NCBI GenBank assembly: GCA_965637545.1
Contig: OZ281498.1
Coordinates: 21,700,001-21,764,000, forward strand
From: Phallusia mammillata
Taxonomy: Eukaryota
DNA length: 64,000 nucleotides
Reading direction: 5' to 3'
The translations under genes were made by a program, and so were the position numbers. Below are positions 1 to 64,000 of this stretch, one piece after another. Under the pieces are notes generated by a model, which was given only the letters and a program-made list of their open reading frames with translations, ran no database searches and had not been told where the DNA came from. Every line of letters starts with the position of its first letter. Positions within the stretch are counted from its first letter, which is position 1.

Positions 1-1215
1 GATATTTCAACATGTTCAATCGAGCAAAAGTATCTACAATGTGAGGAAATGTGCGAACGAAAAATCAGAATAAACAACAATAAGCAATTCCACGACACAG
101 AAACAATACATAAATCTAAGTCAATATATATATTTATATCGTTACAACTTTAATACATGGCACACATATGCCCTTGTACATTAACAGTCAGGGAAAGGCA
201 TAGAAAAAATCACCAAAAAACTGCAAATGATAAAATACTAGACCAAAAATGGTGTCATGCAGTTTAGCTAACTCAATGATATAAAAAGCTTTATAGTTGT
301 CTAAATTTAATTTTTTGGATGCAAATTTTATTGATAAATTTCCTGTGTTACTGGTAATTAAAATGATTTCAAACTTAAAATCATTTACTGTGCGGGATAA
401 ATATGTATAGAATATAGCGAGAGCCATAATAGGTCGGACTTACAGCGGTAAAAAGTATAGGTGCTGCGTAAAATTGCGCAATGTATACTGAAGGCAAATT
501 GTAAGCCGGATAATGTACTACAGTTTGGGTGTGCAACCTGCGGCCAATTGAATGAAGGTTTAACGGCTGGTGTTTTTTTTCTGAGACCAATAAAACGGCT
601 AGAATCGCAAATTTTACGGTAGATGTGTAGTATGCGACCAGTAACTTTCTGTTTAGTAAAGCAGTTTCATTTTGTGAATTGAATTTGGCCCAATTCCTAA
701 GGCTACACACCCATACACCACAGTATAGTGATATTAGAATGTACTTTTTTAATTATTTCTAATTTAGCAATCTTTACTTATTTGAAAAAAAAAGTTACTA
801 GTAGTATTAGAGCAGCATTTAATTTAGGCATAATGTTAAAAACCATTATTAAACATTGGACGGCAGAATTATATGCAAAAAAACAAAGTTGCTCCATTAT
901 GTTACACACATTGTATTTTCACAAACTATGTTTACCCATGGTGCTTAAATTCATTAGTTTCATTACAACCATGGCATTTGTAACTGCTTCATAACCCATT
1001 AGGATAACAATTTCCACAAAATGGGAGTGCTGCTTACGCTAAGATGCAGCACTTTTGGTTCTAATCACCAAAGTAAAAATTTATGTTTTGTTTCCTTTGG
1101 GGCAAGGCATTTTTGTTTTGTTTCTAAAACTTGTGTTGTTAAATAGGAACTGGATTTTGGGTTCAACAGTCTTGGAATGCAGAGTTGGAAAATATTGAAA
1201 ACAAAGCATAAGCAA

Positions 1216-4200
1216 TTATTTTTTTACACTGACCACAATAATTATTATTATGATGGCAAGAATAACAAGAAGAAGGATTGCACAGATAAATTTCTTCTTT
1301 CGTGCCGAGGTCTAAAAAAATACATAAATTTAGTGTCAAATCTTTTAGAGCACATTTGCGAAAACTTTTTGTTGATGTGGTAACTTATTATTCTGTGACT
1401 CAAATAATTCTTTGCTGCAGAAACTAAATCAAGTCCCTTCAATAGGGTAAATTTAGTTAATGCACTGCATACTTGAAAAGTTTGAAAATTTGAGAGATGC
1501 CTTTAACACACTTTACAGTCGTTAATTTTACCTGCGAGGCTCTGGCTTGTTTCAATTGCGTGTTTCCTTGTTCAACGGCGTCACCAGCATTATCGATATT
1601 TGCTTCTATGCTATCTAAAAACAGAACAAACAAATTAAAATAGGATTGTGCCTAATGGCCGTGCAAAGTACGGATAAAGCCTCAGCTTATTTATGCAATT
1701 AACCAGATTGTGCAATTAACCAGATTTTTTTCATCAAATGGTAAAGGTTCTTTACACTTTCTGGTCCGTGTAACGGCAAGCCCTACAAACGATTGTCACC
1801 AGCCTTGCATGTGTGTGACTTGTGTTTTTGTACGTTGCTAGGACGATGTGGAAATGACGAATTATTTCCATTTATGTGTTTTGGCTTATTAGCCCCACAA
1901 ATTTTGAAAAAAATGGGTTGACTGAAGGCTTTGGTCAAGCAACAAACTTTGAATCGTGTTTGTTCACAGGGTTCGAACCCAGGGCGCTCCTCGGGAGGAA
2001 TCCCGATCAGTTTTTTTATGTCTGTATATGGGTCAGGCGCCAGACCATTCGGCCAAGTTCCTGCCCTAAAAGGCATTAGCAATCTAATGCAATTAAACAA
2101 ATTTGTCTGTATTTTCTTGCGCTTCCGAAATATGCAACCTCCCATAATATATTCATAACTTAAAATGGATAACAGTTAAACATTTTAAATAGAGTTCGAA
2201 ATTATATGAATTAACATGCATCGCTAGTGAAAATTACAGGAAAAAATCTCAGTTTTAGGCATTCAAGTAAATGTTAGTGGAAGTACAATACTAAACTAAC
2301 CTATCATGTCTCCTTGTTCATGAACCATTGTACCAAGATCCTTGAATATCATGTTTACATCCAAGATGTCAGCCTAAATCAAAATGTAATTGTTGTGAAG
2401 TTTGGGTTACATATTTGCATAACAAATTGGGCTTAAAGGGTCAACTGGTACGATGGTTTAATGCAATACTCTTCAACCAGGGTTGACTGTGAACAACAAA
2501 GACAGTCACAGGAGTGCATTGAGTATCAATGGATGTTTGACATATACTCTAATATTTTAAATCAATACATCTTTGTTATTCCTAGCTTAACATCTTCATT
2601 TCACATCTGAAAACTGGCAAAAAGCACTATAATTGAAAAGTCAACCAAGAAGGTGTATTAAATCCTGGCATTAGATAATCGAATGTTCCTATGATTCGAA
2701 ATGGTGTGTTACATTAGATAATGTTTATTTAACAGGGGCATAAAAAAAAAAAATAAAGAGCACTTTTTGTAGGCAGACTTTAAAACAAAAGCACTGCTGC
2801 TTGGTCATATTATTACCAAAAACAAAAAACAGTGCCATAACACACTGATAAATGCCCAATCACACATATTTATTACATCTGTGTTGCTACATTGAATGCT
2901 AAAGCCATAAATTGCTATCACACAAAAAACATCTTTGTGTATTTGAATACTTTCAATTGACATCATTCCTATTGTTACACTGGAAACTTTTTTAACACAC
3001 AGGCACATGAACCAGTCATCACTATGTACACATTTCGTGTTTACTGGGTACACAAAAATGTTGAAATACTGCAATAAAGGCAATGACATGCCACAATTAT
3101 ACAGCACTGACATTTTTGTACTCCAATTTAAAACTACAGTGTTAGAAATTGCAAGTGGCATACACGATCATTTAGTTCCCAATTTGCAAAAGTATGAAGT
3201 GTCTGTTACTTTAGACATTAAAGTCACAACTATGTTTAGTTCTTAAATAAATGATTAGTGAATTGCACCAGTACTCTTCTACCTGGGTGTAAGGTAAACC
3301 CCAGGGTACACTATAACAGCACCAAGGGGTCACGGGGGTTACCAAAAAAGTTGCATAAGTTAGGGTATATATAATTCCTAGTGTGTGTATGATAACGTAA
3401 GTAACACCATTTCAAAACAGTTTCATTCTATTGAAACATATCAGTTCACATTTGCATTGTTCTAGCCTTCTATCATTATTTTATGTCTACAGTTCAACAT
3501 AAAGTACCTTAAATAAGAAATCAATCCAATGGTGCATGGAATTACAGCATTGATTAAAAAGAGGTGTATGCAAGGAGTATTTAAGTAAACAATGTTTGTA
3601 ACATACCATAGCAAACACGCATGGTTCACAACAAGCACACATACAAACCCCAACAGTGTTCTTTATTAAAAGGTTGCTACAGAAGAACCCACGTAAGGAA
3701 CAAAATGTCACCTCTAATTGCCTTATTGCAGTTTCACGCTCCTCGATCTCTTGTAGTTCTTCCACGGTAACTGCAGCTTGTTGCTGTTCTTGCATGGTCC
3801 TTAACAATCAAGCAATAGTCATGATATGATTCATAACAAATCTATTTAGTGTTTTAAAAAGATTTTGGGGTAAACTTTTACTCCATTTGTTTCGTATGTC
3901 AAATATCGCTGCTTTAACACAATGTCTTTTTGTGACAGTAATTCTCCACTATTAACATTATTAACATTTCATTGTGATTAGTTTTATTCATTGCTGTGCA
4001 ATAATAAGACTCATTGTTTACCATTAAAAATGTATTTAGGCGTTATATAACAAGAGTTGTACATACCAAATAGTGTTTATTGATTAATAAAGCTAGTTAT
4101 TGTTTTTTATCATGTAAAACATATATGCTGTTAAAAAACTTTAAACCACCTTTTTAACTCATTGCTACTGTTAAACATGTGTAGGAAACACCAATGCAAA

Positions 4201-5781
4201 GCTCAGTCATACATCATCATGACCTCATCATGCATCAATCTGACATTTATGTTAGTAATCTATCACATATATATTGCTTTTGTTTAACAGTTCAACTCAC
4301 AATTCTGCTATTGATCATGTTTTGAAAGTGTTTTTTTGTTTGTTTGTTTTAGTCTTCAGGCATATTTTAAAGAAATGTGCCATCAAAAGGTTGACATCTT
4401 CATTCAGTTATTCGCTGTTAGTTTTTCTTGTGTGCATACACAGTACATATATACACAAGTTCCCTGATACATTAGATACCACTGTGAGCAAAAATAAAAT
4501 CCGCAAGCTGTGATCACACACCAGTTTATATGTGAATGTGCTTATGCATTGAGGATGCATGAGCAGACACCCTTAACCTATATGTATATGTATAAAAAAT
4601 GTGTTGAAATAAAAATGTGGTGTTTTGTGCAGTATAAGTTTAATTTTATCTTACCCTTGAATGTTGATGAGAATGTCACTACCGGGATCATGTTGGGCAC
4701 TGCTTGCAGCCCGGACTTTCGCTACGCATTCCTTTTCAGCACTCGCCGCTTCTCTCTGAGCAGCTTGAAATGAATTCAAAACATCACTAAAATCTCCCAT
4801 CAGTCTTTCAGTCTGAGTCTTCCTATGTCGCTGGGGGTAAAAATAATATAAGTCACTAATTACCTAACCATCTTTATTTTCAAAAAGGGTATTCTCTAGT
4901 CCTATTTTTAAAATTTTTGGGGGGAGCGGTAGTCATTGTGCCAACCTCGCCCTCTGATGGTTAACTCTTTTTTAATGTTTTAAAAAAGTCTTAAGACCAC
5001 AAAGGGGTTAAGAAATAAACCACTGGTCAAAAACTAATATTTTTAGGGCAGCCAAAGAAAGGAATCATTAAAGCAACTATCACAATCACAAACTTAGACC
5101 AACCTGATCACCAGGGTTTCCGACTGATGGAAGTGATTTTATTTCTTTTAAATTCTTGCTGGTGTCTTTTGCAAGTTGATTTGTGTAATGTTGCCGTTGA
5201 TGTCTGTAAAAATACTCAGATTAAAAGATTGCATCAACCAATACCCACAACCACATGTGATAGTATTAGGCTATGATGAGAATTGCATAATTTACCAATT
5301 TGGCATTTTTTGTACAAATACCCCATATCATTTCTCAACCACTTTACAATCCCTATGGTAATGAATGAACAACAGAATTCGTCTGTTCATGTACACAAAA
5401 AATTAACAGTTTGAAAACGAAATGTGATACATTAAACCCATAAACAAACACAACTAAATGCTTAATAGAATTAATAGTTTAACGTACAGTCTCTCTCTTA
5501 GATCTGGGGTGTCTTGCATTGATCCGAGTTGGTTCACCATTCTCTTGATGTCCTGTACTGTAATAACACAAAAATATTTAATAGTTAATGATTTCATCAT
5601 CAGCAACAAATATTAACAACTTACCATTTTGGTTAATTTTTTGAATGTTGGTGCCAACAAGTTCCGTAAGTCTTGTGTAGTCAGCATGACCATTGTTTTG
5701 GTATGAGTTGCTATTTCCATAATAGTTTCCACCATCATTAAAGCCTCCAGAAGCAGTAAGATCACCCTGGCCGTACGGCAT
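1216..5781 (-). CDS. STX7/12: Syntaxin-7/12 family endosomal Qa-SNARE, 8 coding exons, ~280 aa
   Basis: Exons 5625-5781, 5488-5557, 5104-5203, 4655-4830, 3712-3799, 2301-2373, 1532-1614, 1216-1311, all GT-AG and in frame. Habc region NVQDIKRMVNQLGSMQDTPDLRERL; SNARE motif [41 protein letters not shown]; C-terminal TM FICAILLLVILAIIIIIIVV. Confidence 0.93.
1724..2066 (-). mobile_element. tRNA(Leu/Ser)-derived SINE-like element in a syntaxin intron
   Basis: Minus strand has A-box TGGCCGAATGG (2045-2055), a variable-arm-like hairpin CTCCCGAGGAG, B-box GGTTCGAACCC (~1969-1980) and an A-rich end. Flanked by similar TGCAATTAA(C/A)CA(G/A)ATT sequences resembling a TSD. Confidence 0.55.
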
Positions 5782-6647
5782 CTTTGTGATTTGTTGTATT
5801 AAGTTTACTTGGTGTTACTGCTGCACTCGATCTTTGAAGTGATTTTGTTCTTGACAATATTTCAAGCAAAATCAATCAACTATTTTTTTTTCGGTTTGCA
5901 GAAATATCTGTTGAGAAAAAACAGTGATAGTAACAACTACCTAGGTGTTAAAAGCTTTGTTATAATAAGACAGTACTTTGTTGCTACATCAACTCTTTAT
6001 CCAGTATTGTATTCTTAGATCTAAAAGTAACAAATTAAAAACACAAACCGGACCTGTTCTTAAACTTTGTTACAAAAACATTCAAAGAGCAAAATATTGT
6101 CAAAATTAAACACAGAGTTTCAACACTCCTAACCTGATTTTTGTAATCATACATCTAACTAACTCTAATATTAGTTACTAATATTAGTATGGTAACCCTG
6201 CCTTAAATGTCTTTCTGTTATTCATTTTCCTAAAAAAAATGAACACTTATAACAAATTTACTTCAATTTGTCATAAATGGTGATGTAAAACAAATGACCA
6301 AACGGACTGATCTGAAGTTTTACACATCGACAACTTAATTAAGTAGCAACTAACACAAAACTACCTCTTTAACAAACCTGCTTCATATTCATAAATTTTT
6401 CAATGTATTGTGTTGATATTTTTAACAATCGAACTTATATTATACGGCGTATTAAAATCATCTTAGGTCAAAAATATATATCTCCACAGTATAGTTATGC
6501 TTCCTAATACAATCCATTTATATGTTCTGTACTACTACGACTATTGCATTTAATAAATAGAGGTGTTTAGATTGTATTTAGTGTATAAATGATTATTAAA
6601 TAATACATAAATGATTTTTGTTACACCCGATAAAATGAAATCATCAT

Positions 6648-6663
6648 TCACGTGATCACATGA
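6648..6663. promoter_or_regulatory. Tandem CLEAR/M-box-like E-boxes (TCACGTGA + TCACATGA) upstream of syntaxin
   Basis: Two abutting MiT/TFE-type motifs ~870 bp upstream of the syntaxin ATG. Confidence 0.5.
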
Positions 6664-9115
6664 CGCATTATTTATGATTTCTATAAGTCAATAACGATGC
6701 AAAATTAATAACTACTAATCATTAGTAGATCAATCGTTTTGTTTACAGATACAACCCCGCCTCATAACACTATGGTTTACTTTAACAGTGAAAATATCAG
6801 TGAAATGTGCAGTATTGTGTATATTTACTCAAGTTGTTTCTGAACATCTCTTGCAGCTCCATAAATAAAGATTCGCACAAATAATTCCTGCTTGAATTCT
6901 ACATCAGACTTAAAACTGCCAGAGCAACGAAAAGAAACAGTTTGTCTCACAGTAAAAAGTGTTTATTGTAGGCTGTATCAACTATATTATCACCATGCGA
7001 TGAAATGACGAAGGCAAAATGTAATTAACGCAACAATGCTTGCCTAAAACTATGTTTTGCTCTTTCAATTTATCAATTAGCCAATTAGAAAAGTCGAATC
7101 TTCATGCTGTGTGTTTGCAAAATCACCTTGGTTAAAGCCAAAACAAGGTAGCTGGTGGTTATAATGTGTGATATAATATTTGTGTCGCAAACGTAAAATC
7201 ACAACATTGCAGTATTACTACCATGGTGGCCATAAGCGTTCTGCCAAATAGGCTATTTAGGGCGTAATCTGTAGTTTTATTTCAAATGTCAATCTCAGAG
7301 CCAGCCTAGCCATGTTCAGGCATTTAAATTTGTTGACACTCGCGTGTGCGCCGATAGAGTAGGGCCAAAAGTTGTTTTATGTCCCATTCTGTCCTGAGGT
7401 CGCGCGTTTCGGGAAAGACAATACCCGCTGTGTATTGAATGTTATTTGGAGACGTTTGCCACAATAGGTGCAAAGTGTGACAAGGCACTACCGAGTTTCG
7501 GAAGGGTATTCGGCTTTTGGTGTCTGCTGAGCCAAGAACATTGTTTATAGTGGCGAATTATTGTAACGACCGAAGCTGGTAGGCTATATTGTTGAATACA
7601 GCGAGATGTACGTTGCTATGCGGCTGCTATTTTTGACATTGAAAGGCTATGTAATGATGTGGAAGACAGGGTTTGCTTTCACAAGTAATATTGAGTTTGA
7701 CTTGTCTCCGAAAACAAGAAGTGCAAAAAATCGTTTTATTACGAGAAACAGTATGCAACAAACGCTGCAGTCACATTGCAAGACGATATAGTGGTTCACA
7801 AACAGTTCTGGGGTCTTGTGTGTAAAACTGGACAGAACATTGGTGGGACTGGAGTTGGGTCTAAACCAGACCAGAAATTATGTCAAAATAAAGGTGAAAT
7901 TACAAAACAAATATGTCCAAGTGTGCAGTCTGGCCAGAAACGAGTGTTTATTTAAAGATAAGTTTGGAGTATTAATTCACACTGCACCATATTAGAATTG
8001 TAATTTCACTTTCATTAGCCTACGTACCCACACGAACTATGTGCATAAAGTGTGTATTGATCTGTTGTGTTCAACAGTACATCCATGTATCCCTGCTAAC
8101 CAGCAAATATTTCATTTATTAAATCCAACTTATAAAGCTAATTGGTACGTCAAATATTTTTTTGTTGGGGGCCTAAACCGTAAAGCCCGGTTCGTGCAAT
8201 TTATACGATATTAGTCCGCTTTAAGGACTAGTGCGACTCTTACAATGTGATGATCGATGTTCTACTGTCTCGGTGTTTGTTTAGTCTTCCAACGCTACTC
8301 ATGTCACATTGTAAGGGTCTCCACTTGCGGACTCCAAGCCAATGGAAATTAACTGAGCATTCCGTAACAGCGAAAGCACCCAGTTCCTGACTCGTCCCAA
8401 CGCGCCCTGAACATTGCGGCTGTGAAACCCCCTGTGTAAACTTACACAAGAAGTTGTAAAATAGGAACAATGTATCAAACCGTATAAGCAGGTTAAATAA
8501 GATGTCGTAATTTTCAATGCTATTTGCACATAGTGTTAGCTAGTTCGTTAGTTGGCAGAGGTGTATAGGTTACGATTAAGGAGGCATGCACCTTGCTGGA
8601 CAGACAGAGGCATTTGGGTTGAGTTGATAGGTGAAAGAAACATGTGACACAATGTGCATTAAACAGTCACCAAATTGATCAAGCTGCGTTTAAACGCTAG
8701 GTCAGAAAAGCAAAGGCGCAATTGGTTCATTAAGGTTACAGGTGTAGCTGCAGGGTAGTACAAATATTAGGGGGCTAGTAACAACTAGTGCACTCGCGAA
8801 TAATGTTCTAACCGTAACTTGGGCTTATGAACCTGCAAGTTTAATAAACCTACACCAATACCGGATGATAAAATGTCTATTAACGGATTGCAAACACTGG
8901 GCAACTGGGGTTAAGATAGTTTAAGTCAAAGCTATACAGAATAGCTACACAAATTTCGTGAACCGGGATGGTAACTTTTTTTCATCCATGAACAAGCGAA
9001 CCGATCTGAAATATAAGTTACAAAAAGTTTTAACTCAATATTTACGGACTTTTCATAAAACGAAATGACAAGTTATTCCATTCATCATTCGACCTCACCA
9101 AAATCTCTTGTTTAG

Positions 9116-12100
9116 ATGTCCGTAGGCAGAATGGTAAACGGACCAATATTTGGTGATGACGCTTACCATAAAAGATGTCAGAGGAATTCTGAAGCCACAT
9201 GGAGCGTTATAGCTAATGGCAAGTCAATCGAAAATGGTACCACGATACGAAGAAACGGGGTGGTGTCCGTGAGCGTTGTGACGTCACAAAGGGACGGTCG
9301 CGCGGACTCTGAAAACAAAGTCGGAACTCCGGACGATGGTAAGCTTAGAATTAAAGTGGGTTGCTGTTTTGTTTTGAAATTTGGGACGTTTTTTGTTTTG
9401 TTTCAAGGGAGACAAAAAATAGAAAGAATGAAAACAATATTTCCAGAAAATTGTGTATGACAGGGTTTAGGTTTTAAACCTGATAAACAAAAAAAACGTA
9501 CCACATAAAGTTAACCCTGAATATAACTAACAGTAAAATAGAACTTCAACAATTGGTTCATAATTTTCGGTAAAGATTTTTTGTCGGAAGTAGTGTTTGC
9601 TACCTGCTCTTAAAGCTTACACCGATGTTTTGTGGATATTTGTTCAATAGTTTTGATAGCTAGAAGGTTCCGTAGTTCTGGACAGTGTCTCTATTCCTTT
9701 ACTTTCAGTAAGCCACTATAAGCCAGATACCGAATTCGTACCCAAAAGCAATACCTACATAGCAAGATTTGCTCTATATATTTGACCGTTTGTTGTGACA
9801 AGTGCTTGAATGGTTCAACAAAAACCTGATCGGGTTTTTTACTTTAGACCAGGGGTGGGCAACCTTTGTTACTGTGGGGCCAAATACAATAGCCAATATT
9901 AGATCGCGGGCCGCACCTGTGTATCACACTAGGCGATTTTACTTCGTTGCTTACCAAATATACTTAACTACAAGTAAAATTCGCATTTGATTATAGCCAC
10001 AAAAGCCTGGTTGCAGAAAAATAGCATCGGGCGCATTAATCCGCTTGAAAGTATATAATATTTGGACTCGTTTGTAACTACATTTTGAATTCAATCGTCT
10101 CTGCGGGCCGCACAACCTTTACTCAAATGCCGCATGTGGCCCGCGGGCCGCAGGTTGCCCACCCCTGCTTTAGACCATACTTGCTTCGATCTCTGTGAAT
10201 ATAAAATTTTATCTGTAAATAAATGAATAAAAATCTGTTAAATCAAACAAACAAATCATTTAACTCAACTTAAAATCAGGTAAGGATGAGTCTGAGAATG
10301 ATGCGACCAGGAATGCCTTGGAAAGGGAGGATGAAGCAAAAAAGAGGAAAAGACCTGTTTTGAAAATCAACACCAGCGGCGCTCGAGCTTCCGCACACGA
10401 AGCACTGTCGACCGTCCTTCAGCAATTAAGATGGAGAGAGAGCAAGACGAGTTTTAAAACAGGTATACAACTCATCCAAACGAAAAAGTTTTTAAATATT
10501 TTGAAGATAGTCAAAGTAACGACGTAGTGATAATATTGACACATTGCTACACACGCGCATTGGCCCCTTTAAATTAAATTACGACCGACAGGTACGTCAT
10601 ACGAAGGAGTACGTCATTCGAAGCACTTGTAAATGACCGCACGCTTCGTAAAGTTGTGTGATCTTCGCACTGTATTGTGGGCAGATTAAACACAAACGAC
10701 TCACCTTTGTACTCGTTGACAGGGTTTGGCGCTGACATGTATTGGCATGGTTTGGGATTTGAGGAGAGCGCATATAACAAGACGGGAGTGTACGCTGTCA
10801 ACAAGCTGCCTGGGATGTTTGAACTTGCCCAAAAGGTAATTTAATTTAGCCTTAAGAAAGGTACATTTAAATAAATGCCTTTATTACACTGAGTATACAA
10901 ACTTGGTGAAGCATAGCTTTTCAGCCTGTTGCTTCCTTTGCTTCTAACAAACTGAAGTGCCTGTTGTGGATACAAGAGCCAATACGGTCGAAGTCTTATT
11001 ACCAGCTGCACTAAAAAAATTGCAAGTTAACAGTGTACAATGTACGCCTATGTTGTCTGCTGCGTACTCGTATATATCCTGCGGATTTTCATTTACAAAC
11101 CCATGCACACAATAAAATCCTAATCAGCTCAACTTACTTCGATTTGTGGACGGTTCGACTAACCTGTATCAGTTTAACGAAGCAATATATACATATTTTC
11201 TATCACAAACCTTAACAGGTCCCGGTTTGCCTGGTTCTACAGTTCGAACAAATTTTTAGCCCAAACGTGCTTACTCAGTATTATCGGAACGAGTCAGCAC
11301 TTAATTTCACATATTCTATTTCCTTGCAGGTTCACCTCTCGCGCATCATCAAGCGGATGCAATTGCTTTTTCCGGGCGAATTTGATTTCTACCCTCCGAC
11401 TTGGTTCCTACCAGAACAATATCATCAATTCCTGGCCGAAGTCACCCTGAAGAATAAGGCTAAACCTAAAACAACAATTAATACCAATTCACCGGGTCGA
11501 CGTAACTCTCGGTCGCCCTCTCGTAAGTGTTTTAAGTCAGGGAAGTGCAACCTTTATCACTTATAGGACCAAAAACAATTAACAAGCTTATAGCCTGCGA
11601 ACCACACGTTTATACATCACATGTTAACTATATACCACACACACTTATGCTATTGGATCATCAGCTACCAGTAATATTTGCAAGAGATTCCAGCAGTAAA
11701 ACAGTCTGTGCATCTCAAATCACGAAACAACTCTTTTCATGCATTAATGTAAGTAGGCTAAAGCACATAAAACGGCCAGTCAGTTTAAAGCCTGCTTATT
11801 TCTGTTTGAGTATCTAACCCAGTGGTTCCCAACCTTTCTTGTCCTGTGCACCCGTTTAGTTGATATTCAAATCTAATTCCCCCCTACAAATTTAGCTTGC
11901 TTATATATAGCAAATTACAAAATTCCCCCCAGTGGGGAATTCCCCCCTGGTTAGGAACCACTGATCTAACCATAGTTTACTATTCCTTTGATTTCAGCTA
12001 CTAAGAAACGAAAGGACAGATGTACTTACATTGTAAAACCAGACGCTGGAAGTCAGGGTGAAGGAATTTACCTGATTAATGACCCAAGAGACGTACAAGA

Positions 12101-15100
12101 TATCAATGGCATGAAACCTGCGATTATTCAGGTTAGTAGTTGGACCGTTTTTCTCAAATAACTCAATAAACGGGCTTGATTTTGACCTAAAACCGAAAGT
12201 ACAAGTCCAAAACCGGCCCGAACCCGACTTTTTTTCAAAACTAATCCTGAAATATGCCTGTTGTTACAAATAACGCCGAGTGTAAAGTCATGTCCGAACT
12301 TGGTCTTATTCCGTTTCAAAAATCCAGCCCATTTTAACTCTGAACTGGAATACGCAGTTAACTGAAGCAAGAGAACCACCAACTCTGATATAGGCGACCT
12401 GTACAGGACGTCGAAACGTCGGTATAAAAATGCATTTGCCAGAAGAGCTCTATAAACTTGACATAACACCTGGCAACAATAGCTTATACACTAACCCTCT
12501 TTGTTTAGAAATATATCGAGGACCCACTTCTAATCGAAGGTTACAAGTTCGATCTCAGGATGTACGTTGTTGTTGCCCGCCTCAATCCAATAGAGATTTA
12601 CTTATGCAAGGTTCGTATAGAGTCAACACATACGTCTATAGTATATACAGTATAAAGATGGTACACAAAATTATTGCTCATAAACAGTTGCTTTAAATTA
12701 TTTCGCGCATGTTTCTATATGAGTGATCTTCAAATCGAGCCCTTACATGAGTCCGTGAACGGTTTTCGTGAGCCCAACACCATCTCACGACATTCACAAA
12801 ATATGTTTCCAACCCAAACTGTTTCATTACTTTTGTGAAGTCTGCGAATGGCCATGTGGAAGCAAAAACAAACCTATACATCCTTACATTAAGGACGGTC
12901 TTGCAAGATTGTGTACCGAAGAATACGAAATGCCGACATCGTCCAACATTCAGAAGACCTTCATGCACTTAACCAACTACAGCCTGAACAAGAACAGCGC
13001 CGGTTTTGTTTACACTAATGCTGAAGGCACTGGATCAAAACGCTCCTACCGCAGTGTTAAACAGGTTGAAAATGATACTATGTAAAACATAATTTCAGAT
13101 GTAGCAATGCGACCAGTTGTGCATTTTTGGTTTAATAATCACAAGGCTAAACAAGATTACACATACCTTAAATGACGAGATCTTATAGGAGTCGAATACG
13201 ATAAAATAGGTATCCGAATAAACGCATTAAAATATGGTGTGTTAACAAACAACAAGCCTAGTAGATATACTCAGTGGTGGGATTGAATTTTTTTGTCAGC
13301 CGGTTCTATCACAAAAGTCATATTTTTCAGCCGATTCTGTTACAAAAAGTCCATTGACAGTAACCAGTATATTGCTAACCGGTTCGCTGATCCCATAAAA
13401 TTTCGTGAGACAGTTATATAGAACCGGTGCGAACCGGCTGAATCCCACCACTGGATATACTGAACAAAACAAAAAGCACTTTATGTGTAGTGCTTCTCGG
13501 TATTTTATAAGTAAAGTTCGGTTCATCTCCAGTTGGATATTGTATCATTTTTCGGGTCTAATTCGTAACATTGTTTCGGTATAATGACGAACATGATATT
13601 TTTCGTCGTTTACACTTTTACTGAATTTACAACCTCAAGTTAAGGAATAAATTTATGTAAAATATTACTAAGCAGTATATTTTGTTAGTTGCTCAAAAAG
13701 AAAGGATACGACGTACATGAGATTGAGAGACAGATAAAAAACCTTGTTGTCAAGACAGTTCTCTCCATGCTTCCCGACATAACGATATGGGAACACGTGA
13801 CTAATAAGTCTAAACTTGTCAGGTATTATTTAACCTACTAACCAACTATATGTGTGTAACAATGCGTAATGAGAAAAATGACTTGGTTTATTCTTTTGAG
13901 TAGCGCAATTAAACACAAATTGAAAATTAAATTTGATTGTGTTTTTTTCAAACTCCGTTCAAGTTCGCGTTCTCACACAGGTCCTTTCAAATTCTCGGGT
14001 TTGATATCTTGCTCTCATCCGACATGCGAGCTCATCTTCTTGAGGTTAACTCGGCTCCGAGCATGGCCATTGATGCGGAACAGGAAAACGAAGAAGGAAT
14101 AATAGAGACTGTGACAAGTCACGTGGACGAACAGGTAGCTCTGATTGGTTAAGATCGGTGACACTTCGACCAATCGTTTAAGCTCGAGTCAAAACGATGA
14201 AAAAATCGTGCCCGTTTTAAATTACCAAAAACTTCTGGGCCAAGGGTCGCCAACCTTTACCACTCAAGGAGCCACTCGGGCCCTTTTTCATAAGTAAGTA
14301 AAACACAGAGAGCCACAAAGCCCTTTTGAATTAAAATGCCACTGCATGTAGCGTTTTTTTGCAATGTTGATTTTTTTCTTCGTTTAACACGCCACTATTT
14401 TGCCTATTTTGGACTTCACGTTTCATAGCATAGAAACGCGATTGTAGTGAACTACTAGAAGTAGTACGGGTCGTGCTTTTGCACTGTAATTTTCGTTTTC
14501 GGCTTTTGTGATCGGCATGGCATTCGCAATTGAATGTTGTAACCATTAAGTAATTACTAAAACTGTGCCGCATCCGAGGGATCCAAGGGCCGCGGGTTGG
14601 CTACCCCTGTTCTGGTGGAAGCACTGACTTCAACAATGGAATATTCGTAAAAATAAGCTTTTGTTTCGTAGATAAAAGTTCCTCTGCTTCGCGATTCGTT
14701 GCGTCTCGTTGCATACGGGGAGAGTGAAGTAAACATGGAAAAATCCTGTCTTGAGCGGGTGTATCCCCCAAAACGAGATAAGCAAGGAGTCGCAAAGACA
14801 AAAACAGAATCACCCAGAAAGGTCGAAAATCCTCCGGTAAAAGTCCACGAACGCAAGGAAACGATTAGGAAAGAAATTAGAGACTTAGAGGAACGGATCA
14901 AGGCTCAGATGAAAGTGGTGGAAAAATACAGGGTAAGGGCAAATTTAGATTGTAATTAATTGGTGGCAAATGTGCCCTGAATATCAAAATAATTTGCGAA
15001 ACATATGAAACAGGTTTCAAACGTGTTTTTGTCTTTACAGTTTTGTCTCATAACTTTATACTCATCGTTACACTTGTTCTAAAACATGACTATATAACAT

Positions 15101-17142
15101 TTGGAATATGCACCTTTTAGAAATACTACGAAGACAATGACACTTCAACAAACAATCACGGAGAACCTTACAACGATTACGGACAAGGTAAAAATTTAAG
15201 GCTAAATTACTGCTTCATTTTTGTGATTGACTTAACATATGAAAGTGTTCAAGCTTAAGTTTTTTTTTTATCAGAAACCGATATCCCACTTTCAAGTAGA
15301 TCACTGCCGGCACCAACCAACAACAGAAGATCTTACAGGTAAATTACCTCAAGTTTTTTATGGCAAAACTTGAAACTGCATGTAAAAATAGAGCGCCAGG
15401 CCATTCAATAGGCCTAGCTTACTATGATCCATACGTTTGTGTGTCGTGATCGCTGGTCTACATGCCATGAACGCTTTAGGGTTAATTACAGTTAGGAATA
15501 ATCGTTTTAGCTTAAAACTACCGATTGTCGTTTACGAAGGTAGTTTACCACGCAGGTTAAAAAAATGCAAAAAACAAAACTGAGAGCTTGTAATTACACA
15601 GTAAATACATTATATTGCAAAAGTTTCAACATTTTTGCAGTTGTCAACATCAGTGCAATCATCAGTTTTGCTTTTGATCAAGATTTTTGAACCTGTCTAC
15701 TGTGTTCCAAGGTTAAATTTTTTTATCCTTTTCAGAGACAATTTTGATACACCCCGTCCCACGCAAGCAACCCGACTCCAGTACACCACCAGGCGACCGA
15801 AAACTTTTACAGTGATCAAATATAAACAGGTAAAATAAGTTGTTGCGTGCAAACTGGCAGCTAACATCAAAAATTATTTTTATTTATTCAAGACGTATCT
15901 TCTATCTCATCATGTGTTTTACAGGAATACGCGATTTCCACCGACGAATGGCGCTTGTTTGACCCTAAACAGAAACCATGGCAACGGTCACCTATCCACC
16001 CAAGTCAGCAGCGTTCCATCAGCGTCTTGCCGAGCGTCGATAGAACGCAGGCGCAACAGAAGCCAAAAAAGCCGCCAGATAAAGTTTCAGACCACGAGTT
16101 ATTCAAGGGACTTCCCAAGTGCAAAATCTGCGGTTGCTTTGCAAATGGCGCGGGCCCTGGGCTTTACTACGCACAGACGGAATACAAAACCTTGACTGAC
16201 ACAAAAGCGATGCCCGTGAAGTCACTATGTGGGGTTGCAGAGCCCGTGGATGGCATTGATGGTGAATACTTTGATGAAGAACCCGGGGATGGATGGGAAA
16301 CGGATCGTGGAATGTTCGAGAAACAGCCGCTGCCTTTGAGGAGTATTTATTTCGGCGAAGCAAAGAGAGAAGAAGAGGAGGCAAATTTGCTCCGACGGAG
16401 GAGGATTTTGCTCGAAAGGGAAACTAATAACAACGAGATTCCACAAACCAAGGACTGCGAAGCAAATGATCATATATGTGACAACTGCTTTGACGTGGCG
16501 TCCTCTTCGTCATCAAGTGATGACGTAGATCTTAGGAGGAACGGTTTTTCGCTAGAGCGATTTCGTGCCAATCGAGACCGTGAAAGAGTAGTTCAGCAAA
16601 CAGATGCTTCAGGTGGTGCCATGAAAAAGCCGTTTGCCATGCGAGAAGTGATGTTGCTCAACCGAGCTGCTGCGGTTTTCATCTACTTCAACGGAATCAA
16701 GACGAGTCTTCGAATCAGCGCTACGGCGTTTCGCAACATGGCGCGTCGCTGCCGACTTTGCGAACAGGGTGCCATGCCTTCCATTGACATACTCTTTATC
16801 GACACCATGCGACACTGGCAGTGCTACGCACACGACCGCACTTCTCCATTTTACGACTCTTTTAAGGGTCGCAACCCCATCACAGCACACCAGCAGTCTG
16901 GGTTACCGTTTCAGGGTTTCGTCGAGGCCTTGTTCAAACTAGCGCAGACTCGTTTCAGGGGCGAAAACCTTAAGGAGAAAATGGAAGCGCTGATATCGAA
17001 CTGTGAGCTGTACATTCGCGAAGTCACCAAAGCGGACAAGAAAAAGATTCATGTCCCCGAACAGCCCTTGTCACATAGAAATCACGTAACCACTACTCCA
17101 CGTATTTCGGGGTCCCAGTCCCAGCGCCGTTCGTATTTCTAG
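9116..17142 (+). CDS. TTLL11: Tubulin polyglutamylase TTLL11, 14 coding exons, ~1036 aa
   Basis: Exons 9116-9338, 10280-10462, 10723-10835, 11330-11522, 11998-12131, 12509-12610, 12894-13064, 13689-13822, 13981-14134, 14672-14932, 15121-15187, 15275-15338, 15736-15829, 15925-17142. TTL motifs YIVKPDAGSQGEGIYL, KFDLRMYV, MHLTNYSLNK, FQILGFDILL..LLEVNSAPS. C-terminal IDILFIDTMRHW..GLPFQGFVEALFKLAQTRF resembles the TTLL11-specific domain. Confidence 0.9.
9850..10167. mobile_element. hAT-type MITE
   Basis: TIR CAGGGGTGGGCAACCT / AGGTTGCCCACCCCTG; 8-bp TSD CTTTAGAC. Confidence 0.9.
11820..11963. mobile_element. hAT-type MITE
   Basis: TIR CAGTGGTTCC / GGAACCACTG; TSD ATCTAACC. Confidence 0.88.
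13272..13453. mobile_element. hAT-type MITE (related inverted copy at 41418-41582)
   Basis: TIR CAGTGGTGGGATT / AATCCCACCACTG; TSD GATATACT. Confidence 0.9.
14241..14609. mobile_element. Degenerate hAT-type MITE
   Basis: Imperfect TIR CAAGGGTCGCCAACC / GGTTGGCTACCCCTG; partial TSD TTCTGG. Confidence 0.7.
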
Positions 17143-18161
17143 TGCAATATACCACTGTTGATCGAAGTGCTTGTTATGGTTATATTTAGGCGGCTTCTTA
17201 TGCAAATTTTCGTGCACTTGAAGTTTAAATTATTATTTGTTTTGATTTTTAGTAACCATTATGGCCCGTTTTTTTCTTTTTTTGTCTTTTCGAGATATAA
17301 GTTCAATTTTCCGCTTAGCACAATGTTACAAAATGCAATAAGAATTGGACATCTTGGTTGTAGTTCAATAGTTTGATTTCACGCTTTTCTTGAATCTAAA
17401 ACTTGCCACTAAATAGATGTGACTTCACTTAGTTTCATTTTTGCTTCTCAAATTAAAACAATATTACCATGATGCGAACCTACTTTGAAAAGATATCAAA
17501 TGTAATCAAAAATCCATTATGATAAACCAACCATGGGAATACGGTTATCCCAAGGCAAGAAAATAACAACCAACAAAACCAGGAAAAACGGTTATAAAAC
17601 TAAGGTAATTCTACATGTCAGAAATAGCAATGCCTTCCCCTTATAAACCTGTTTCACCTTACAGTTGTTTTTGCCCACTAATTACCTTATCAATAAATAA
17701 AGCGAACCACCTTAAACTCATTAACATGATTCTTAGCGGATGATTAGAGATTCTTTGTGGCTCTTGTGGGACGGTGCATTATTCATTTGCTGCTTTCGGG
17801 CAACGAACGTCAAAGAAACGACAGGCTTGTAAAACTGATTTCGCGAAATTGACCCCAGAAGTCAAAGCAAATTTGAAGCATATGTATATTGTATGTTGAA
17901 TTATAACATTATATTCTTAACTTGAAATACTCATAGATTTTTTCCCGAGGTTTTCAGTCTTATTTTTCCATTAACAGATTTCGAAGATGCATTTTACCCA
18001 CTGTGCTTTTCCTAAATTTACCTTATTTTATTTGACAGACTAATCCAACACTAAAGGAAATCGATTACTTCAGTTTAGAACCAAGTGTGTTAAATTTATG
18101 TAAACTTTGATTTTGGCCAACCAAATTTCATGGGATTTCTCACATACAAAAATCAATGCGT

Positions 18162-18480
18162 TTCCTAACTTGAGTCGTAAGCGAGCCAGAACTCTAAACT
18201 AATAAGCTTGAAGCCCCACCCGAACCCCAGTTGTTTTTGAGAAGCCCGTTTAGGCCCAAAAGTTTTATTAACAGGCCTATAGTAAAGAAGACATACAACA
18301 AAGACAGACAGTGACCTAAACAAGACGTTTTGGGTCTTATCCAGCAACTAGCTACTTAGCTGGGTTATATAAACTAAAAAAAAAACACGGACACAGAATG
18401 CAAAATCAGACAAGAATCAAGCCCGTTTGTTAAGAAACCAAAGCTCAAACCCGAACAGCCTGGCCCGACTTGCAGCTCTG
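18162..18480. mobile_element. Degenerate copy of the CAGAGTTGCAAG MITE family (see 55983-56358)
   Basis: Ends GGCCCGACTTGCAGCTCTG; shares GAAGCCCGTTTAGGCCC in inverted orientation with the 55983 copy. Confidence 0.65.
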
Positions 18481-20713
18481 ACAGTTTTAAACCGTCGGAA
18501 ATTTCCACATAAAAAAAACGGTGTTGGTTGTATATTTGAAGCGGCATTGCGAAATGAAAATGTCATGGTTCTGTTTCACTAAAAAAAAATAAAAGAAAAG
18601 AAACATGCAATATCGTAATTTCGCTCAAGGCGAGTCGGAATTAATTCCGGAGTTCTAGTAGCGAATGCCGGATTAATACTGTCCGCTCATCTGTCGCATA
18701 ATGATCTCTCGCAATCAAAGATTTAAGGGGGATAATAACTGCATAACGATGGTACGGCATATGGGTCAAGGACAATAGTCGTCGGTCTAGATCTCAATCT
18801 TAGTATTAGCGCTGCCTTGGTCGTGGGAAAAACTACAGTGACACTTCATGCTTTATATGCAAGATGTCGTGTTTTGTGCGAGCAATGAGAGAGATACAAA
18901 TTGATTTGGGTCATTACAAAACGGGTATTAGAGATGAGTAATAGAACTGGGATTAACTTATATAGCCATTGTGGCCATTTCTAGTGTACAATTAATCGCC
19001 TTGGGTGTTGTTTTGCAAGCATGGGTAAATCTCACATAGATTTCTCTTATTTTCAAAGACAGTAATCTTTTGTAGTAACGAAACACCAGTTTTGCATTCA
19101 CATCAAACTCGAAGCATAACCTTTGGCCATGTACTAAGTAATCGTCGTTTGGCAAGTTTTACTTAAACGGACCGAAATTTACTTCGAATTGTAAGTATTG
19201 CCAAAGAAACGGGGACACAGGCAAACAAATAACTTGAAAGAACCGGAAAGCACATCTATCATATCATAAAAAAACATTTTAAACCGCTTTATTTGCTTAA
19301 AATCGAAAACCTTTCTAAAAACGACAAAACGTTGCCTTGATAACAAAAATAAAATCAGTAGCACCTTAACAGAGCAATCAACGCAAAAAATCGATTTCCC
19401 AGTTGGTCGAGTGCGCAAGAGGGGTGTGGGGCGCCATCTAACGGGTTAATTAACTGCACGGGCAATCAACGAAGTCATTTGGGTTCAATTTCGATCGGTG
19501 ATTGGGAAGGGACCCGCTTTACTCCCTTAGGATATTTCGGTCTGGTGGACAATTGCGATCCATTTTTATATCAGTGATAAAGTATAAGATTCTCTGGAAA
19601 ACCCCTGAAAACCGTCGACCCGATAAAATTGTTATGATAACTTATGTGTCATTTCAAAGATAAACCAAATCTTAAAACCTAAAACTTACAACATAAAAAA
19701 ACCTCCAACATGAACTAAAGTATACGTTTCGTAACCACATAAGGTCAATTATTATGTCACGTATTTTGTTTAGCTGCCATGTGAACAGCATATGCATGAG
19801 CAACAGAAAAAACATTAGGAACAAAATCTTTTTACACATATGTTACAAGTTCTAAGGTAAAGGAAAGATTTTAAACAGAAAACAAATTTAGTAAGTAAAT
19901 TACTCATTTGCGTAAAAACTTTGTTTGAAAAGGTAGCAATGCTGTTACAATATGTTACAATAATGTTATAATTTGTGAAGTATCCATTTCAGGCATCTAC
20001 AATCATTTTTATGAGGGCACCAACCACTGCAGTTTTTAACCAAGTTTTGACATTTATCATCTCATAGGGTTAAACACAAACATAATTTTCAATGCACAAC
20101 GGCTAATGGGAAAGCATTGCCTCTGCATGGAATTAAGAGAAAACATATGTCGTATTGTGAGAGATTCATAACCGAATCGCCATATGATTTCCCCCGACCA
20201 ATGACCACTACCCAATGTTAATTACTCCATATGTCGGCTCGTAGCACAAGCACGTCGTTATATTGGGCTTGTATTGCACGGCAGATGCCCTTTATGCAAG
20301 GCACCAAGCACTGCACCATTGCTGTATTGGGCGGTTCTTTGATTGGAACATAAACGCGGCGTATTTACTTCGTGTAAACAAATGTTTTAAAAGTTTGTTA
20401 CATAATTTTATACCAATAAAACAAACGTGTCGTTAATATGTAGTTCAAAAAGAGTTCACATATTAAGCCATTGACCATTCTTCGAATATACAAACAAACA
20501 AATGATGCGTTTTGGGTCCAGTGTGATATTGAAATATCTTTGTTTGATTGCAAATTTTGTAATGATTGTCACATAAGTTCAGGAGGTGTTAAAATAAATG
20601 TGGTTTTAAAATTATTCTTAACAAGCAGTAATTCTTTTCTTATTATTGAAATCTCCTTTCAAGTAAAACGACCGCGACGATTCAGGGTCATTAAAATCAG
20701 ATGAAGAAAATTC

Positions 20714-20914
20714 AGTGTGAAAAACCACTAAATCTGTCGCTATGTTTTATTTGTTTTATCAAAACAAATGCATTTCGCTATAAAAAGCAACATCAGTGTC
20801 TAAAAACAAAATAAAAAGTGGGATAAGAGCAAATGCATTTGCTTTTATAGCGAAATGCATTTGTTTTGATAAAACAAATAAAACATAGCGACAGATTTAG
20901 TGGTTTTTCACACT
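20714..20914. repeat. Long near-perfect inverted repeat (foldback), ~76-bp arms
   Basis: 20714-20790 is the reverse complement of 20839-20914 with one indel; 48-bp spacer. Confidence 0.9.
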
Positions 20915-23900
20915 AAATTATTCTTAACAAGCAGGGCAGAAATCCATCGTGAAAAGCACATTTATGTGTAAACAAGAACTTAAAAATCTTTCCGCAACAA
21001 AACAAGCTCTAAAAGGCTGAGCCTAAAACGTTTTGTCACTTGCTTTTGGAAGTGAAGTGGAACAGAAGCATTATCTCTACAAAAATAATACCTTGAACTA
21101 GATTATCGTTGAGCTTGAAACTGAGACAAAAGATAAAACCGCTCTTGCGATGACCTACAAGTATTTTACCGTTAGTTGAGTCAAACAACAGCGCTGGCGG
21201 GCGGCAAGCACACTGCGCATGCGCAAGATGAATAATTCATGACTTTTCACTGCAGCAGGCTCCCGCAATGACAAGGCCTGTCGCTGCAAATGCTGAATAA
21301 AGTTGTATTCATTGGCCTGACTGACAAACCGCTGGTTGCTATAGAAAGTTGGTGCGTTTGAAACCCATATCCCGTGTGTTACGTCGCAAATTGTTCGTGG
21401 CTGATGACGCACACGTAATCGCTAATTACTGGGCTAATTGACGTAAAGCAATGGTGAAGGCGGGAGACTTGCTCAGAGGGCTTCAAGGTCATTGTTCAAT
21501 GTCAAACGTCACAACTGGGTCTGACGTCAAGCAATACCAAATAACTTTTCGTTTTCCTTGAGTAAAAATCGTTTTCGGTTTGTAATCACAAATTTGAACA
21601 CTAATAAAGACATTAAATCTGTCATCGCAATTTAAAATAGAATAGTAAACTTATTTGTTTTGTGTAATTATTCCATAAACACATTAATGCCTATTACTGC
21701 CTGCCATAAATACACATTACTGCGCATAGTAATATAACTCGAATATTCGAACGATTTTAATCAAATCTATTAACAAAGTTACACAACAAAACATCATGAA
21801 ATAATTTTGGTAGGGAAATAAGCAAAACTCGATATTTCACTCAAGACCAAATTATATAAATTTCGTGGCCATCTTTTCGGTTCTACGTCAAACACATTAG
21901 AATATAATATTCTTTAGAAAGAAACCTCAAAAGGGCGCGAATATGGTAATTGTTTTGGTGAAGTAAACATTTTTTACTTAAAACACAAGTTAATAATTCT
22001 TAAAAATTAAAAATTCATAAAATTTAGTGTGGCAAATTTCAGAAAGGTTTAAACTAATACAATGTTTGAATACACATAGATAAAAGACAGCATACTTTTC
22101 CCGCAAAATCAAAGCAACATATGGGCAGGTCGGCAATTAATTTCTTAGAAGTCAAACTCATTGGTACAACAAAGTAGTGAATATATGAGAATGTACGAAG
22201 CCGCAGCTGGTGACTTTGCCTTGTTCCACTGTGGCAACTGGCAAAAATATGAAAAATTCATGACTGGCTACTTGGAACCGGCGACTTTTGTGAGTCAGCT
22301 GTAAGGTGCAGTTATGTCGTCCATATGGACAACTGTAAAACTGGCAATGGGTTGTCTTTGTAGTTTACCACTTGCTACACCAAAATAAACCAAATTACTT
22401 TGGCATTGTAAATGTTTACACCTGTTCACCAATGATGGAATACCAACATCAACGTTTTCCAAATGTTTTGTTTCTCAACAAATGTTGCGTTTTGTGCAAA
22501 TGCAAATTGGTTATATTTAGACTTTCAAAACAGCCTTGACAGATAAACACAACGATATTTTGATGGGTACCTAAACTATTTTCAAATGTGGTAATCAACA
22601 TGCATATGTTCTAAAACCGAAATGACCAATATTAAACCTTGTCAAAAGTTTTGATGTTGGACAGATTTGAGTAATTAGCTAGCAAGAATTGTGGTTTTAA
22701 AAAAAAATTATTGACAATGTACAAACGTAATCCATACATATGTTTTATTGGCTGCTAGCAAACTCTGAAATGGACTCAAAATTGCTTGGGGAACGAACAA
22801 TCCCCCAACCAATCAGACGCCACCTTCGACCAAATGCCGGTGAAAGAAAATTTATTGACCCGTTGTTCTGCTTCGTACATCTGTTAAAGGTGCATTATAC
22901 AACACACTACCACCGTCTGTGAAGGATCTGATAATAGCAAGAAATCGCTAAATCTTCAAACTTGCTCTTGTAGATGCCAGGGCCCGCCATAATCAATTTG
23001 TAATAATACTTCGCAATCCAAAGTTTCAAATTTTAAATAAATCGTTTAGTATGGGTTGGGAGAAAAATCGGTTTTGCGTTCGTTGTGAAGAAATTAACGA
23101 GAAATATAATGGCAAAATAGTGACAAATGGAGCAACATGTTTTTTCTCAAACGCTGTGACCAATTTTCTTAAACGTGGCAATCATTCCTTTACGTCGCTG
23201 GATTATATATATATGTATTACACATTGGATTTTTAAAACGATTCAAGCATCGTGTCCATTCATGTAATAAACTTGTATTCAAATTTGAGAAACATTAAAA
23301 ATTTAACACTAGATCATGGAATGCCAAATTTTACCGAGTGTTCTGTTGAGAAATGTATGCTTGGCAATTCTGTGTAATATGTTTCCTATTCGGAAAGTAC
23401 ACAAACCAAAATTTCCGCTGTAACAACTCGCAAACACCTTGCGCAAAAACCAACAAAGCGCGCGTGCAGTTGGGCGTCAAAACAAACGAATTACCGTTGT
23501 CGTCTTTCGCTGTGAGTAACAAAAACAAGCAAACATTTGCCAACTGTCAAGCGCAGACAGATGTCACAACGAACAAATCCACGTGCTCACTGGCGATTAA
23601 CTGATTGCAAAACCAACACTTCCTTCCTATACCCCGCACCGGCAACGGTCAAAGCGAACAATACTCCTGCTGGCAGCTCGGACCTGATACACCCCTAATG
23701 CTTGATTAGCAGAAAATTACCTTATCACGACAGATTTACCTGTTTTAAATAGAGATTTCCTGTTGTAGCTTGTTTGTTTGTTGTTTTGTCGGAGAAATTA
23801 AAAGGAGTGACTGGCCTCGCAGTAGGAAATAAGTTTCAAATTTCAATACCTTGACATCAAATTGCGTGATTACGCCCTGCGATAAATTAATCGAGCAGGA

Positions 23901-25092
23901 TTGCATTGAAACGCATCTGCAAAAAAAGTGAAATTACTTCATGGGTATTCGCACACATTGGATGTAAATTCGAAAATTTCACATGCCTAACGTATAAAGT
24001 TGGAATAGCAATTGGGTTTTGCATTGTCATGAAATATTAACGGCCCTGGTCTACGATGACAAGCGAATCGCATTTGTGGGAATATTACGGACAGGTTTAA
24101 GCATTCTGTTGCTTCGTTTCGAAGTTATACTAATGAGACATAGATAAGGTCTCCAACATCGAAGAGTAAATATCTACTATCAACCCGACCAAAGGTTAGC
24201 AAGTGCCATCTGTTATTTTTACACTGCAAGTGCTTTTGCATGAATTTCCACACACAAAAAAGCTTGTGTTTATCAACCATACACGGGTTTTAAGGTGTAG
24301 AATTTGTTTTATTTCACCTACTTTAAACAAAAAATCAGGGTCAGTGGACAAAGTTTAATATGAAATATACGTCAAAATTACTTCCAAATAAAAAAGTAAA
24401 AGGTTTTAGATAGCGTAGTGTTTACTGGAGATGTGCTATTCACTCGAATTTTTCCATCGTGGTCTTGGTAATAAACGCGCACTTTTATTTTAGTCCGGTC
24501 TATGGAACTGGTGGATTTTTTAATCAACGAAATGAACTTGTTTGAAATAGCGGAACTCGCGACCTTGATGTGCTGAAAAGTAATTGCACACCCGAAATCG
24601 ATATTCGTGATTGCGCGCGACTCCTTACGTAAAAATATTAATCAGGAAAAGCAATCCGAAGGGACAATGTAGAGAGGCAATGGACGGCGTTGACCCCCCG
24701 CTGGACAACACTTCATACAGGTTGGTAATTAACAGCAATAGTGTGGAGTGCATGGCCGTTCTCTCTCTCTCACTCTCTCCGGCCCTGCTGCTGGGTTTTT
24801 GTTACCACCGCGCCGTCAATAAGCTGGATCGGCAAAGGCAGATAGCCATATGCCGTCCGTGTCGCCGCTGCTAATAAAGATACAAAGCGGGAGGCGTTTG
24901 TCCGCGAAAGAGCAGAGCACTTTCTCTCTCTCTTTTCACAGCGGGTGCATACTTCGTTCAATGCAAGGGCACACGCGTGCTTCTAGCGAAATTATCTGTG
25001 CTCTCATGGGGCGAGCGGTAGAAAAAAAGGGGACGAGGCTTTGAATGAAATAAACAAGAAGCGGTGCAGATGTTTCACTAGCCGGCGTTCCC

Positions 25093-25099
25093 TATAAAA
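25093..25099 (+). promoter_or_regulatory. TATA box of the miR-124 host transcript
   Basis: CTATAAAA ~30-35 nt upstream of Inr-like CCATCGCAGTT, followed by an exon ending in AAG|GTAAGC. Confidence 0.65.
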
Positions 25100-26940
25100 C
25101 GGCAGCGGTCCATTGACTAACCATCGCAGTTTGCAATCAGCACTCAAACAAGCAACATCCACGGGAGCAAGATTTAAACAGCAAAGGTTTTGTGGCGAGG
25201 CGCGTTTTCAACGCTGAAAAATGAAAGATGGAAGAGATAAAGTGGATGTCTTCAACGGGAAGTGCAAACCTAAGGTAAGCTTCTGCAAGTGTTTATACGC
25301 ACTAATTAGCGCAACCTGAAGTATAACTTCCTAAAAATGATCTCTTATATAAAGAATTTCGCAATGTGCGATAACCTCTCAAGACCTTTCGCATTTAGTT
25401 ACCGTGAGCACCGTGCACTCTAATATAATAAATTTTACGAGAAACTTAACAGAATATTCGTATTAACCAACGGTCTAACGTGGTTTTACATAAGATGACT
25501 TATAGCATCGGGCAAAACAGGTGGCGCGCCGCTGGTGGGGTAACAGCCGAAAGACGCACGATTTTGGGTCGATATTGCGAAGTGAGCGGCACATTCCGAA
25601 AAGTGCGACGTTGCATAATTGATAAGCAAGCCTAAATGTCACTTGCCAAAGAAGGAAACGGGAGTTCCTTCCCAACCAGCCGACGCTCACGTACAAACTG
25701 TCGGCTGTGGCCGCCCGTTGCCACCAGCAACCGATGAATAATTGATTTAAATGCTCTGACGTCACCATAGAGCCTTGCAACGGCTTCACTAAATCATTAG
25801 AGTCGCCTGAGCCGTTTTTCAAAAGTCAAACTTCGAGCCGCTTCTATAAAAAGACGTTTTAAAAGGAAAGGGGTCGTTGAAAGCTTTCTTGGATAGGCGC
25901 TTTTAAATCTTGGTGCTAGTGGTGGTCAAGAAAGGTCGCCTTTCGAAATCGGAAAATGCCATCCGAAACTTTAATTAATTAAAATAGAAAAATGTGTTTA
26001 CAGCACAAGCCAATTTAAAACGCCTAAGCGACATAGAATTATCAGATTATTTATCGTTATCTTTCTTTCGACAGATGGCAAACTGTAGATCAAGCCGATG
26101 ACATAAGATGGAAAGCTGCGAACAAACGGTAAGTTTAGATTTTTTGCAACAGTTCTAGCACGCCCAAATTTAACTGCCAAGGACATTTGTACTAAATCAA
26201 TAAGCGCAAATGCAAAGGACATGTGCTTATGGTCTGGCAGGTGAAAACGGCAGTTTCAGCACCAGGCTGCTTGCACTAATTGGGTACAGGGACAGCTGCT
26301 TTACGCTTAAAAATACCAGTCGTACCCGTTCGCCCACATAGAGAAACATGTGTATGTAAGCAAAAAATCGATACTTGCACATTGTGTAGTTCACAATTGT
26401 ATTTTAAACCAATACCCTGGCACATGTTTAATTCTAAACGATTTGAACTTGAAGCGGTGGTAATAATAAGCGCAGCTGATTTTAATCAAAAATTAGATCA
26501 TTGGTCCGTAAAAGTAAATTTTAAAATAAGGCCAAAGCCATTTAGTTTCTATTTTCGCACCATAAACAGAAATCACAAGAAACCAATTAGCCCAGAATTA
26601 AGTTCCTCGTAGGATACGAGGCTCTAATAAGACGCTGTAATCTTTGCTGGTATACTGTACTCTCTCACAGCATCCAACGAACGATTTCATTGTTTTAAGA
26701 CGCGTGACCATTGTCCGCGTATTCTATAGTTTGGCCGCAAGCAGGACGTCTCTACAATTCGCTGCGTGATAAGTTTATTGTCTTTAAAGCCCGCAATTAC
26801 AGAACATGGCGAAAAGCAAAAGAAAAAAGTTGCCCCGATCGGTATAAATCACGCCTCCTAGCAAATAAAATCATTCCAATCATTGGAGTTGATCTAATCA
26901 GCAAGAATACTGGCAAAATGATTGGTTGTTGCTAATGGCA

Positions 26941-27013
26941 TGTTCCGTGCGTATTTAGTGTGTGATCCTTACTGTTTTATACAATAAGGCACGCGGTGAA
27001 TGCCTGCGGAACA
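26941..27013 (+). ncRNA. mir-124: pre-miR-124 copy 1 (mature 26985-27006, UAAGGCACGCGGUGAAUGCCUG)
   Basis: Exact 20-nt miR-124 core on the 3' arm; flanks TGTTCCG / CGGAACA close the hairpin. Confidence 0.95.
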
Positions 27014-27119
27014 CTGCTACGTACATCACCAACCAAGCAATGGATGTAGTAGATGAATTTGAGGCAGTTAAGCCCAATTATAGTGGAAACAGGGCCAGGC
27101 TTGACTGCAAAAAACGGCA

Positions 27120-27189
27120 TGTTTTGCTCGCGTTTGCTGTGCATCTTACTGCGTTTGCACTAAGGCACGTGGTGAATGCCTGCGAAACA
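27120..27189 (+). ncRNA. mir-124: pre-miR-124 copy 2 (mature 27161-27182, C10U variant UAAGGCACGUGGUGAAUGCCUG)
   Basis: 19/20 match to the miR-124 core with intact seed; TGTTTTGC / GCGAAACA close the hairpin. Confidence 0.9.
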
Positions 27190-27294
27190 CTGCCACTTAC
27201 AACACTAACCAAGCACTGGTTGTAGTCGTAGATGAATTTAGGGCCTTTTAGCCCAACTCTATAGGAGCAACAGAGTTGACTGCAAAAAACGACA

Positions 27295-27364
27295 TGCTTT
27301 GCTCGCGTTTGCTGTGGATCTTACTGCTCTTGCATTAAGGCACGCGGTGAATGCCAATAAAGTA
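27295..27364 (+). ncRNA. mir-124: pre-miR-124 copy 3 (mature 27336-27357, canonical UAAGGCACGCGGUGAAUGCCAA)
   Basis: Exact canonical miR-124-3p; 5' arm CGCGTTTGCTGTGGATCTTA resembles miR-124-5p; TGCTTT / AAAGTA close the hairpin. Confidence 0.95.
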
Positions 27365-28331
27365 CTGTCATAATCTTCATGTGAGAAATATAGATTCAGT
27401 TTGGAGTCTATAAAGCTGACACAGCCAATTTGTACCCTATAGGCTAGAATACATTTGGCCGTATTATTGAAAATAAGCTTTTAAAAAACCATACAAAACC
27501 AGGAACACACATTTTCCTGTAGATGTATTTTTCCACACAAAAAAACTTGGTCTTGCTTACCTTTCAAATGAATAATCCTGATTAGCTGGTTAAAATTGTG
27601 TTTCTTTTTTTCAGGTTTGAGACCCGTTGAAGTAAGTTCCAGCCTACCTCGAACGGCTCACAGAGCACCGTTCTTCGTTTCCTGCAAGTTCCAGCCTTTA
27701 GCAATCCAGCTTTAAGGCAACTGCACAACTCAACAACAACTTACAGAACCCAGCGTTGACCCAACAATCAATTTGTAGTCAGCATTGTGCGTTTGACAAT
27801 CACTCAGTTTAGACTTTTTTCCTAAACAATTCTGCGTTTATTCGTAAACAATACCTGGTTAAAAGTTAAGACCGGACATTTTGTTTGATAGCATGCCCAT
27901 AAACTAGTTTAAGAATACTGTTTTAAAACCACTTTTCTTCATGTAATGTATCATATTGCTTTCTCCCTTGAGTTCCAACAAACAAAGGTTAACTTTGGTT
28001 TTGTAAATTCTTGATGTATTATAATTATGAGTGTTGTCTAAGTGAGAACTAATATTTCTGCCACCAACTTCTTCAACTAGCTATCATGTCTGTTCATGAG
28101 TTCCATTCCGCTCCGTTTGGGAGCTCACCTTTGTATATGGCACGTGACTTTAGTCTACAAGCAGCCGTGCTCGCGTTTGCTGGTACACTCACTGTGAATC
28201 TGTGCTTTGCAAACTAAATATTGCAAAAAAACTACATTTTGATCTTAAATTTTCTGCCGTTTTGAGATTAAATTTATGTTTAGATTTGTACAAAGTTAGA
28301 AAACCTTTCTTTTGTGTGCTTCACTGTGAAA

Positions 28332-28440
28332 TGTAAATACTTTACCTTCTTGGATCAGTGCAATACTATCTGTACATACATACTGTATATACTTTTATAT
28401 CAACCTTGTACATATACTTTTGCGTGGAACTATGTAAATA
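28332..28440 (+). promoter_or_regulatory. Cluster of five Pumilio response elements (UGUAHAUA)
   Basis: TGTAAATA 28332, TGTACATA 28371, TGTATATA 28384, TGTACATA 28407, TGTAAATA 28433. Confidence 0.6.
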
Positions 28441-29281
28441 AACTAACCATAATAAAAGGATAGTGCTTCTATATTGGAGACCGCTTGTCGTTTGGAGAAC
28501 TTGGGCAGTCAACTAGTCATAAATTATGCAGAAGTAATGAATCACTGAAATGGATGTGGTTACATGCGGTATAAGAGTAAAACAATTAATTGCGTGAGTC
28601 AGGTCATAAAGATCAACTGTAAATGCGTAGAAAAAAGGTTTTGAAAATAGATAACATGGTAAATAATTATTTTCTTTTTAATCGAATACCGAACCCAAAT
28701 CTTTGAAATAAAAGCTTGCAACAAAAACGGTTTGATTTTTCCATAAAATTATTTTTTTTGTTCACTTTAACGTAACATTAAGAAGAAAAAGATCAATAAT
28801 TTTACGGTTCATAAAATAGCAAGCGGTTGTCCTACAATCTGTGCTTTACTGGTTTTCTGGCATTTTTGACGACTTGTTTTAAGTTCCCATCATATAGTAC
28901 AAAAAAACACGTTCTAAATTTAAACAAAAGAAAACGAACAAGCGGTACAAACCTAATTTGAAAATACCACAAACATAACCCGTGTTTTGAATTATGCAAA
29001 ACTTATTCGTGTAAAATGGCAGTGACAGCTGTTTAGCACTCTGAGAATTGTTTCTCATATAGGCAACTTAATATTGGTTCAAACACTTACACAAAAATTT
29101 ACACATAAAACAATATTATGTAACTTAGTTGAAACCTTTTTCATGTACAGAACGATTTTCTCCTGTTTGTAATACCATAAAAATTCCACTTACTAACGGT
29201 GCCTACGTTAAAGGTTGAGCAAACACGCCCAGTACTTTACATTAAACACAACACCACCAGCCAATCATGTCAGCTTCTCAT

Positions 29282-32200
29282 TCACAAATCCGTTTCATCA
29301 CAATCCCACTCCATAAAGTCGCTTGCTTCCTCGATGACGTCACTGCCTCGAAACGGAATGACGTATTCTATTGGGTTTGGACACTTGAGGGCGTTTGGCT
29401 GTTGTGGAGTATGTCGTGATTGCGGGGTTGAGGATAACGAGGAAATTATGCTTCCACACTGTGCTGCCGTACTGTCATTGGACGACATTGTCGCATATCC
29501 GTCTTCTTCAGTTTCGCAAAAATTGGTTATAGTGTCGCCACTAGAGACGCTCCCGTGCTCTTTGTCCCAAGTTACAGTCCCTTGCGACGTCGAATCGCTT
29601 TCTGATGATTGGTCGTCGTCCTGGCTGCACCGGGAAGCTCCGAACGGGGCTGCACCAGTTGGGACTTTATCGGATGTTGCTGATGCAGAGTACTTATGAC
29701 TGATCTTTTGCATCTCTTGCAGCATCGTCCTTTTGATTTCATCTTGATGCTGAACGAGCGATCGCAGAAAATAATCCGAAGCGCTCGGGATCACGCTCGG
29801 ATTGGGTGAAAGGTCAACACGTGACTCTTCCACTTCCGTAATCCCGCTAGTCATGTGATTGCTGGCCCTTTCCGCCTCATTGAGATTAAAGGTAGGGAGA
29901 TTTTTAGTTTTCTCGTTTGCGCGAGCCGCGTGAATTGGATAGTTCTTCACCGGGGTGCTAGACAGAAAAATGTCGTGAGGACCAATGACATCATCAAGAT
30001 CGTCGTCGTTTTGTGGCGGGAGATTTTCCACAAGCGGTGCACGAGAGCCCGAAGCAGTTTGATCTTTTAATGCGACTTTGTGAGGAATGACGTCATGAGT
30101 ACTAATTTCCGTTTGATATGAGTTTACTCTCGTTGAAATGAAGGCAGATTTATGAATTAGTGGGTCATGGTCCAACAAAGAATTTGATTTTTGGTCTTTT
30201 TGGATCGTATAAACTGTTTTCACCTCGGTCTGCTCGCTAGGTGTCTCTGTTTGAGCCTTGTCATCTAATTCAGCTAAATTTTCATCCGGCCAAAGATTTT
30301 CATAGTTCGGTTCGCATTTTTCCGGTTTTACTTGAGCTTTGTTACGTTCCTGCAAATTCTTTTTCATGTGTTGGAGTCCAGCTACGCGAGCATACGATGG
30401 ATTATCGCCTCGATTTTGTACTCTTGACTTTATGAGGCGGTGAAATTTTCGCGATGACGTCACTGAGTTGGCTGTGCTTGAGGCATCGGACTTTATCTTG
30501 ATGTTTTCCAAAGTGGAGACTTGGTTAGTGGTTTGAATTTCTTTCTCGTTTTGGTCGTTGGTCGGTAACGTTTCAGGTTTCAGCGAAGACTGAAAAAGAT
30601 TTATTTAGGTTGGGTTTGCTGTTTCTCAAGAACACAAACTTTTCGAACAGGCAGCTGATATTGGTTTATTTCTTTAATGCTAAAACTCTAGTTATACCCA
30701 AAGATTGTACGCATGATTTGGTCTGAAAAAATTTCCCCTTTTTTCGTTTCGATTGCACATGGTAAATGGTTATGCTGGTGTTTCAACTTAAACCTTATGC
30801 GTAAGTTGACCACTGTCCTGGTGACATATTACAGTTTTTTTTAAGACCGCTTCCACTACACATTGTTATTTTTTCTGATTTGTTCGTAATACTAGCGTAT
30901 ATTAAAGCACCAAAACAAACAAAACATAAAAACAAAGTTATATTATCACAATTGTTTTGGTGTATGCTAAGTTATGTTGTACAGTTTTGCGTTGATAAAG
31001 CTAATCGAGCAATAAATCAATAGAAGACAGTGAATAAACAAACAAAAAACTCAAGCTTACGTCGTTCACAATTTCTTCATTATGATCATACTGTTGCTGG
31101 TTGCTTGCAAGGTCGCTAAGTTTTTCCAAGCGCAGAATCCTCGTCCTCATCCGATGAAGAAGGCGATCGGTTCTCGCACTCCTACTCCTGTCGCAGCCGA
31201 TGAACGCCATTAGTTAGTTATTTGTTAATGTTTATAGTATTCTAGGTCTGTTTCCAGGCAGCAAATTCACTGTTCCTGAAAATGTTATATTCTCTTGTTA
31301 AAATAGACCTATATTTGTTATACTGTCAACTCGGCTCTCAAACTCAATTCACCTCAATCAACAAACTCCTCCTACTGCATCTGAACGATCCTCGTATTGC
31401 TGCTCTGTATCGAATTGTGAAACAACTGATGGTTACTTTTTACTGACCTCTCGATCTTTGTTAATAAGACTGTAATGCTTTCGAATCTTGTAGGCTATAA
31501 AATTAGATTGTTTGGTCTACAAGCTGACAATGAACAAATTTGCTTCTGTCTTTTAAGGCAAAAGTATTTTAAGACTTTCAACTCCTCTGCTGTCTTGACA
31601 AAGCTATTGTGTTTCTTTCATCCCACGAATTGAAACCACGTAGCAAAGAATATTGTCTGCTCTGCAAACTGACACTGATACGTTCTGAAGTTGTACTTCA
31701 CAGCATATATGCTTTGGATGGCATATAAATTCAGAAAATGAGATCAGGCGACAAAGGAAACTTACCTCGAGACTCGTCTACTGGTGTTGACTTTGTCTTC
31801 GCCTAAACACAACAAGCTCGATTCAATATTTCAGGAATTTAAGCAGATGTTTGGAAAAAGGCCAAGCTAATAGTTTAATTCCTACTCTTCACAAATCATT
31901 AAAGGTGTATGACGAAGTTTTTTGTTTATTCCCTTTATAACTTATATACAATCAAAATGACTCATACTCAACAGATTTAGATAAAAAACATACAGAAGTG
32001 AATAAAGGTATGAAATATTTCATTCAACCTTAAACGCAAAAGTTGGACTAAAATGCAATAAATTGTAGGGGATAGTCCTACTCGGATTTTAAACAGCGAT
32101 TTATTTTAAGAAGTTGCCTAATAAAGGCTAATAATGGTTTCGTGGATTTCTAGCAACCTACTATCTTCACTTTAGAGTGATCATAATGATGATATTTATT

Positions 32201-35200
32201 CATATTTTTTATATTTTACCTGTGGTTTTGTAGGAACTGAAGATGCCAGTTAAGGAAAGTATCTATATTCCATGTAAATTTATTGACTGATTCGGTTACT
32301 TGAAAAATATTTTCGATCCTTATTTATCCTTACTTTTGTATTTATCGCTAATTTTCATAGGGCTCAAATGAATCGAAGAAAGGTCTGAATCACTAAAGCA
32401 ACGACGTGGTTGAAATGGCGACGGCCCAGCTTGTTTTATCGGCGAAGGCTTCGGTTTGGGATCTGGCGGTGCAACCACACTAGAGGGCGCTGTGCTGGTC
32501 TCGGGCTCTTGTGCACTGAATGCAAATATTTTGTTGATTTTATCAAATACAAATTTACAGGTACAAAAAGCATGCAAAAATTAAAAATATATGTGACTAA
32601 AGTTTGATAAAACAGCAGCATGTCCTTTAATGGTGCAGAATGGGGCAAGTCTAATCCTTTTGAAATATTTATAAATCAATCGACTATGTATTTGCATATT
32701 GCACAGCGATTGCAAAATTTTCAATCATTTCTACGATATTGAGTGAAGCTATTTCACATTAAACTCAATTTAAAGTGGTATTATCGTTGAGAAAAGAATA
32801 AAGCCTTTTCCTCGTTTGCAATGATAATTTTACCCCCACTTAGCTGATGCAATCTTCTTAGCTTATATAGTCTTTATATTGCAATATAACTTTCACTTAT
32901 AATAACCAATACATGAAATTATTTGCAGACAACGAAATTAAAAGATTTAGGCATATACCTTTCTTCGACGTTGCAATGTTGGGGTACGTCGCTAGAGGGC
33001 GATAAATCACCCAAAAGTTTCTCTCTGGTTGGGGAACTTTTCTTTTTAGGAATTCCGGTAGCAAAGCGTAAACATTGCGCCATGTTACGTACTGGTGATG
33101 ACGTAGATATGTACGGATAATTTCGTGCAATGACCTCAGGAATCTGAAACGCAAGTACATTTTTAACGTAAATATTAGTAGGCTGTTAAAATATGTACAA
33201 AACTAAACTCCGTTTGTGACAAAATTCTCACTACAATTTGTTTTGTAGCTTAAAATAATCTTCAACTAAGAGTCCTAAGCATTGTCTTATAAAGGCATCT
33301 TTCCCAGTTCAGACCAATTGATATAAAAACTCAGAGAAAAAAGCGAAAATTACCGATAAAGTTATTGGCTACTAGAGAAGGAAATGTTAATGTCTGAATC
33401 TTTTCTTAAGAAATCCTGAACTGTCAAAAACTTCCCAACCTAAAAAATCTCGACTTAATGCACATCTACTTGCCTTGTCCGTTGCAACTCCAGTTAACAC
33501 GAAAGTTCGACCAAACGGCAAATCTTCACAACATGAAGAAGATTTGGCATGAAAGTTTCCTCTGCTTGGGTTATCTTCTCCTAATCAAAACATTAGCAAG
33601 TTTCAAATAGTACAAAAGTAAAAGGTCATTAGCATATAACAGTATTCAGCTGGGTATATGCTATAACCCATAACCCATAGTTCGTAAAAACAAAATTAAA
33701 AAAATGAATATCTAACTTTTCAAAGAGTTTTCTGAAAAAAAGACTAAAACGAAAATACGAACTAAAACACTTTCTTTGACGATTTTAATGCGTTTTTTCA
33801 GATTTGTTTGACTTTACATGCCTTTTCAAAGATGTAGAAACCGTGCAAAAACCTTAATTTAAGCAAGGGCCTGTAGACCTAAATATATACATCAGACGCC
33901 CAAAATGGTTAGAAACATCCGGCAAAGCAACATGTTCTTAAACTTATTTTTCCGTATAACCAACCGCTAACCTATTTTCATGGCGTCCAGCAACTCTGTT
34001 TCAACACTTAAGGTTCGATCCAACAATATCCCGTCCGATCTTGTTCTTTTTCTGCGATCCAACTCGAGATTTTTTGGCTCGTTCTCGAGGGACATTATTT
34101 TCACAGGTTTTGCGAAGTGACCACTTGTTTCAGGCGGCTTTGCTGCATCTGTACGAGTGAATTTAGTTCAGTAATTTTTCTACAAATGTGTTACAAACAT
34201 CTTCACAAAAACAACGCCCTAAAATAAAATAAAAGCATGTGTCCAATAATTCTTGAAGTGTGAGGAACAGATAAGTTTGAAGATCAAAAAAATAAATAAA
34301 TCAATTTTTCTTTGACTCACATCACGCCAGGCCTGCAGTACAAAATACCTTAATTAACATTAGATTAACCCAACCTTTAACGCACTTCGGTACAGCAAAG
34401 CAAAACTGTTAGCCTGTGGTGAAGTTTAAAACCACGACAGTTGGGCACATACAAAAAATCACAAGCAAATAATTAAATTAAAAACCTTTTTCCTCTGTAT
34501 TTGTTTGTGGTTGGTTAGAATGTAGACGAGTTCCCACAAACGAGGATTCGACTAACTTTGGTTTGGGTTTAATTGAAGAAGTTTCGTCTTTCCGATTTCT
34601 TATTCCCCTTCCGGACAAACATGAATATTGGTACGATGATGAATCCCACTGGGGTACGCCGTTCTCAACTGGTATCTCTTCTCTGACGAAAGATATGACA
34701 TAAATAAAGCTGCGGAGCTCACACAGCAGATAGATATTTGTTTTGTTGGATATTTGGTATTCCAATAACTATTCCAATAACACTATTCTGAGAATAATAA
34801 TAAAAAAAAGAAGATATTTTTTAAGAATTTATTTTACTGCAAGTAGGGGTGTCCAGCTCTTAAAACTCTTTCTTTTGACTCAATGGGCACAATAGCCACT
34901 TTGAGTCAAATAAGAACCTGAAATGCGAACGGCAGTAGAAAAATGTTCTATGCCATGTTCTATGTGTTCATGATTGCTTGGGCGATAAAATCAAAAAAAG
35001 CCTTGTTCTTTAAATATTTGTTCGTTCAATTGAATGTATGTCCGACATGCTTGGCAAAAAACGGTGCTAGTTTTCTTTTACAAAACGTCGTTTGCCTTCA
35101 ATAACAAACTACGTTAACGTTAATTGGTGGAAAAAAAAACAGCCATACGTTGTTCGGGCGGCAACTTACTTGGTTTGAATGTGTACAAGAACTTTGCGCT

Positions 35201-36293
35201 GCTCCGATTTACGACGAGGATATCGTTCATAAACGTTGATCTCATCCATTTTACGACTGTCGACTTCGTCTTTGCTCGTCGCAATAGAAATATTATCAAC
35301 ATCCGCCTGCAGTAAGATTTCCATGTTTGTTGAGACCGCCCTCCGTTTCTTGCCCTTTTCATCCGATTTTGATTTTCTTGCGAACAGATTCTTAAAACTT
35401 AACATTGATCGACTGCGGCGCAAAACAGGAGCTTGTGGGTTCGATTCTAGTCTCTCGTCAAGAAGATTATCAGCAGATGAGCACGTTGCTTTTGCTTGCT
35501 CCGTTTTTAATTTGTTTCTCGCTGGTTTGGCTGGCTTCGTTTTGCTTTCTTGCGCCTTAGCTGATATTTCAGTTACATTTTTATCTTCGCTAACGGCCGC
35601 CAAAGGCACACAAGGTTGCTGTGATGTGTTCTTAACATCCGGACAGCGTCTAGGACTGATTCCCATTTGTGAAAGCTGGTTCTGCTGGCGTAAGGATTCA
35701 ATACAGTCCATGGAAGCTGATTTGTGTATATGCAGCGGCCCGACACCGGAAAAAGACACCGATTTTCGGATCGCCGATCTTAGCTTGGAGCGCTCATGGA
35801 AATCGTTCAACTCCACCTTAAGTGACGGGTCCTTGGCTTCGTTGAGGGACTGCTCGTCGACGATGATGACACTGTCTTCCGCGAAGTACGCACTGCGGTG
35901 TTTTGATTTTAAATTACCGACGCCCTCGACATGCTTTTGCCTTAAAACGGATCGATTGGAGCAAGCAACGTCGGACTTGTGTCTCGCAACGGTCGCTTTA
36001 CTTTCGCCAAGTTTTCTTTTTTCTTTCTTTTTGCTTCCCGAGGAGAAAATCGACTTCCACCACCTCCTCTTTCTCACCTCCTGCTCCGCTTTGCTCTTCT
36101 TGTCGCTTTTCTTTAAACTTTCCTTTTTTTCATCTTGTTTTGTTTTCGACGCTTGTTTTTTTGATGAAGCTTGACTTATTCCATTGCTGAGGTCATTGCG
36201 AGAGCGATGGATAATTGTGGAACTTCTTGCGTCGGCGGAACGGCAAGTCAGGAAACCGTAGTCATCGCAACCGTTGTACGTAATAATAGACAT
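29282..36293 (-). CDS. Uncharacterised low-complexity protein, 9 exons, ~1147 aa, C-terminal ETDL
   Basis: Exons 35170-36293, 34486-34682, 33972-34148, 33474-33580 (GC donor), 32959-33143, 32334-32515, 31766-31802, 31061-31187, 29282-30589 join into one open frame. S/K/E/P-rich; no domain recognised; start codon uncertain. Confidence 0.75.
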
Positions 36294-37922
36294 AACTAAC
36301 GCATGTAAAAAAATTCCCGTTCTCACGTGATCATACTGTCTTTAAAGGGAAACTTAGCAAATATTTTACTGCAAATAAAAGGTTCTTCCCAGCCTTTTTT
36401 TCAACAAACAAAAAATAAATAAGCTTTAGGTATGAACCATAACTATTGGGCATTCACGTAGTTTACCTAAAACCGGATTTTTGCTTTAATGTTACTGTTG
36501 TAAAACATAAAAAAGAACATCATACAGTTTAACTGTCAGCCAATGTTCAATACATTTTAAAGTTTAAGAATAATTGATTAGCTTAACCGAAGCACAAATA
36601 TAAATTTAAATTAGTTCATTTATTCAATTTAATCTCTAAATTAGTTTTTCTCTGTCCTATTTAAAGTCAAAATATTTCGATACTTAGTAGGCTAAATATA
36701 CTATGTCAGCACAAACACATTGCTGGCACACATCACAACAAAGTCTGAAAAAACTTCTTCTTTCATTATGAAGTATAGGATCGATAATCTGGCGCGGCAA
36801 CGAGGTATGGAGCGCCTAATTTAAGGGCCCTTGGACGAGATAATAGGAGATCTCTACCTACATTTCTGTTACACAGTCAAAACTAATCAATAACAGACAC
36901 TGAGTTAAAAGCTATAATGAGTCTAACGATACGGCATTACTGAATATTTTTCTTTATATATATAATGTTATTTAACTGTATACTCAATACCGTACCTTAG
37001 TGTGCTCATTGTACTGTGTTTCTATTAAATATTCTCTTTGTAACGACCAAACGTAATTCTGTATAGGACTGTAAAGTTTTAGACTACTCTAAAAACCAAA
37101 AACTACGTCCAAATATTACAGTGCACACAAGGTAACGTATGGTTTGTCACACAAATCTAGGGATTAAGGACCTTTTTGTATTCGAATCATACCATTAGTG
37201 TCCATCGCGAATGGTCGAGAGAACTGCACTTCCTCTCAAGCCTTTATTGTTTCCACAACCAACAGTTTAAACTCTCACTAACATTTTTCTAATTACAACT
37301 TAGTTAAACCTCATCAAATGTTCAACCAACTAGGAAGCAAAACAACCCAACGCCAGCCAAGTTAATCCTAATGTTCCAAAGGTATTGTGACATCACAACA
37401 TGTCTTTCCAAAAGGCCAAGTGAAGCAAATATGACTCTGTTAGCTAAATACAGTCTTTCAATAGACTTACAAAGAATGCAGTTTGGGGCATAAAGTATTG
37501 TGTAGCACTTGGTGAGACGTAGTTTTGAGGGCACTCATCGCAATCGAATGCCATTGTTTCGAGCCTATGGTTCACGCTCAACGAGCCAGCAAAATTGTGC
37601 AAGTCGATTGGTAAGATTTTGTTTGAAACTTACCGATCAATAGACTTCACAATTTTCTTTGATTAAAAAGTGAACACAATTTTTTCTTGATATTGCATTT
37701 GAAACTGTTACTACTTTTTTAAAATACAACGCGTAAATACACATTTAAAAGTAACTTTGGGAAATATTTGGTTGTATTCTACGTTTGGTGCCTTTTAAAA
37801 ACGGTAATTATCAAACATTTCTTTTTAAAAGTAAATAAAGCACCTTAAATGCGGCAGGACGCATTACCCCAATTTAAAAAAATAAATTATGTTGGGCCTA
37901 TCTTTAAATTATTCCCAGCACC

Positions 37923-37936
37923 GTAGTTATGGCAAC
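37923..37936. promoter_or_regulatory. RFX X-box upstream of CFAP52
   Basis: GTAGTTATGGCAAC, ~260 bp upstream of the ATG of a motile-cilia gene. Confidence 0.6.
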
Positions 37937-38193
37937 AAAAAAGACAAGCTGTTGATGTGCCCCGCTTGTTTCAAAACGTTCGTTTTTGCTCATACAGTAC
38001 AGGATATTTGTCAAAATGTTGCGCTTATCACCACAAAAACAAATTCGTTAATTAGTACTGTTTATTTGTTTTGTTTGGCAATGTAATGCCTAGTGACAAA
38101 TGAATTTACTGGAGTTGGAATTTATCACAATGTAAGTTTTTCGTTTCAGAATCAACTATCTGTATTCAAACTGAAATATTTGTAAACTTTAAA

Positions 38194-41100
38194 ATGTCTG
38201 CGGAAGACGATGTTCCAAGACTGGAACTCCTGTCAACCATTGGATTCAATGGGTTGGTCAATGGCGGTCTCATTATTCACCCAGACAAGTAAGAAACTCA
38301 ACCTAAGCATTTAACACACGTTTTTTTTTTGAAAAATCAGGTCAATCTAATAGTTAAGATAAACGTAAGCTTAACTGGCATTAGCCCTGAAGCCTTAATG
38401 CAGGCCTATCATTTTAAAATCATAGAAGACAGGACGATTGAAGGTTGTTATACCAAATCCGCCGGTTACTAAGCATTCCCAAATTGCAAATTCGCTATGA
38501 GGCAAACCTAAATAGATATATGTATATTTCCAAACAAAAAATACAGTTTAGGAACAATAACACTTCTTAACAACAAGTGGTTGATATCTTGTACTTCTTA
38601 AGTTACTAAGTCTGTGCGGTAAACCTTGGGTGACTTATGTTTTTTTAAACCTGTTTTAAGAGAACATATGGTCTATCCACTGGGCAACACTGTGATCGTG
38701 CGCAACCTGAATACAAACAAGCAAGATTTTCTAACTGGTCACACCAACACAGTGTCATGCCTGGTTGTATCCAAGAGCGGAAAATATATTGCATCTGGAC
38801 AGGTTTGTACTGGCAATTTTTAAATACAAAAACCATTTGTTGTAATAACAATTTTAAGGTAAAAATGTGTAACATTTGTGGTAAGTCTGTCCCAAGGTTG
38901 TCTGCCTCTTTTCATTGTTTTGTACAGATAGGTTGATTTTAGTTTCAAATTGGCCCATCAGTTTTTTCTTAGTAGGAGTAAGGATGATCAAAGTTTGTGG
39001 TGATAAAAATACAAACAACCAAAATAATTTATACCCAAAACCAGGAAATTGCAGTTATGACTCTACTAAACTCCATTTTTATATATTTTTGATCACATAA
39101 TCATTTTATACTGCAACCCTAAGGTTAGGATTCAGTTGTATTGTTGAAGTTCAGTTGTATTTTTAAGGTATCAACACACACCACTATAATTTCTACTTTA
39201 TATGCATATACAGGTCACACATATGGGATTCAAGGCAGCCATTATGGTGTGGGATTATGAGAAGCGATGTCTAAAATACCAATTGATACTTCATAAAGTG
39301 AAAGTTGAAGCTCTTGCTTTCTCTCCCAATGAATTGTATTTGGTTTCCCTTGGTGGACAAGATGACAATTCAGTGGTTGTTTGGAATCTGCAAACAGCAG
39401 AAGCAGTAAGCCTTTTATTGCATTTATTTCAAGTTACAAAATCTGTTGCTCAAGTTGTAATTTGTCTTACCACACATTTCACACATCATTACCACACAAA
39501 GATGATTCCTTGTTAAATCGTCCAAACTTTTCATGAGAATAATCTAGTGCATCTAGAACAGAGCTCTTCAACTGGGGATCGCGGAACCCTAGGGTTCCGT
39601 ACAACCCTTTCAGGGGTTCCATGAACTTTAAGGGTTGCACGGGGATTCGCAGCGGTTTGTTGTAGCACTTCAAACAAGAATGATTTATAATATATCATTG
39701 TTTGAAACATTAAGACTTGCCTGTACCATCTAGTTAAGTTCTGTTAGACCATTGATCAATTGTGACGTAATAAATACAACCTTGTTACACTCGCTAAATT
39801 GCGAGATAAATGTAGAAACGACCGATCCAAATAACATGGCAATGCGTTTTAGTGAACCGTTTAATTGAAGTCAACCTTTGTGAGTGCTTTGGATGTGCCA
39901 AGTAAAAACGCATATTTTTCCTTTGATGTAGCCTACTTGTATTACATTCATTAAAATTATTTTATGGAGGTTCTGCAAAGTTTGACAAAATATCTTAAGG
40001 GTTCCGTGCCACTGAAAAGGTTGAAGAGCACTGATCTAGAATATACAGGATCACTTGGTGCACTTTAAAATCGATTGGTACACCTTTATGTCCTTGGTTC
40101 GTCTTTTTCCACTTGGTGCACCTTCATATGGCTTGGTTAACCTTGTTCAAACAGTGCCATAGTAACATGCAACAGTGACATAGTAACATGTAATATTAAG
40201 GGGCACCCAAAGTATTAATATTAAGGGCAGTGATCCTGCATGTGACAAATCACCTGACAAATCAAAATGTTTTTCAACTAACAATAGGCGACAGTTTTGG
40301 ATTGTGCAAATGGCCACAGTTTTGGATTGTACAAATCATTTTGCAGTTAATTGGATTAAGTTGAACTGTTAGCATTAACCTTGGGCAATAATGGCACCAA
40401 ATATCATATATCAGTAGAGAAAGACATATAAACCTTATCATACCTTCATAAACACCAATAACCAACTTGAAAAGTAGCTTGACATATTGCAGAAACTGAT
40501 AGGGTTAAATCTCCATTTTCTGTTAAAGTTGTTTGTTCCACAGCTGCTGTTATTATCAGTACAAAATAACACCATGATTGTAAATAATCCATATGTTCAA
40601 AAAATTTGTACTTTCTTTACCAGGTTTGTGGATCACCAGCTGCTGTGCAATCTGCTGGTACAACATTTACTGTTAAATATGCAAGCAACAGTGATGATTT
40701 GTTTGTGACTGCTGGGGATGGCACCCTTCGTGTGTGGGAGCTCGATCTGCCCAATCGCAAAATCAGGCCACAGGAATGCAACTTGGGGCAGTTAAAAAGA
40801 ATTGTCAAATGTGTTGAGGTAAGATAAACAGCTAGTTTTCACAAGTAGTAATTCTGAAACCAAAATGATAGTGATTAGCAGGATATGCTTTAAAAACGAG
40901 TTGGTATTTTTTACTGCATAGACTTTTGTTCAAAGACAAAATGTAAGGTGCTTAAAGAAAAATGCAGTAATTGATACAGTTTAATACAGTTTTTTTTTTA
41001 AATACAGTTTTACAGTAATGATATTTTAGTATATACTGTAAATTGACCTGAAAGTATTTCATTGTGGAAAAGCTTCGTAAAACACTTTCCAAAATCAAAA

Positions 41101-44100
41101 CAACAGTGTTTGGCAGGGTGCATGAATTCCTTTGGGGTAAAAAAAACTGTTTTGAAATTTTCCCACAGTTGTTTTTCTTGTCAAAAGGTCGATGAAAATG
41201 ACGAATACTTTTACTGTGGAACAACAAGTGGTGACATCCTCAAAATTAACATGAAAACCAAGTTTGTGGCCAACCATGGACCAGCGAAAGGGAAATTCAG
41301 CCAAGGAATTGCAGACATCAAAGTAGGCTATGCTTCCAAGAGTAGAAATTAATAATTGAAATTGTGCAACATAATTAACTAAAACACACAACATTATGAA
41401 TGACTATTCAAGACATGCAGTGGTGGGATTCAGCCAGTTCGCACAGGTTCTATAGAACCGTCTCACGAAATTTTATGTTAGCATTACTAGTTACTGTCAA
41501 TGGGCTTTTTGTAACAGAACCGGCCGAAAAATATGACTTTTTTGATAGAACAGCCTGACAAAAAATTTGAAGCTCACTACTGAATACATGTATATATATT
41601 TATGCTGTAATGCAAAGTAATTTTGTGTTTGTTGCAACAAACTAAGTGACCAAAAAATAAGTTATCGCTGCCAGGCATAATGTATAAACCAGTGGTTCTC
41701 AAAACTTGTTTAAAATCGTTCTTCATAGGCGACAAACCACAATGCATTGTGACATTTAAACCCACTGTGATGCAACAGAGGTAAATTTTCAGTGGCAAAC
41801 ACATCACAATGTAGTGGCTCTTTATTATTGAGTTCCGATGTCGCAGCCCAGTCAAAGGGATTGAAATTTTGGTCCTGGACCAAACGTGGTTGGTATATTC
41901 TGCACCTTGTTTGGGTTGCTTGTTAATAAAAAAAGAACAAAAAATACCAAAACCTTCAAAGGGGTCTGCGATTAGCTTGACAGTACCAAAAGGGGTCCGC
42001 AAAGTCAAAAAGGTTGAGAACCACTGGTATAAACGAATGCTACTCTCCAGCAGCTTTATCATAAATACTAGATGTCCTATACAAGACACCTTCAAGAGGA
42101 TAATGCCATATCATAAAAGACAAGTTAACCAAAGTAATGCATAAAAATGGTGTAAAGTTTGTTTTTGCTTGAAATTTTTTTGTGTTTTATAGATCTTGAA
42201 GAATGGCAACTTGCTAATTGGAGCAGGGGATGGAACAATTGCTCTGGTGAATGGGAGGAGTGATAAATACTGTGTAATAAAGCAGGGTGATTGTAAATTG
42301 AAAGGTGCAGTTTCATCTATTGCACTTCGTGGCCAGGGACACCAATTCTTTGTGGGCACCAACAAGTCACAGATATACAGGTAAGCCTAAACAACTTTAA
42401 ATATCCCAAGTTTATATATCGAGATAAATGTGCGTAATATAGTAAAATGAGTAAAATGATTTGCATACTGTTTATCTTTTTCCAACATTAGTTGTTGCTG
42501 CCTGATTCTAATCCATTTTTACGACAATTTGCTTTATATTATCTGAAAAACAAAAACGATAAAGTTCTGAAATTTTGACAGTAAAGTTAGAATATCACAC
42601 CATCAGTTTGCACCTGTTTACTCCTGTACTTTAGCATACTGTTTTTATGAAATCTAATACAGTAAACCTTGGTTAAACTGGACCCATTTGGACCAACAAA
42701 TTTGTCCAGACCAGGCAAAGATCCATATTAACCGATGCCAATTAGTTCTTACCACATTACAAATCATTTGTACCTGAAGTTTTGTCTGAATTAGGTAAAT
42801 CCAGATTAACCGCATGCAACTGTTAAATTTCTTAAGCTACATTTTTTATTATGTCTTTTACACTGGTCCATTTGAGATAATAAAGTCATGACTTTTTTAT
42901 AACTCTAGCATTTTAATTCACAAATATATAGGCTACCTGGATTTTCTTTTCACAGATTCAACCTTACTGACTTTAAAGAGGATCTCGTTATGTCTGCCCA
43001 TTACCAACCAGTGCTTGACGTTGCATTTCCACTTTGTACATCTGATTTGGTGGCAACCTGCTCAGGTGATGATATCAGAGTTTGGCACACTTGCACTTCT
43101 CGGGAACTGCTAAGGATCTCTGTGCCCAACATGATATGCCATGCTATCGAGTTTATGCCGGTAAGTAAAAAAAAATACAATTTGTGTAGGTACAATGCCT
43201 TAGATAAGTGTTTTTTAAACCCCATAGACTAAATAAGTCTGCTATTTGCTTTGATAAGTCAGCAACAGTTTACTGAAATACAAATACTAATTTTTGGTAT
43301 CACCTTTATCTAAACGCTAAAAAAGCCTAGTTAACGCCAACACATGAACTGATTTGGCTCTGAAATGTACAATTTCTCTGTAGATTGACCACCTTCAACT
43401 GTATTTAAGACATGTTGATTGCTAAATGCACATGAAATGAGCATAAAATCCTAGGACAAAACGAAAAACGCAACTTGCAACTTGATGACCATAAACAGAA
43501 ACACAAACCAGCCCTATAAAAAAACCCGCCATATTTTAAGTTTCTACACACTTTAACGTACCACTTGCAGGACGGTCATTCCCTGATCTCAGCGTGGAAT
43601 GATGGAAAAATCCGCGTGTTTCTTCCGGAAAGCGGAAAGGTGTGGTACGTGATTAACAACGCTCATAACTCTGGTGTAACGGCCGTTGCCGCAACTTCGG
43701 ACAGCAAAAGGATTATTTCTGGCGGTGGTGAAGGCCAGGTGGGTATAACCTTGTATGCATGAAAATTTTTGTATAACATTTCAAGCTTATTGGTTTGTTA
43801 ATATCAGAAAAGTTATGCGTTTTATCCTATACCCGTTGTATAATTTGGACACAAAATGGCCTCCATAAGGCTCAATGGATTGGACAACTTGTGTTTCATT
43901 TAAAGCTTGGTGCGTATATACCTGTGTCTACTGTCTACTGCGCCAAATGACTCTTTCGTTGTACTAAATCAGGCCGGTCTCCCAAGCATTTCAATGTGGC
44001 AAGAGATAAGCGTGAGAAATACAAAAGCAACATAAGAAACGTCCAGCACCGGTGGGATTCGTACCCAGTGGTGAGCCCCCTCTAGTTTAAATAACAAGCA

Positions 44101-46480
44101 CTACCTGCCTCGTATTCTGCCGCTTGGTGGCTGAACCCAGTAATGAATATGTAAATCTAGTTTATGTAGTGCTCGTTGTTTTTTACAGGTCCGCGTCTGG
44201 GATTTGACGATCAATCCGTTAAATCAGAAGCTACGTGAAGCAATGAAAGAGCACAAGTCATCCGTCACCTGTATCAAGGTACAACAACCAAAAATAACAA
44301 TAACGGTTTAAAGTACACTATATATGATCACGAGTCACAAAAGAATTAGTATAAAAGATGGAAAGATGATTTGATTGTCACAAACAAAAACGCACAATAT
44401 ATAAATGTCTCAGTGCAAGGTATACACGTATATTGTACCTGAGTACTACTGTTTAAGGATACTACATGTACCTTTACATTTGTTTTAATATAATGAAGAT
44501 GTCACTAGTGAGGTGAATTATACATAAACACATCGTACACACAATTTTAGACTCGCAGTATAGAGTTTCGTGCTCAAAACCGCTTGGCCAATCAGGCATT
44601 TCAAAAACTGATTTGTTTCTTTACCCACGCTTTCGTTTTTATTCAGGTTGGAGACAAAAATAAACAATGTGTATCGGCGTCCTCAGATGGCACTTGTATC
44701 ATATGGGACCTTATTAACTTCAGCCGCAAGCAGATGGTGATGTCTAATACGCTCTTCCAGTGCGTCTGCTACCATCCAGCAGGCTTTCAGGTGATATGCT
44801 GAGACTGTTGTCAAATCTTTTTACTCTTAACCAGCACTAGGTCGTTTTCCTTCACTTGCAGTAATACACTAATCCTCGGCTAGACCGGATTCAGTTAATC
44901 CGGATCTTCGCCTAATCCGGACAAATTTTTTGGGTCCAATCGGGTCCGGATTAACCGAGGTTTACTGTAGTTTTAATTTTAAGTTCTTGCACAACGGGAA
45001 CTTGAAATTTGTGCAACATTAACTGTCTTTATTTTTTCCAATAAATCACCTAGCATTAGACTTTGAATATTAAGACAATGTGGTATCGATATAAAATGTT
45101 TTTCAATGTCCCCGTGCAAACGCTGTGTGAACCCTCTTTAAGTACCATTAACAAAAATCATATTAATGGGTCCCATTTCTGCAAAACACGGACATATTTT
45201 TCTGTCCAACACGATTTTTTAACACAGTTTGGTCAAAATAGAGTGATGTTAACCATTTCAAACTACCACACGCAACAGATACATAACAAAGTTTTGCACT
45301 ATGAGTTTTGACCCCTGTTGACCTATCAGTTAACCCACAGGCCTCAACACAAAAAGCATTATAAAACGCATATTTAAGTTTCATATTAAGTACAAGTATT
45401 TGATGTTAGTGATAAAAATAACGGCCCAAATAGACGTAAAAAGCGACATGCTATACTTTATTGGCAAATACTCGTGCCATTATCTTAAGTATGAAGGGCC
45501 ACTTCAGTTACACCCGTTTATATCCACTTGAGTCACGTAAAAGATCGATAAAAAGAAGTGCAAAATAAGAACAAGCATGCATAAATTTGTGTTGCAACAT
45601 TTGGTTGGATTCACTTTTTTCGTTGATTATAGATTATTACGTCTGGAACTGACCGTAAGATTGTTTACTGGGAGTGTTACGATGGCAACCAGATCCGAGA
45701 ATTGGACGGCTCGCAATCGGGCGCTATCAATGGAATGGATATCTGTCCCAGTGGCAGACAGCTTATCACTGGAGGGGACGACAAACTGATCAAGGTATGT
45801 AGTATAAATGACCACGCCAGTATTGAACAGGTTTTTAACCTATGGTACGCCGGAGCATTTTAGGTAGTACGTGAATAGCTTTTTGCTGTATTCAATTCGC
45901 CCAGATCAAGAACTGCAACTTTAACTGATCAGCCCTGGTTTAGGCGAAACTCGTGCCTTGGACATTCTTTTGAAATTGCAAACCTTGTACTAGTAAAGCT
46001 TTCTGTTTTTTTTAACTTATTAAGAAACATAACTGCGCTTTTTATTTCTCTGAGAAAATGCTCTTTGTAACAAAGAGTACTCTTTGGGTTGGTCTTGATA
46101 ACATTTAACAACATGCCATGTAACGCAAGTTTGGGGTCGTCAAAAATATTTATTTTAACTGTCAGGATTTTTCTTACCCTGAAATCGTAACCCTAGATCG
46201 CTATCCAATCCGCAAATAAAGCACCAATCGCGCTGTTTGGCATTGGGCACACAGACTAAGCGGATTTACTAATCAAGAGTAGACAAAATAACGTGATTGT
46301 GGAAGTTAACTGTCACATGCATCGCAGGTTTGGGATTACAACGAAGGTATGGTTACTCATGTTGGTCAGGGCCACAGTGGAAACATAACCCGGGTGAAAA
46401 TGTGCCCGGAACGTCGTTACATCGTAAGTGTTAGCCGCGACGGGGCTATCATTGTCTGGAAGTACCCCCAAAGCTGTTGA
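38194..46480 (+). CDS. CFAP52: Cilia- and flagella-associated protein 52 (WDR16), 12 exons, ~622 aa
   Basis: Exons 38194-38288, 38661-38802, 39214-39405, 40624-40818, 41188-41322, 42193-42380, 42956-43160, 43571-43738, 44189-44278, 44647-44790, 45633-45794, 46328-46480. Characteristic LELLSTIGFNG, YIASGQVTHMGFKAAIMVWD, LRVWELDLPNRKIRP, ISAWNDGKIR motifs plus WD40 repeats. Confidence 0.95.
39559..40033. mobile_element. hAT-type MITE
   Basis: TIR CAGAGCTCTTCAAC / GTTGAAGAGCACTG; TSD ATCTAGAA. Confidence 0.88.
41418..41582. mobile_element. hAT-type MITE, inverted copy of the 13272-13453 family
   Basis: Shared internal sequence; TSD AAGACATG/AATACATG. Confidence 0.82.
41690..42026. mobile_element. 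hAT-type MITE
   Basis: TIR CAGTGGTTCTC / GAGAACCACTG; TSD GTATAAAC. Confidence 0.9.
42659..42822. repeat. Dispersed Tc1/mariner-like MITE family (other copies ~44870-44968, ~47819-47965, ~62583-62763)
   Basis: Shared CAGTAAACC..GGACC.ATTGGACC and CACATTACAAATCATTTGTAC blocks; TA-flanked CAGTAAACC / GGTTTACTG ends. Confidence 0.7.
43810..44125 (-). mobile_element. Possible tRNA-derived SINE in a CFAP52 intron
   Basis: B-box-like GGGTACGAATCCCACC on the minus strand (~44052-44066); boundaries uncertain. Confidence 0.35.
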
Positions 46481-47233
46481 TAACCCCATCAGACCCCCTT
46501 TTTCAACCCCGTGTCGCGATTTTGTATTGAATTTTACTCGTTCATGTGTTTGTGCGTTTATTAATATTGAAGACATAAATATTTTGAAGTGATTCTTGTT
46601 ATTTTTTGGTTTAAAATTTGCAATTGGCAAGAAGGAAAAATGTAAGCATAACATTTGTAAACCTATTCTATGCCTTTATGTAAGTTAAGCTGTGTCCAAA
46701 ACGGCCTTGTTTTTTGTAGTTTGTGCGTTTTTATGATTGTTTCTATCTGTGCGCCTTAAACTGTTCACAAATAAAGTTGATAAACTGTGGGTAGCCTACA
46801 TTCCACTTGACAAGTTGCCTTCAAAAATCAACTAATTGCTTACAGTAAGGCAGCGTACACGCCTCAAATCGGGACTTTTTAATCAAAGTAACGTTCCCAA
46901 ATTGCTCAAGGTGTGCACAGAAACTTATTCGCAAGGGAAAAACGATTAAAAGTGAGCGTTCCTAAACAGAGTGCCGTAGTGTAGATACTTGCTACTGTTT
47001 ATTGAGACAATAAGCAGTAAAGAAACATACATAGAGATCAACGGAATGTACATAGAATATACGGAGGTAAAAGGAACAACACTTGTATGGGCAAAGCGGT
47101 AATATACACCAAGCTAAAAGCTGAAAGGCAAGAAATGAGCCATATTATTGGGGGTTCCAAAAATGACCTTCCTCAAATTTGTAAGTTAACTTATACCGGT
47201 TAAATAAATGATACGTATAACCTTTATTTTAAC

Positions 47234-47735
47234 TAGAGATGTACCGAATATTCGGTTTGCCGGATTTATTCGGCCGAATCGGTCATTTTTGCAAAGATTC
47301 GGTTTCGGCCGAATAATTTGTTGCGATTCGGCCGAAACCGAATCTTTTACGAACACCAATTTAAGGCGTTAAACGTGTCTTTTCTGCTTAAGGTACCACG
47401 CAAATCTTTCAAAAGCCCAAACATAACGAAAATCGCGTCAATTTTTATCTTTTTCAACACATTATCGGTTTACCACTGTTGTCAAAAAAATAAGCAACTC
47501 ATTGGCAGGTTGCCAATCATGCTATTTTAAACCCCACAGAACTGAAATGAGGACGAAACACAACCATTCTGCACTAATTGCCTGGTAGATAAACATTTTT
47601 TCATGTCAAACGCGTAGCGTACGACTTCGCGTGACGTCATAAATGATTCGGTTGATTCGGCCGAATTTATTCGGCAAAACCGCCGAATATTCGGTTTCGG
47701 CCGAATCGAAATTTCGCCGATTCGGTACATCACTA
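47234..47735. mobile_element. hAT-type MITE with subterminal TTCGGCCGAA repeats
   Basis: TIR TAGAGATGTACCGAAT / ATTCGGTACATCACTA; TSD ATTTTAAC. Confidence 0.9.
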
Positions 47736-48061
47736 ATTTTAACCCTTGAGAAAAGTCGATTTTTCCCCTGGGGCCATATTTAGAGGTAAAATAACACATT
47801 TGATATACTTTGCAATATGTAAACCTCGATTAATCCGGACCCGATTGGACCACAAAAATTGTTCGAATTAGGCGAAGAACCGGATTAACCGATGTCGATT
47901 AGTTAAGCCTTCCACATTACAAATCATTTGTACTTCATGTTTTGTCCGAATTAGGCGAAGATCAGTTGTCCAAGAATAGGTGATTTATTCAAAAGTGGTA
48001 AAGTGTTATTTGACAATCAGGCTTCAAATACACTTCTTTCTGGAGCACCTGAAATTCGGTA

Positions 48062-51000
48062 TCAGCTGTAATACCCACTGGCTGAGTAACTTGGTGGTGG
48101 TTGGTTTGGGTGGCGGGTATGTCTAGGTCTTGTTCTTGGCTGATGATAATGCTGTTGTTTATGCGTAGAGCGAGAAGTATTGTCAGTCCGTCCGGCAACT
48201 TTTCCACGCGGAAGGGCTACGTTTTTGTGCACAGGTGCTTGTCTGGCGGGGATTGCCACTGCACGCAGTTCATGTCTGTTTCCTGACTTGCTCTTAGGCT
48301 TGTTGTTTTGTTGATTCTTGCGTTTTCTGCATACAAAATTGTTCTTGGTAGATGTGCGTTCAAAACATGCACTTTGCGGTCCCGAAAGGCCCAGAACCCA
48401 AAGTACAAGTCCGTAACCAAGATTTTGTTAAAATAAAACCAAATTAAACTCGAAAGTCAGATTTACCAAGGTGATATTGCTACACAAATATTACCTAGTA
48501 AAGTCAGACCCGAATCAAGTCCATTTAATTTAAATTGATGCCCAAACCCGACTCAACAAGCTCACCGGACCCACTTACCACTCTGGTTTATTTAATTAAA
48601 ATAACTTATTTTACTAATACGTTCGTTTTATAAAAACGGTACGAACGATTTTACTGATGGATTGTATGTCAGAAAATGAAACTTGTATTATTTAAACACG
48701 CTTAGTAATACATGAAAAACAAGGCACGAAACAATGTTTAATCCACCACCACAGGTGTGTAAACCCTATAATCTAAATTATGGGTTGGCAGACGCCTGGC
48801 GGGGGCCGTCCGAAGATGATTTACAACCACACGGGCAATACCAATACATTATGTACTCTATGTAAACGTTAGGATGACAGTGCAGGTGTTATTGACTGCT
48901 ACAGTACCACAAAGGGATGTTACTAAATCAGCGTCGTGATGACTGATCAGTTAAGTAGTAGTAGATCTAAATGTCCAAACAATTGCCTTTTTAATAAATA
49001 TGACAAAGTATTTATTGGCCTAAACCAGTATGTGGCGCAAAAATGATCTAAATCAGTGGTTTGTTTATCATAAGCTTATCGAATGAAGCTTAAAATGGTT
49101 CAAAATTGAAATACATTTTTTTTGGCCTGGGTAAAAAGTTTATGCATCGGGTGGTAAAAACACTGACTTAAATAAAAACTGCACAACAATAATAAAAGTC
49201 TACCAACAAATTAGCTCTTGTATGACATAGTGATCTGTAAAAACTTACCGCTTAATGCACACTGTGTAAAATATCAAGAATCCAATGCAAAGAACAATTA
49301 GGACACCGATTACTATTCCAGCTACTTCACCACCTGATAACATTGGTGAGCTTTTGCTTGAATCTGTTGAACCTGGATTGCGAAAACGGTTCCCTGGCAC
49401 CGGTCGTGGCTTAGGCACTGTGTTTAACAATAGAAACACTTCATTTAATTAATATATATTTTTAGAATATCGCTAGTTTACATATTAAAATTTGTTTTGT
49501 GACGAATATCGGGCCAAATTGACGTGAAAAGCGCTACATGCTTTATGATTCAAGGTTTCGTCGCTTTTTATGTCTATTTGGACCGTTATATTTATCAATA
49601 GTTTATATCAGTGGTTCTCAAACTCGGTTTTCGGGGCCGCATGCGGCTCCCAACTACTTATTTTGCGGCTCGCACCAGACCTCAGAAAACCACCAAAGGT
49701 TGCTATTTTAGCTTTTAAAGTCATAATCTTTAGTGATTTTATCAAGGTTTCGTTTTTTTGCGGCTCCCTACACACTTAAAAAAATACCATTTGGCCCCGA
49801 CAATAAAAAAGTTTGAGAACCACTGGTTTATATTGTTATACCTTTAATTTAATGAAGCATCTTTATTGATAAAGATTTCAGGCCCTAAAGTTGGTAACCT
49901 TAGCCCTTAGTATTAAACTTTCACAATAAACTAAACAACCGAATGAACTAAAAAGTTTAAAGTTTGTAGCTTGGTTTACCTGTCTTTCGGACCGGGGGTG
50001 TTTTTTTCCGCACTGGGTTTTTTCTTTTTTTATTAGGACGGTAGGAGATGGAAGTATCATACACATCAGGTCTGTTGTAAGACAAGTGGAAACTTTAACA
50101 CAGACACACCATTAAGCATAGTTGCAACATTGCTAAAATTTCCTATGTCGGAAACAATTGCAAAAACATGGATGACAATATGGTGCACCTCATATAGCGC
50201 TGTAATCAGTTTCGCAGTACGCAAAACAGCATAAAATAACTACCCTAATTTACCCTATGCTATCATTATTTATTTTAGTAAAAAGTAGTAAAATTTATAT
50301 TTTATAATATTTTTCTAGTTTTTAACCTTTGTTGCATTTAAAGCTTAAAATCAAGGTGTATCTTTCAAAATGTTCTTAAAATTGCAAAGTAGAAATTAAA
50401 CGTATAAGTACGATTTATAAACGAGTATAATTGCTATTCCAGCAGTTATAAATAATCGACGCTTTGACGTCCAAAATATGTCATTAAGCTGTTAAAGGCG
50501 TCTTGTATGGAAAGACGAAACGTCGATTATTTACGAAAAAGCTGCGGGTTTATACATTATGCTTGGCAGCAATAGCTTATTCACTAAAATTAACACTGTT
50601 TGCAATCGTATAAAGGTTCAAACAAGCATAAAGGCTTACATAGGAAGGTATTGTTCCTCGTGTTGGTTGTTAAGCTCCATATTTTTGTCATTGTTCTTAT
50701 TCGCGTTTACTTCATTGTTAATCGCGTCGATCGCGGCATTGTTGTTGCTATCCACCTCGTCGGGGCCACGAGTTGGGGTTGGGGCCGTTTGCGGAGGCAG
50801 AGTGAAACCGTTTCCCGTCAACCGATAAGTCTGCCATAGACCAGCAGAATCCCTCACTATGGAATTAAATAGGTTGTTATTGTTAGGTACGGTTTTTTTA
50901 GAGAATAAACTTGAATACTGCTTAGGTACAGTATTGTGAAAACGCTTTGTACGTTTAAACGTTGCTATTGTAATCATCAGTTTGCAATAGGGTGTATATA

Positions 51001-54000
51001 CATCATAGCGCGCCACACCCATTGGTAGGCGTTATACCAAATCAGCCGGTCACCAAGCATTCCCATGCATATAATAAGGCGTATAGGCTAGTAAAATCCA
51101 ACATGCGATGGGATTGCAACCCCCGACAGGAGTCTTTTTTGGTCCTACCAACTAAACTACACAGGCTCAGTCGGGCACCCGTTGAAAGTCGAAATTTATT
51201 TAATATACAAGTTCACTTGCATTAGTTTTGGTCTATCACAGGGGTGGGCAAACTTTTCAGTGCAATGGCCGCATTCAAAAGTTCCTAATCTTATCGGGCC
51301 GCATAGTATTTCACCGCAACAGCCACCAATTGCTTGCTTGTTTTTTTAAATAACTAGTGTAAAGAATTAGGTTTATATCATGTATATACCATTCAAAGCC
51401 ACCTAAAACGCTCAGAATAATAATTTCTAACTTGGTGCATAAGTTTAGCTGAACGGAGCTAGCTGTTTATGACGTCATGATCGGTATTGTGACGATTGGG
51501 GTGCCTGTTTTTTCGCATTGATTGCACACAATAAGCGGTTAAAAAGCGGTTCTTAGGCTGGTAATATTTTTTTCTGTCTCACAAAATCTGTTTATGGCAG
51601 TTTGAAAACCGAAATATTTGGCAAAATAGTTTTAGTTACGTCATGGCAGCCTGCACATGTATTTTGACATACATGGTCACGGCCGCACAAACTCGTCTCC
51701 GCGGCCGCATGTGGCCGTACGGCCGCAGGTTGTGCACCCCTGATTTACCCCAAAATGTTAACATAGTATATTTTCAGCTATGTGTAAATACGTTTGTTGT
51801 CACTTTGTTTGCACAAACATTGGTTGAAACGTTACAATTGTAATTGTTTCAAAATAAACAAGCATTTATTGCAACTTAGGCTACACCACGTTTCCTTGCG
51901 CCAACATTAAACAAAGCGAGCCGCTTTTAGTATCCATCTTAAGTGTGGTGTGGTTTGTGTTAACGACTCTAAATTTAATGTCCGTTTGCAATGTACTGCA
52001 AAGACCTAAACTTGATCCAAAGTGACCAAAGTTTTGGCGTCAACAGTACAAAGTGGGCTGTATTTGAAAACGTGAATAGCTTTTACTTTTATCGAACGAA
52101 GAAATTGTTTTGAGTGAATATGTGCATGATAACATGGCAGAAACAACAGGTTAAAGCACGTAAACATCCCCGGTAGTTTTTAAAAACTACGCCTGTGGTT
52201 ATAATACTATTCAGCGTTGCTCGGTAACTTTCTCTTTCAAATTTCCCAACATTTGGCGGGCGGCATGAACTCCTTTGCCGGGCCGCATGCGGCCCGCGGG
52301 CCGTAGTTTGCCCACCCCTGGTCTATCATCTAGCTACTTTTCGGAGTTGTAATTTGGGTCAAGGTTTTCGGTCTGGGTTAATAATTTCACACTATAGGCA
52401 TCATTTGTGCCACAATTCATCAGTCTTCTGGGTTAATTCGGGCTTTCTTAAAAGCAAAAATTAAGCTGAGTACGTGTTCCGGGCTTGATACTTTCAAGTC
52501 AGATTACAAGTCTGTTACCATTGAAGTCATCTCTAGAAGTATGTGTTATTGAAATCTAATATTATACAGGAATATTGAACAAGGGCTTGGTTCTCAAATT
52601 TTTAGAGGTATTAAATTTTTCACATTCTTACTTCTTTGTGATGATGGTGCGGTGGTTAGATGGTAAACTATTTGAAATCCCTTGTATGTTGCGTGCATTC
52701 CAACAGCATTAGATTCCAAGGTTACTCGAAACCCTTGACCTATACAATTCAAAGTTTAGTGTTACAACTTTGCGCTTATTGCTAAACTTTTTGAAGCAAT
52801 ATTTTTTAAATTACAGTGACAAAAATAAACTTGGAAATCTTTAAATATAACGACTTTTGTGGACACACTTTTCAATGTTTAGAACTTAAATATGTCGCCT
52901 AATTTACGATTTTGCGAGCTTCTTTTAAAACAAAAACAAAAGAATAAGGCATGTTTCGTATTTTCATGTCTGACTCGTAACAAAAACCGGTTTTATTTAC
53001 CAGTCGAAACAACTTCAGGTGGTAGTGTGTTTCCACAATACGGTCCGTCTATTAATCCAGTAAATAAATCCTCAATTTTGAGCTTTTGTCTCGTGCATTG
53101 CTTCATTGAAGCGCCCACCAAGTAAAATGACTTAAAACTCAAGCGAACTCTGTAGCCAGAAGGCGCTTTCACACTGCAATAACAAAGATGTATTGATTTG
53201 ATGACCAATTGAAACACTTTACCAAATAGATTACTATATAAACCAAACGCACAGTATGTACAATTAATAGGGAATTAAAAGTTTTGTTTTCTTTTTTAAT
53301 GAAACTAACAATAAAAAAGTAAAAAAAATAATTCTCCTTTCATATTGAAATGTAAGTATAAATTCTTTGCTAATTTATCATATATGTCCAACATAATTAG
53401 TATCTTTTTGAAATAACTTGAAACAGATTATGTGTATCAGGCAGTAAATAATAATACCACACATAATAAACTCTTTACTTTAAGTGTAGCAATGGTCCAT
53501 GTTTTTACGAGCTAGGTCAATTACCACAAAAGCGTTAACCGGAAAACTGTGTTATTTAAAGATGCACGGGTACACAAAAGGACCGGTAGATCGTAAAATT
53601 AACTACGGCAATAGGCACACTTTCATAAAACAATGTAAATCACCACTTTGCACATACAGTTTTACTGTTAGAGCTGTTAACAAGTAGCCCTACATCACAA
53701 ACATGAAAATGTATTATTAGTTACTTTAGGACAGGGGTGTGCAACCCGCGGCCCGCCAAGCCATTTAGTGTGGCCCTCAACAACACTCTGATTCTCTGAT
53801 TAGTTTTCGGTAAATCTCCTAAGTTGCTATACGTAACAAGAATAAGCTAAACCAGCGCATGAAACTTAATACACCCAGACCTATGGTCTTCTATTCGCAC
53901 TAGGTGCTTGTTGCGTATCTATACCGAATGTGACGTAATATACCTCTTTGTCTAGTAAACAATTACTTTGTTGTGAAAGGCAGTGTTGCGACGAAACTTA

Positions 54001-55205
54001 CTTGCACCTAACATTTTAAAGTTGATTTTAAAAGCAAAATAAAACAAAACGCAGGGGTGTGGAAATAATATCGACATGATATTATAATGCAAGCCGCACA
54101 AACAGTAGTGTAAAAAAGTGTAAATACGGTACATGAAAAAAACTGTGTGGCCCTCGCTTGATGTCCGAAATTGGTTATATGGCCCACCGCCGAAAAAGGT
54201 TGCACACCCCTGCTTTAGGACGTTCACTGAGCCTTAATATAAAAAGTCTAGCAGACCGACGCGTACGTGTACTTGGTACGTAAAACAAATATCATGTGTT
54301 TTGGCCTGAAAAAAACATTTCAAACTAGTTTTAGAAGCTGAAAAATTAGCAAAATAGTTTTATTATTGAACGATTTACCTTAAAGACTTAGCTATCACAC
54401 CTTTTTCTGCCAAGTAGGCTTCCAGAACTATGTATTGGGTCACCAAACAGGTTTTGGATATTTGCATAATGCAGATAATATATGTATACACATGCTACAA
54501 ACGAATTTGCACTTGATTTTCATGGTTGTAGTGCATTAATGTGCACTGTAAAAGCGCGGCAAAATATTTTTCGCCATTTTCACGTGTCAACAAGTTTTTT
54601 GATGTCATAATCACAAACAAAGAAAATGTAAACAAGACAAAACCAGTAATACTTACATCCAAGTGCATTGTGTCTGTTCTGCAAATTTCTCAGGGAAGTT
54701 TGGGCTTGCAAAAAGTTTTCGTGATTTTGACGCTTTTGCGTTCATTACACGACAACCTAATGAAAGAACAAGAATTTACAACATCTCATTAAAAGTGTAC
54801 TGACATAACTAGTCGTAAAAATCAACGTGCTGTATTCCAATTTTTCGGCGATTATACTCATGCCATCATTACAGGTGCTATAAATTCCTATTTAATGTCG
54901 TTCAAACAGTTTGAAAACAGGTAATATAGAATAATGACGTTTAAATCAATTTTAGCTAAAGATTTTTTAAAACAACCAATATAGTTTGCCCAAAAAAACC
55001 CAATTGCAAGAACAGCTCCATAATTTTGGTATCATGCCGGCAGCAACAACTTATTTATGGTTTGCCTAGTTGTTAGAATCAAATTGATTACTGAAGAGTT
55101 GGTAAATACAAATAACTTACTTTCTGTGGAACCATATCTTCCTGCTGCACTTAGGCTTGACAGCAAAACAAGGTAACAAAGCAAGCAACAAGCCAGTCGA
55201 AACAT
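48062..55205 (-). CDS. Single-CUB type I membrane protein A (signal peptide, CUB, stalk, TM, cytoplasmic tail with PPSY), ~402 aa
   Basis: Exons 55121-55205, 54657-54756, 53001-53173, 52632-52739, 50640-50856, 49980-50071, 49249-49417, 48062-48326, in frame. CUB motifs ASPNFPEKF..CTWIVKAPSGYRVRLSF, GPYCG, GFQIVY; TM VAGIVIGVLIVLCIGFLIFYTVCI. Confidence 0.85.
49609..49825. mobile_element. hAT-type MITE
   Basis: TIR CAGTGGTTCTCAAACT / AGTTTGAGAACCACTG; TSD GTTTATAT. Confidence 0.9.
51239..52320. mobile_element. Composite hAT non-autonomous element with an internal extra 3' end (~51742)
   Basis: TIR CAGGGGTGGGCAAAC / GTTTGCCCACCCCTG; TSD GTCTATCA; internal GGTTGTGCACCCCTG. Confidence 0.88.
53732..54212. 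mobile_element. hAT-type MITE
   Basis: TIR CAGGGGTGTGCAACC / GGTTGCACACCCCTG; TSD CTTTAGGA. Confidence 0.9.
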
Positions 55206-55982
55206 TATTACATCCTTTCAATACACTCAATGTGAACTGATTTGCAATTATGCTTCACCCCACAACAGCATACTCAACCCTCGTGGAAATTACACTGGAT
55301 TTGACAAAGGTCCAGCGCAATAATAGTAGCCTTGCTGGTGTACAGCTTGTAGTGTACCTCGGACAATCTTGTCTGAGTCACTAAGCACTCTGTTTGATAC
55401 GACTTACTGCCGCAGGCTAAAGACGCCTCGCGTTGAAGTAAAGAACAAACTGGCGACGAAACTTGCCTGACCAGCCTTAGTGGTTTCACCTGTCACGAGA
55501 TACTTCCAATTTGTTGGCAGTAGGCCACATGTTTTTGCTCAAATTTAATGTGTTGACAATGCTGAGTTGTACAAAATGTTGTATAAGGGAGGTTTTTTCT
55601 CATTTTTAGGACAGATTTGCAGCCAATTTGTTCGGGCCGTGTTGTTTCAAATACATTAGTTTGCGGTCTAGTTATAAGTAATTACCTTCGAAACATACGA
55701 AATATCTGTGGCTACACAATACCGCCGCCTATTTGGCGTTAGCCTGGGGCCTATATGCTTACGTTTATTTCTGGACATATGAAATTCTTTACCTATTTAA
55801 AGGAAACTAAAATACCATTATCTATACACAAAATATCTTAAATTGGAATAATTTGCAAATTGGCTGCAGTCATGACATGTCATACGCACCTGCATTTTTT
55901 GAGATGACAGCCACAATCTTTATGACGATTTTTTGCTACACACCCGAAATACTTGTTTGTTAAAAAGGGTGTTGGGTAGGCC

Positions 55983-56358
55983 CAGAGTTGCAAGTCGGGC
56001 CGGGTTCGGGCCGGGTTCGGGCTTGGGTATTTGTGAGAAAACGGGCCTAACTTTGCGTTACGTGTCCGCCATTTTCAAAAAAAATCTGCTAAGTAATAAG
56101 TCTCTGGCTTTGACCTAATGCTCACCCTACTTTAAAACGTATTGTTTACGCCATTGTCTACTATTGTTCATTGTGTTTGTTGTCTTTCTCTTTTTTCTTT
56201 TTCATTTGTTTTTTGGGTCCCAGCATAGGCCTGTCAATCAAAATTTCGGGCCTAAACGGGCTTCACAAAAACGTTTCGGGTTCGGGCCGGGCTTCGGGCT
56301 TATACTTTCGGGTTCGGGACGGGTTCGGGCTCAGATTTTGGGCCCGCTTGCAACTCTG
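55983..56358. mobile_element. hAT-type MITE with TTCGGG repeats, inserted in the TIR of a second MITE ending at 56722
   Basis: TIR CAGAGTTGCAAG / CTTGCAACTCTG; TSD GGTAGGCC; host element has TIR TAGGCCTACCAT / ATGGTAGGCCTA. Confidence 0.85.
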
Positions 56359-56918
56359 GGTAGGCCTACCATATTTTTGAAAAAACATGAAAAAATACTT
56401 TAAGGGCTTCCCAAAAATAAACGCCTCAGAAATTAGACAGCATATAGTTTGGATAAAGTTAAACGTTTATCACATCACAACACTAAAATAAGCTTGAATT
56501 TTCAAAAAAGTAAAAATATCCTGTATTCTTCAAAAAATAAACTGAAAATGTATATTTGGCTGTTTTCAAAGGCATAATTGTCACATATGTATTAAAGATA
56601 AATCATAAATTCTTTTGGAGGAAAGGAGGACATTTGGGCGCTTTTTCTTGTCCAGGACAACTTGGTTTTTGTCAATTAAAAAGATGGACATGTCCTCTAA
56701 AAAGACGACGTATGGTAGGCCTAGAGTAGGGTATAAATTTAAGTTTTAAAGACCAGAAGTAGTACTACAAAAGGTAAACACAAAATACAACACAATAGTA
56801 TTTCCAACTCTTTTGTTGTTGAAAAAATTGATATTATTGTTTATACAGGATGTGTACTTTAAATGTTTGCGACTTCCTGGAACATATTGGCGAAATAGCA
56901 TACACCACCGGAGTAAAG

Positions 56919-59900
56919 TCAAGCGAACAAACGGAGGTAAGTCAACAAACATCCAACACAAAGAAAGGTTAGGGTCCCGGCGATTATTATTCTAAGCATA
57001 ACACCAGCTAATAAGCTTGGTGAACCTGTGATTGGTTCTAAGTCGTCAGGATGGGGATAAGTACGTCTTGACACCGGTCGTCGAGTAGGCCCTGCGTTCA
57101 ACAACAAAAAACACGTTTTGCAAATATAATACATCAACCGGTTCCTGCTTGCAATTGTTACAGCATTGATTTACAGTAATAATAAAGCATTGCTTTTTAT
57201 AAAATGTAGGTTAAATTAAATGTTATATGGTTCATATCTTCACGTTTGTGTATACACCCTGACTGTCTTGTTCTATGAGCTTTCTTTCGGTTGTATGTCA
57301 TTCGTTTAAAAAAGTCAAACCCATACACAAACCAAACACCAAAATTGGCACGTGAGGCGTTTTTTCACAGCACACCAAGTGATTTTCGACTTAAAGTTAA
57401 ATTTAATAATTTGAATTTAAACTATTACAGTGATTTGTTTTGTTATGATTTAATGTTAAAAAAAAGCAACGTACGAATAAAATCTACCTGCTTTGTAACC
57501 ATCCTACCATTCAGGGAGTCGAACCGCTTGTCATATGGGTTCAGGTTCGGTTCGGGTTCACTTGGTTTTGTTTTTAAGGGTTCGGGTTCGGTTCCGTTTT
57601 TTAAAAATGTATATTTTCGGGTTCGGGTTTTGTTCCGGTTTGGGCAAATTATCCGGTCCGAACCGGTTTGCGGTTTTTAAACCGGTTCAAATTTTTATTC
57701 GTTTAAATTTAAATCTACCCATCATCTACCTGGCCTTGTCAAACTCAAAAGAATTTTGCCCGTTTAAAAAAAATCACAAAATATAAAACAGACTGCATTT
57801 ATTACTGGTTCGGTTCCGGTTCGGGTCCAACGCCAAACAAAATACGGGGTTCAACTCCGGTTTGGGTTTTTAGAAAATCGTAATTGGCGGTTCGGGTTTA
57901 ATGAAATTAAACGCTCAAACCGGTTCGCGGGTTCGGGTTCAGTTCCGGTTCGACTCCCTGGTTTTAACCACTGCTGCGCAACACACTTAAATGTTGGCAC
58001 CCAAATAGCGAGTAAACTATGGCATGCACCGTTTTAAAAGGTTGCCTATCATATCCAATAAAATCCATTTACCTCTGATGTGGTTTAATGGTATCGGAAA
58101 CGTTAGACGAAAGCCAGGACTGGGTAGAGCTGGAGGGTTGCGAGTGGTAATTTGGGACGTCTGTGTGGTCAGAGTGGAACCAAAACCTATGACTGTAGTA
58201 AGTAATGATGTGTGTTATATACAGTTAAGTGTTGTTAGGCAATTTTATACCTGAGATTGAGAACTTAAACTTAAACATATTTGTTTCATCGCGTTTGTAA
58301 ATATCAGTAAATATCTCTTTGGCAGTACTGTTTTGAAACAAGCAAATGTTGTATTGTATGTATGCCATTAGTCATAATATAATAGTACCGTGACCATGTC
58401 GGTTGAAATGCATTTTCAAAAAGATTGTTTTGTATGGATACAGGTATCACACAACTAATTTGTTAGGCAATCTTTATTACGCAAATAATCGAGTAACTTT
58501 CTTAACAAAACGCTAAAGTTATGATTTACGATCAAGTTAACGGATTAGGCGATTAACCTAATTCGTCCTAATACCAAGATTTCAATGAATTTCGCATTCA
58601 ATCTGCATTTAAAGCTATGTTTCATTACCTAAATTTGTTTGATAAGACAACACTTTTTTGGTATTCTTACTTCTTTGTGACGGCGGGTCAGTTGTTTGTT
58701 GGTAAAATATTCGAAAACCCCAGTAAGCTTTTGGTGTTCCTTTGGATTTCAGCGTAATTCGAAATCCTTGGCCTGCACATTACAATTTAAAGGTTAAGTA
58801 AGGATTAAGAGAAAAACTTACCAGTTTTGTGAAAAGCAATGGTATAATTCAGGGGTTCTTAACCAGGGGTGCACGCAGCCCCAAGGGGTGCGGGATCTGT
58901 TCCTGTTAGGTCAATTGTATAGAAATACAAAAACCCAGGGGGGTGCAAAAATTGGTTGGTGATTTAAAAGGGGTGCAGCAAGGAAAAATGGTTAAGAACC
59001 ATGGGCATAATTGGTTGCAAGTGTTGGATGCTGCATGTAAAATAAACAAACGCTACTTGTAAAGTCGTTTTCCCAGTTTTTGAACAGAAGTGTAGAAACG
59101 GATAAGCAGCTACAGGCTTTTTATTTCGCCGATTGATTAACCTAGCCATTGGTATGAGTGTCATACTGATTTGCTGACAAAAATATTTCAATTTTACTTT
59201 TAGGCCTGATTGTTAAGCAACAAATGATTTTATTTACCTGCTGACACCGCTCCAGGTGGTCCTGCGTTGCTACAATACGGTCCGTCTACATATCCAGTTA
59301 GCAGGTCTTCAAAAGTAAAGGATTGTGTCGTGCAACCATGTGAGTGTTCCAAGTAAAAATATCCAAAACTAATTCGAACTCTGTAGCCGGAGGGCGCTTT
59401 CACACTGAAAAACAAACAAAACAGTTTACTACATACAACATGGGAACAGTTGCTATTTCTAAAACAGTTTATAACAGTGTTTCATACCGGAACGGAACGA
59501 AACCAAATAACGTTATTCGTTCTGAGCAAATTATTTATTTCGGTATTTCGTTCCGGACCGATATTTTCATTTCGTTCCGGTCTGACCGAAATAAATTTAT
59601 AACGGTATTTTTTCGGTATTTCGGTCTTAACAAAAGAACATTTCTTTCTGGTCTTCACAACTATTAAGCATAAAAAGAAAGAAAGTTGCAACACACAATA
59701 ATTATTGTCGGTAGTTGTTACGTCACATAACATTTGTCAATGATGGTCAAACGGATGTAAATTGTAGGAGCCTGAATTTTTATTACATCTTATCGGCGCG
59801 AAAATTTTTTTTATGTCAAATGTATAGAACGAAATACCGGAATAAAAAATAGCGGTATTTCGTTCCGTTCCGGTATTTTGAAAATTTTTAATTTTGGTAT

Positions 59901-61783
59901 TTCGTTCCGGTATTTGAGCCATAAATTATTTATTTCGTTCCGGTATAACGTTCCGTTCCGTTCCGGTATGAAACACTGGTTTAAAAGAACTATGTCCGTT
60001 CATCCAACAAATTCTGAAAAGTTGTTCGCTTTTTCGCCAACTTTTTTACACACTTCCGTTGTTTCTCTCAACAAGCAACCCTTTGTTTAGTTTTTGATAA
60101 TATATGCTCCTGACGTCCTTATTACCAGTCTTAGATCTACATTCTACAGTAATCTTTGCTATACATTCCGTACTTATGTACTGAAACCAACCAATGGTTG
60201 AACAGGTGGTCATTATGTACGTCACTATGGCAAAAAATGTCAACAAGTCAAAATTAGTAACACTTACATCCAAGAGCAATGTGTCTGTTCTGGAAATTTG
60301 TTGGGATAGTTTGGGCTTTCAAAATTTCTTTGTGATGATGATGCTTTTAAATTTATAACACAACCTAAAAAGGACCAACTTTAAATCAGCTTTTTACTAA
60401 ACATAACAATTAATTGATTTCTGCGAGATGTACAGTCTTAAATAGTCGTGACAAGAGTATGCTTTAATTTAGATCAGCGGTTCCCAAACTGGGGTCCGCG
60501 GTCCTTTAGGGGTCCGTGAGGCAATTTTGGGGGGGGACCGCGAAGCGGGTAAAGTAATTCTATACTCTTATTTAGCGTCAGTTTGCGCCACTGAATAAGT
60601 TTAAATCAAGAGAATTCAGAAATCGACTGTCTCCATTGCTAAACAATAGCCTTTATTGAATAACAACTGTCAAAAATGCAATTGTTCGCGCACAATCGCA
60701 CTGCTTTTTTGTCTTGTCTGTAATGTCACAAGCTGTCTTTAGAGCAGCGGTTCCCAAACTGGGGTCCGCGGACCTTTAGGGGTCCGTGAAGCAATTTTGC
60801 GGGGTCCGCGAAAAGGTTGACGTGCCTCTATAATCTTATTTGGCGTCAATTTGTGTCACTGAATAGGTTTAAATCAAAGTACAATTAGAGATCCACTGCC
60901 TCCATTACTATACGATAGATTGCCTTTATTGCATGACAACTATCAAGAATGCAATTGTTTGCGCACTATCGTAATGTTTTCTGTCTTGTCTGTGATGTCA
61001 CAAACCGTCTTTGGATGGTTGTTATGTGTAATTTTGCATACCTAATAAGCTAAAATTCTGTAAATCAACTTTCGTATTGCTAAAATACACCTTCAGGCTT
61101 AAGGTCCGCGAGTCCTCGATATAATGGCAAAGTGACCGTTTTGAAAAAAACAATGAAAAAGTTTGAAAACCACTAAGTTAGAAAGTTGTTACATTAAATA
61201 GAATCGTGACTGCACTAGTGTACTATAAGAGACAATGGTTCATTTTTCCTATAGCATGTTTTGATTTTTATAGGGCCGCGAAATATCAAAATAATTGCAA
61301 AGGGTCCACCAGGCAAAATTTTTGGAAAAGTTTGGGAACCGCTGCTTTAGAGTTTAGATCATTATCATGCGCAATTTTGCATAACTAGCGAAAATCCTGC
61401 AATCAACTTTCGTTTTTCTGAAATACACATTACATGCAGCTTAAGGACCGCGAGCCCTCGAAATAATGGCAAAGGAGCCGTTTTGACAAAATAATGAAAA
61501 AGTTTGGGAACCACTGATTTAGATAAACCTTTCCACAATTAGTCGTGTTTAACAAATTTGTCATTCAATTGGTGTAAAGCTAAACAAAATACTAGTTGTT
61601 GTTTCAAGAACTTGTATTTTGCGAATTTTGACTGGTCGTTTTAGCATTTTGAACAAATTGATCACTGAAACCAATTTTTATTTTAAACACATAAAACTTA
61701 CTTTCTGTTGCATTATGTCCCGTTGCTGCCTCGACGCTTGATAGCAAAACCACGCAACAAAGCAAGCAAGACAGTTGTAACAT
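56919..61783 (-). CDS. Single-CUB membrane protein B (signal peptide, CUB, stalk, C-terminal hydrophobic segment, no tail), ~246 aa; paralog of A
   Basis: Exons 61702-61783, 60268-60364, 59238-59404, 58671-58772, 58073-58192, 56919-57091, in frame. ESPNYPNKF..CSWIVKAPSGYRVRISF, GPYCS, GFRIFY; first four introns at the same positions as in gene A. Confidence 0.82.
57512..57960. mobile_element. MITE with GGTTC repeats
   Basis: TIR CAGGGAGTCGAACC / GGTTCGACTCCCTG; no clear TSD. Confidence 0.8.
58850..59004. mobile_element. hAT-type MITE
   Basis: TIR CAGGGGTTCTTAACC / GGTTAAGAACCATGG; TSD GTATAATT/GCATAATT. Confidence 0.78.
59475..59978. mobile_element. MITE with 25-bp TIRs
   Basis: CAGTGTTTCATACCGGAACGGAACG and its exact inverse; TSD GTTTATAA/GTTTAAAA. 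Confidence 0.88.
60475..61516. mobile_element. Self-nested hAT MITEs (inner copy 60745-61344)
   Basis: Outer TSD ATTTAGAT; inner TSD CTTTAGAG; both start CAGCGGTTCCCAAACTGGGGTCCGCGG. Confidence 0.88.
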
Positions 61784-62302
61784 TCTCGTGGCAATTATCA
61801 AGAAACTACAGAGCAATATTGGGCAATAGTAACCTTACAAAAAAACAGCTTGTAGTGTACCTCGGAAATTTTCGTCACTGAGCAAAATGTTAAGCACAAC
61901 TGTAAGCCGCAGGCTAAATTGAGGATTGCGTTTAAATAAACACGAAACCCCTACAGTCCTATCAGTTCCGCATTTTTGGTAAATATTCAAATTAAAGTGC
62001 TGCATTTCACGCTAAAATGTTTCCACACGTATATAAACTTTTGATCCAAAAGAAATGATTTACAAACGACAATATGCCAATTTAACCAGGGATTACCATT
62101 GAGTTGCCCTTAATCAACAAAATGTGAGTTCGTTGTAAAATCAAGCATTTTTAAAATATTTTTTTAAGTAGACAAAAACTGCACTTCGTATTCATACTGC
62201 ATGATGTGTTTCCTGGTATATTTTTTTCGAAACCAAAACCAGGAGGTCTTTGAATCGTTAACGAAACTGAAGGCATGTGTCCGTTTGGTTAACAAGAGTA
62301 GT

Positions 62303-64000
62303 TCACTTTTTCGCAGTCTTGGATACTCGGCGCGACTTTCGGCGTCCTCCTAGCGGTGTGCTGCTGCGAGAATGTCTTCCACTTGTGGGCGTGCCGCGCC
62401 TTGACGACGCTTTCGGATAATGGCGGGATTTTTGCAACGACTGTAAGCTTCCACTGACAGACGTCGTCGTGCTGTTAATCTCTGTGACATAAAGGGAAAT
62501 TATTTGGGTTGGGATTTCAGGGTCTGGCCCAGGCGTAAATATTACAAGTTTAAATATAATGAGGTTTGGCCTGAATTTATATAGTAAACCCCGGTCAGTC
62601 CGCACCCGTTTGGACCAAAAAGTTTGACCGGATTAGGCAAAGGTGGTTAACCGATGTCGATAAGTTAAAGCTTTCGCACATTACAAATCATTTGTACCTC
62701 GAGTTTTGTCCGAATTAGGCGAAGATCCGGATTAACTGCATGCGTTTAAATAAAGGTTTACTGTACTTCGGACATGTAACTTCGGATTTAGGTCCGATTT
62801 TGCCCCATTCCAGGCCCGCTTACAACTCTGTTATAAACTTTAACTTGTTTTCAGTGGACAGGACATGTATTAGAACAAGATTGTCATCAAAGTGGCATAA
62901 GTCGCAGTCACATGTAATCTAAAAGTTGCTATTGGGTCGCGGCATATGAAACTGGAAAAAGTGTGCGTTTCTTTCGTACTCGTGACATTTGAACGCTATT
63001 TTGGGTTGGGCATGTTAAATATAACTTACAAGATTTTGTTTTCGTGTTAATATTGGCATTTATGTTTTGATAATGTTTCAAACAGTATTGGGAGAAAAAC
63101 TACTCCACTACCTGCTAGTTCGTCTTCTGTGACAAATATTTCAGGAGTAACGTTATTTCTGTAACACCAATCTAAATCTTCATCGTCGTACGGTTCCGCA
63201 TCACCACACAATTCCGCTTTGCGTCTCCTTTCTCTGTATTCAGCCTCTGCTCTGTAAAGCAAATAGGCGTTTTTCAGGCGTGTTGATCAATTCTGGACAC
63301 GCAAAAAACAAGTTATACTGTTAGAGAGATTGTAGAAAGGAAATACATTATCTTGCACACGTGTCAACAAATGCAGGCGAAATCATGAAACGAAGTACTT
63401 ACAAGACCAAAAATTCGGTTGATTCTTTATGGCCGTAAATTTCGGCGATTCTTTTAGGAGTATCCCCGTATAAATCTTTCCTGTTCATAGGCGCCTTGAA
63501 ATTGTGCAGTGTTCTGAAGACAAAAACTCTCTCATAAAATGCTTTGTAATATAGTGGTCATGTGTGGCACTATTGTATTTTAAACTGTAATGAAGTCCAA
63601 AACATAGGGATAAACTTAGCCTTTTCAAACCGTTTTTGGGTCATTTAGTAGGCAAATAAACGAGATTTTTAATTGGTGGTAGGCTACAGCTTGGAATTGA
63701 ACTTCCAATTTACAAAATCAGAATTTTCAATTAACGGAATTGAAATCGCGAATCGTCGGCTTGCAACAATAGTCATCACAAGTGTTTGACCTTATTGTTA
63801 AGCTGATCATATTTGTAACTAATACATCACGCTCAGATCAACAACAGGCTTATTATGTTCATCACAAAAAGTGACCATCTTCACGACCACAACAACTGTA
63901 CCTTAGAACGTGAGTGCGCCCTCCTTCGGCTGCAAAATGTGCTGGTGTCCATCCGGTAGAAGACCTAACACCGGGATGAGCGCCTTTTTCCAACAGACAT
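62303..64000 (-). CDS. ANKRD66: Ankyrin repeat domain protein 66, 3' part (5' end outside the window)
   Basis: Exons 63902-64000, 63403-63513, 63112-63251, 62303-62481. GWTPAHFAAEGG..LRTLH..GDTPKRIAEIYGH..FL.LAE..DDEDLDW matches ANKRD66 as recalled. Confidence 0.82.

What the first reader, a model, noticed from the sequence alone, without database searches (positions are those of the whole stretch)
26941..27364. Three tandem miR-124 hairpins hidden in the intron of a nearly non-coding gene
Seen: miR-124 mature sequences start at 26985, 27161 and 27336 (period ~176 nt), each on the 3' arm of a hairpin, and the two spacers are clearly homologous. Known, from recall: miR-124 is the pan-bilaterian neuronal miRNA, and Ciona has two tandem copies in an intron of the neural gene Pans. 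Inference: this is the orthologous locus, with a lineage-specific expansion to three copies. None of this shows in the ORF track.
Basis: partly seen in the sequence, partly recalled or inferred. Interest (0 to 1): 0.8.

Follow-up and report, generated by a model that had tools for sequence, protein, structure and literature searches.

The report
Three tandem miR-124 genes in intron
A sea-squirt genome carries its only three copies of the neuronal microRNA miR-124 head to tail inside the second intron of a spliced, almost non-coding gene built like Ciona's Pans; the middle copy arose by unequal crossing-over, so this is a well-supported but unsurprising variant of a known locus.

Summary
miR-124 mature sequences start at 26985, 27161 and 27336 (+), where chance predicts none, and they are the only three in the 240-Mb genome. 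Each lies on the 3' arm of a stable hairpin that Rfam scores as mir-124. One copy passes the gathering score; the other two fall below it but have E-values of 1e-6 or lower.

Contigs from three cDNA studies define a host transcript. Exon 1 is about 25136-25274, exon 2 is 26075-26128 and exon 3 is 27615 to about 28466. The ORF is 26 codons, and the hairpins sit in the 1486-nt second intron. Ciona Pans is described the same way: a 22-aa ORF with two tandem miR-124 copies in intron 2.

An independent 2018 DNA contig spans all three copies without a gap.

The middle copy has the 5' arm of copy 3 and the 3' flank of copy 1. That pattern indicates unequal crossing-over between two older paralogues. 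Two other tunicate-like contigs share the upstream TTLL11 exon, and each holds only two copies, one of each type.

The middle copy carries C10U, which keeps the seed and forms a G·U pair. I could not examine small-RNA reads, so processing of each copy is inferred. The scan had already noted the chimera on this same window (s1-546552).

Verdict: a new member of a known kind, of modest interest.

The parts
15955..17142 (+). Last large exon of TTLL11 (EF_TTLL11 domain). It is the upstream neighbour and served as the synteny anchor.
   Evidence: 63% identity to Ciona intestinalis TTLL11 (H2XQ27) over 129 aa; the hits carry PF27858. The same exon lies 10-12 kb upstream of two miR-124 hairpins in L004/L007 and L009.
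25093..25099 (+). TATAAAA box, about 37-43 nt upstream of the first base held by a cDNA contig.
   Evidence: Sequence read. The X6 cDNA contig starts at 25136, directly after adaptor letters (tables 7 and 8). That this is the promoter is inferred.
25136..25274 (+). Host transcript exon 1. The 5' end is approximate. It holds the first ATG at 25221 and 18 codons.
   Evidence: X6 record 13 covers 25136-25272, and the joint to exon 2 has GT..AG ends once shifted by 2. Sequence.
25275..26074 (+). Intron 1 (800 nt, GT..AG).
   Evidence: table 5: the joint is seen in X6 and X8, which come from two studies.
26075..26128 (+). Host exon 2 (54 nt). It holds 8 more codons and a TGA at 26099-26101, giving a 26-codon ORF in all. 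The stop lies 27 nt before the last exon junction.
   Evidence: One search gives joints on both sides; sequence. I read the ORF across the junction by eye.
26129..27614 (+). Intron 2 (1486 nt, GT..AG), which holds the three hairpins.
   Evidence: table 5: the joint 26127/27614 (cut +1) is seen in X6, X8 and X16, which come from three studies.
26941..27013 (+). mir-124 hairpin 1 ('a-type'). The mature 3p sequence starts at 26985.
   Evidence: 43.5 bits; -36.7 kcal/mol, z -5.1. The 5' arm is 84-86% identical over 51 nt to the first copy in L007 and L009; alignment.
27014..27117 (+). Spacer 1, homologous to spacer 2.
   Evidence: 3' flank plus spacer are 84.3% identical (K2P 0.18), with three small indels.
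27118..27189 (+). mir-124 hairpin 2, a chimera with a copy-3-type 5' arm and loop and a copy-1-type 3' flank. The mature 3p starts at 27161 and carries C10>U at 27170.
   Evidence: 38.4 bits; -30.4 kcal/mol, z -2.7; 5' arm plus loop are 88.6% identical to copy 3 against 68.6% to copy 1; the 3' flank is 40% identical to copy 3. In the Rfam alignment the C10U position is not flagged as a non-standard pair, i.e. it forms G·U.
27190..27292 (+). Spacer 2.
27293..27364 (+). mir-124 hairpin 3 ('b-type'). The mature 3p starts at 27336.
   Evidence: 50.6 bits, above the gathering score of 49; -30.7 kcal/mol, z -4.3. Its 3' flank ..AAAGT is shared with the second copies of L007 and L009.
27615..28466 (+). 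Host exon 3 (about 850 nt). Its longest ATG ORF is 43 aa. AATAAA signals lie at 28437 and 28451, and five UGUANAUA motifs lie at 28332-28440.
   Evidence: X16 record 1 covers 27614-28466 and X6 record 13 reaches 28427. ORFs; motifs.

Best explanation
This is the single miR-124 locus of an ascidian, which by its TTLL11 similarity is not Ciona. A TATA-type promoter near 25093 drives a three-exon, polyadenylated, almost non-coding transcript with a 26-codon ORF in exons 1-2. The gene plan matches Ciona's pan-neural gene Pans. Its 1486-nt second intron acts as a polycistronic pri-miRNA with three mir-124 hairpins, 176 and 175 nt apart. I infer that Drosha/DGCR8 crops each hairpin from the intron and that Dicer then releases a 3p miR-124. 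Copies 1 and 3 would give the canonical sequence. Copy 2 would give a C10U variant with the same seed and therefore the same seed-matched targets. The third copy was created from an older two-copy state ('a-type' followed by 'b-type', as in Ciona and in two other fetched species). The mechanism was unequal crossing-over between the two paralogous hairpins, with the exchange inside or next to the shared mature sequence. The product is a middle hairpin made of a b-type 5' half and an a-type 3' half, plus a duplicated spacer. The most likely effect is a higher or more robust miR-124 dose per host transcript in neural cells. Shown here: the three hairpins, their uniqueness in the genome, the spliced host transcript, the copy number in an independent DNA sample, the chimeric make-up, and two-copy outgroups. 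Inferred: processing of each hairpin, neural expression, the dosage effect, and orthology to Pans.
For: Mature sequences and chance level. No other copy in the genome. Rfam mir-124 matches. Folds alone and in context. RNAalifold over seven hairpins from three species gives 29 pairs, 12 of them with compensatory changes, mostly in the basal stem. Host transcript: GT..AG joints 25274/26075 and 26128/27615 in cDNA contigs from X6, X8 and X16, and absent from DNA run X2. No ATG ORF longer than 43 aa in exon 3. Copy number: X2 record 9 (2018, a different study) covers 26004-27681 with 4 substitutions, no gap and no difference inside a hairpin, so C10U is present there too. Intronic cDNA contigs stop at 26940 (X6) and 26943 (X8) and resume at 27370 (X16). 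No cDNA contig covers 26944-27369, although the intron has no repeated 21-mer or longer that could break an assembly. This fits cropping of the hairpin block. Chimera and duplication. Two-copy, TTLL11-linked loci in two other species. The Ciona Pans description.
Against: No small-RNA reads were examined, because the single reads call went to contigs. Processing of any copy, and of the middle one in particular, is therefore not shown. Contigs cannot show RNA ends, and the intron depth is only 4-10, with other holes present, so the 'cropped block' signal is only suggestive. Copies 1 and 2 score below Rfam's gathering score. Copy 2 has the weakest fold z-score (-2.7; 3 of 200 shuffles fold as well). 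Hairpin arms differ less between duplicates than spacers do (2/44 against 18/115; one-sided Fisher p = 0.045). However, both arm differences lie in copy 2, so constraint on that copy is not demonstrated. The Ci-Pans sequence and the Ciona locus could not be fetched, so orthology is by architecture only. The host exons show no nucleotide similarity to the other two species' loci.
Confidence: 0.8

Rival explanations
1. Only the two outer hairpins are productive. The middle chimeric copy would then be a by-product of unequal crossing-over that is poorly processed or slowly decaying, so the locus works as a two-copy cluster like Ciona's.
For: Copy 2 has the lowest Rfam score (38.4 bits) and the weakest fold statistics (z -2.7). 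It carries the only change in an otherwise invariant mature sequence. Both arm differences between duplicates fall in copy 2, close to what neutral drift would give.
Against: The C10U change gives a G·U pair, and the 5'-arm G>C change lies in an internal loop, so neither breaks a pair. The basal stem of the chimera is fully paired. The hairpin forms on its own within the 501-nt context. The duplicated units have diverged by about 15%, yet the hairpin is intact.
Confidence: 0.25
2. The host transcript is not an orthologue of Pans. On this view it is an unrelated or independently evolved non-coding host that happens to carry the miR-124 cluster in an intron.
For: No sequence comparison with Ci-Pans was possible. 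The host exons have no detectable similarity in the two other species' loci. miRNA host transcripts turn over quickly.
Against: The match to the published description is detailed: three exons, a roughly 20-aa ORF at the 5' end, and tandem miR-124 in the second intron. This is also the only miR-124 locus in the genome. The a-type and b-type hairpin order and the TTLL11 linkage are conserved across very divergent species, which argues for one old locus.
Confidence: 0.1
3. The third copy is an assembly artefact, that is, a mis-expanded tandem repeat.
For: Tandem repeats are a common source of assembly error.
Against: An independent 2018 DNA run has one contig across 26004-27681 with no gap, and five DNA-type runs from three studies hold 90% or more of the sampled words. 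The units are only 86.5% identical and share no 21-mer, so they cannot be collapsed or expanded by k-mer ambiguity.
Confidence: 0.02

Closest known systems
Ciona Pans / miR-124 locus (KH.C7.140; cin-mir-124-1 and -2)
   Same: A nearly non-coding, spliced host gene with a tiny 5' ORF (22 aa in Ciona, 26 codons here). Tandem mir-124 hairpins lie in the second intron, with the mature sequence on the 3' arm.
   Different: There are three hairpins here instead of two, and the middle one is a chimera of the outer two with a C10U mature variant. The species is not Ciona (its TTLL11 domain is 63% identical). Neural expression and miR-124 function were shown in Ciona and are not shown here.
Halocynthia roretzi miR-124 loci (PMC5399378)
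   Same: This ascidian also has three predicted miR-124 hairpins on one scaffold. Two of them are in close tandem, about 209 nt apart.
   Different: In Halocynthia the third copy is about 8 kb away on the opposite strand, not a third tandem unit. All three listed mature sequences keep C10. No host gene is described in the passages I read.
Two-copy, TTLL11-linked miR-124 loci in unnamed species (L007 and L009; ENA assemblies ERZ21736675 and ERZ25067576)
   Same: The same strand and order as here: the TTLL11 EF exon, then 10-12 kb, then an a-type hairpin followed by a b-type hairpin.
   Different: Two copies only, 1832 and 460 nt apart. The 3' ends of the mature sequences differ from the canonical one (GAAUAUU and GAAUACU instead of GAAUGCC). 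The organisms are unknown and no transcript evidence exists.
Vertebrate miR-124 genes in non-coding host transcripts (for example miR-124-1 in Rncr3/LINC00599). This comes from my own knowledge and was not checked here.
   Same: miR-124 is made from a neural, largely non-coding RNA polymerase II transcript.
   Different: Vertebrate copies are dispersed single hairpins left by genome duplications, not a local tandem array.

Membership tests
mir-124 microRNA precursor (Rfam RF00239) | Mature sequence UAAGGCACGCGGUGAAUGCC with the seed AAGGCAC | tested here: met
   copies 1 and 3 are exact, and copy 2 has a single change at position 10, outside the seed.
mir-124 microRNA precursor (Rfam RF00239) | Mature sequence on the 3' arm of a hairpin of about 70 nt with the family's stem and bulge pattern | tested here: met
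   All three align to model positions 1-72. Folding energies are -30 to -37 kcal/mol, and compensatory pairs are seen across seven hairpins.
mir-124 microRNA precursor (Rfam RF00239) | Score at or above the curated gathering score (49 bits) | tested here: inconclusive
   Copy 3 scores 50.6 bits and passes. Copies 1 (43.5) and 2 (38.4) fall below but have E-values of 3.6e-8 and 1e-6 in the local search.
mir-124 microRNA precursor (Rfam RF00239) | Production of a roughly 22-nt RNA with a 5p/3p duplex and 2-nt overhangs | not tested
   The single reads call was used on assembled contigs, and no small-RNA library was laid. The hairpin block is missing from the intronic cDNA contigs, which is only indirect evidence.
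Pans-type miR-124 host gene (Ci-Pans) | A spliced transcript with a very short ORF that is otherwise non-coding | tested here: met
   with sequence. There are three exons, a 26-codon ORF from the first ATG, and no ATG ORF longer than 43 aa in exon 3.
Pans-type miR-124 host gene (Ci-Pans) | Tandem miR-124 hairpins within the second intron | tested here: met
   One search places intron 2 at 26129-27614, and the hairpins lie at 26941-27364.
Pans-type miR-124 host gene (Ci-Pans) | Sequence similarity or conserved neighbours with Ciona KH.C7.140 | not testable with these tools
   No Ciona genome or Ci-Pans sequence was within reach. Chen 2011 and Alfano 2007 are not held, and the Ciona TTLL11 protein is not on record for a locus look-up.
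Pans-type miR-124 host gene (Ci-Pans) | Pan-neural expression from early embryogenesis | not testable with these tools
   The run descriptions are coded, and contigs give no tissue or expression level.

The most novel reading that the evidence does not exclude
The chimeric middle hairpin is fully processed and gives a genome-encoded C10U variant of miR-124, a microRNA whose mature sequence is otherwise almost invariant across bilaterians. Its basal stem, assembled from halves of two different paralogues, would have been kept paired by substitutions after the crossover. That would make the locus a dated natural example of how a new microRNA paralogue is born by unequal crossing-over inside the mature sequence and then begins to diverge outside the seed.
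Probability: 0.35. Interest if true: 0.45.

Novelty: new member of a known kind. Interest (0 to 1): 0.3.

Why it matters
The finding gives a clean gene model for the only miR-124 source in this ascidian: promoter, three exons and intron boundaries. Such models are usually missing from protein-centred annotation. It shows that the Pans-like host plan and the a-type then b-type hairpin pair are old features of tunicate miR-124 loci. It also documents a simple mechanism, unequal crossing-over within the conserved mature sequence, by which the copy number of a dose-sensitive neuronal microRNA changes. For people working on ascidian neural development, it says that knock-down or deletion designs here must remove three hairpins. 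It also says that a probe or sensor for canonical miR-124 may not report the C10U form equally well. It does not change what is known about miR-124 biology.

Tried and rejected
1. Protein searches with the downstream neighbour (the 409-aa ORF at 29282-30511, minus strand) found nothing, and Pfam found nothing in three neighbouring ORFs. That side gave no synteny anchor. tblastn of the two downstream ORFs against the fetched loci was also blank.

2. I tried to fetch the Ciona locus through Ciona TTLL11 (P0007), but the protein is not on record. One look-up was lost to a wrong end coordinate.

3. A third species' contig (L006/L008/L010) has the TTLL11 exon but no miR-124 within about 23 kb downstream. 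The short JGI and Logan contigs (L011-L015) reach 3 kb or less downstream and hold none.

4. Two metagenome scans for tandem miR-124 pairs with periods of 162-192 and 193-223 nt found nothing.

5. A nucleotide search for conserved host exons in L007 and L009 found only the hairpins.

6. Chen et al. 2011 and Alfano et al. 2007 are not held, so the 22-aa Ci-Pans peptide could not be compared with the 26-codon ORF.

7. [quoted passage not shown]

8. I considered whether the hole in the cDNA contigs over the hairpins is a repeat-assembly artefact. I rejected this because the intron has no repeated 21-mer or longer.

I read the ORF across the exon 1-2 junction directly from the sequence.

Full report
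**Observation**

The 19-nt core of miR-124 occurs three times on the + strand. It starts at 26985 (exact), 27161 (one change, C>T at mature position 10) and 27336 (exact). Dinucleotide shuffles of the window gave no match at all. The spacings are 176 and 175 nt.

These are the only copies in the 240-Mb genome. This holds for the pattern with up to two mismatches and for the Rfam mir-124 covariance model. Rfam scores:

| Copy | Interval | Bits | Local E-value |
|---|---|---|---|
| 3 | 27297-27362 | 50.6 (above the gathering score of 49) | 3.3e-10 |
| 1 | 26943-27011 | 43.5 | 3.6e-8 |
| 2 | 27122-27187 | 38.4 | 1e-6 |

All three align to the full model with the mature sequence on the 3' arm.

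Folded alone, the hairpins give -36.7, -30.4 and -30.7 kcal/mol, with z-scores of -5.1, -2.7 and -4.3. In the 501-nt block all three form as separate stem-loops in both the MFE and the centroid structure (z -4.8).

**The host gene**

I laid assembled contigs from four public runs of the same organism on 24000-29200. Three runs from three different studies (X6, X8, X16) contain spliced contigs.

- One joint removes 25275-26074 (800 nt, GT..AG).
- A second joint removes 26129-27614 (1486 nt, GT..AG).
- The DNA run X2 has neither joint. The three runs are therefore cDNA, and the transcript runs on the + strand.

Exon 1 begins at or just before 25136; adaptor letters precede it in X6. A TATAAAA box lies at 25093-25099. 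Exon 2 is 26075-26128. Exon 3 runs from 27615 to about 28466, just after AATAAA signals at 28437 and 28451.

The first ATG, at 25221, opens 18 codons in exon 1. Eight more codons and a TGA follow in exon 2, making 26 codons in all. The stop lies 27 nt before the last junction. Exon 3 has no ATG ORF longer than 43 aa.

All three hairpins therefore lie in the second intron of a spliced, polyadenylated, nearly non-coding transcript.

**Comparison with Ciona**

Pans/miR-124 is KH.C7.140, its predicted protein is 22 aa, and two tandem miR-124 copies lie in its second intron. Expression of both Pans and mature miR-124 is pan-neural (bioRxiv 10.1101/2023.12.20.572557; PMC4377283).

The plan found here matches feature for feature, apart from the copy number. 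I could not obtain the Ci-Pans sequence or the Ciona locus. Orthology therefore rests on architecture and on this being the genome's sole miR-124 locus.

**What kind of genome this is**

The ORF at 15955-17142 (+), 8 kb upstream of the host promoter, is the last large exon of TTLL11 (EF_TTLL11 domain). Its best named relative is Ciona intestinalis TTLL11, 63% identical over 129 aa. This fits an ascidian that is not Ciona.

**Copy number is real**

A single contig from an independent 2018 DNA run covers 26004-27681 with four substitutions and no gap. None of the substitutions lies in a hairpin, so the C10U change is present in that sample too. Five DNA-type runs from three studies hold at least 90% of the sampled words. 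The three units share no 21-mer, so k-mer assembly could not have created or collapsed a copy.

**Origin of the third copy**

| Comparison | Identity |
|---|---|
| Copy 2 against copy 3, 5' arm and loop | 88.6% |
| Copy 2 against copy 1, 5' arm and loop | 68.6% |
| 3' flank plus spacer: after copy 2 against after copy 1 | 84.3% |
| First 40 nt of 3' flank: after copy 2 against after copy 3 | 40% |

The middle hairpin is thus the left half of copy 3 joined to the right half of copy 1, and the switch lies within or beside the shared mature sequence. That is the expected product of unequal crossing-over between two paralogous hairpins, a-S-b, which gives a-S-(b/a)-S-b. The scan had already noted this reading on this window (s1-546552); I tested it here.

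The whole units are 86.5% identical (K2P 0.15), so the event is not recent. I cannot date it without a rate or close relatives.

**Outgroups**

Using the TTLL11 exon as an anchor, I fetched loci from other assemblies.

- In a 1.5-Mb contig (L004/L007), two mir-124 hairpins lie on the TTLL11 strand about 9.9 kb downstream, 1832 nt apart.
- In a 441-kb contig of another assembly (L009), two hairpins lie 11.8 kb downstream, 460 nt apart.

In both, the first copy shares the 5' arm motif ..UGUGUGAUCC.. (one base different in L009) and the 3' flank ..GCGR with copy 1 here. The second copy shares the 3' flank ..AAAGU (AGAGU in L009) with copy 3 here. The a-type and b-type pair, its order and the TTLL11 linkage therefore predate the split of these very divergent species, whose TTLL11 exons are 38-40% identical. 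The two-copy state is the older one.

A third species' contig showed no miR-124 within about 23 kb. Halocynthia roretzi is reported to have a tandem pair plus a third copy 8 kb away on the other strand (PMC5399378). Three copies are therefore not unprecedented in ascidians, but the arrangement here is different.

Over the seven hairpins, RNAalifold finds 29 pairs, 12 of them with compensatory double changes, mostly in the basal stem. This supports selection for the fold.

**Is each copy used?**

This is the weak point. The one reads call went to contigs, and no small-RNA library was examined.

Indirect evidence comes from the low-depth intronic cDNA contigs. They end at 26940 (X6) and 26943 (X8) and resume at 27370 (X16). 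None of the three runs covers 26944-27369, which is the hairpin block. This is what co-transcriptional cropping would leave. However, contigs cannot show RNA ends, and the intron has other holes.

For the middle copy:

- C10U pairs as G·U, and the only 5'-arm change lies in an internal loop.
- The basal stem built from two different paralogues is fully paired.
- The arms differ less between duplicates than the spacers do (2/44 against 18/115, p = 0.045). Both arm differences are in copy 2, so constraint on that copy is not shown.

I put the chance that copy 2 is not productively processed at about one in four.

**Mechanism, as best supported**

A neural RNA polymerase II transcript is spliced into a stable, nearly non-coding RNA. 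Its second intron serves as a tricistronic pri-miR-124. Cropping and dicing would give canonical miR-124 from copies 1 and 3, and a same-seed C10U form from copy 2. The extra unit would raise the miR-124 yield per transcript. The transcript, intron position, hairpins and duplication history are shown here. Processing, tissue and dosage effect are inferred from what is known of mir-124 and of Ci-Pans.

**Verdict**

This is a new member of a known kind: the Pans-type miR-124 locus, with one extra chimeric copy. It is useful for annotation and is a tidy example of microRNA duplication by unequal crossing-over. A specialist would not be surprised by it.

Noticed in passing
window 28332-28440 (+): Five UGUANAUA (Pumilio-type) motifs lie within 110 nt at the very 3' end of the host transcript, just before the poly(A) signals. 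They are 5 of only 16 such motifs in the 64-kb window and form its only cluster. No such cluster lies downstream of miR-124 in L007 or L009. This is already a separate note of the scan (s1-546547).
   Followed up: partly
window 15955-17142 (+); L004 10001-11164; L009 16356-17309 (-): The last exon of TTLL11 (EF_TTLL11 domain) lies 8-12 kb upstream of the miR-124 hairpins, on the same strand, in this genome and in two very divergent species' contigs. This points to an old TTLL11-miR-124 linkage.
   Followed up: partly
L007 9694-9763 (-) and 7862-7926 (-); L009 matures starting at 4551 and 4091 (-): In these two unnamed species the miR-124 mature sequences keep positions 1-17. They end ..GAAUAUU (first copy) and ..GAAUACU (second copy) instead of the canonical ..GAAUGCC.
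   Followed up: no
window 26944-27369 (+): Intronic cDNA contigs from three studies flank the hairpin block but none covers it, although DNA contigs run straight through and the region has no repeated 21-mer. The pattern resembles a footprint of Drosha cropping, but contigs cannot prove RNA ends.
   Followed up: partly
window 29282-30511 (-) and 35166-36326 (-): Two long ORFs (409 and 386 aa) lie tail to tail with the host gene. They are serine- and lysine-rich, have no Pfam family and have no homologue in the protein search. They may be exons of one fast-evolving gene.
   Followed up: partly
window 26099-26128 (+): The stop codon of the 26-codon ORF lies 27 nt upstream of the last exon-exon junction. 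That is within the distance usually tolerated by nonsense-mediated decay, which fits the high depth of the spliced contigs.
   Followed up: no
L006/L008 12928-13086 (-): A called 52-aa gene in this ENA contig contains an in-frame TGA, so its caller used a non-standard code or a read-through. It is probably a spurious call on eukaryotic DNA.
   Followed up: no

Follow-up and report, generated by a model that had tools for sequence, protein, structure and literature searches.

A hybrid middle hairpin in a three-copy miR-124 array of Phallusia mammillata

The miR-124 array and its predicted host gene

The window (the whole 64-kb stretch of DNA analysed here) contains three mature miR-124 sequences on its forward strand, read directly from the sequence and referred to below as copies 1, 2, and 3 in the order in which they lie (Table 1). 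A pattern search with mature position 10 left free located three miR-124 loci in the entire 240-Mb genome (312 contigs), all belonging to this array. The 8-nucleotide pattern count of three within the window is reached by 39 of 100 shuffled sequences, and is no evidence when taken alone. All three hairpins match the Rfam mir-124 covariance model (RF00239) over its full length, with the seed and the 3p placement of the mature strand kept. Copy 3 scores 50.6 bits, above the gathering score of 49; copy 1 (43.5 bits, E = 1.1e-07) and copy 2 (38.4 bits, E = 3.2e-06, the lowest of the three) lie below it, and copy 2 departs further from the family in having U at mature position 10.

The predicted folds of copy 1 (−40.8 kcal/mol, z −5.93), copy 2 (−37.3 kcal/mol, z −4.66), and copy 3 (z −5.33) are each matched in stability by none of 200 shuffled sequences. 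The 3p mature of copy 2 retains an intact miR-124 seed (positions 2–8) and is identical to copies 1 and 3 in 19 of 20 nucleotides. Its predicted geometry would fit Microprocessor, with a stem that starts 13 nt ahead of the predicted 5p start and a CNNC at +18. The CNNC at this position is common to all three copies, while a basal UG is present in copy 1 and absent from copies 2 and 3; we take both to be miRNA-processing motifs.

Table 1. Features of the miR-124 locus, in window coordinates
Feature	Position	Strand	Basis or detail
Predicted Pans-like host start, short ORF	25093..25274	+	Sequence only; TATA-like motif 25093, exon 1 end 25274
Predicted host exon 2, 54 nt	26075..26128	+	Splice motifs
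Predicted intron 2, holding all three hairpins	26129..27614	+	Splice motifs
miR-124 copy 1 hairpin, upstream paralogue type	26936..27019	+	Predicted 5p start 26950, mature from 26985
Repeat unit A (176 bp), from mature 1 through the spacer to the 5' half of copy 2	26985..27160	+	Pairwise alignment with unit B
miR-124 copy 2, chimeric hairpin	27116..27194	+	Predicted 5p start 27129, mature from 27161
Four basal-stem sites against the chimera pattern	27117, 27122, 27185, 27194	+	Each gives a better pair
G-to-C change in copy 2 5p arm	27142	+	Copy 3 and the two printed Ciona hairpins (PMC2884542) have G
Junction interval	27158..27180	+	Flanked by 27157, the last site of copy-3 type, and 27181, the first of copy-1 type
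Repeat unit B (175 bp), from mature 2 through the spacer to the 5' half of copy 3	27161..27335	+	Sequence and alignment
C10U in copy 2 mature	27170	+	Sequence; contigs of 4/4 runs
miR-124 copy 3 hairpin, downstream paralogue type	27291..27369	+	Predicted 5p start 27304, mature from 27336
Predicted host exon 3	27615..28456	+	Sequence motifs; AATAAA at 28437, 28451
Fragment resembling the 5p arms of copies 2 and 3, with no adjacent mature	28168..28194	+	In predicted last host exon

The array would occupy the second intron of a short-ORF gene. The predicted ORF encodes 26 amino acids from an ATG at 25221, other short ORFs being possible between 25093 and 28456 on the same strand. In Ciona robusta, two tandem miR-124 copies are placed in intron 2 of Pans (10.1101/2023.12.20.572557; PMC4377283), and the Ci-Pans ORF is given as 22 amino acids (10.1101/2023.12.20.572557). 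The layout at the present locus predicts the same arrangement, with the hairpins in the host's intron 2.

The fragment at 28168 has a 15-nt core that occurs three times in the genome, in copy 2, in copy 3, and in the fragment itself; its local alignment score is 32, and none of 64 background tiles scores above 28. As a candidate fourth hairpin it was rejected (z −0.70, 50 of 200 shuffled sequences folding equally well, no Rfam match). It could be a relic of further copying, or else a site that is complementary to the 3' half of miR-124 but has no seed.

Copy 2 is a hybrid of its neighbours

The middle copy had been described in an earlier note on this DNA as resembling copy 3 in its 5' flank and 5p arm, and copy 1 in its 3' flank. 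Pairwise alignment bears out both resemblances. Over the 45 nt upstream of its mature sequence, copy 2 agrees with copy 3 in 39 of 45 columns and with copy 1 in 29 of 48, and over the 109 nt downstream it agrees with copy 1 in 87 of 115 columns and with copy 3 in 57 of 117. A three-way alignment provides 104 informative columns. The best break leaves 44 of them on its left, 34 resembling copy 3, and 60 on its right, 45 resembling copy 1. The alignment thus shows a switch in similarity within copy 2 and not a uniform likeness to either neighbour, and the switch score was reached in none of 2000 permutations; the outer columns of this test include non-homologous flank, which contributes noise only.

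The surrounding DNA is a tandem repeat with a period of 176/175 bp (units A and B), identical in 147 of 181 aligned columns. The ends of the repeat fall exactly at the mature sequences, and the two spacers are homologous over their full length, with a JC divergence of 0.174. Copies 1 and 3 today have an exact common stretch of 20 nt at the mature sequence. These observations confirm copy 2 as a real hybrid of the neighbouring miR-124 copies.

A false tandem join of two haplotypes of a two-copy locus, with T at 27170 as an error, would predict the same chimeric pattern, and the array was therefore examined in contigs from 4 of the 24 sequencing runs listed (four samples, three studies). Two of these runs (X1 and X3) are possibly the source of the present assembly, a point on the side of such an artefact; X2 and X4 come from other studies. 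All four cover the array in one contig each, with T at 27170, no indels, no joints, and flat depth, although contigs drop rare variants, so that a rare C allele at 27170 or a copy-number variant could go unseen. The U proposed earlier for this position thus stands, no other letter being found in the contigs of any of the four runs. Neither mark of a false tandem duplication, absence from independent data or a difference between units at the allelic level, was found: the two units disagree in about 19% of aligned columns, against 0–3 sites per kb between the runs and the window, and the longest exact match from unit to unit is 19 nt, shorter than the 31-nt word from which the contigs were built. 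An assembly artefact can be given almost no credence; since the contigs of all four runs hold three copies and T at 27170, the array is not an assembly error. Runs that differ at 0–3 sites per kb, set against a spacer divergence of 0.174, place the duplication far earlier than present variation, and the three-copy array and U10 are likely fixed in the species. Single-base differences among the samples are seen at 26800, 27021, and 27670; position 27021, at which X2 and X4 differ from the window, lies in the spacer of unit A.

Related loci allow the parental copies to be recognized. The two Ciona hairpins, mir-124-1 and mir-124-2, lie 140 bp apart (PMC2884542; supplement rows of PMC5399378) and, as printed, have an identical loop and an identical 3p arm between different flanks (PMC2884542). 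Compared by eye with these printed sequences, the upstream hairpin (mir-124-1) resembles copy 1 in its 5' basal part, 5p start, and predicted 5p seed, and the downstream hairpin (mir-124-2) resembles copy 3 in its 5p start and the pattern of its 3' flank. Both species thus have tandem hairpins of two paralogue types in the second intron (predicted here) of a short-ORF host. However, the Ciona cluster has two copies at 140 bp with identical C10 matures and loops, whereas the present array has three at 175–176 bp, the middle one chimeric and carrying U10. Halocynthia roretzi likewise has three copies, of which two form a tandem pair with a spacing of about 207 bp (PMC5399378); in contrast to the present array, the third is distant, on the opposite strand at about 8 kb, every one of the printed matures has C10, and no chimera is reported in the parts of that paper covered (PMC5399378).

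In addition, two metagenome loci (L018 and L106) have 5p arms identical to that of copy 1 at 25 of 27 positions. At L018 (640–740) a single miR-124 hairpin with a copy-1-type 5p arm is seen within ±700 bp, and L106 is similar; L018 and the window (at about 26768) also share a 9-nt motif about 180–215 bp upstream. The L018 hairpin is likely a tunicate orthologue; compared as a candidate single-copy deletion hybrid, it has a 3' flank that agrees with copy 1 at 5 of 17 positions and with copy 3 at 6 of 17. Since Ciona and Halocynthia both have tandem pairs, and the flanks of the Ciona pair resemble copies 1 and 3, we infer an ancestor with two tandem copies, in which case copies 1 and 3 would be the old pair and copy 2 the newcomer. 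The identical loops and 3p arms of the two Ciona hairpins further suggest that exchange (gene conversion) between tandem miR-124 copies recurs in this group.

Mature products and two derived changes in copy 2

The array was proposed in the earlier note to encode three distinct mature sequences with different 5p arms. This holds at a length of 22 nt. Copies 1 and 3 are identical over their first 20 nt, however, and would yield the same RNA at 20 nt; copies 2 and 3 also have a common predicted 5p (star) seed. In Ciona, miR-124 reads are dominated by the 20-nt form (44289.5 of 49717, against 282 for the 22-nt form, library effects being possible; PMC2884542, PMC5399378), and star reads number 1480.5 and 1751 against about 49700 mature reads, or about 3% (PMC2884542). 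If this dominant length applies here, the array would produce two mature RNAs and not three, since copies 1 and 3 are identical at 20 nt.

Position 10 is normally C, as had been stated. At least 119 metagenome matches were obtained with this position left free, of which, among the matches listed, 115 have C, two T, and two A; they represent 97 distinct contexts, many from related hosts. Among the matches listed, 107 form a hairpin by the fold criterion, all of them with C at position 10, while four non-C and seven C matches lack the hairpin fold and one is too short. As C is present in every hairpin-forming metagenome match listed, U10 is rare and derived, on the evidence of these sequences.

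Another derived change, which the earlier note had passed over, lies in the 5p arm of copy 2 at 27142 and acts with C10U on the predicted fold; the note had also missed the pairing-improving basal changes considered below. Introduced singly, neither the 27142 nor the 27170 change moves the predicted fold. Together they are predicted to shift the register of the upper stem, at a joint cost of 4.8 kcal/mol and with the duplex ends unchanged. The shifted register, to which the prediction gives a probability of 0.96 at 37 °C and of 0.66 at 18 °C, would have mature positions 5–8 fully paired and positions 9–10 bulged. The simpler view of U10 as a plain G–U wobble was revised; such a pair is legal in the canonical register, yet the shifted register, in which the base is unpaired, is the one predicted. 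According to a review of human and fly data, Argonaute loading is helped by central mismatches and unwinding by mismatches in the seed (PMC3395129). Because the place of a mismatch affects these steps (PMC3395129), the predicted shifted duplex could either raise or lower the output of copy 2.

It is very improbable that copy 2 has acquired targets of its own through U10 and its hybrid arms. In favour of such a function, U10 is present in all runs examined and the hairpin has been kept; however, the seed is unchanged, and position 10 lies outside both the seed and the supplementary region at positions 13–16. On a fully matched C10 target, the U10 substitution changes the calculated duplex energy merely from −39.7 to −37.8 kcal/mol. 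The diversity of central and 3' pairing proposed earlier for the three matures is overstated: when 38 seed targets of miR-124 were assayed with sensors in Ciona, only pairing at position 9 correlated with repression (PMC4377283). Star sites gave no significant repression in the same assay, and repression was dose-dependent (PMC4377283). The main effect of copy 2 is thus likely one of dosage, with more miR-124 being made, and the one changed base is predicted to alter the fold of copy 2 more than its targets.

Probable origin and upkeep of the hybrid hairpin

The reading favoured here, with a probability of about 75%, is that copy 2 was born as a hybrid by a 175-bp duplication mediated by the homology of the shared mature sequence, and that it likely still yields miR-124 with the normal seed. 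Mature 1 would have mispaired with mature 3 during recombination or replication, and exchange or re-copying would then have duplicated the 175 bp between them, leaving a hybrid flanked by two intact parents. Selection may later have kept the lower stem paired, while the upper stem loosened somewhat. The same neural host intron would then supply seed-identical miR-124 from a third copy, perhaps with a different loading efficiency and with largely the same targets. Copy 2 has the form of a gain product, being a hybrid with its junction inside the shared homology and accompanied by duplicated intervening DNA. No reciprocal single-copy deletion product was found in the contigs of the four runs, which show no joints here but drop rare forms.

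Hybrid genes formed by unequal recombination of tandem paralogues are well known from the Lepore and anti-Lepore globins and the hybrid opsins. As in the Lepore and opsin cases, copy 2 is a gain product in which a hybrid middle gene and a duplicated spacer lie between intact parents. It differs from the globin and opsin hybrids in its unit of 175 bp, in a homology of about 20 nt, and in being an RNA hairpin; because both halves of such a hairpin must pair, the junction creates mismatches in copy 2. Ordinary homologous recombination needs tens to hundreds of base pairs, and microhomology-mediated tandem duplication is also a known process. The homology at the junction is 20 nt exact today and may have been longer at the time, as the loop and arm are common to the printed Ciona pair. 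The route could have been unequal crossover, sister exchange, or template slippage or switching, and, as the homology is only 20 nt and every route leaves the same junction, the enzymatic route is not separable. The earlier proposal of an unequal crossover within the shared mature sequence of a two-copy ancestor therefore stands as to the chimera, the junction in or just before the mature, and, as far as the available Ciona data go, the two-copy ancestor; a strict crossover is not separable from slippage.

A longer history, in which duplication of the whole pair was followed by partial deletion, or gene conversion patched three older copies, would agree with the conversion suggested by the identical loops and 3p arms of the printed Ciona hairpins, and the extra 5p-arm fragment at 28168 points to additional copying here. 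In copy 2, four basal sites that bear the base of the "other" parent could be read in the same way, but they are accounted for by pairing. More steps would be needed, moreover, and the full-length homology of the spacers and the exact coincidence of the repeat ends with the matures argue against such a history, which is considered very unlikely. A separate alternative accepts the same origin and regards copy 2 as a redundant duplicate in early decay, giving little or no mature RNA, with C10U a sign of lost constraint. U10 at a site with C in 107 of 107 hairpin-forming matches among the matches listed, the two derived and destabilizing upper-stem changes, and the lowest Rfam score of the three copies all fit this account, as does a substitution density in the hairpin (10 differences from an in-silico hybrid in 84 sites) that is not far below that of the spacer (14 in 90), a point against strong upkeep.

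Several features of the stem nevertheless make such decay rather unlikely. The in-silico hybrid, assembled from the present 5' half of copy 3 and 3' half of copy 1, folds at −30.9 kcal/mol, compared with −37.3 kcal/mol for copy 2. The nine non-mature differences from it gain 9.4 kcal/mol, a gain equalled by 20 of 5000 random sets under a null that assumes every difference to have arisen in copy 2, and every basal change improves pairing. Judged by eye from the printed flanks of the Ciona hairpins, the changes at 27122 and 27194 seem to have arisen in copy 2, while the base at 27117 could be the ancestral one and 27185 can be read either way. A comparison independent of the direction of change finds every one of the 32 canonical pairs of copy 2 legal, as opposed to 30 of 32 in the unrepaired hybrid, whereas three to four pairs would be broken if neutral change ran at the spacer rate (P 0.012–0.030; 0.002–0.089 over the other rates tried). 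The seed and the CNNC are intact, and the gap columns comprise no indels in the hairpin against 11 in the spacer. The favoured reading, of a hybrid whose lower stem has been kept paired, agrees with these results. A bolder extension, put forward only tentatively and judged unlikely, is that arms are shuffled between tandem miRNA paralogues with the ultraconserved mature sequence serving as an anchor for recombination, that convergent, compensatory changes repaired the lower stem of the hybrid, and that 27142 and C10U together re-register the upper stem, so that the output of this fixed copy would be tuned through duplex geometry and not through targets.

Tandem gain of miRNA copies is in itself ordinary. 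In the main texts of open papers, no three-copy tandem ascidian miR-124 cluster was found, the U10 miR-124 sequence gave only papers unrelated by title (supplements, miRBase, or MirGeneDB may list it), and a narrow search returned no report of a chimeric miRNA arising by unequal crossing or conversion; the available parts of PMC8704543, PMC2775919, and PMC5831862 contain nothing on chimeras or position 10. The combination of hybrid origin, stem upkeep, and a tagged mature therefore appears to be new, as a real though modest variant. In ascidians, neural fate is shaped by miR-124, which ranks with the most conserved microRNAs of animals. Established knowledge of its action is unchanged by this locus, which offers a compact and readable case of a new miRNA copy born as a paralogue hybrid with its stem kept paired afterwards. 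As U10 tags reads to one copy, the output of the hybrid hairpin is directly measurable.

Elsewhere in the window, five of eight ORFs scanned against Pfam gave no match, and neighbouring exons at 12759–13082 and 39190–43229 (both on the forward strand) matched the tubulin-tyrosine ligase (PF03133) and WD40 propeller families. A 77-bp inverted repeat (20709–20785 and 20843–20919), with arms 99% complementary and 57 bp apart, looks like a small non-autonomous DNA transposon.

What the first reader, a model, noticed from the sequence alone, without database searches (positions are those of the whole stretch)
28332..28440. Five Pumilio elements in 110 nt at the 3' end of the miR-124 host RNA
Seen: five perfect UGUAHAUA motifs immediately before or overlapping the AATAAA signals, plus a miR-92/25-type 8-mer GTGCAATA at 28358. 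Known: PUM proteins bind UGUAHAUA, and the PRE-dense lncRNA NORAD sequesters them. Inference: the spliced host may be a dual-output neuronal RNA, releasing miR-124 from its intron while the exonic RNA acts as a Pumilio decoy or a tightly repressed micropeptide mRNA. This is my best candidate for an undescribed system in the window, but it rests on motifs alone.
Basis: partly seen in the sequence, partly recalled or inferred. Interest (0 to 1): 0.75.

Follow-up and report, generated by a model that had tools for sequence, protein, structure and literature searches.

The report
Pumilio sites ending miR-124 host RNA
A sea-squirt gene that makes the neuronal microRNA miR-124 ends its spliced RNA with five perfect binding motifs for the RNA-binding protein Pumilio, an exceptionally dense cluster that probably controls the fate of that RNA, though binding itself is untested.

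Summary
Five perfect TGTAHATA motifs lie on the + strand at 28332-28440. No composition-preserving shuffle reached five. Genome-wide, only one tandem array is denser.

Spliced contigs from 4 runs of 4 studies place the cluster in the last ~135 nt of a 1,058-nt three-exon RNA. Its second intron holds the genome's only three mir-124 hairpins. This is the layout published for Ciona Pans/miR-124.

The genome encodes a canonical Pumilio. Its own presumed 3'UTR carries seven of the same motifs.

My best reading (0.5) is a cis-acting Pumilio module beside the poly(A) tail that limits the stability or translation of the host RNA. The A/U-rich flanks and closeness to the tail fit repression better than a NORAD-like decoy.

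The rivals are CFIm UGUA polyadenylation enhancers, a decoy, a CPE/PBE module and local duplication. Binding, effect and conservation in other tunicates could not be tested.

The scan had already noted the host gene on this window, but not the Pumilio cluster.

Verdict: a new member of a known kind, interest 0.42.

The parts
25123..25274 (+). Exon 1 of the host (Pans-like) RNA. The 5' end at 25123 is marked by adapter-like loose letters in run X4.
   Evidence: tables 5, 7 and 8. There is no ATG in 25123-25220.
25221..26101 (+). 26-codon ORF split over exons 1 and 2: 18 codons at 25221-25274, 8 codons at 26075-26098 and a TGA stop at 26099-26101. The stop lies 27 nt before the last exon junction.
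   Evidence: each exon translated separately.
26075..26128 (+). Exon 2
   Evidence: GT..AG joints that skip 800 and 1,486 nt, seen in 4 of 4 runs.
26943..27362 (+). Three tandem mir-124 hairpins (26943-27011, 27122-27187, 27297-27362) inside intron 2 (26129-27614).
   Evidence: Rfam RF00239: 43.5, 38.4 and 50.6 bits; these are the only three matches in the genome.
27615..28468 (+). Exon 3, the terminal exon of about 852 nt, almost all of it 3'UTR. Contigs end at 28443, 28448, 28466 and 28471.
   Evidence: table 8. Single-copy in the genome.
28332..28339 (+). PRE 1, TGTAAATA
28358..28365 (+). GTGCAATA, a single miR-92/25-type 8-mer. Not significant.
28371..28378 (+). PRE 2, TGTACATA
28384..28391 (+). 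PRE 3, TGTATATA
28393..28398 (+). TTTTAT, a CPE-like hexamer and the only one in exon 3
28407..28414 (+). PRE 4, TGTACATA
28433..28440 (+). PRE 5, TGTAAATA, overlapping the first AATAAA
28437..28456 (+). Two poly(A) signals, AATAAA at 28437-28442 and 28451-28456
   Evidence: Contig ends lie 10-15 nt after the second signal.

Best explanation
The five UGUAHAUA motifs form a real, single-copy, non-random cluster in the last ~135 nt of the spliced, roughly 1.06-kb RNA of an ascidian Pans-like gene. The second intron of that gene yields miR-124. The most likely mechanism is cis-acting Pumilio control. Once the spliced RNA is in the cytoplasm, the species' canonical Pumilio protein occupies several of the five sites next to the poly(A) tail. 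As established for PUM proteins elsewhere, it then promotes deadenylation, decay and/or translational repression. The exonic product, with its 26-codon ORF, would therefore be short-lived or silent, and its level would follow ongoing transcription of the miR-124 locus.

Shown here: the motifs, their statistical rarity, their presence in the mature RNA, a canonical PUM gene, and use of the same motif in PUM's own presumed 3'UTR.

Inferred: PUM binding to this RNA and the direction and size of the effect.
For: Motifs and rarity. No shuffle reached five: 0 of 20,000, 20,000, 20,000 and 5,000. No simulation out of 200,000 had three or more. All 5 of 5 TGTA in the cluster are full 8-mers, against 20 of 741 elsewhere in the window.

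Genome-wide rarity. A triple-PRE pattern gives 77 rows in 240 Mb. Two are this locus, 34 show a 31-nt satellite unit, and 41 were fetched. Among the fetched rows only one 15-nt tandem array exceeds five per 110 nt, and the next non-repeat loci have four. The pattern PRE-PRE-AATAAA gives 42 rows genome-wide, 3 of them here.

In the RNA. Spliced contigs in 4 of 4 runs from 4 studies cover 27615 to 28443-28471. Exon 3 has one genomic copy, so the spliced form is not a retrocopy in this assembly.

Accessibility. The last 200 nt fold no better than shuffles (z = +0.55), and the centroid structure is almost unpaired.

A reader exists. There are six PUF-repeat matches at C7:4157781-4164453. Exon translations match PUM1/PUM2 homology domains at E = 1e-39, 1e-35 and 1e-10.

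Positive control for motif use. Seven PREs lie on the sense strand within 1.7 kb after the PUM stop codon. The 10-kb locus has 9 matches against 2.08 expected, and 0 of 200 shuffles reach 9.

Architecture. Flank GC is 25-40%. Passages of PMC11602169 state that more PREs and A/U-rich flanks give stronger PUM repression.
Against: No binding or functional data exist for this RNA. Conservation in other tunicates could not be tested because every route failed or was closed.

Three of the five motifs share the extended flank ATACTTT, seen as short direct repeats D1 and D2. Local duplication may therefore have produced part of the cluster, which means fewer independent events.

The UGUA cores lie 35-136 nt before the RNA end. 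That is where CFIm sites are expected, so 3'-end processing could be the selected function.

The spacings of 31, 5, 15 and 18 nt differ from the 8-12 nt optimum reported.

Contigs cannot fix the exact 3' end, and the runs are RNA only by the tool's guess, although GT..AG joints and template-switch-like adapters argue for cDNA.

The spliced contig has much higher word depth than the intron pieces. The tool warns that depth is a poor measure, but if real this does not suggest a very unstable RNA.

None of 80 metagenome contigs from unknown animals that carry mature miR-124 has two or more PREs in any 150 nt within 4 kb downstream. The link is therefore not general to mir-124 loci.
Confidence: 0.5

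Rival explanations
1. The UGUA cores are upstream enhancer elements for cleavage and polyadenylation, bound by CFIm (CFIm25/NUDT21 with CPSF6). Together with two AAUAAA signals they would make a strong terminator for a heavily transcribed gene whose neighbour converges on it. The match to the Pumilio 8-mer would be secondary.
For: Four of the five UGUA start 35-97 nt before the contig ends, and the fifth starts at 136 nt. There are two AATAAA, at 28437 and 28451. A CFIm25 gene is present (PF13869, 269 bits). Passages of PMC10476966 state that CFIm binds UGUA to promote 3'-end processing and that multiple UGUA within 100 nt of the cleavage site are functional. A minus-strand gene has its last coding exon at 29282-30511 and a candidate ATTAAA at 28677. 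That leaves only about 200 nt between the two gene ends, which is inferred rather than shown.
Against: CFIm needs only UGUA. It does not explain why 5 of 5 UGUA extend to HAUA when the background rate is 2.7% (P about 1e-8). It also does not explain why the 7 other UGUA of exon 3 do not extend. The two functions are not exclusive.
Confidence: 0.2
2. The spliced host RNA acts in trans as a Pumilio decoy or sponge in neural cells, as NORAD does. Transcription of the locus would then raise miR-124 and lower free Pumilio at the same time.
For: There are five perfect sites on one RNA, which in Ciona is a strong pan-neural in situ marker (passages). The spliced contig has high word depth in 4 of 4 runs (with the tool's caveat on depth). 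The RNA is almost non-coding, with a 26-codon ORF.
Against: There are only five sites in one 109-nt block and no repeat units. The A/U-rich flanks and a position 35-136 nt from the RNA end are the opposite of the features named for NORAD in the passages: relatively G/C-rich flanks and a 3' module that keeps the PREs away from the tail. No copy-number data exist. PUM's own presumed 3'UTR has no miR-124 7-mer site, so a coupled circuit through miR-124 is not indicated.
Confidence: 0.12
3. The cluster is a Pumilio-binding-element plus CPE module for cytoplasmic polyadenylation, as in Xenopus cyclin B1 mRNA. It would set the poly(A) length and translation of the short ORF.
For: One TTTTAT lies at 28393, 44 nt before the first AATAAA and between PREs. 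That PBE + CPE + hexamer within about 100 nt forms such a code is recalled from the literature and was not read here.
Against: There is a single CPE-like hexamer in a 29%-GC stretch, which is plausibly chance. The gene is zygotic and neural in Ciona, not a stored maternal mRNA. CPEB was not looked for.
Confidence: 0.08
4. The cluster has no selected function. It would be a by-product of small local duplications in an A/T-rich 3' end.
For: Short direct repeats link three of the motifs: a 12-nt pair at 92% and a 10-nt pair at 100%. Exon 3 also carries a decayed fourth hairpin unit, so the region has a history of duplication. No conservation data exist.
Against: The repeats are only 10-12 nt, TRF finds no array, and self-similarity is like that of other non-repeat loci (0.42). 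Two motifs, at 28371 and 28433, fall outside both direct repeats that link PREs (D1 and D2). Even three motifs in 109 nt occurred in 0 of 200,000 simulations. All five keep the full 8-mer.
Confidence: 0.1

Closest known systems
Ci-Pans / miR-124 host gene of Ciona (KH.C7.140)
   Same: It is a three-exon, nearly non-coding gene with a very short ORF and tandem miR-124 hairpins in the second intron. This rests on passages of bioRxiv 10.1101/2023.12.20.572557 read, and for this locus.
   Different: This locus has three hairpins and a 26-codon ORF, against two hairpins and 22 amino acids reported for Ciona. No published statement about Pumilio elements in Pans was found: 0 papers hold Pumilio + Ciona + miR-124. 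Sequence orthology could not be tested.
Ordinary Pumilio-regulated 3'UTRs, including PUM's own mRNA
   Same: Both have perfect UGUAHAUA 8-mers on the sense strand of a 3'UTR in an A/U-rich context. The same genome's PUM gene has seven in about 1.7 kb after its stop codon.
   Different: Here five motifs are packed into 109 nt directly at the poly(A) signals. The carrier is a miRNA host RNA with only a 26-codon ORF.
NORAD lncRNA (mammalian Pumilio decoy)
   Same: Both are non-coding or nearly non-coding RNAs with several PREs (NORAD features from the passages and the listing).
   Different: NORAD has many PREs spread over 12 repeat units, relatively G/C-rich flanks and a 3' module that distances the PREs from the tail. 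Here there is one 109-nt block, A/U-rich flanks, and a position adjacent to the tail. No homology was tested.
CFIm UGUA upstream elements of poly(A) sites
   Same: Both have several UGUA within about 100 nt upstream of the cleavage site (passages; distances).
   Different: CFIm elements are defined by the 4-mer only. Here every UGUA carries the full Pumilio 8-mer.

Membership tests
Pumilio-regulated 3'UTR (PRE cluster) | Consensus UGUAHAUA on the transcript's sense strand | tested here: met
   Five perfect 8-mers on + and none on the minus strand of the region.
Pumilio-regulated 3'UTR (PRE cluster) | The motifs lie in the mature RNA, downstream of the stop codon | tested here: met
   Spliced contigs in 4 of 4 runs cover all five motifs. 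The stop codon is at 26099-26101.
Pumilio-regulated 3'UTR (PRE cluster) | The organism encodes a classical PUM homology domain | tested here: met
   One search gives six PUF matches. Searches match PUM1/PUM2/Drosophila Pumilio structures at E = 1e-39 to 1e-10.
Pumilio-regulated 3'UTR (PRE cluster) | Pumilio binds the RNA and represses it in a PRE-dependent way | not testable with these tools
   This needs CLIP/RIP and reporters.
Pumilio-regulated 3'UTR (PRE cluster) | PREs conserved in orthologous 3'UTRs | not testable with these tools
   No tunicate sequence could be reached.
NORAD-like Pumilio decoy lncRNA | Many PREs spread over repeated units | tested here: not met
   There are five PREs in one block, no tandem repeat and no PRE elsewhere in the RNA.
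NORAD-like Pumilio decoy lncRNA | PRE context that limits decay: relatively G/C-rich flanks and distance from the poly(A) tail (as worded) | tested here: not met
   Flank GC is 25-40%. The motifs start 35-136 nt before the RNA end.
NORAD-like Pumilio decoy lncRNA | Abundance high enough to compete with the cellular PRE pool | not testable with these tools
   Contig depth is no measure of expression (tool note).
CFIm-dependent poly(A) site | UGUA motifs within about 100 nt upstream of the cleavage site | tested here: met
   Four of the five start 35-97 nt before about 28468.
CFIm-dependent poly(A) site | CFIm25 present in the genome | tested here: met
   PF13869 match of 269 bits at C5:24591459-24592016.
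CFIm-dependent poly(A) site | Site usage depends on CFIm and on UGUA | not testable with these tools
   This needs knock-down and poly(A)-site competition assays.
Pans/miR-124 host gene | miR-124 hairpins in the second intron of a spliced gene with a very short ORF | tested here: met
   compared with the description.
Pans/miR-124 host gene | Sequence orthology or synteny with Ciona KH.C7.140, and pan-neural expression | not testable with these tools
   No Ciona sequence or expression data could be reached here.

The most novel reading that the evidence does not exclude
The exonic RNA of the pan-neural miR-124 host gene is itself a functional Pumilio-binding RNA. One transcription unit would then deliver two post-transcriptional regulators: miR-124 from the intron, and a Pumilio-titrating or Pumilio-gated RNA or micropeptide message from the exons. 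This would couple miRNA output to Pumilio activity in chordate neurons.
Probability: 0.12. Interest if true: 0.7.

Novelty: new member of a known kind. Interest (0 to 1): 0.42.

Why it matters
miR-124 is the archetypal neuronal microRNA. The spliced remains of its host genes are usually treated as by-products or as in situ markers, and Pans is used that way in Ciona.

Here the host RNA carries the densest non-repeat Pumilio-motif cluster of a 240-Mb genome, right at its poly(A) tail. That suggests the exonic RNA is actively handled by a second neuronal post-transcriptional regulator.

If the sites are bound, ascidian embryos offer a simple electroporation test of how Pumilio treats a miRNA host RNA, and of whether PUM and CFIm compete for the same UGUA cores. 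If the sites are not conserved, this is just one more Pumilio target.

Tried and rejected
Cross-species conservation (the key missing test):
- The last coding exon of the convergent neighbour (29282-30511, minus strand) gave no homologue by word search: 2,835 candidates, none scored.
This ended the plan to reach orthologous loci through neighbouring proteins.
- Six small ORFs of exon 3 are not in the protein collection, 0 of 6. I therefore did not spend a homology search on them.
- A metagenome scan for two mature miR-124 copies 160-190 nt apart found 0.
- The single-copy pattern found at least 119 contigs, of which the tool fetched 80. All have one match, none has a second near-copy within 400 nt, and none has two or more PREs in any 150 nt within 4 kb downstream. 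PRE density was 0.136 per kb on the sense strand and 0.128 per kb on the antisense strand.
- The genome-contig scan gave one contig, filed under a bacterium. I did not open it.

A miR-124-to-PUM feedback loop was rejected for now. There is no GTGCCTT or TGCCTTA in the 10 kb that contains the PUM C-terminal exon and its downstream sequence, and none in host exon 3.

A coding explanation for the motifs was rejected. A 49-codon open frame (28314-28463) spans the cluster, but it starts with GTG, has no ATG, and is not in the protein collection.

A transposon or dispersed-repeat origin was rejected, because exon 3 matches only itself.

The context of the two other four-PRE loci (C2:16689789 and C8:7054398) was looked at and is inconclusive.

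The search of earlier findings found no note with the word 'Pumilio'.

Literature. No paper holds Pumilio + Ciona + miR-124. The listings for Pumilio + ascidian (44 papers, 15 listed), Pumilio + miR-124 + host gene (59 papers, 15 listed) and Pumilio + microRNA host gene + lncRNA (7 papers) show no title on this subject. I saw listings only. I opened no supplementary files, so the supplementary figures and tables of PMC11602169 on spacing and flanks were not seen. Alfano 2007 and Chen 2011 were not read and are cited only through.

Full report
**1. What is in the sequence**

The + strand carries five perfect TGTAHATA motifs, at 28332, 28371, 28384, 28407 and 28433. The gaps between them are 31, 5, 15 and 18 nt. 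The last motif overlaps an AATAAA at 28437, and a second AATAAA lies at 28451. A single GTGCAATA lies at 28358 and a single TTTTAT at 28393.

**2. Is it more than chance?**

The window has 25 motifs on both strands against 12.6 expected, and 0 of 100 shuffles reach 25. Apart from this cluster, no 110-nt stretch on either strand has more than one.

Dinucleotide-preserving shuffles never reached five, and the maximum was three, with means of 0.08-0.12. This held for the 109-nt segment, the last 200 nt and the last 400 nt (0 of 20,000 each) and for all of exon 3 (0 of 5,000). A first-order Markov simulation trained on the last 400 nt gave two or more motifs in 0.0165% of 200,000 trials, and never three or more.

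In the window 746 TGTA occur, and 25 of them extend to the 8-mer. Outside the cluster the figure is 20 of 741, or 2.7%. In the cluster 5 of 5 extend (P about 1.4e-8), while the 7 other TGTA of exon 3 do not.

The stretch is not a tandem repeat. It does contain two short direct repeats, of 12 nt at 92% and 10 nt at 100%. These link three of the motifs through a shared ATACTTT flank. Exon 3 matches only itself in the 240-Mb genome.

**3. Genome-wide rarity**

A pattern of three PREs with gaps of 30 nt or less gave 77 rows in the genome, 45 forward and 32 reverse. The backwards-read control gave 106 and 272, so such triplets are not generally enriched.

Of the 77 rows, 2 are this locus. Another 34, which I did not fetch, show in their printed letters a 31-nt satellite unit, which can hold at most four motifs per 110 nt. 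The remaining 41 rows were fetched and counted.

Among the fetched rows, only a 15-nt tandem array at C2:1413247-1413404 has more motifs (6 per 110 nt, self-match 0.94). Four per 110 nt occur in satellite or tandem loci and at two non-repeat loci, C2:16689789 and C8:7054398. All the rest have three.

There are two caveats. The pattern needs a core of three motifs with both gaps at 30 nt or less. The tool also states that repeat counts are lower bounds.

The pattern PRE-PRE-AATAAA (gaps of 30 nt or less) gave 42 rows genome-wide, 3 of them here.

**4. Where the cluster lies in the RNA**

Rfam finds three mir-124 hairpins, at 26943-27011, 27122-27187 and 27297-27362. They are the only three in the genome.

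Of 20 listed public runs, 19 hold the stretch 27616-28480, 17 of them with half its words or more, from 6 studies. None is on record as RNA, and the tool's label is a guess.

I laid four runs from four studies on 24300-29800. Each of the four has a contig with two GT..AG joints, skipping 800 and 1,486 nt. This gives the following exons:
- Exon 1: 25123-25274
- Exon 2: 26075-26128
- Exon 3: from 27615 onward

The contigs end at 28466 (X1), 28471 (X15), 28448 (X4) and 28443 (X9). Nothing is laid between 28532 and 29800. The X1 contig is 1,058 nt, which is exactly the three exons.

In X4, adapter-like loose letters of the template-switch type precede 25123, which marks a 5' end. That reading of the adapter is recalled, not tested. 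Because exon 3 has a single genomic copy, the spliced form is cDNA rather than a retrocopy in this assembly.

All five motifs therefore lie in the mature RNA. They start 136, 97, 84, 61 and 35 nt before about 28468. Contigs cannot fix the true end, so the cleavage site is approximate.

**5. The host gene**

Exon 1 has no ATG before 25221. From there 18 codons run to the exon end. Exon 2 continues with 8 codons and a TGA stop at 26099-26101. That gives a 26-codon ORF whose stop lies 27 nt before the last junction. I handled the exons separately and did not build or search a joined model.

Passages of bioRxiv 10.1101/2023.12.20.572557 describe Ciona robusta Pans/miR-124 (KH.C7.140). It has a 22-amino-acid predicted product and two tandem miR-124 copies in the second intron, and is expressed in the neural lineages. 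The locus here has the same build, with three hairpins. The dual-output gene is thus already known. What is not in print in the searched library is any link to Pumilio (0 papers; listings).

**6. Possible readers of the motif**

The genome has one locus with six PUF-repeat matches, at C7:4157781-4164453. Translations of three of its exons match solved PUM1, PUM2 and Drosophila Pumilio homology domains at E = 1.4e-39, 1.4e-35 and 1.7e-10. In the printed alignment, repeat residues are nearly identical.

After the stop of the C-terminal exon (L051 710-907), seven PREs lie on the sense strand within about 1.7 kb, before an AATAAA at 2661. The 10-kb locus has 9 motifs against 2.08 expected, and 0 of 200 shuffles reach 9. 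That the 1.7 kb is the 3'UTR is inferred. That PUM mRNAs of other animals carry PREs is recalled. This is a within-species sign that the 8-mer is in use.

A CFIm25 gene is also present, so the UGUA cores have a second potential reader.

**7. Mechanism**

The last 200 nt fold no better than shuffles (z = +0.55, centroid almost unpaired), which suits single-strand binders. The flanks of the five motifs are 25-40% GC.

Passages of PMC11602169 report four relevant points:
- More PREs give stronger binding and repression.
- A/U-rich flanks make PREs more potent.
- Spacings of 8-12 nt work best.
- NORAD combines many PREs in 12 repeat units with relatively G/C-rich flanks and a 3' module that may distance the PREs from the poly(A) tail.

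The present cluster is small, has A/U-rich flanks and abuts the tail. It therefore looks like a repressive cis element rather than a decay-resistant decoy. I put cis-acting Pumilio control at 0.5 and the decoy at 0.12.

The main rival (0.2) is that the UGUA cores serve CFIm-dependent 3'-end formation. Four of the five lie 35-97 nt from the end, two AATAAA follow, and a convergent gene ends close by. This rival does not explain the full 8-mers, and the two functions could coexist.

A PBE/CPE cytoplasmic polyadenylation module (0.08) rests on one TTTTAT. A neutral duplication by-product (0.10) is hard to square with the statistics, but it cannot be excluded without conservation data.

**8. What could not be done**

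The 80 fetched metagenome contigs with an exact mature miR-124 come from unknown animals. None shows a PRE cluster downstream. This argues against a general bilaterian link but says nothing about tunicates.

I took no contig for human. I only counted motifs on L052-L131, and I left L171 unread. I opened no supplementary files.

**9. Verdict**

Its placement in the mature host RNA is shown. The Pumilio reading is plausible, with a reader present in the genome, but binding, effect and conservation are untested.

It is best filed as a new member of a known kind, a Pumilio-type 3'UTR element, in a noteworthy carrier. Interest is 0.42. The bolder reading of a bifunctional miR-124 host RNA has probability about 0.12.

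Noticed in passing
window 27358 (run X4, tables 7 and 8): A contig begins at 27358 directly after adapter-like template-switch letters. That is one base after the 22-nt miR-124-3p of the third hairpin (27336-27357 by my count). It looks like the 5' end of the downstream Drosha cleavage product of the intron. There is one contig, at depth about 6.
   Followed up: partly
window 28163-28215 (exon 3): This is a decayed fourth copy of the mir-124 repeat unit. The 5' arm letters align with copies 2 and 3, but the mature miR-124 part is deleted (alignment A1). The terminal exon therefore partly derives from the same tandem duplication.
   Followed up: partly
G000:C7:4165300-4167100 (L051 960-2576): Seven PREs lie on the sense strand just after the Pumilio gene's stop codon, including a pair two bases apart. 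This suggests Pumilio autoregulation in this species. There are no miR-124 seed matches there.
   Followed up: partly
G000:C5:24374240-24784506 and scattered loci on C2, C3 and C6: A 31-nt satellite family has units that each begin with a Pumilio-type 8-mer. It accounts for most triple-PRE matches in the genome.
   Followed up: no
L171 (NZ_KQ410734.1, filed as Shinella sp. SUS2, 196,523-nt scaffold): A scaffold filed under a bacterial genome holds an exact 20-nt mature miR-124. It is probably animal DNA contaminating the assembly. I did not open it, because its origin could be mammalian.
   Followed up: no
window 29282-30511 and 35166-36326 (minus strand): Large serine/lysine-rich open exons belong to a gene converging on the host gene. 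They have no Pfam family and no word-search homologue for the last exon. A candidate minus-strand ATTAAA at 28677 would leave about 200 nt between the two gene ends.
   Followed up: partly
window 13937-14152 (+): This exon has a tubulin-tyrosine-ligase domain (PF03133, E = 1.4e-8). It points to a TTLL gene upstream of the host gene, whose likely last exon is the 395-codon ORF at 15955-17142.
   Followed up: no
G000:C2:16689775-16689836 (minus) and G000:C8:7054398-7054470 (+): These are the only other non-repeat loci with four PREs per 110 nt. The first is followed by AATAAA after 16 nt. The second lies about 2.9 kb downstream of exons that look fibrinogen-like by eye; I did not test them.
   Followed up: partly
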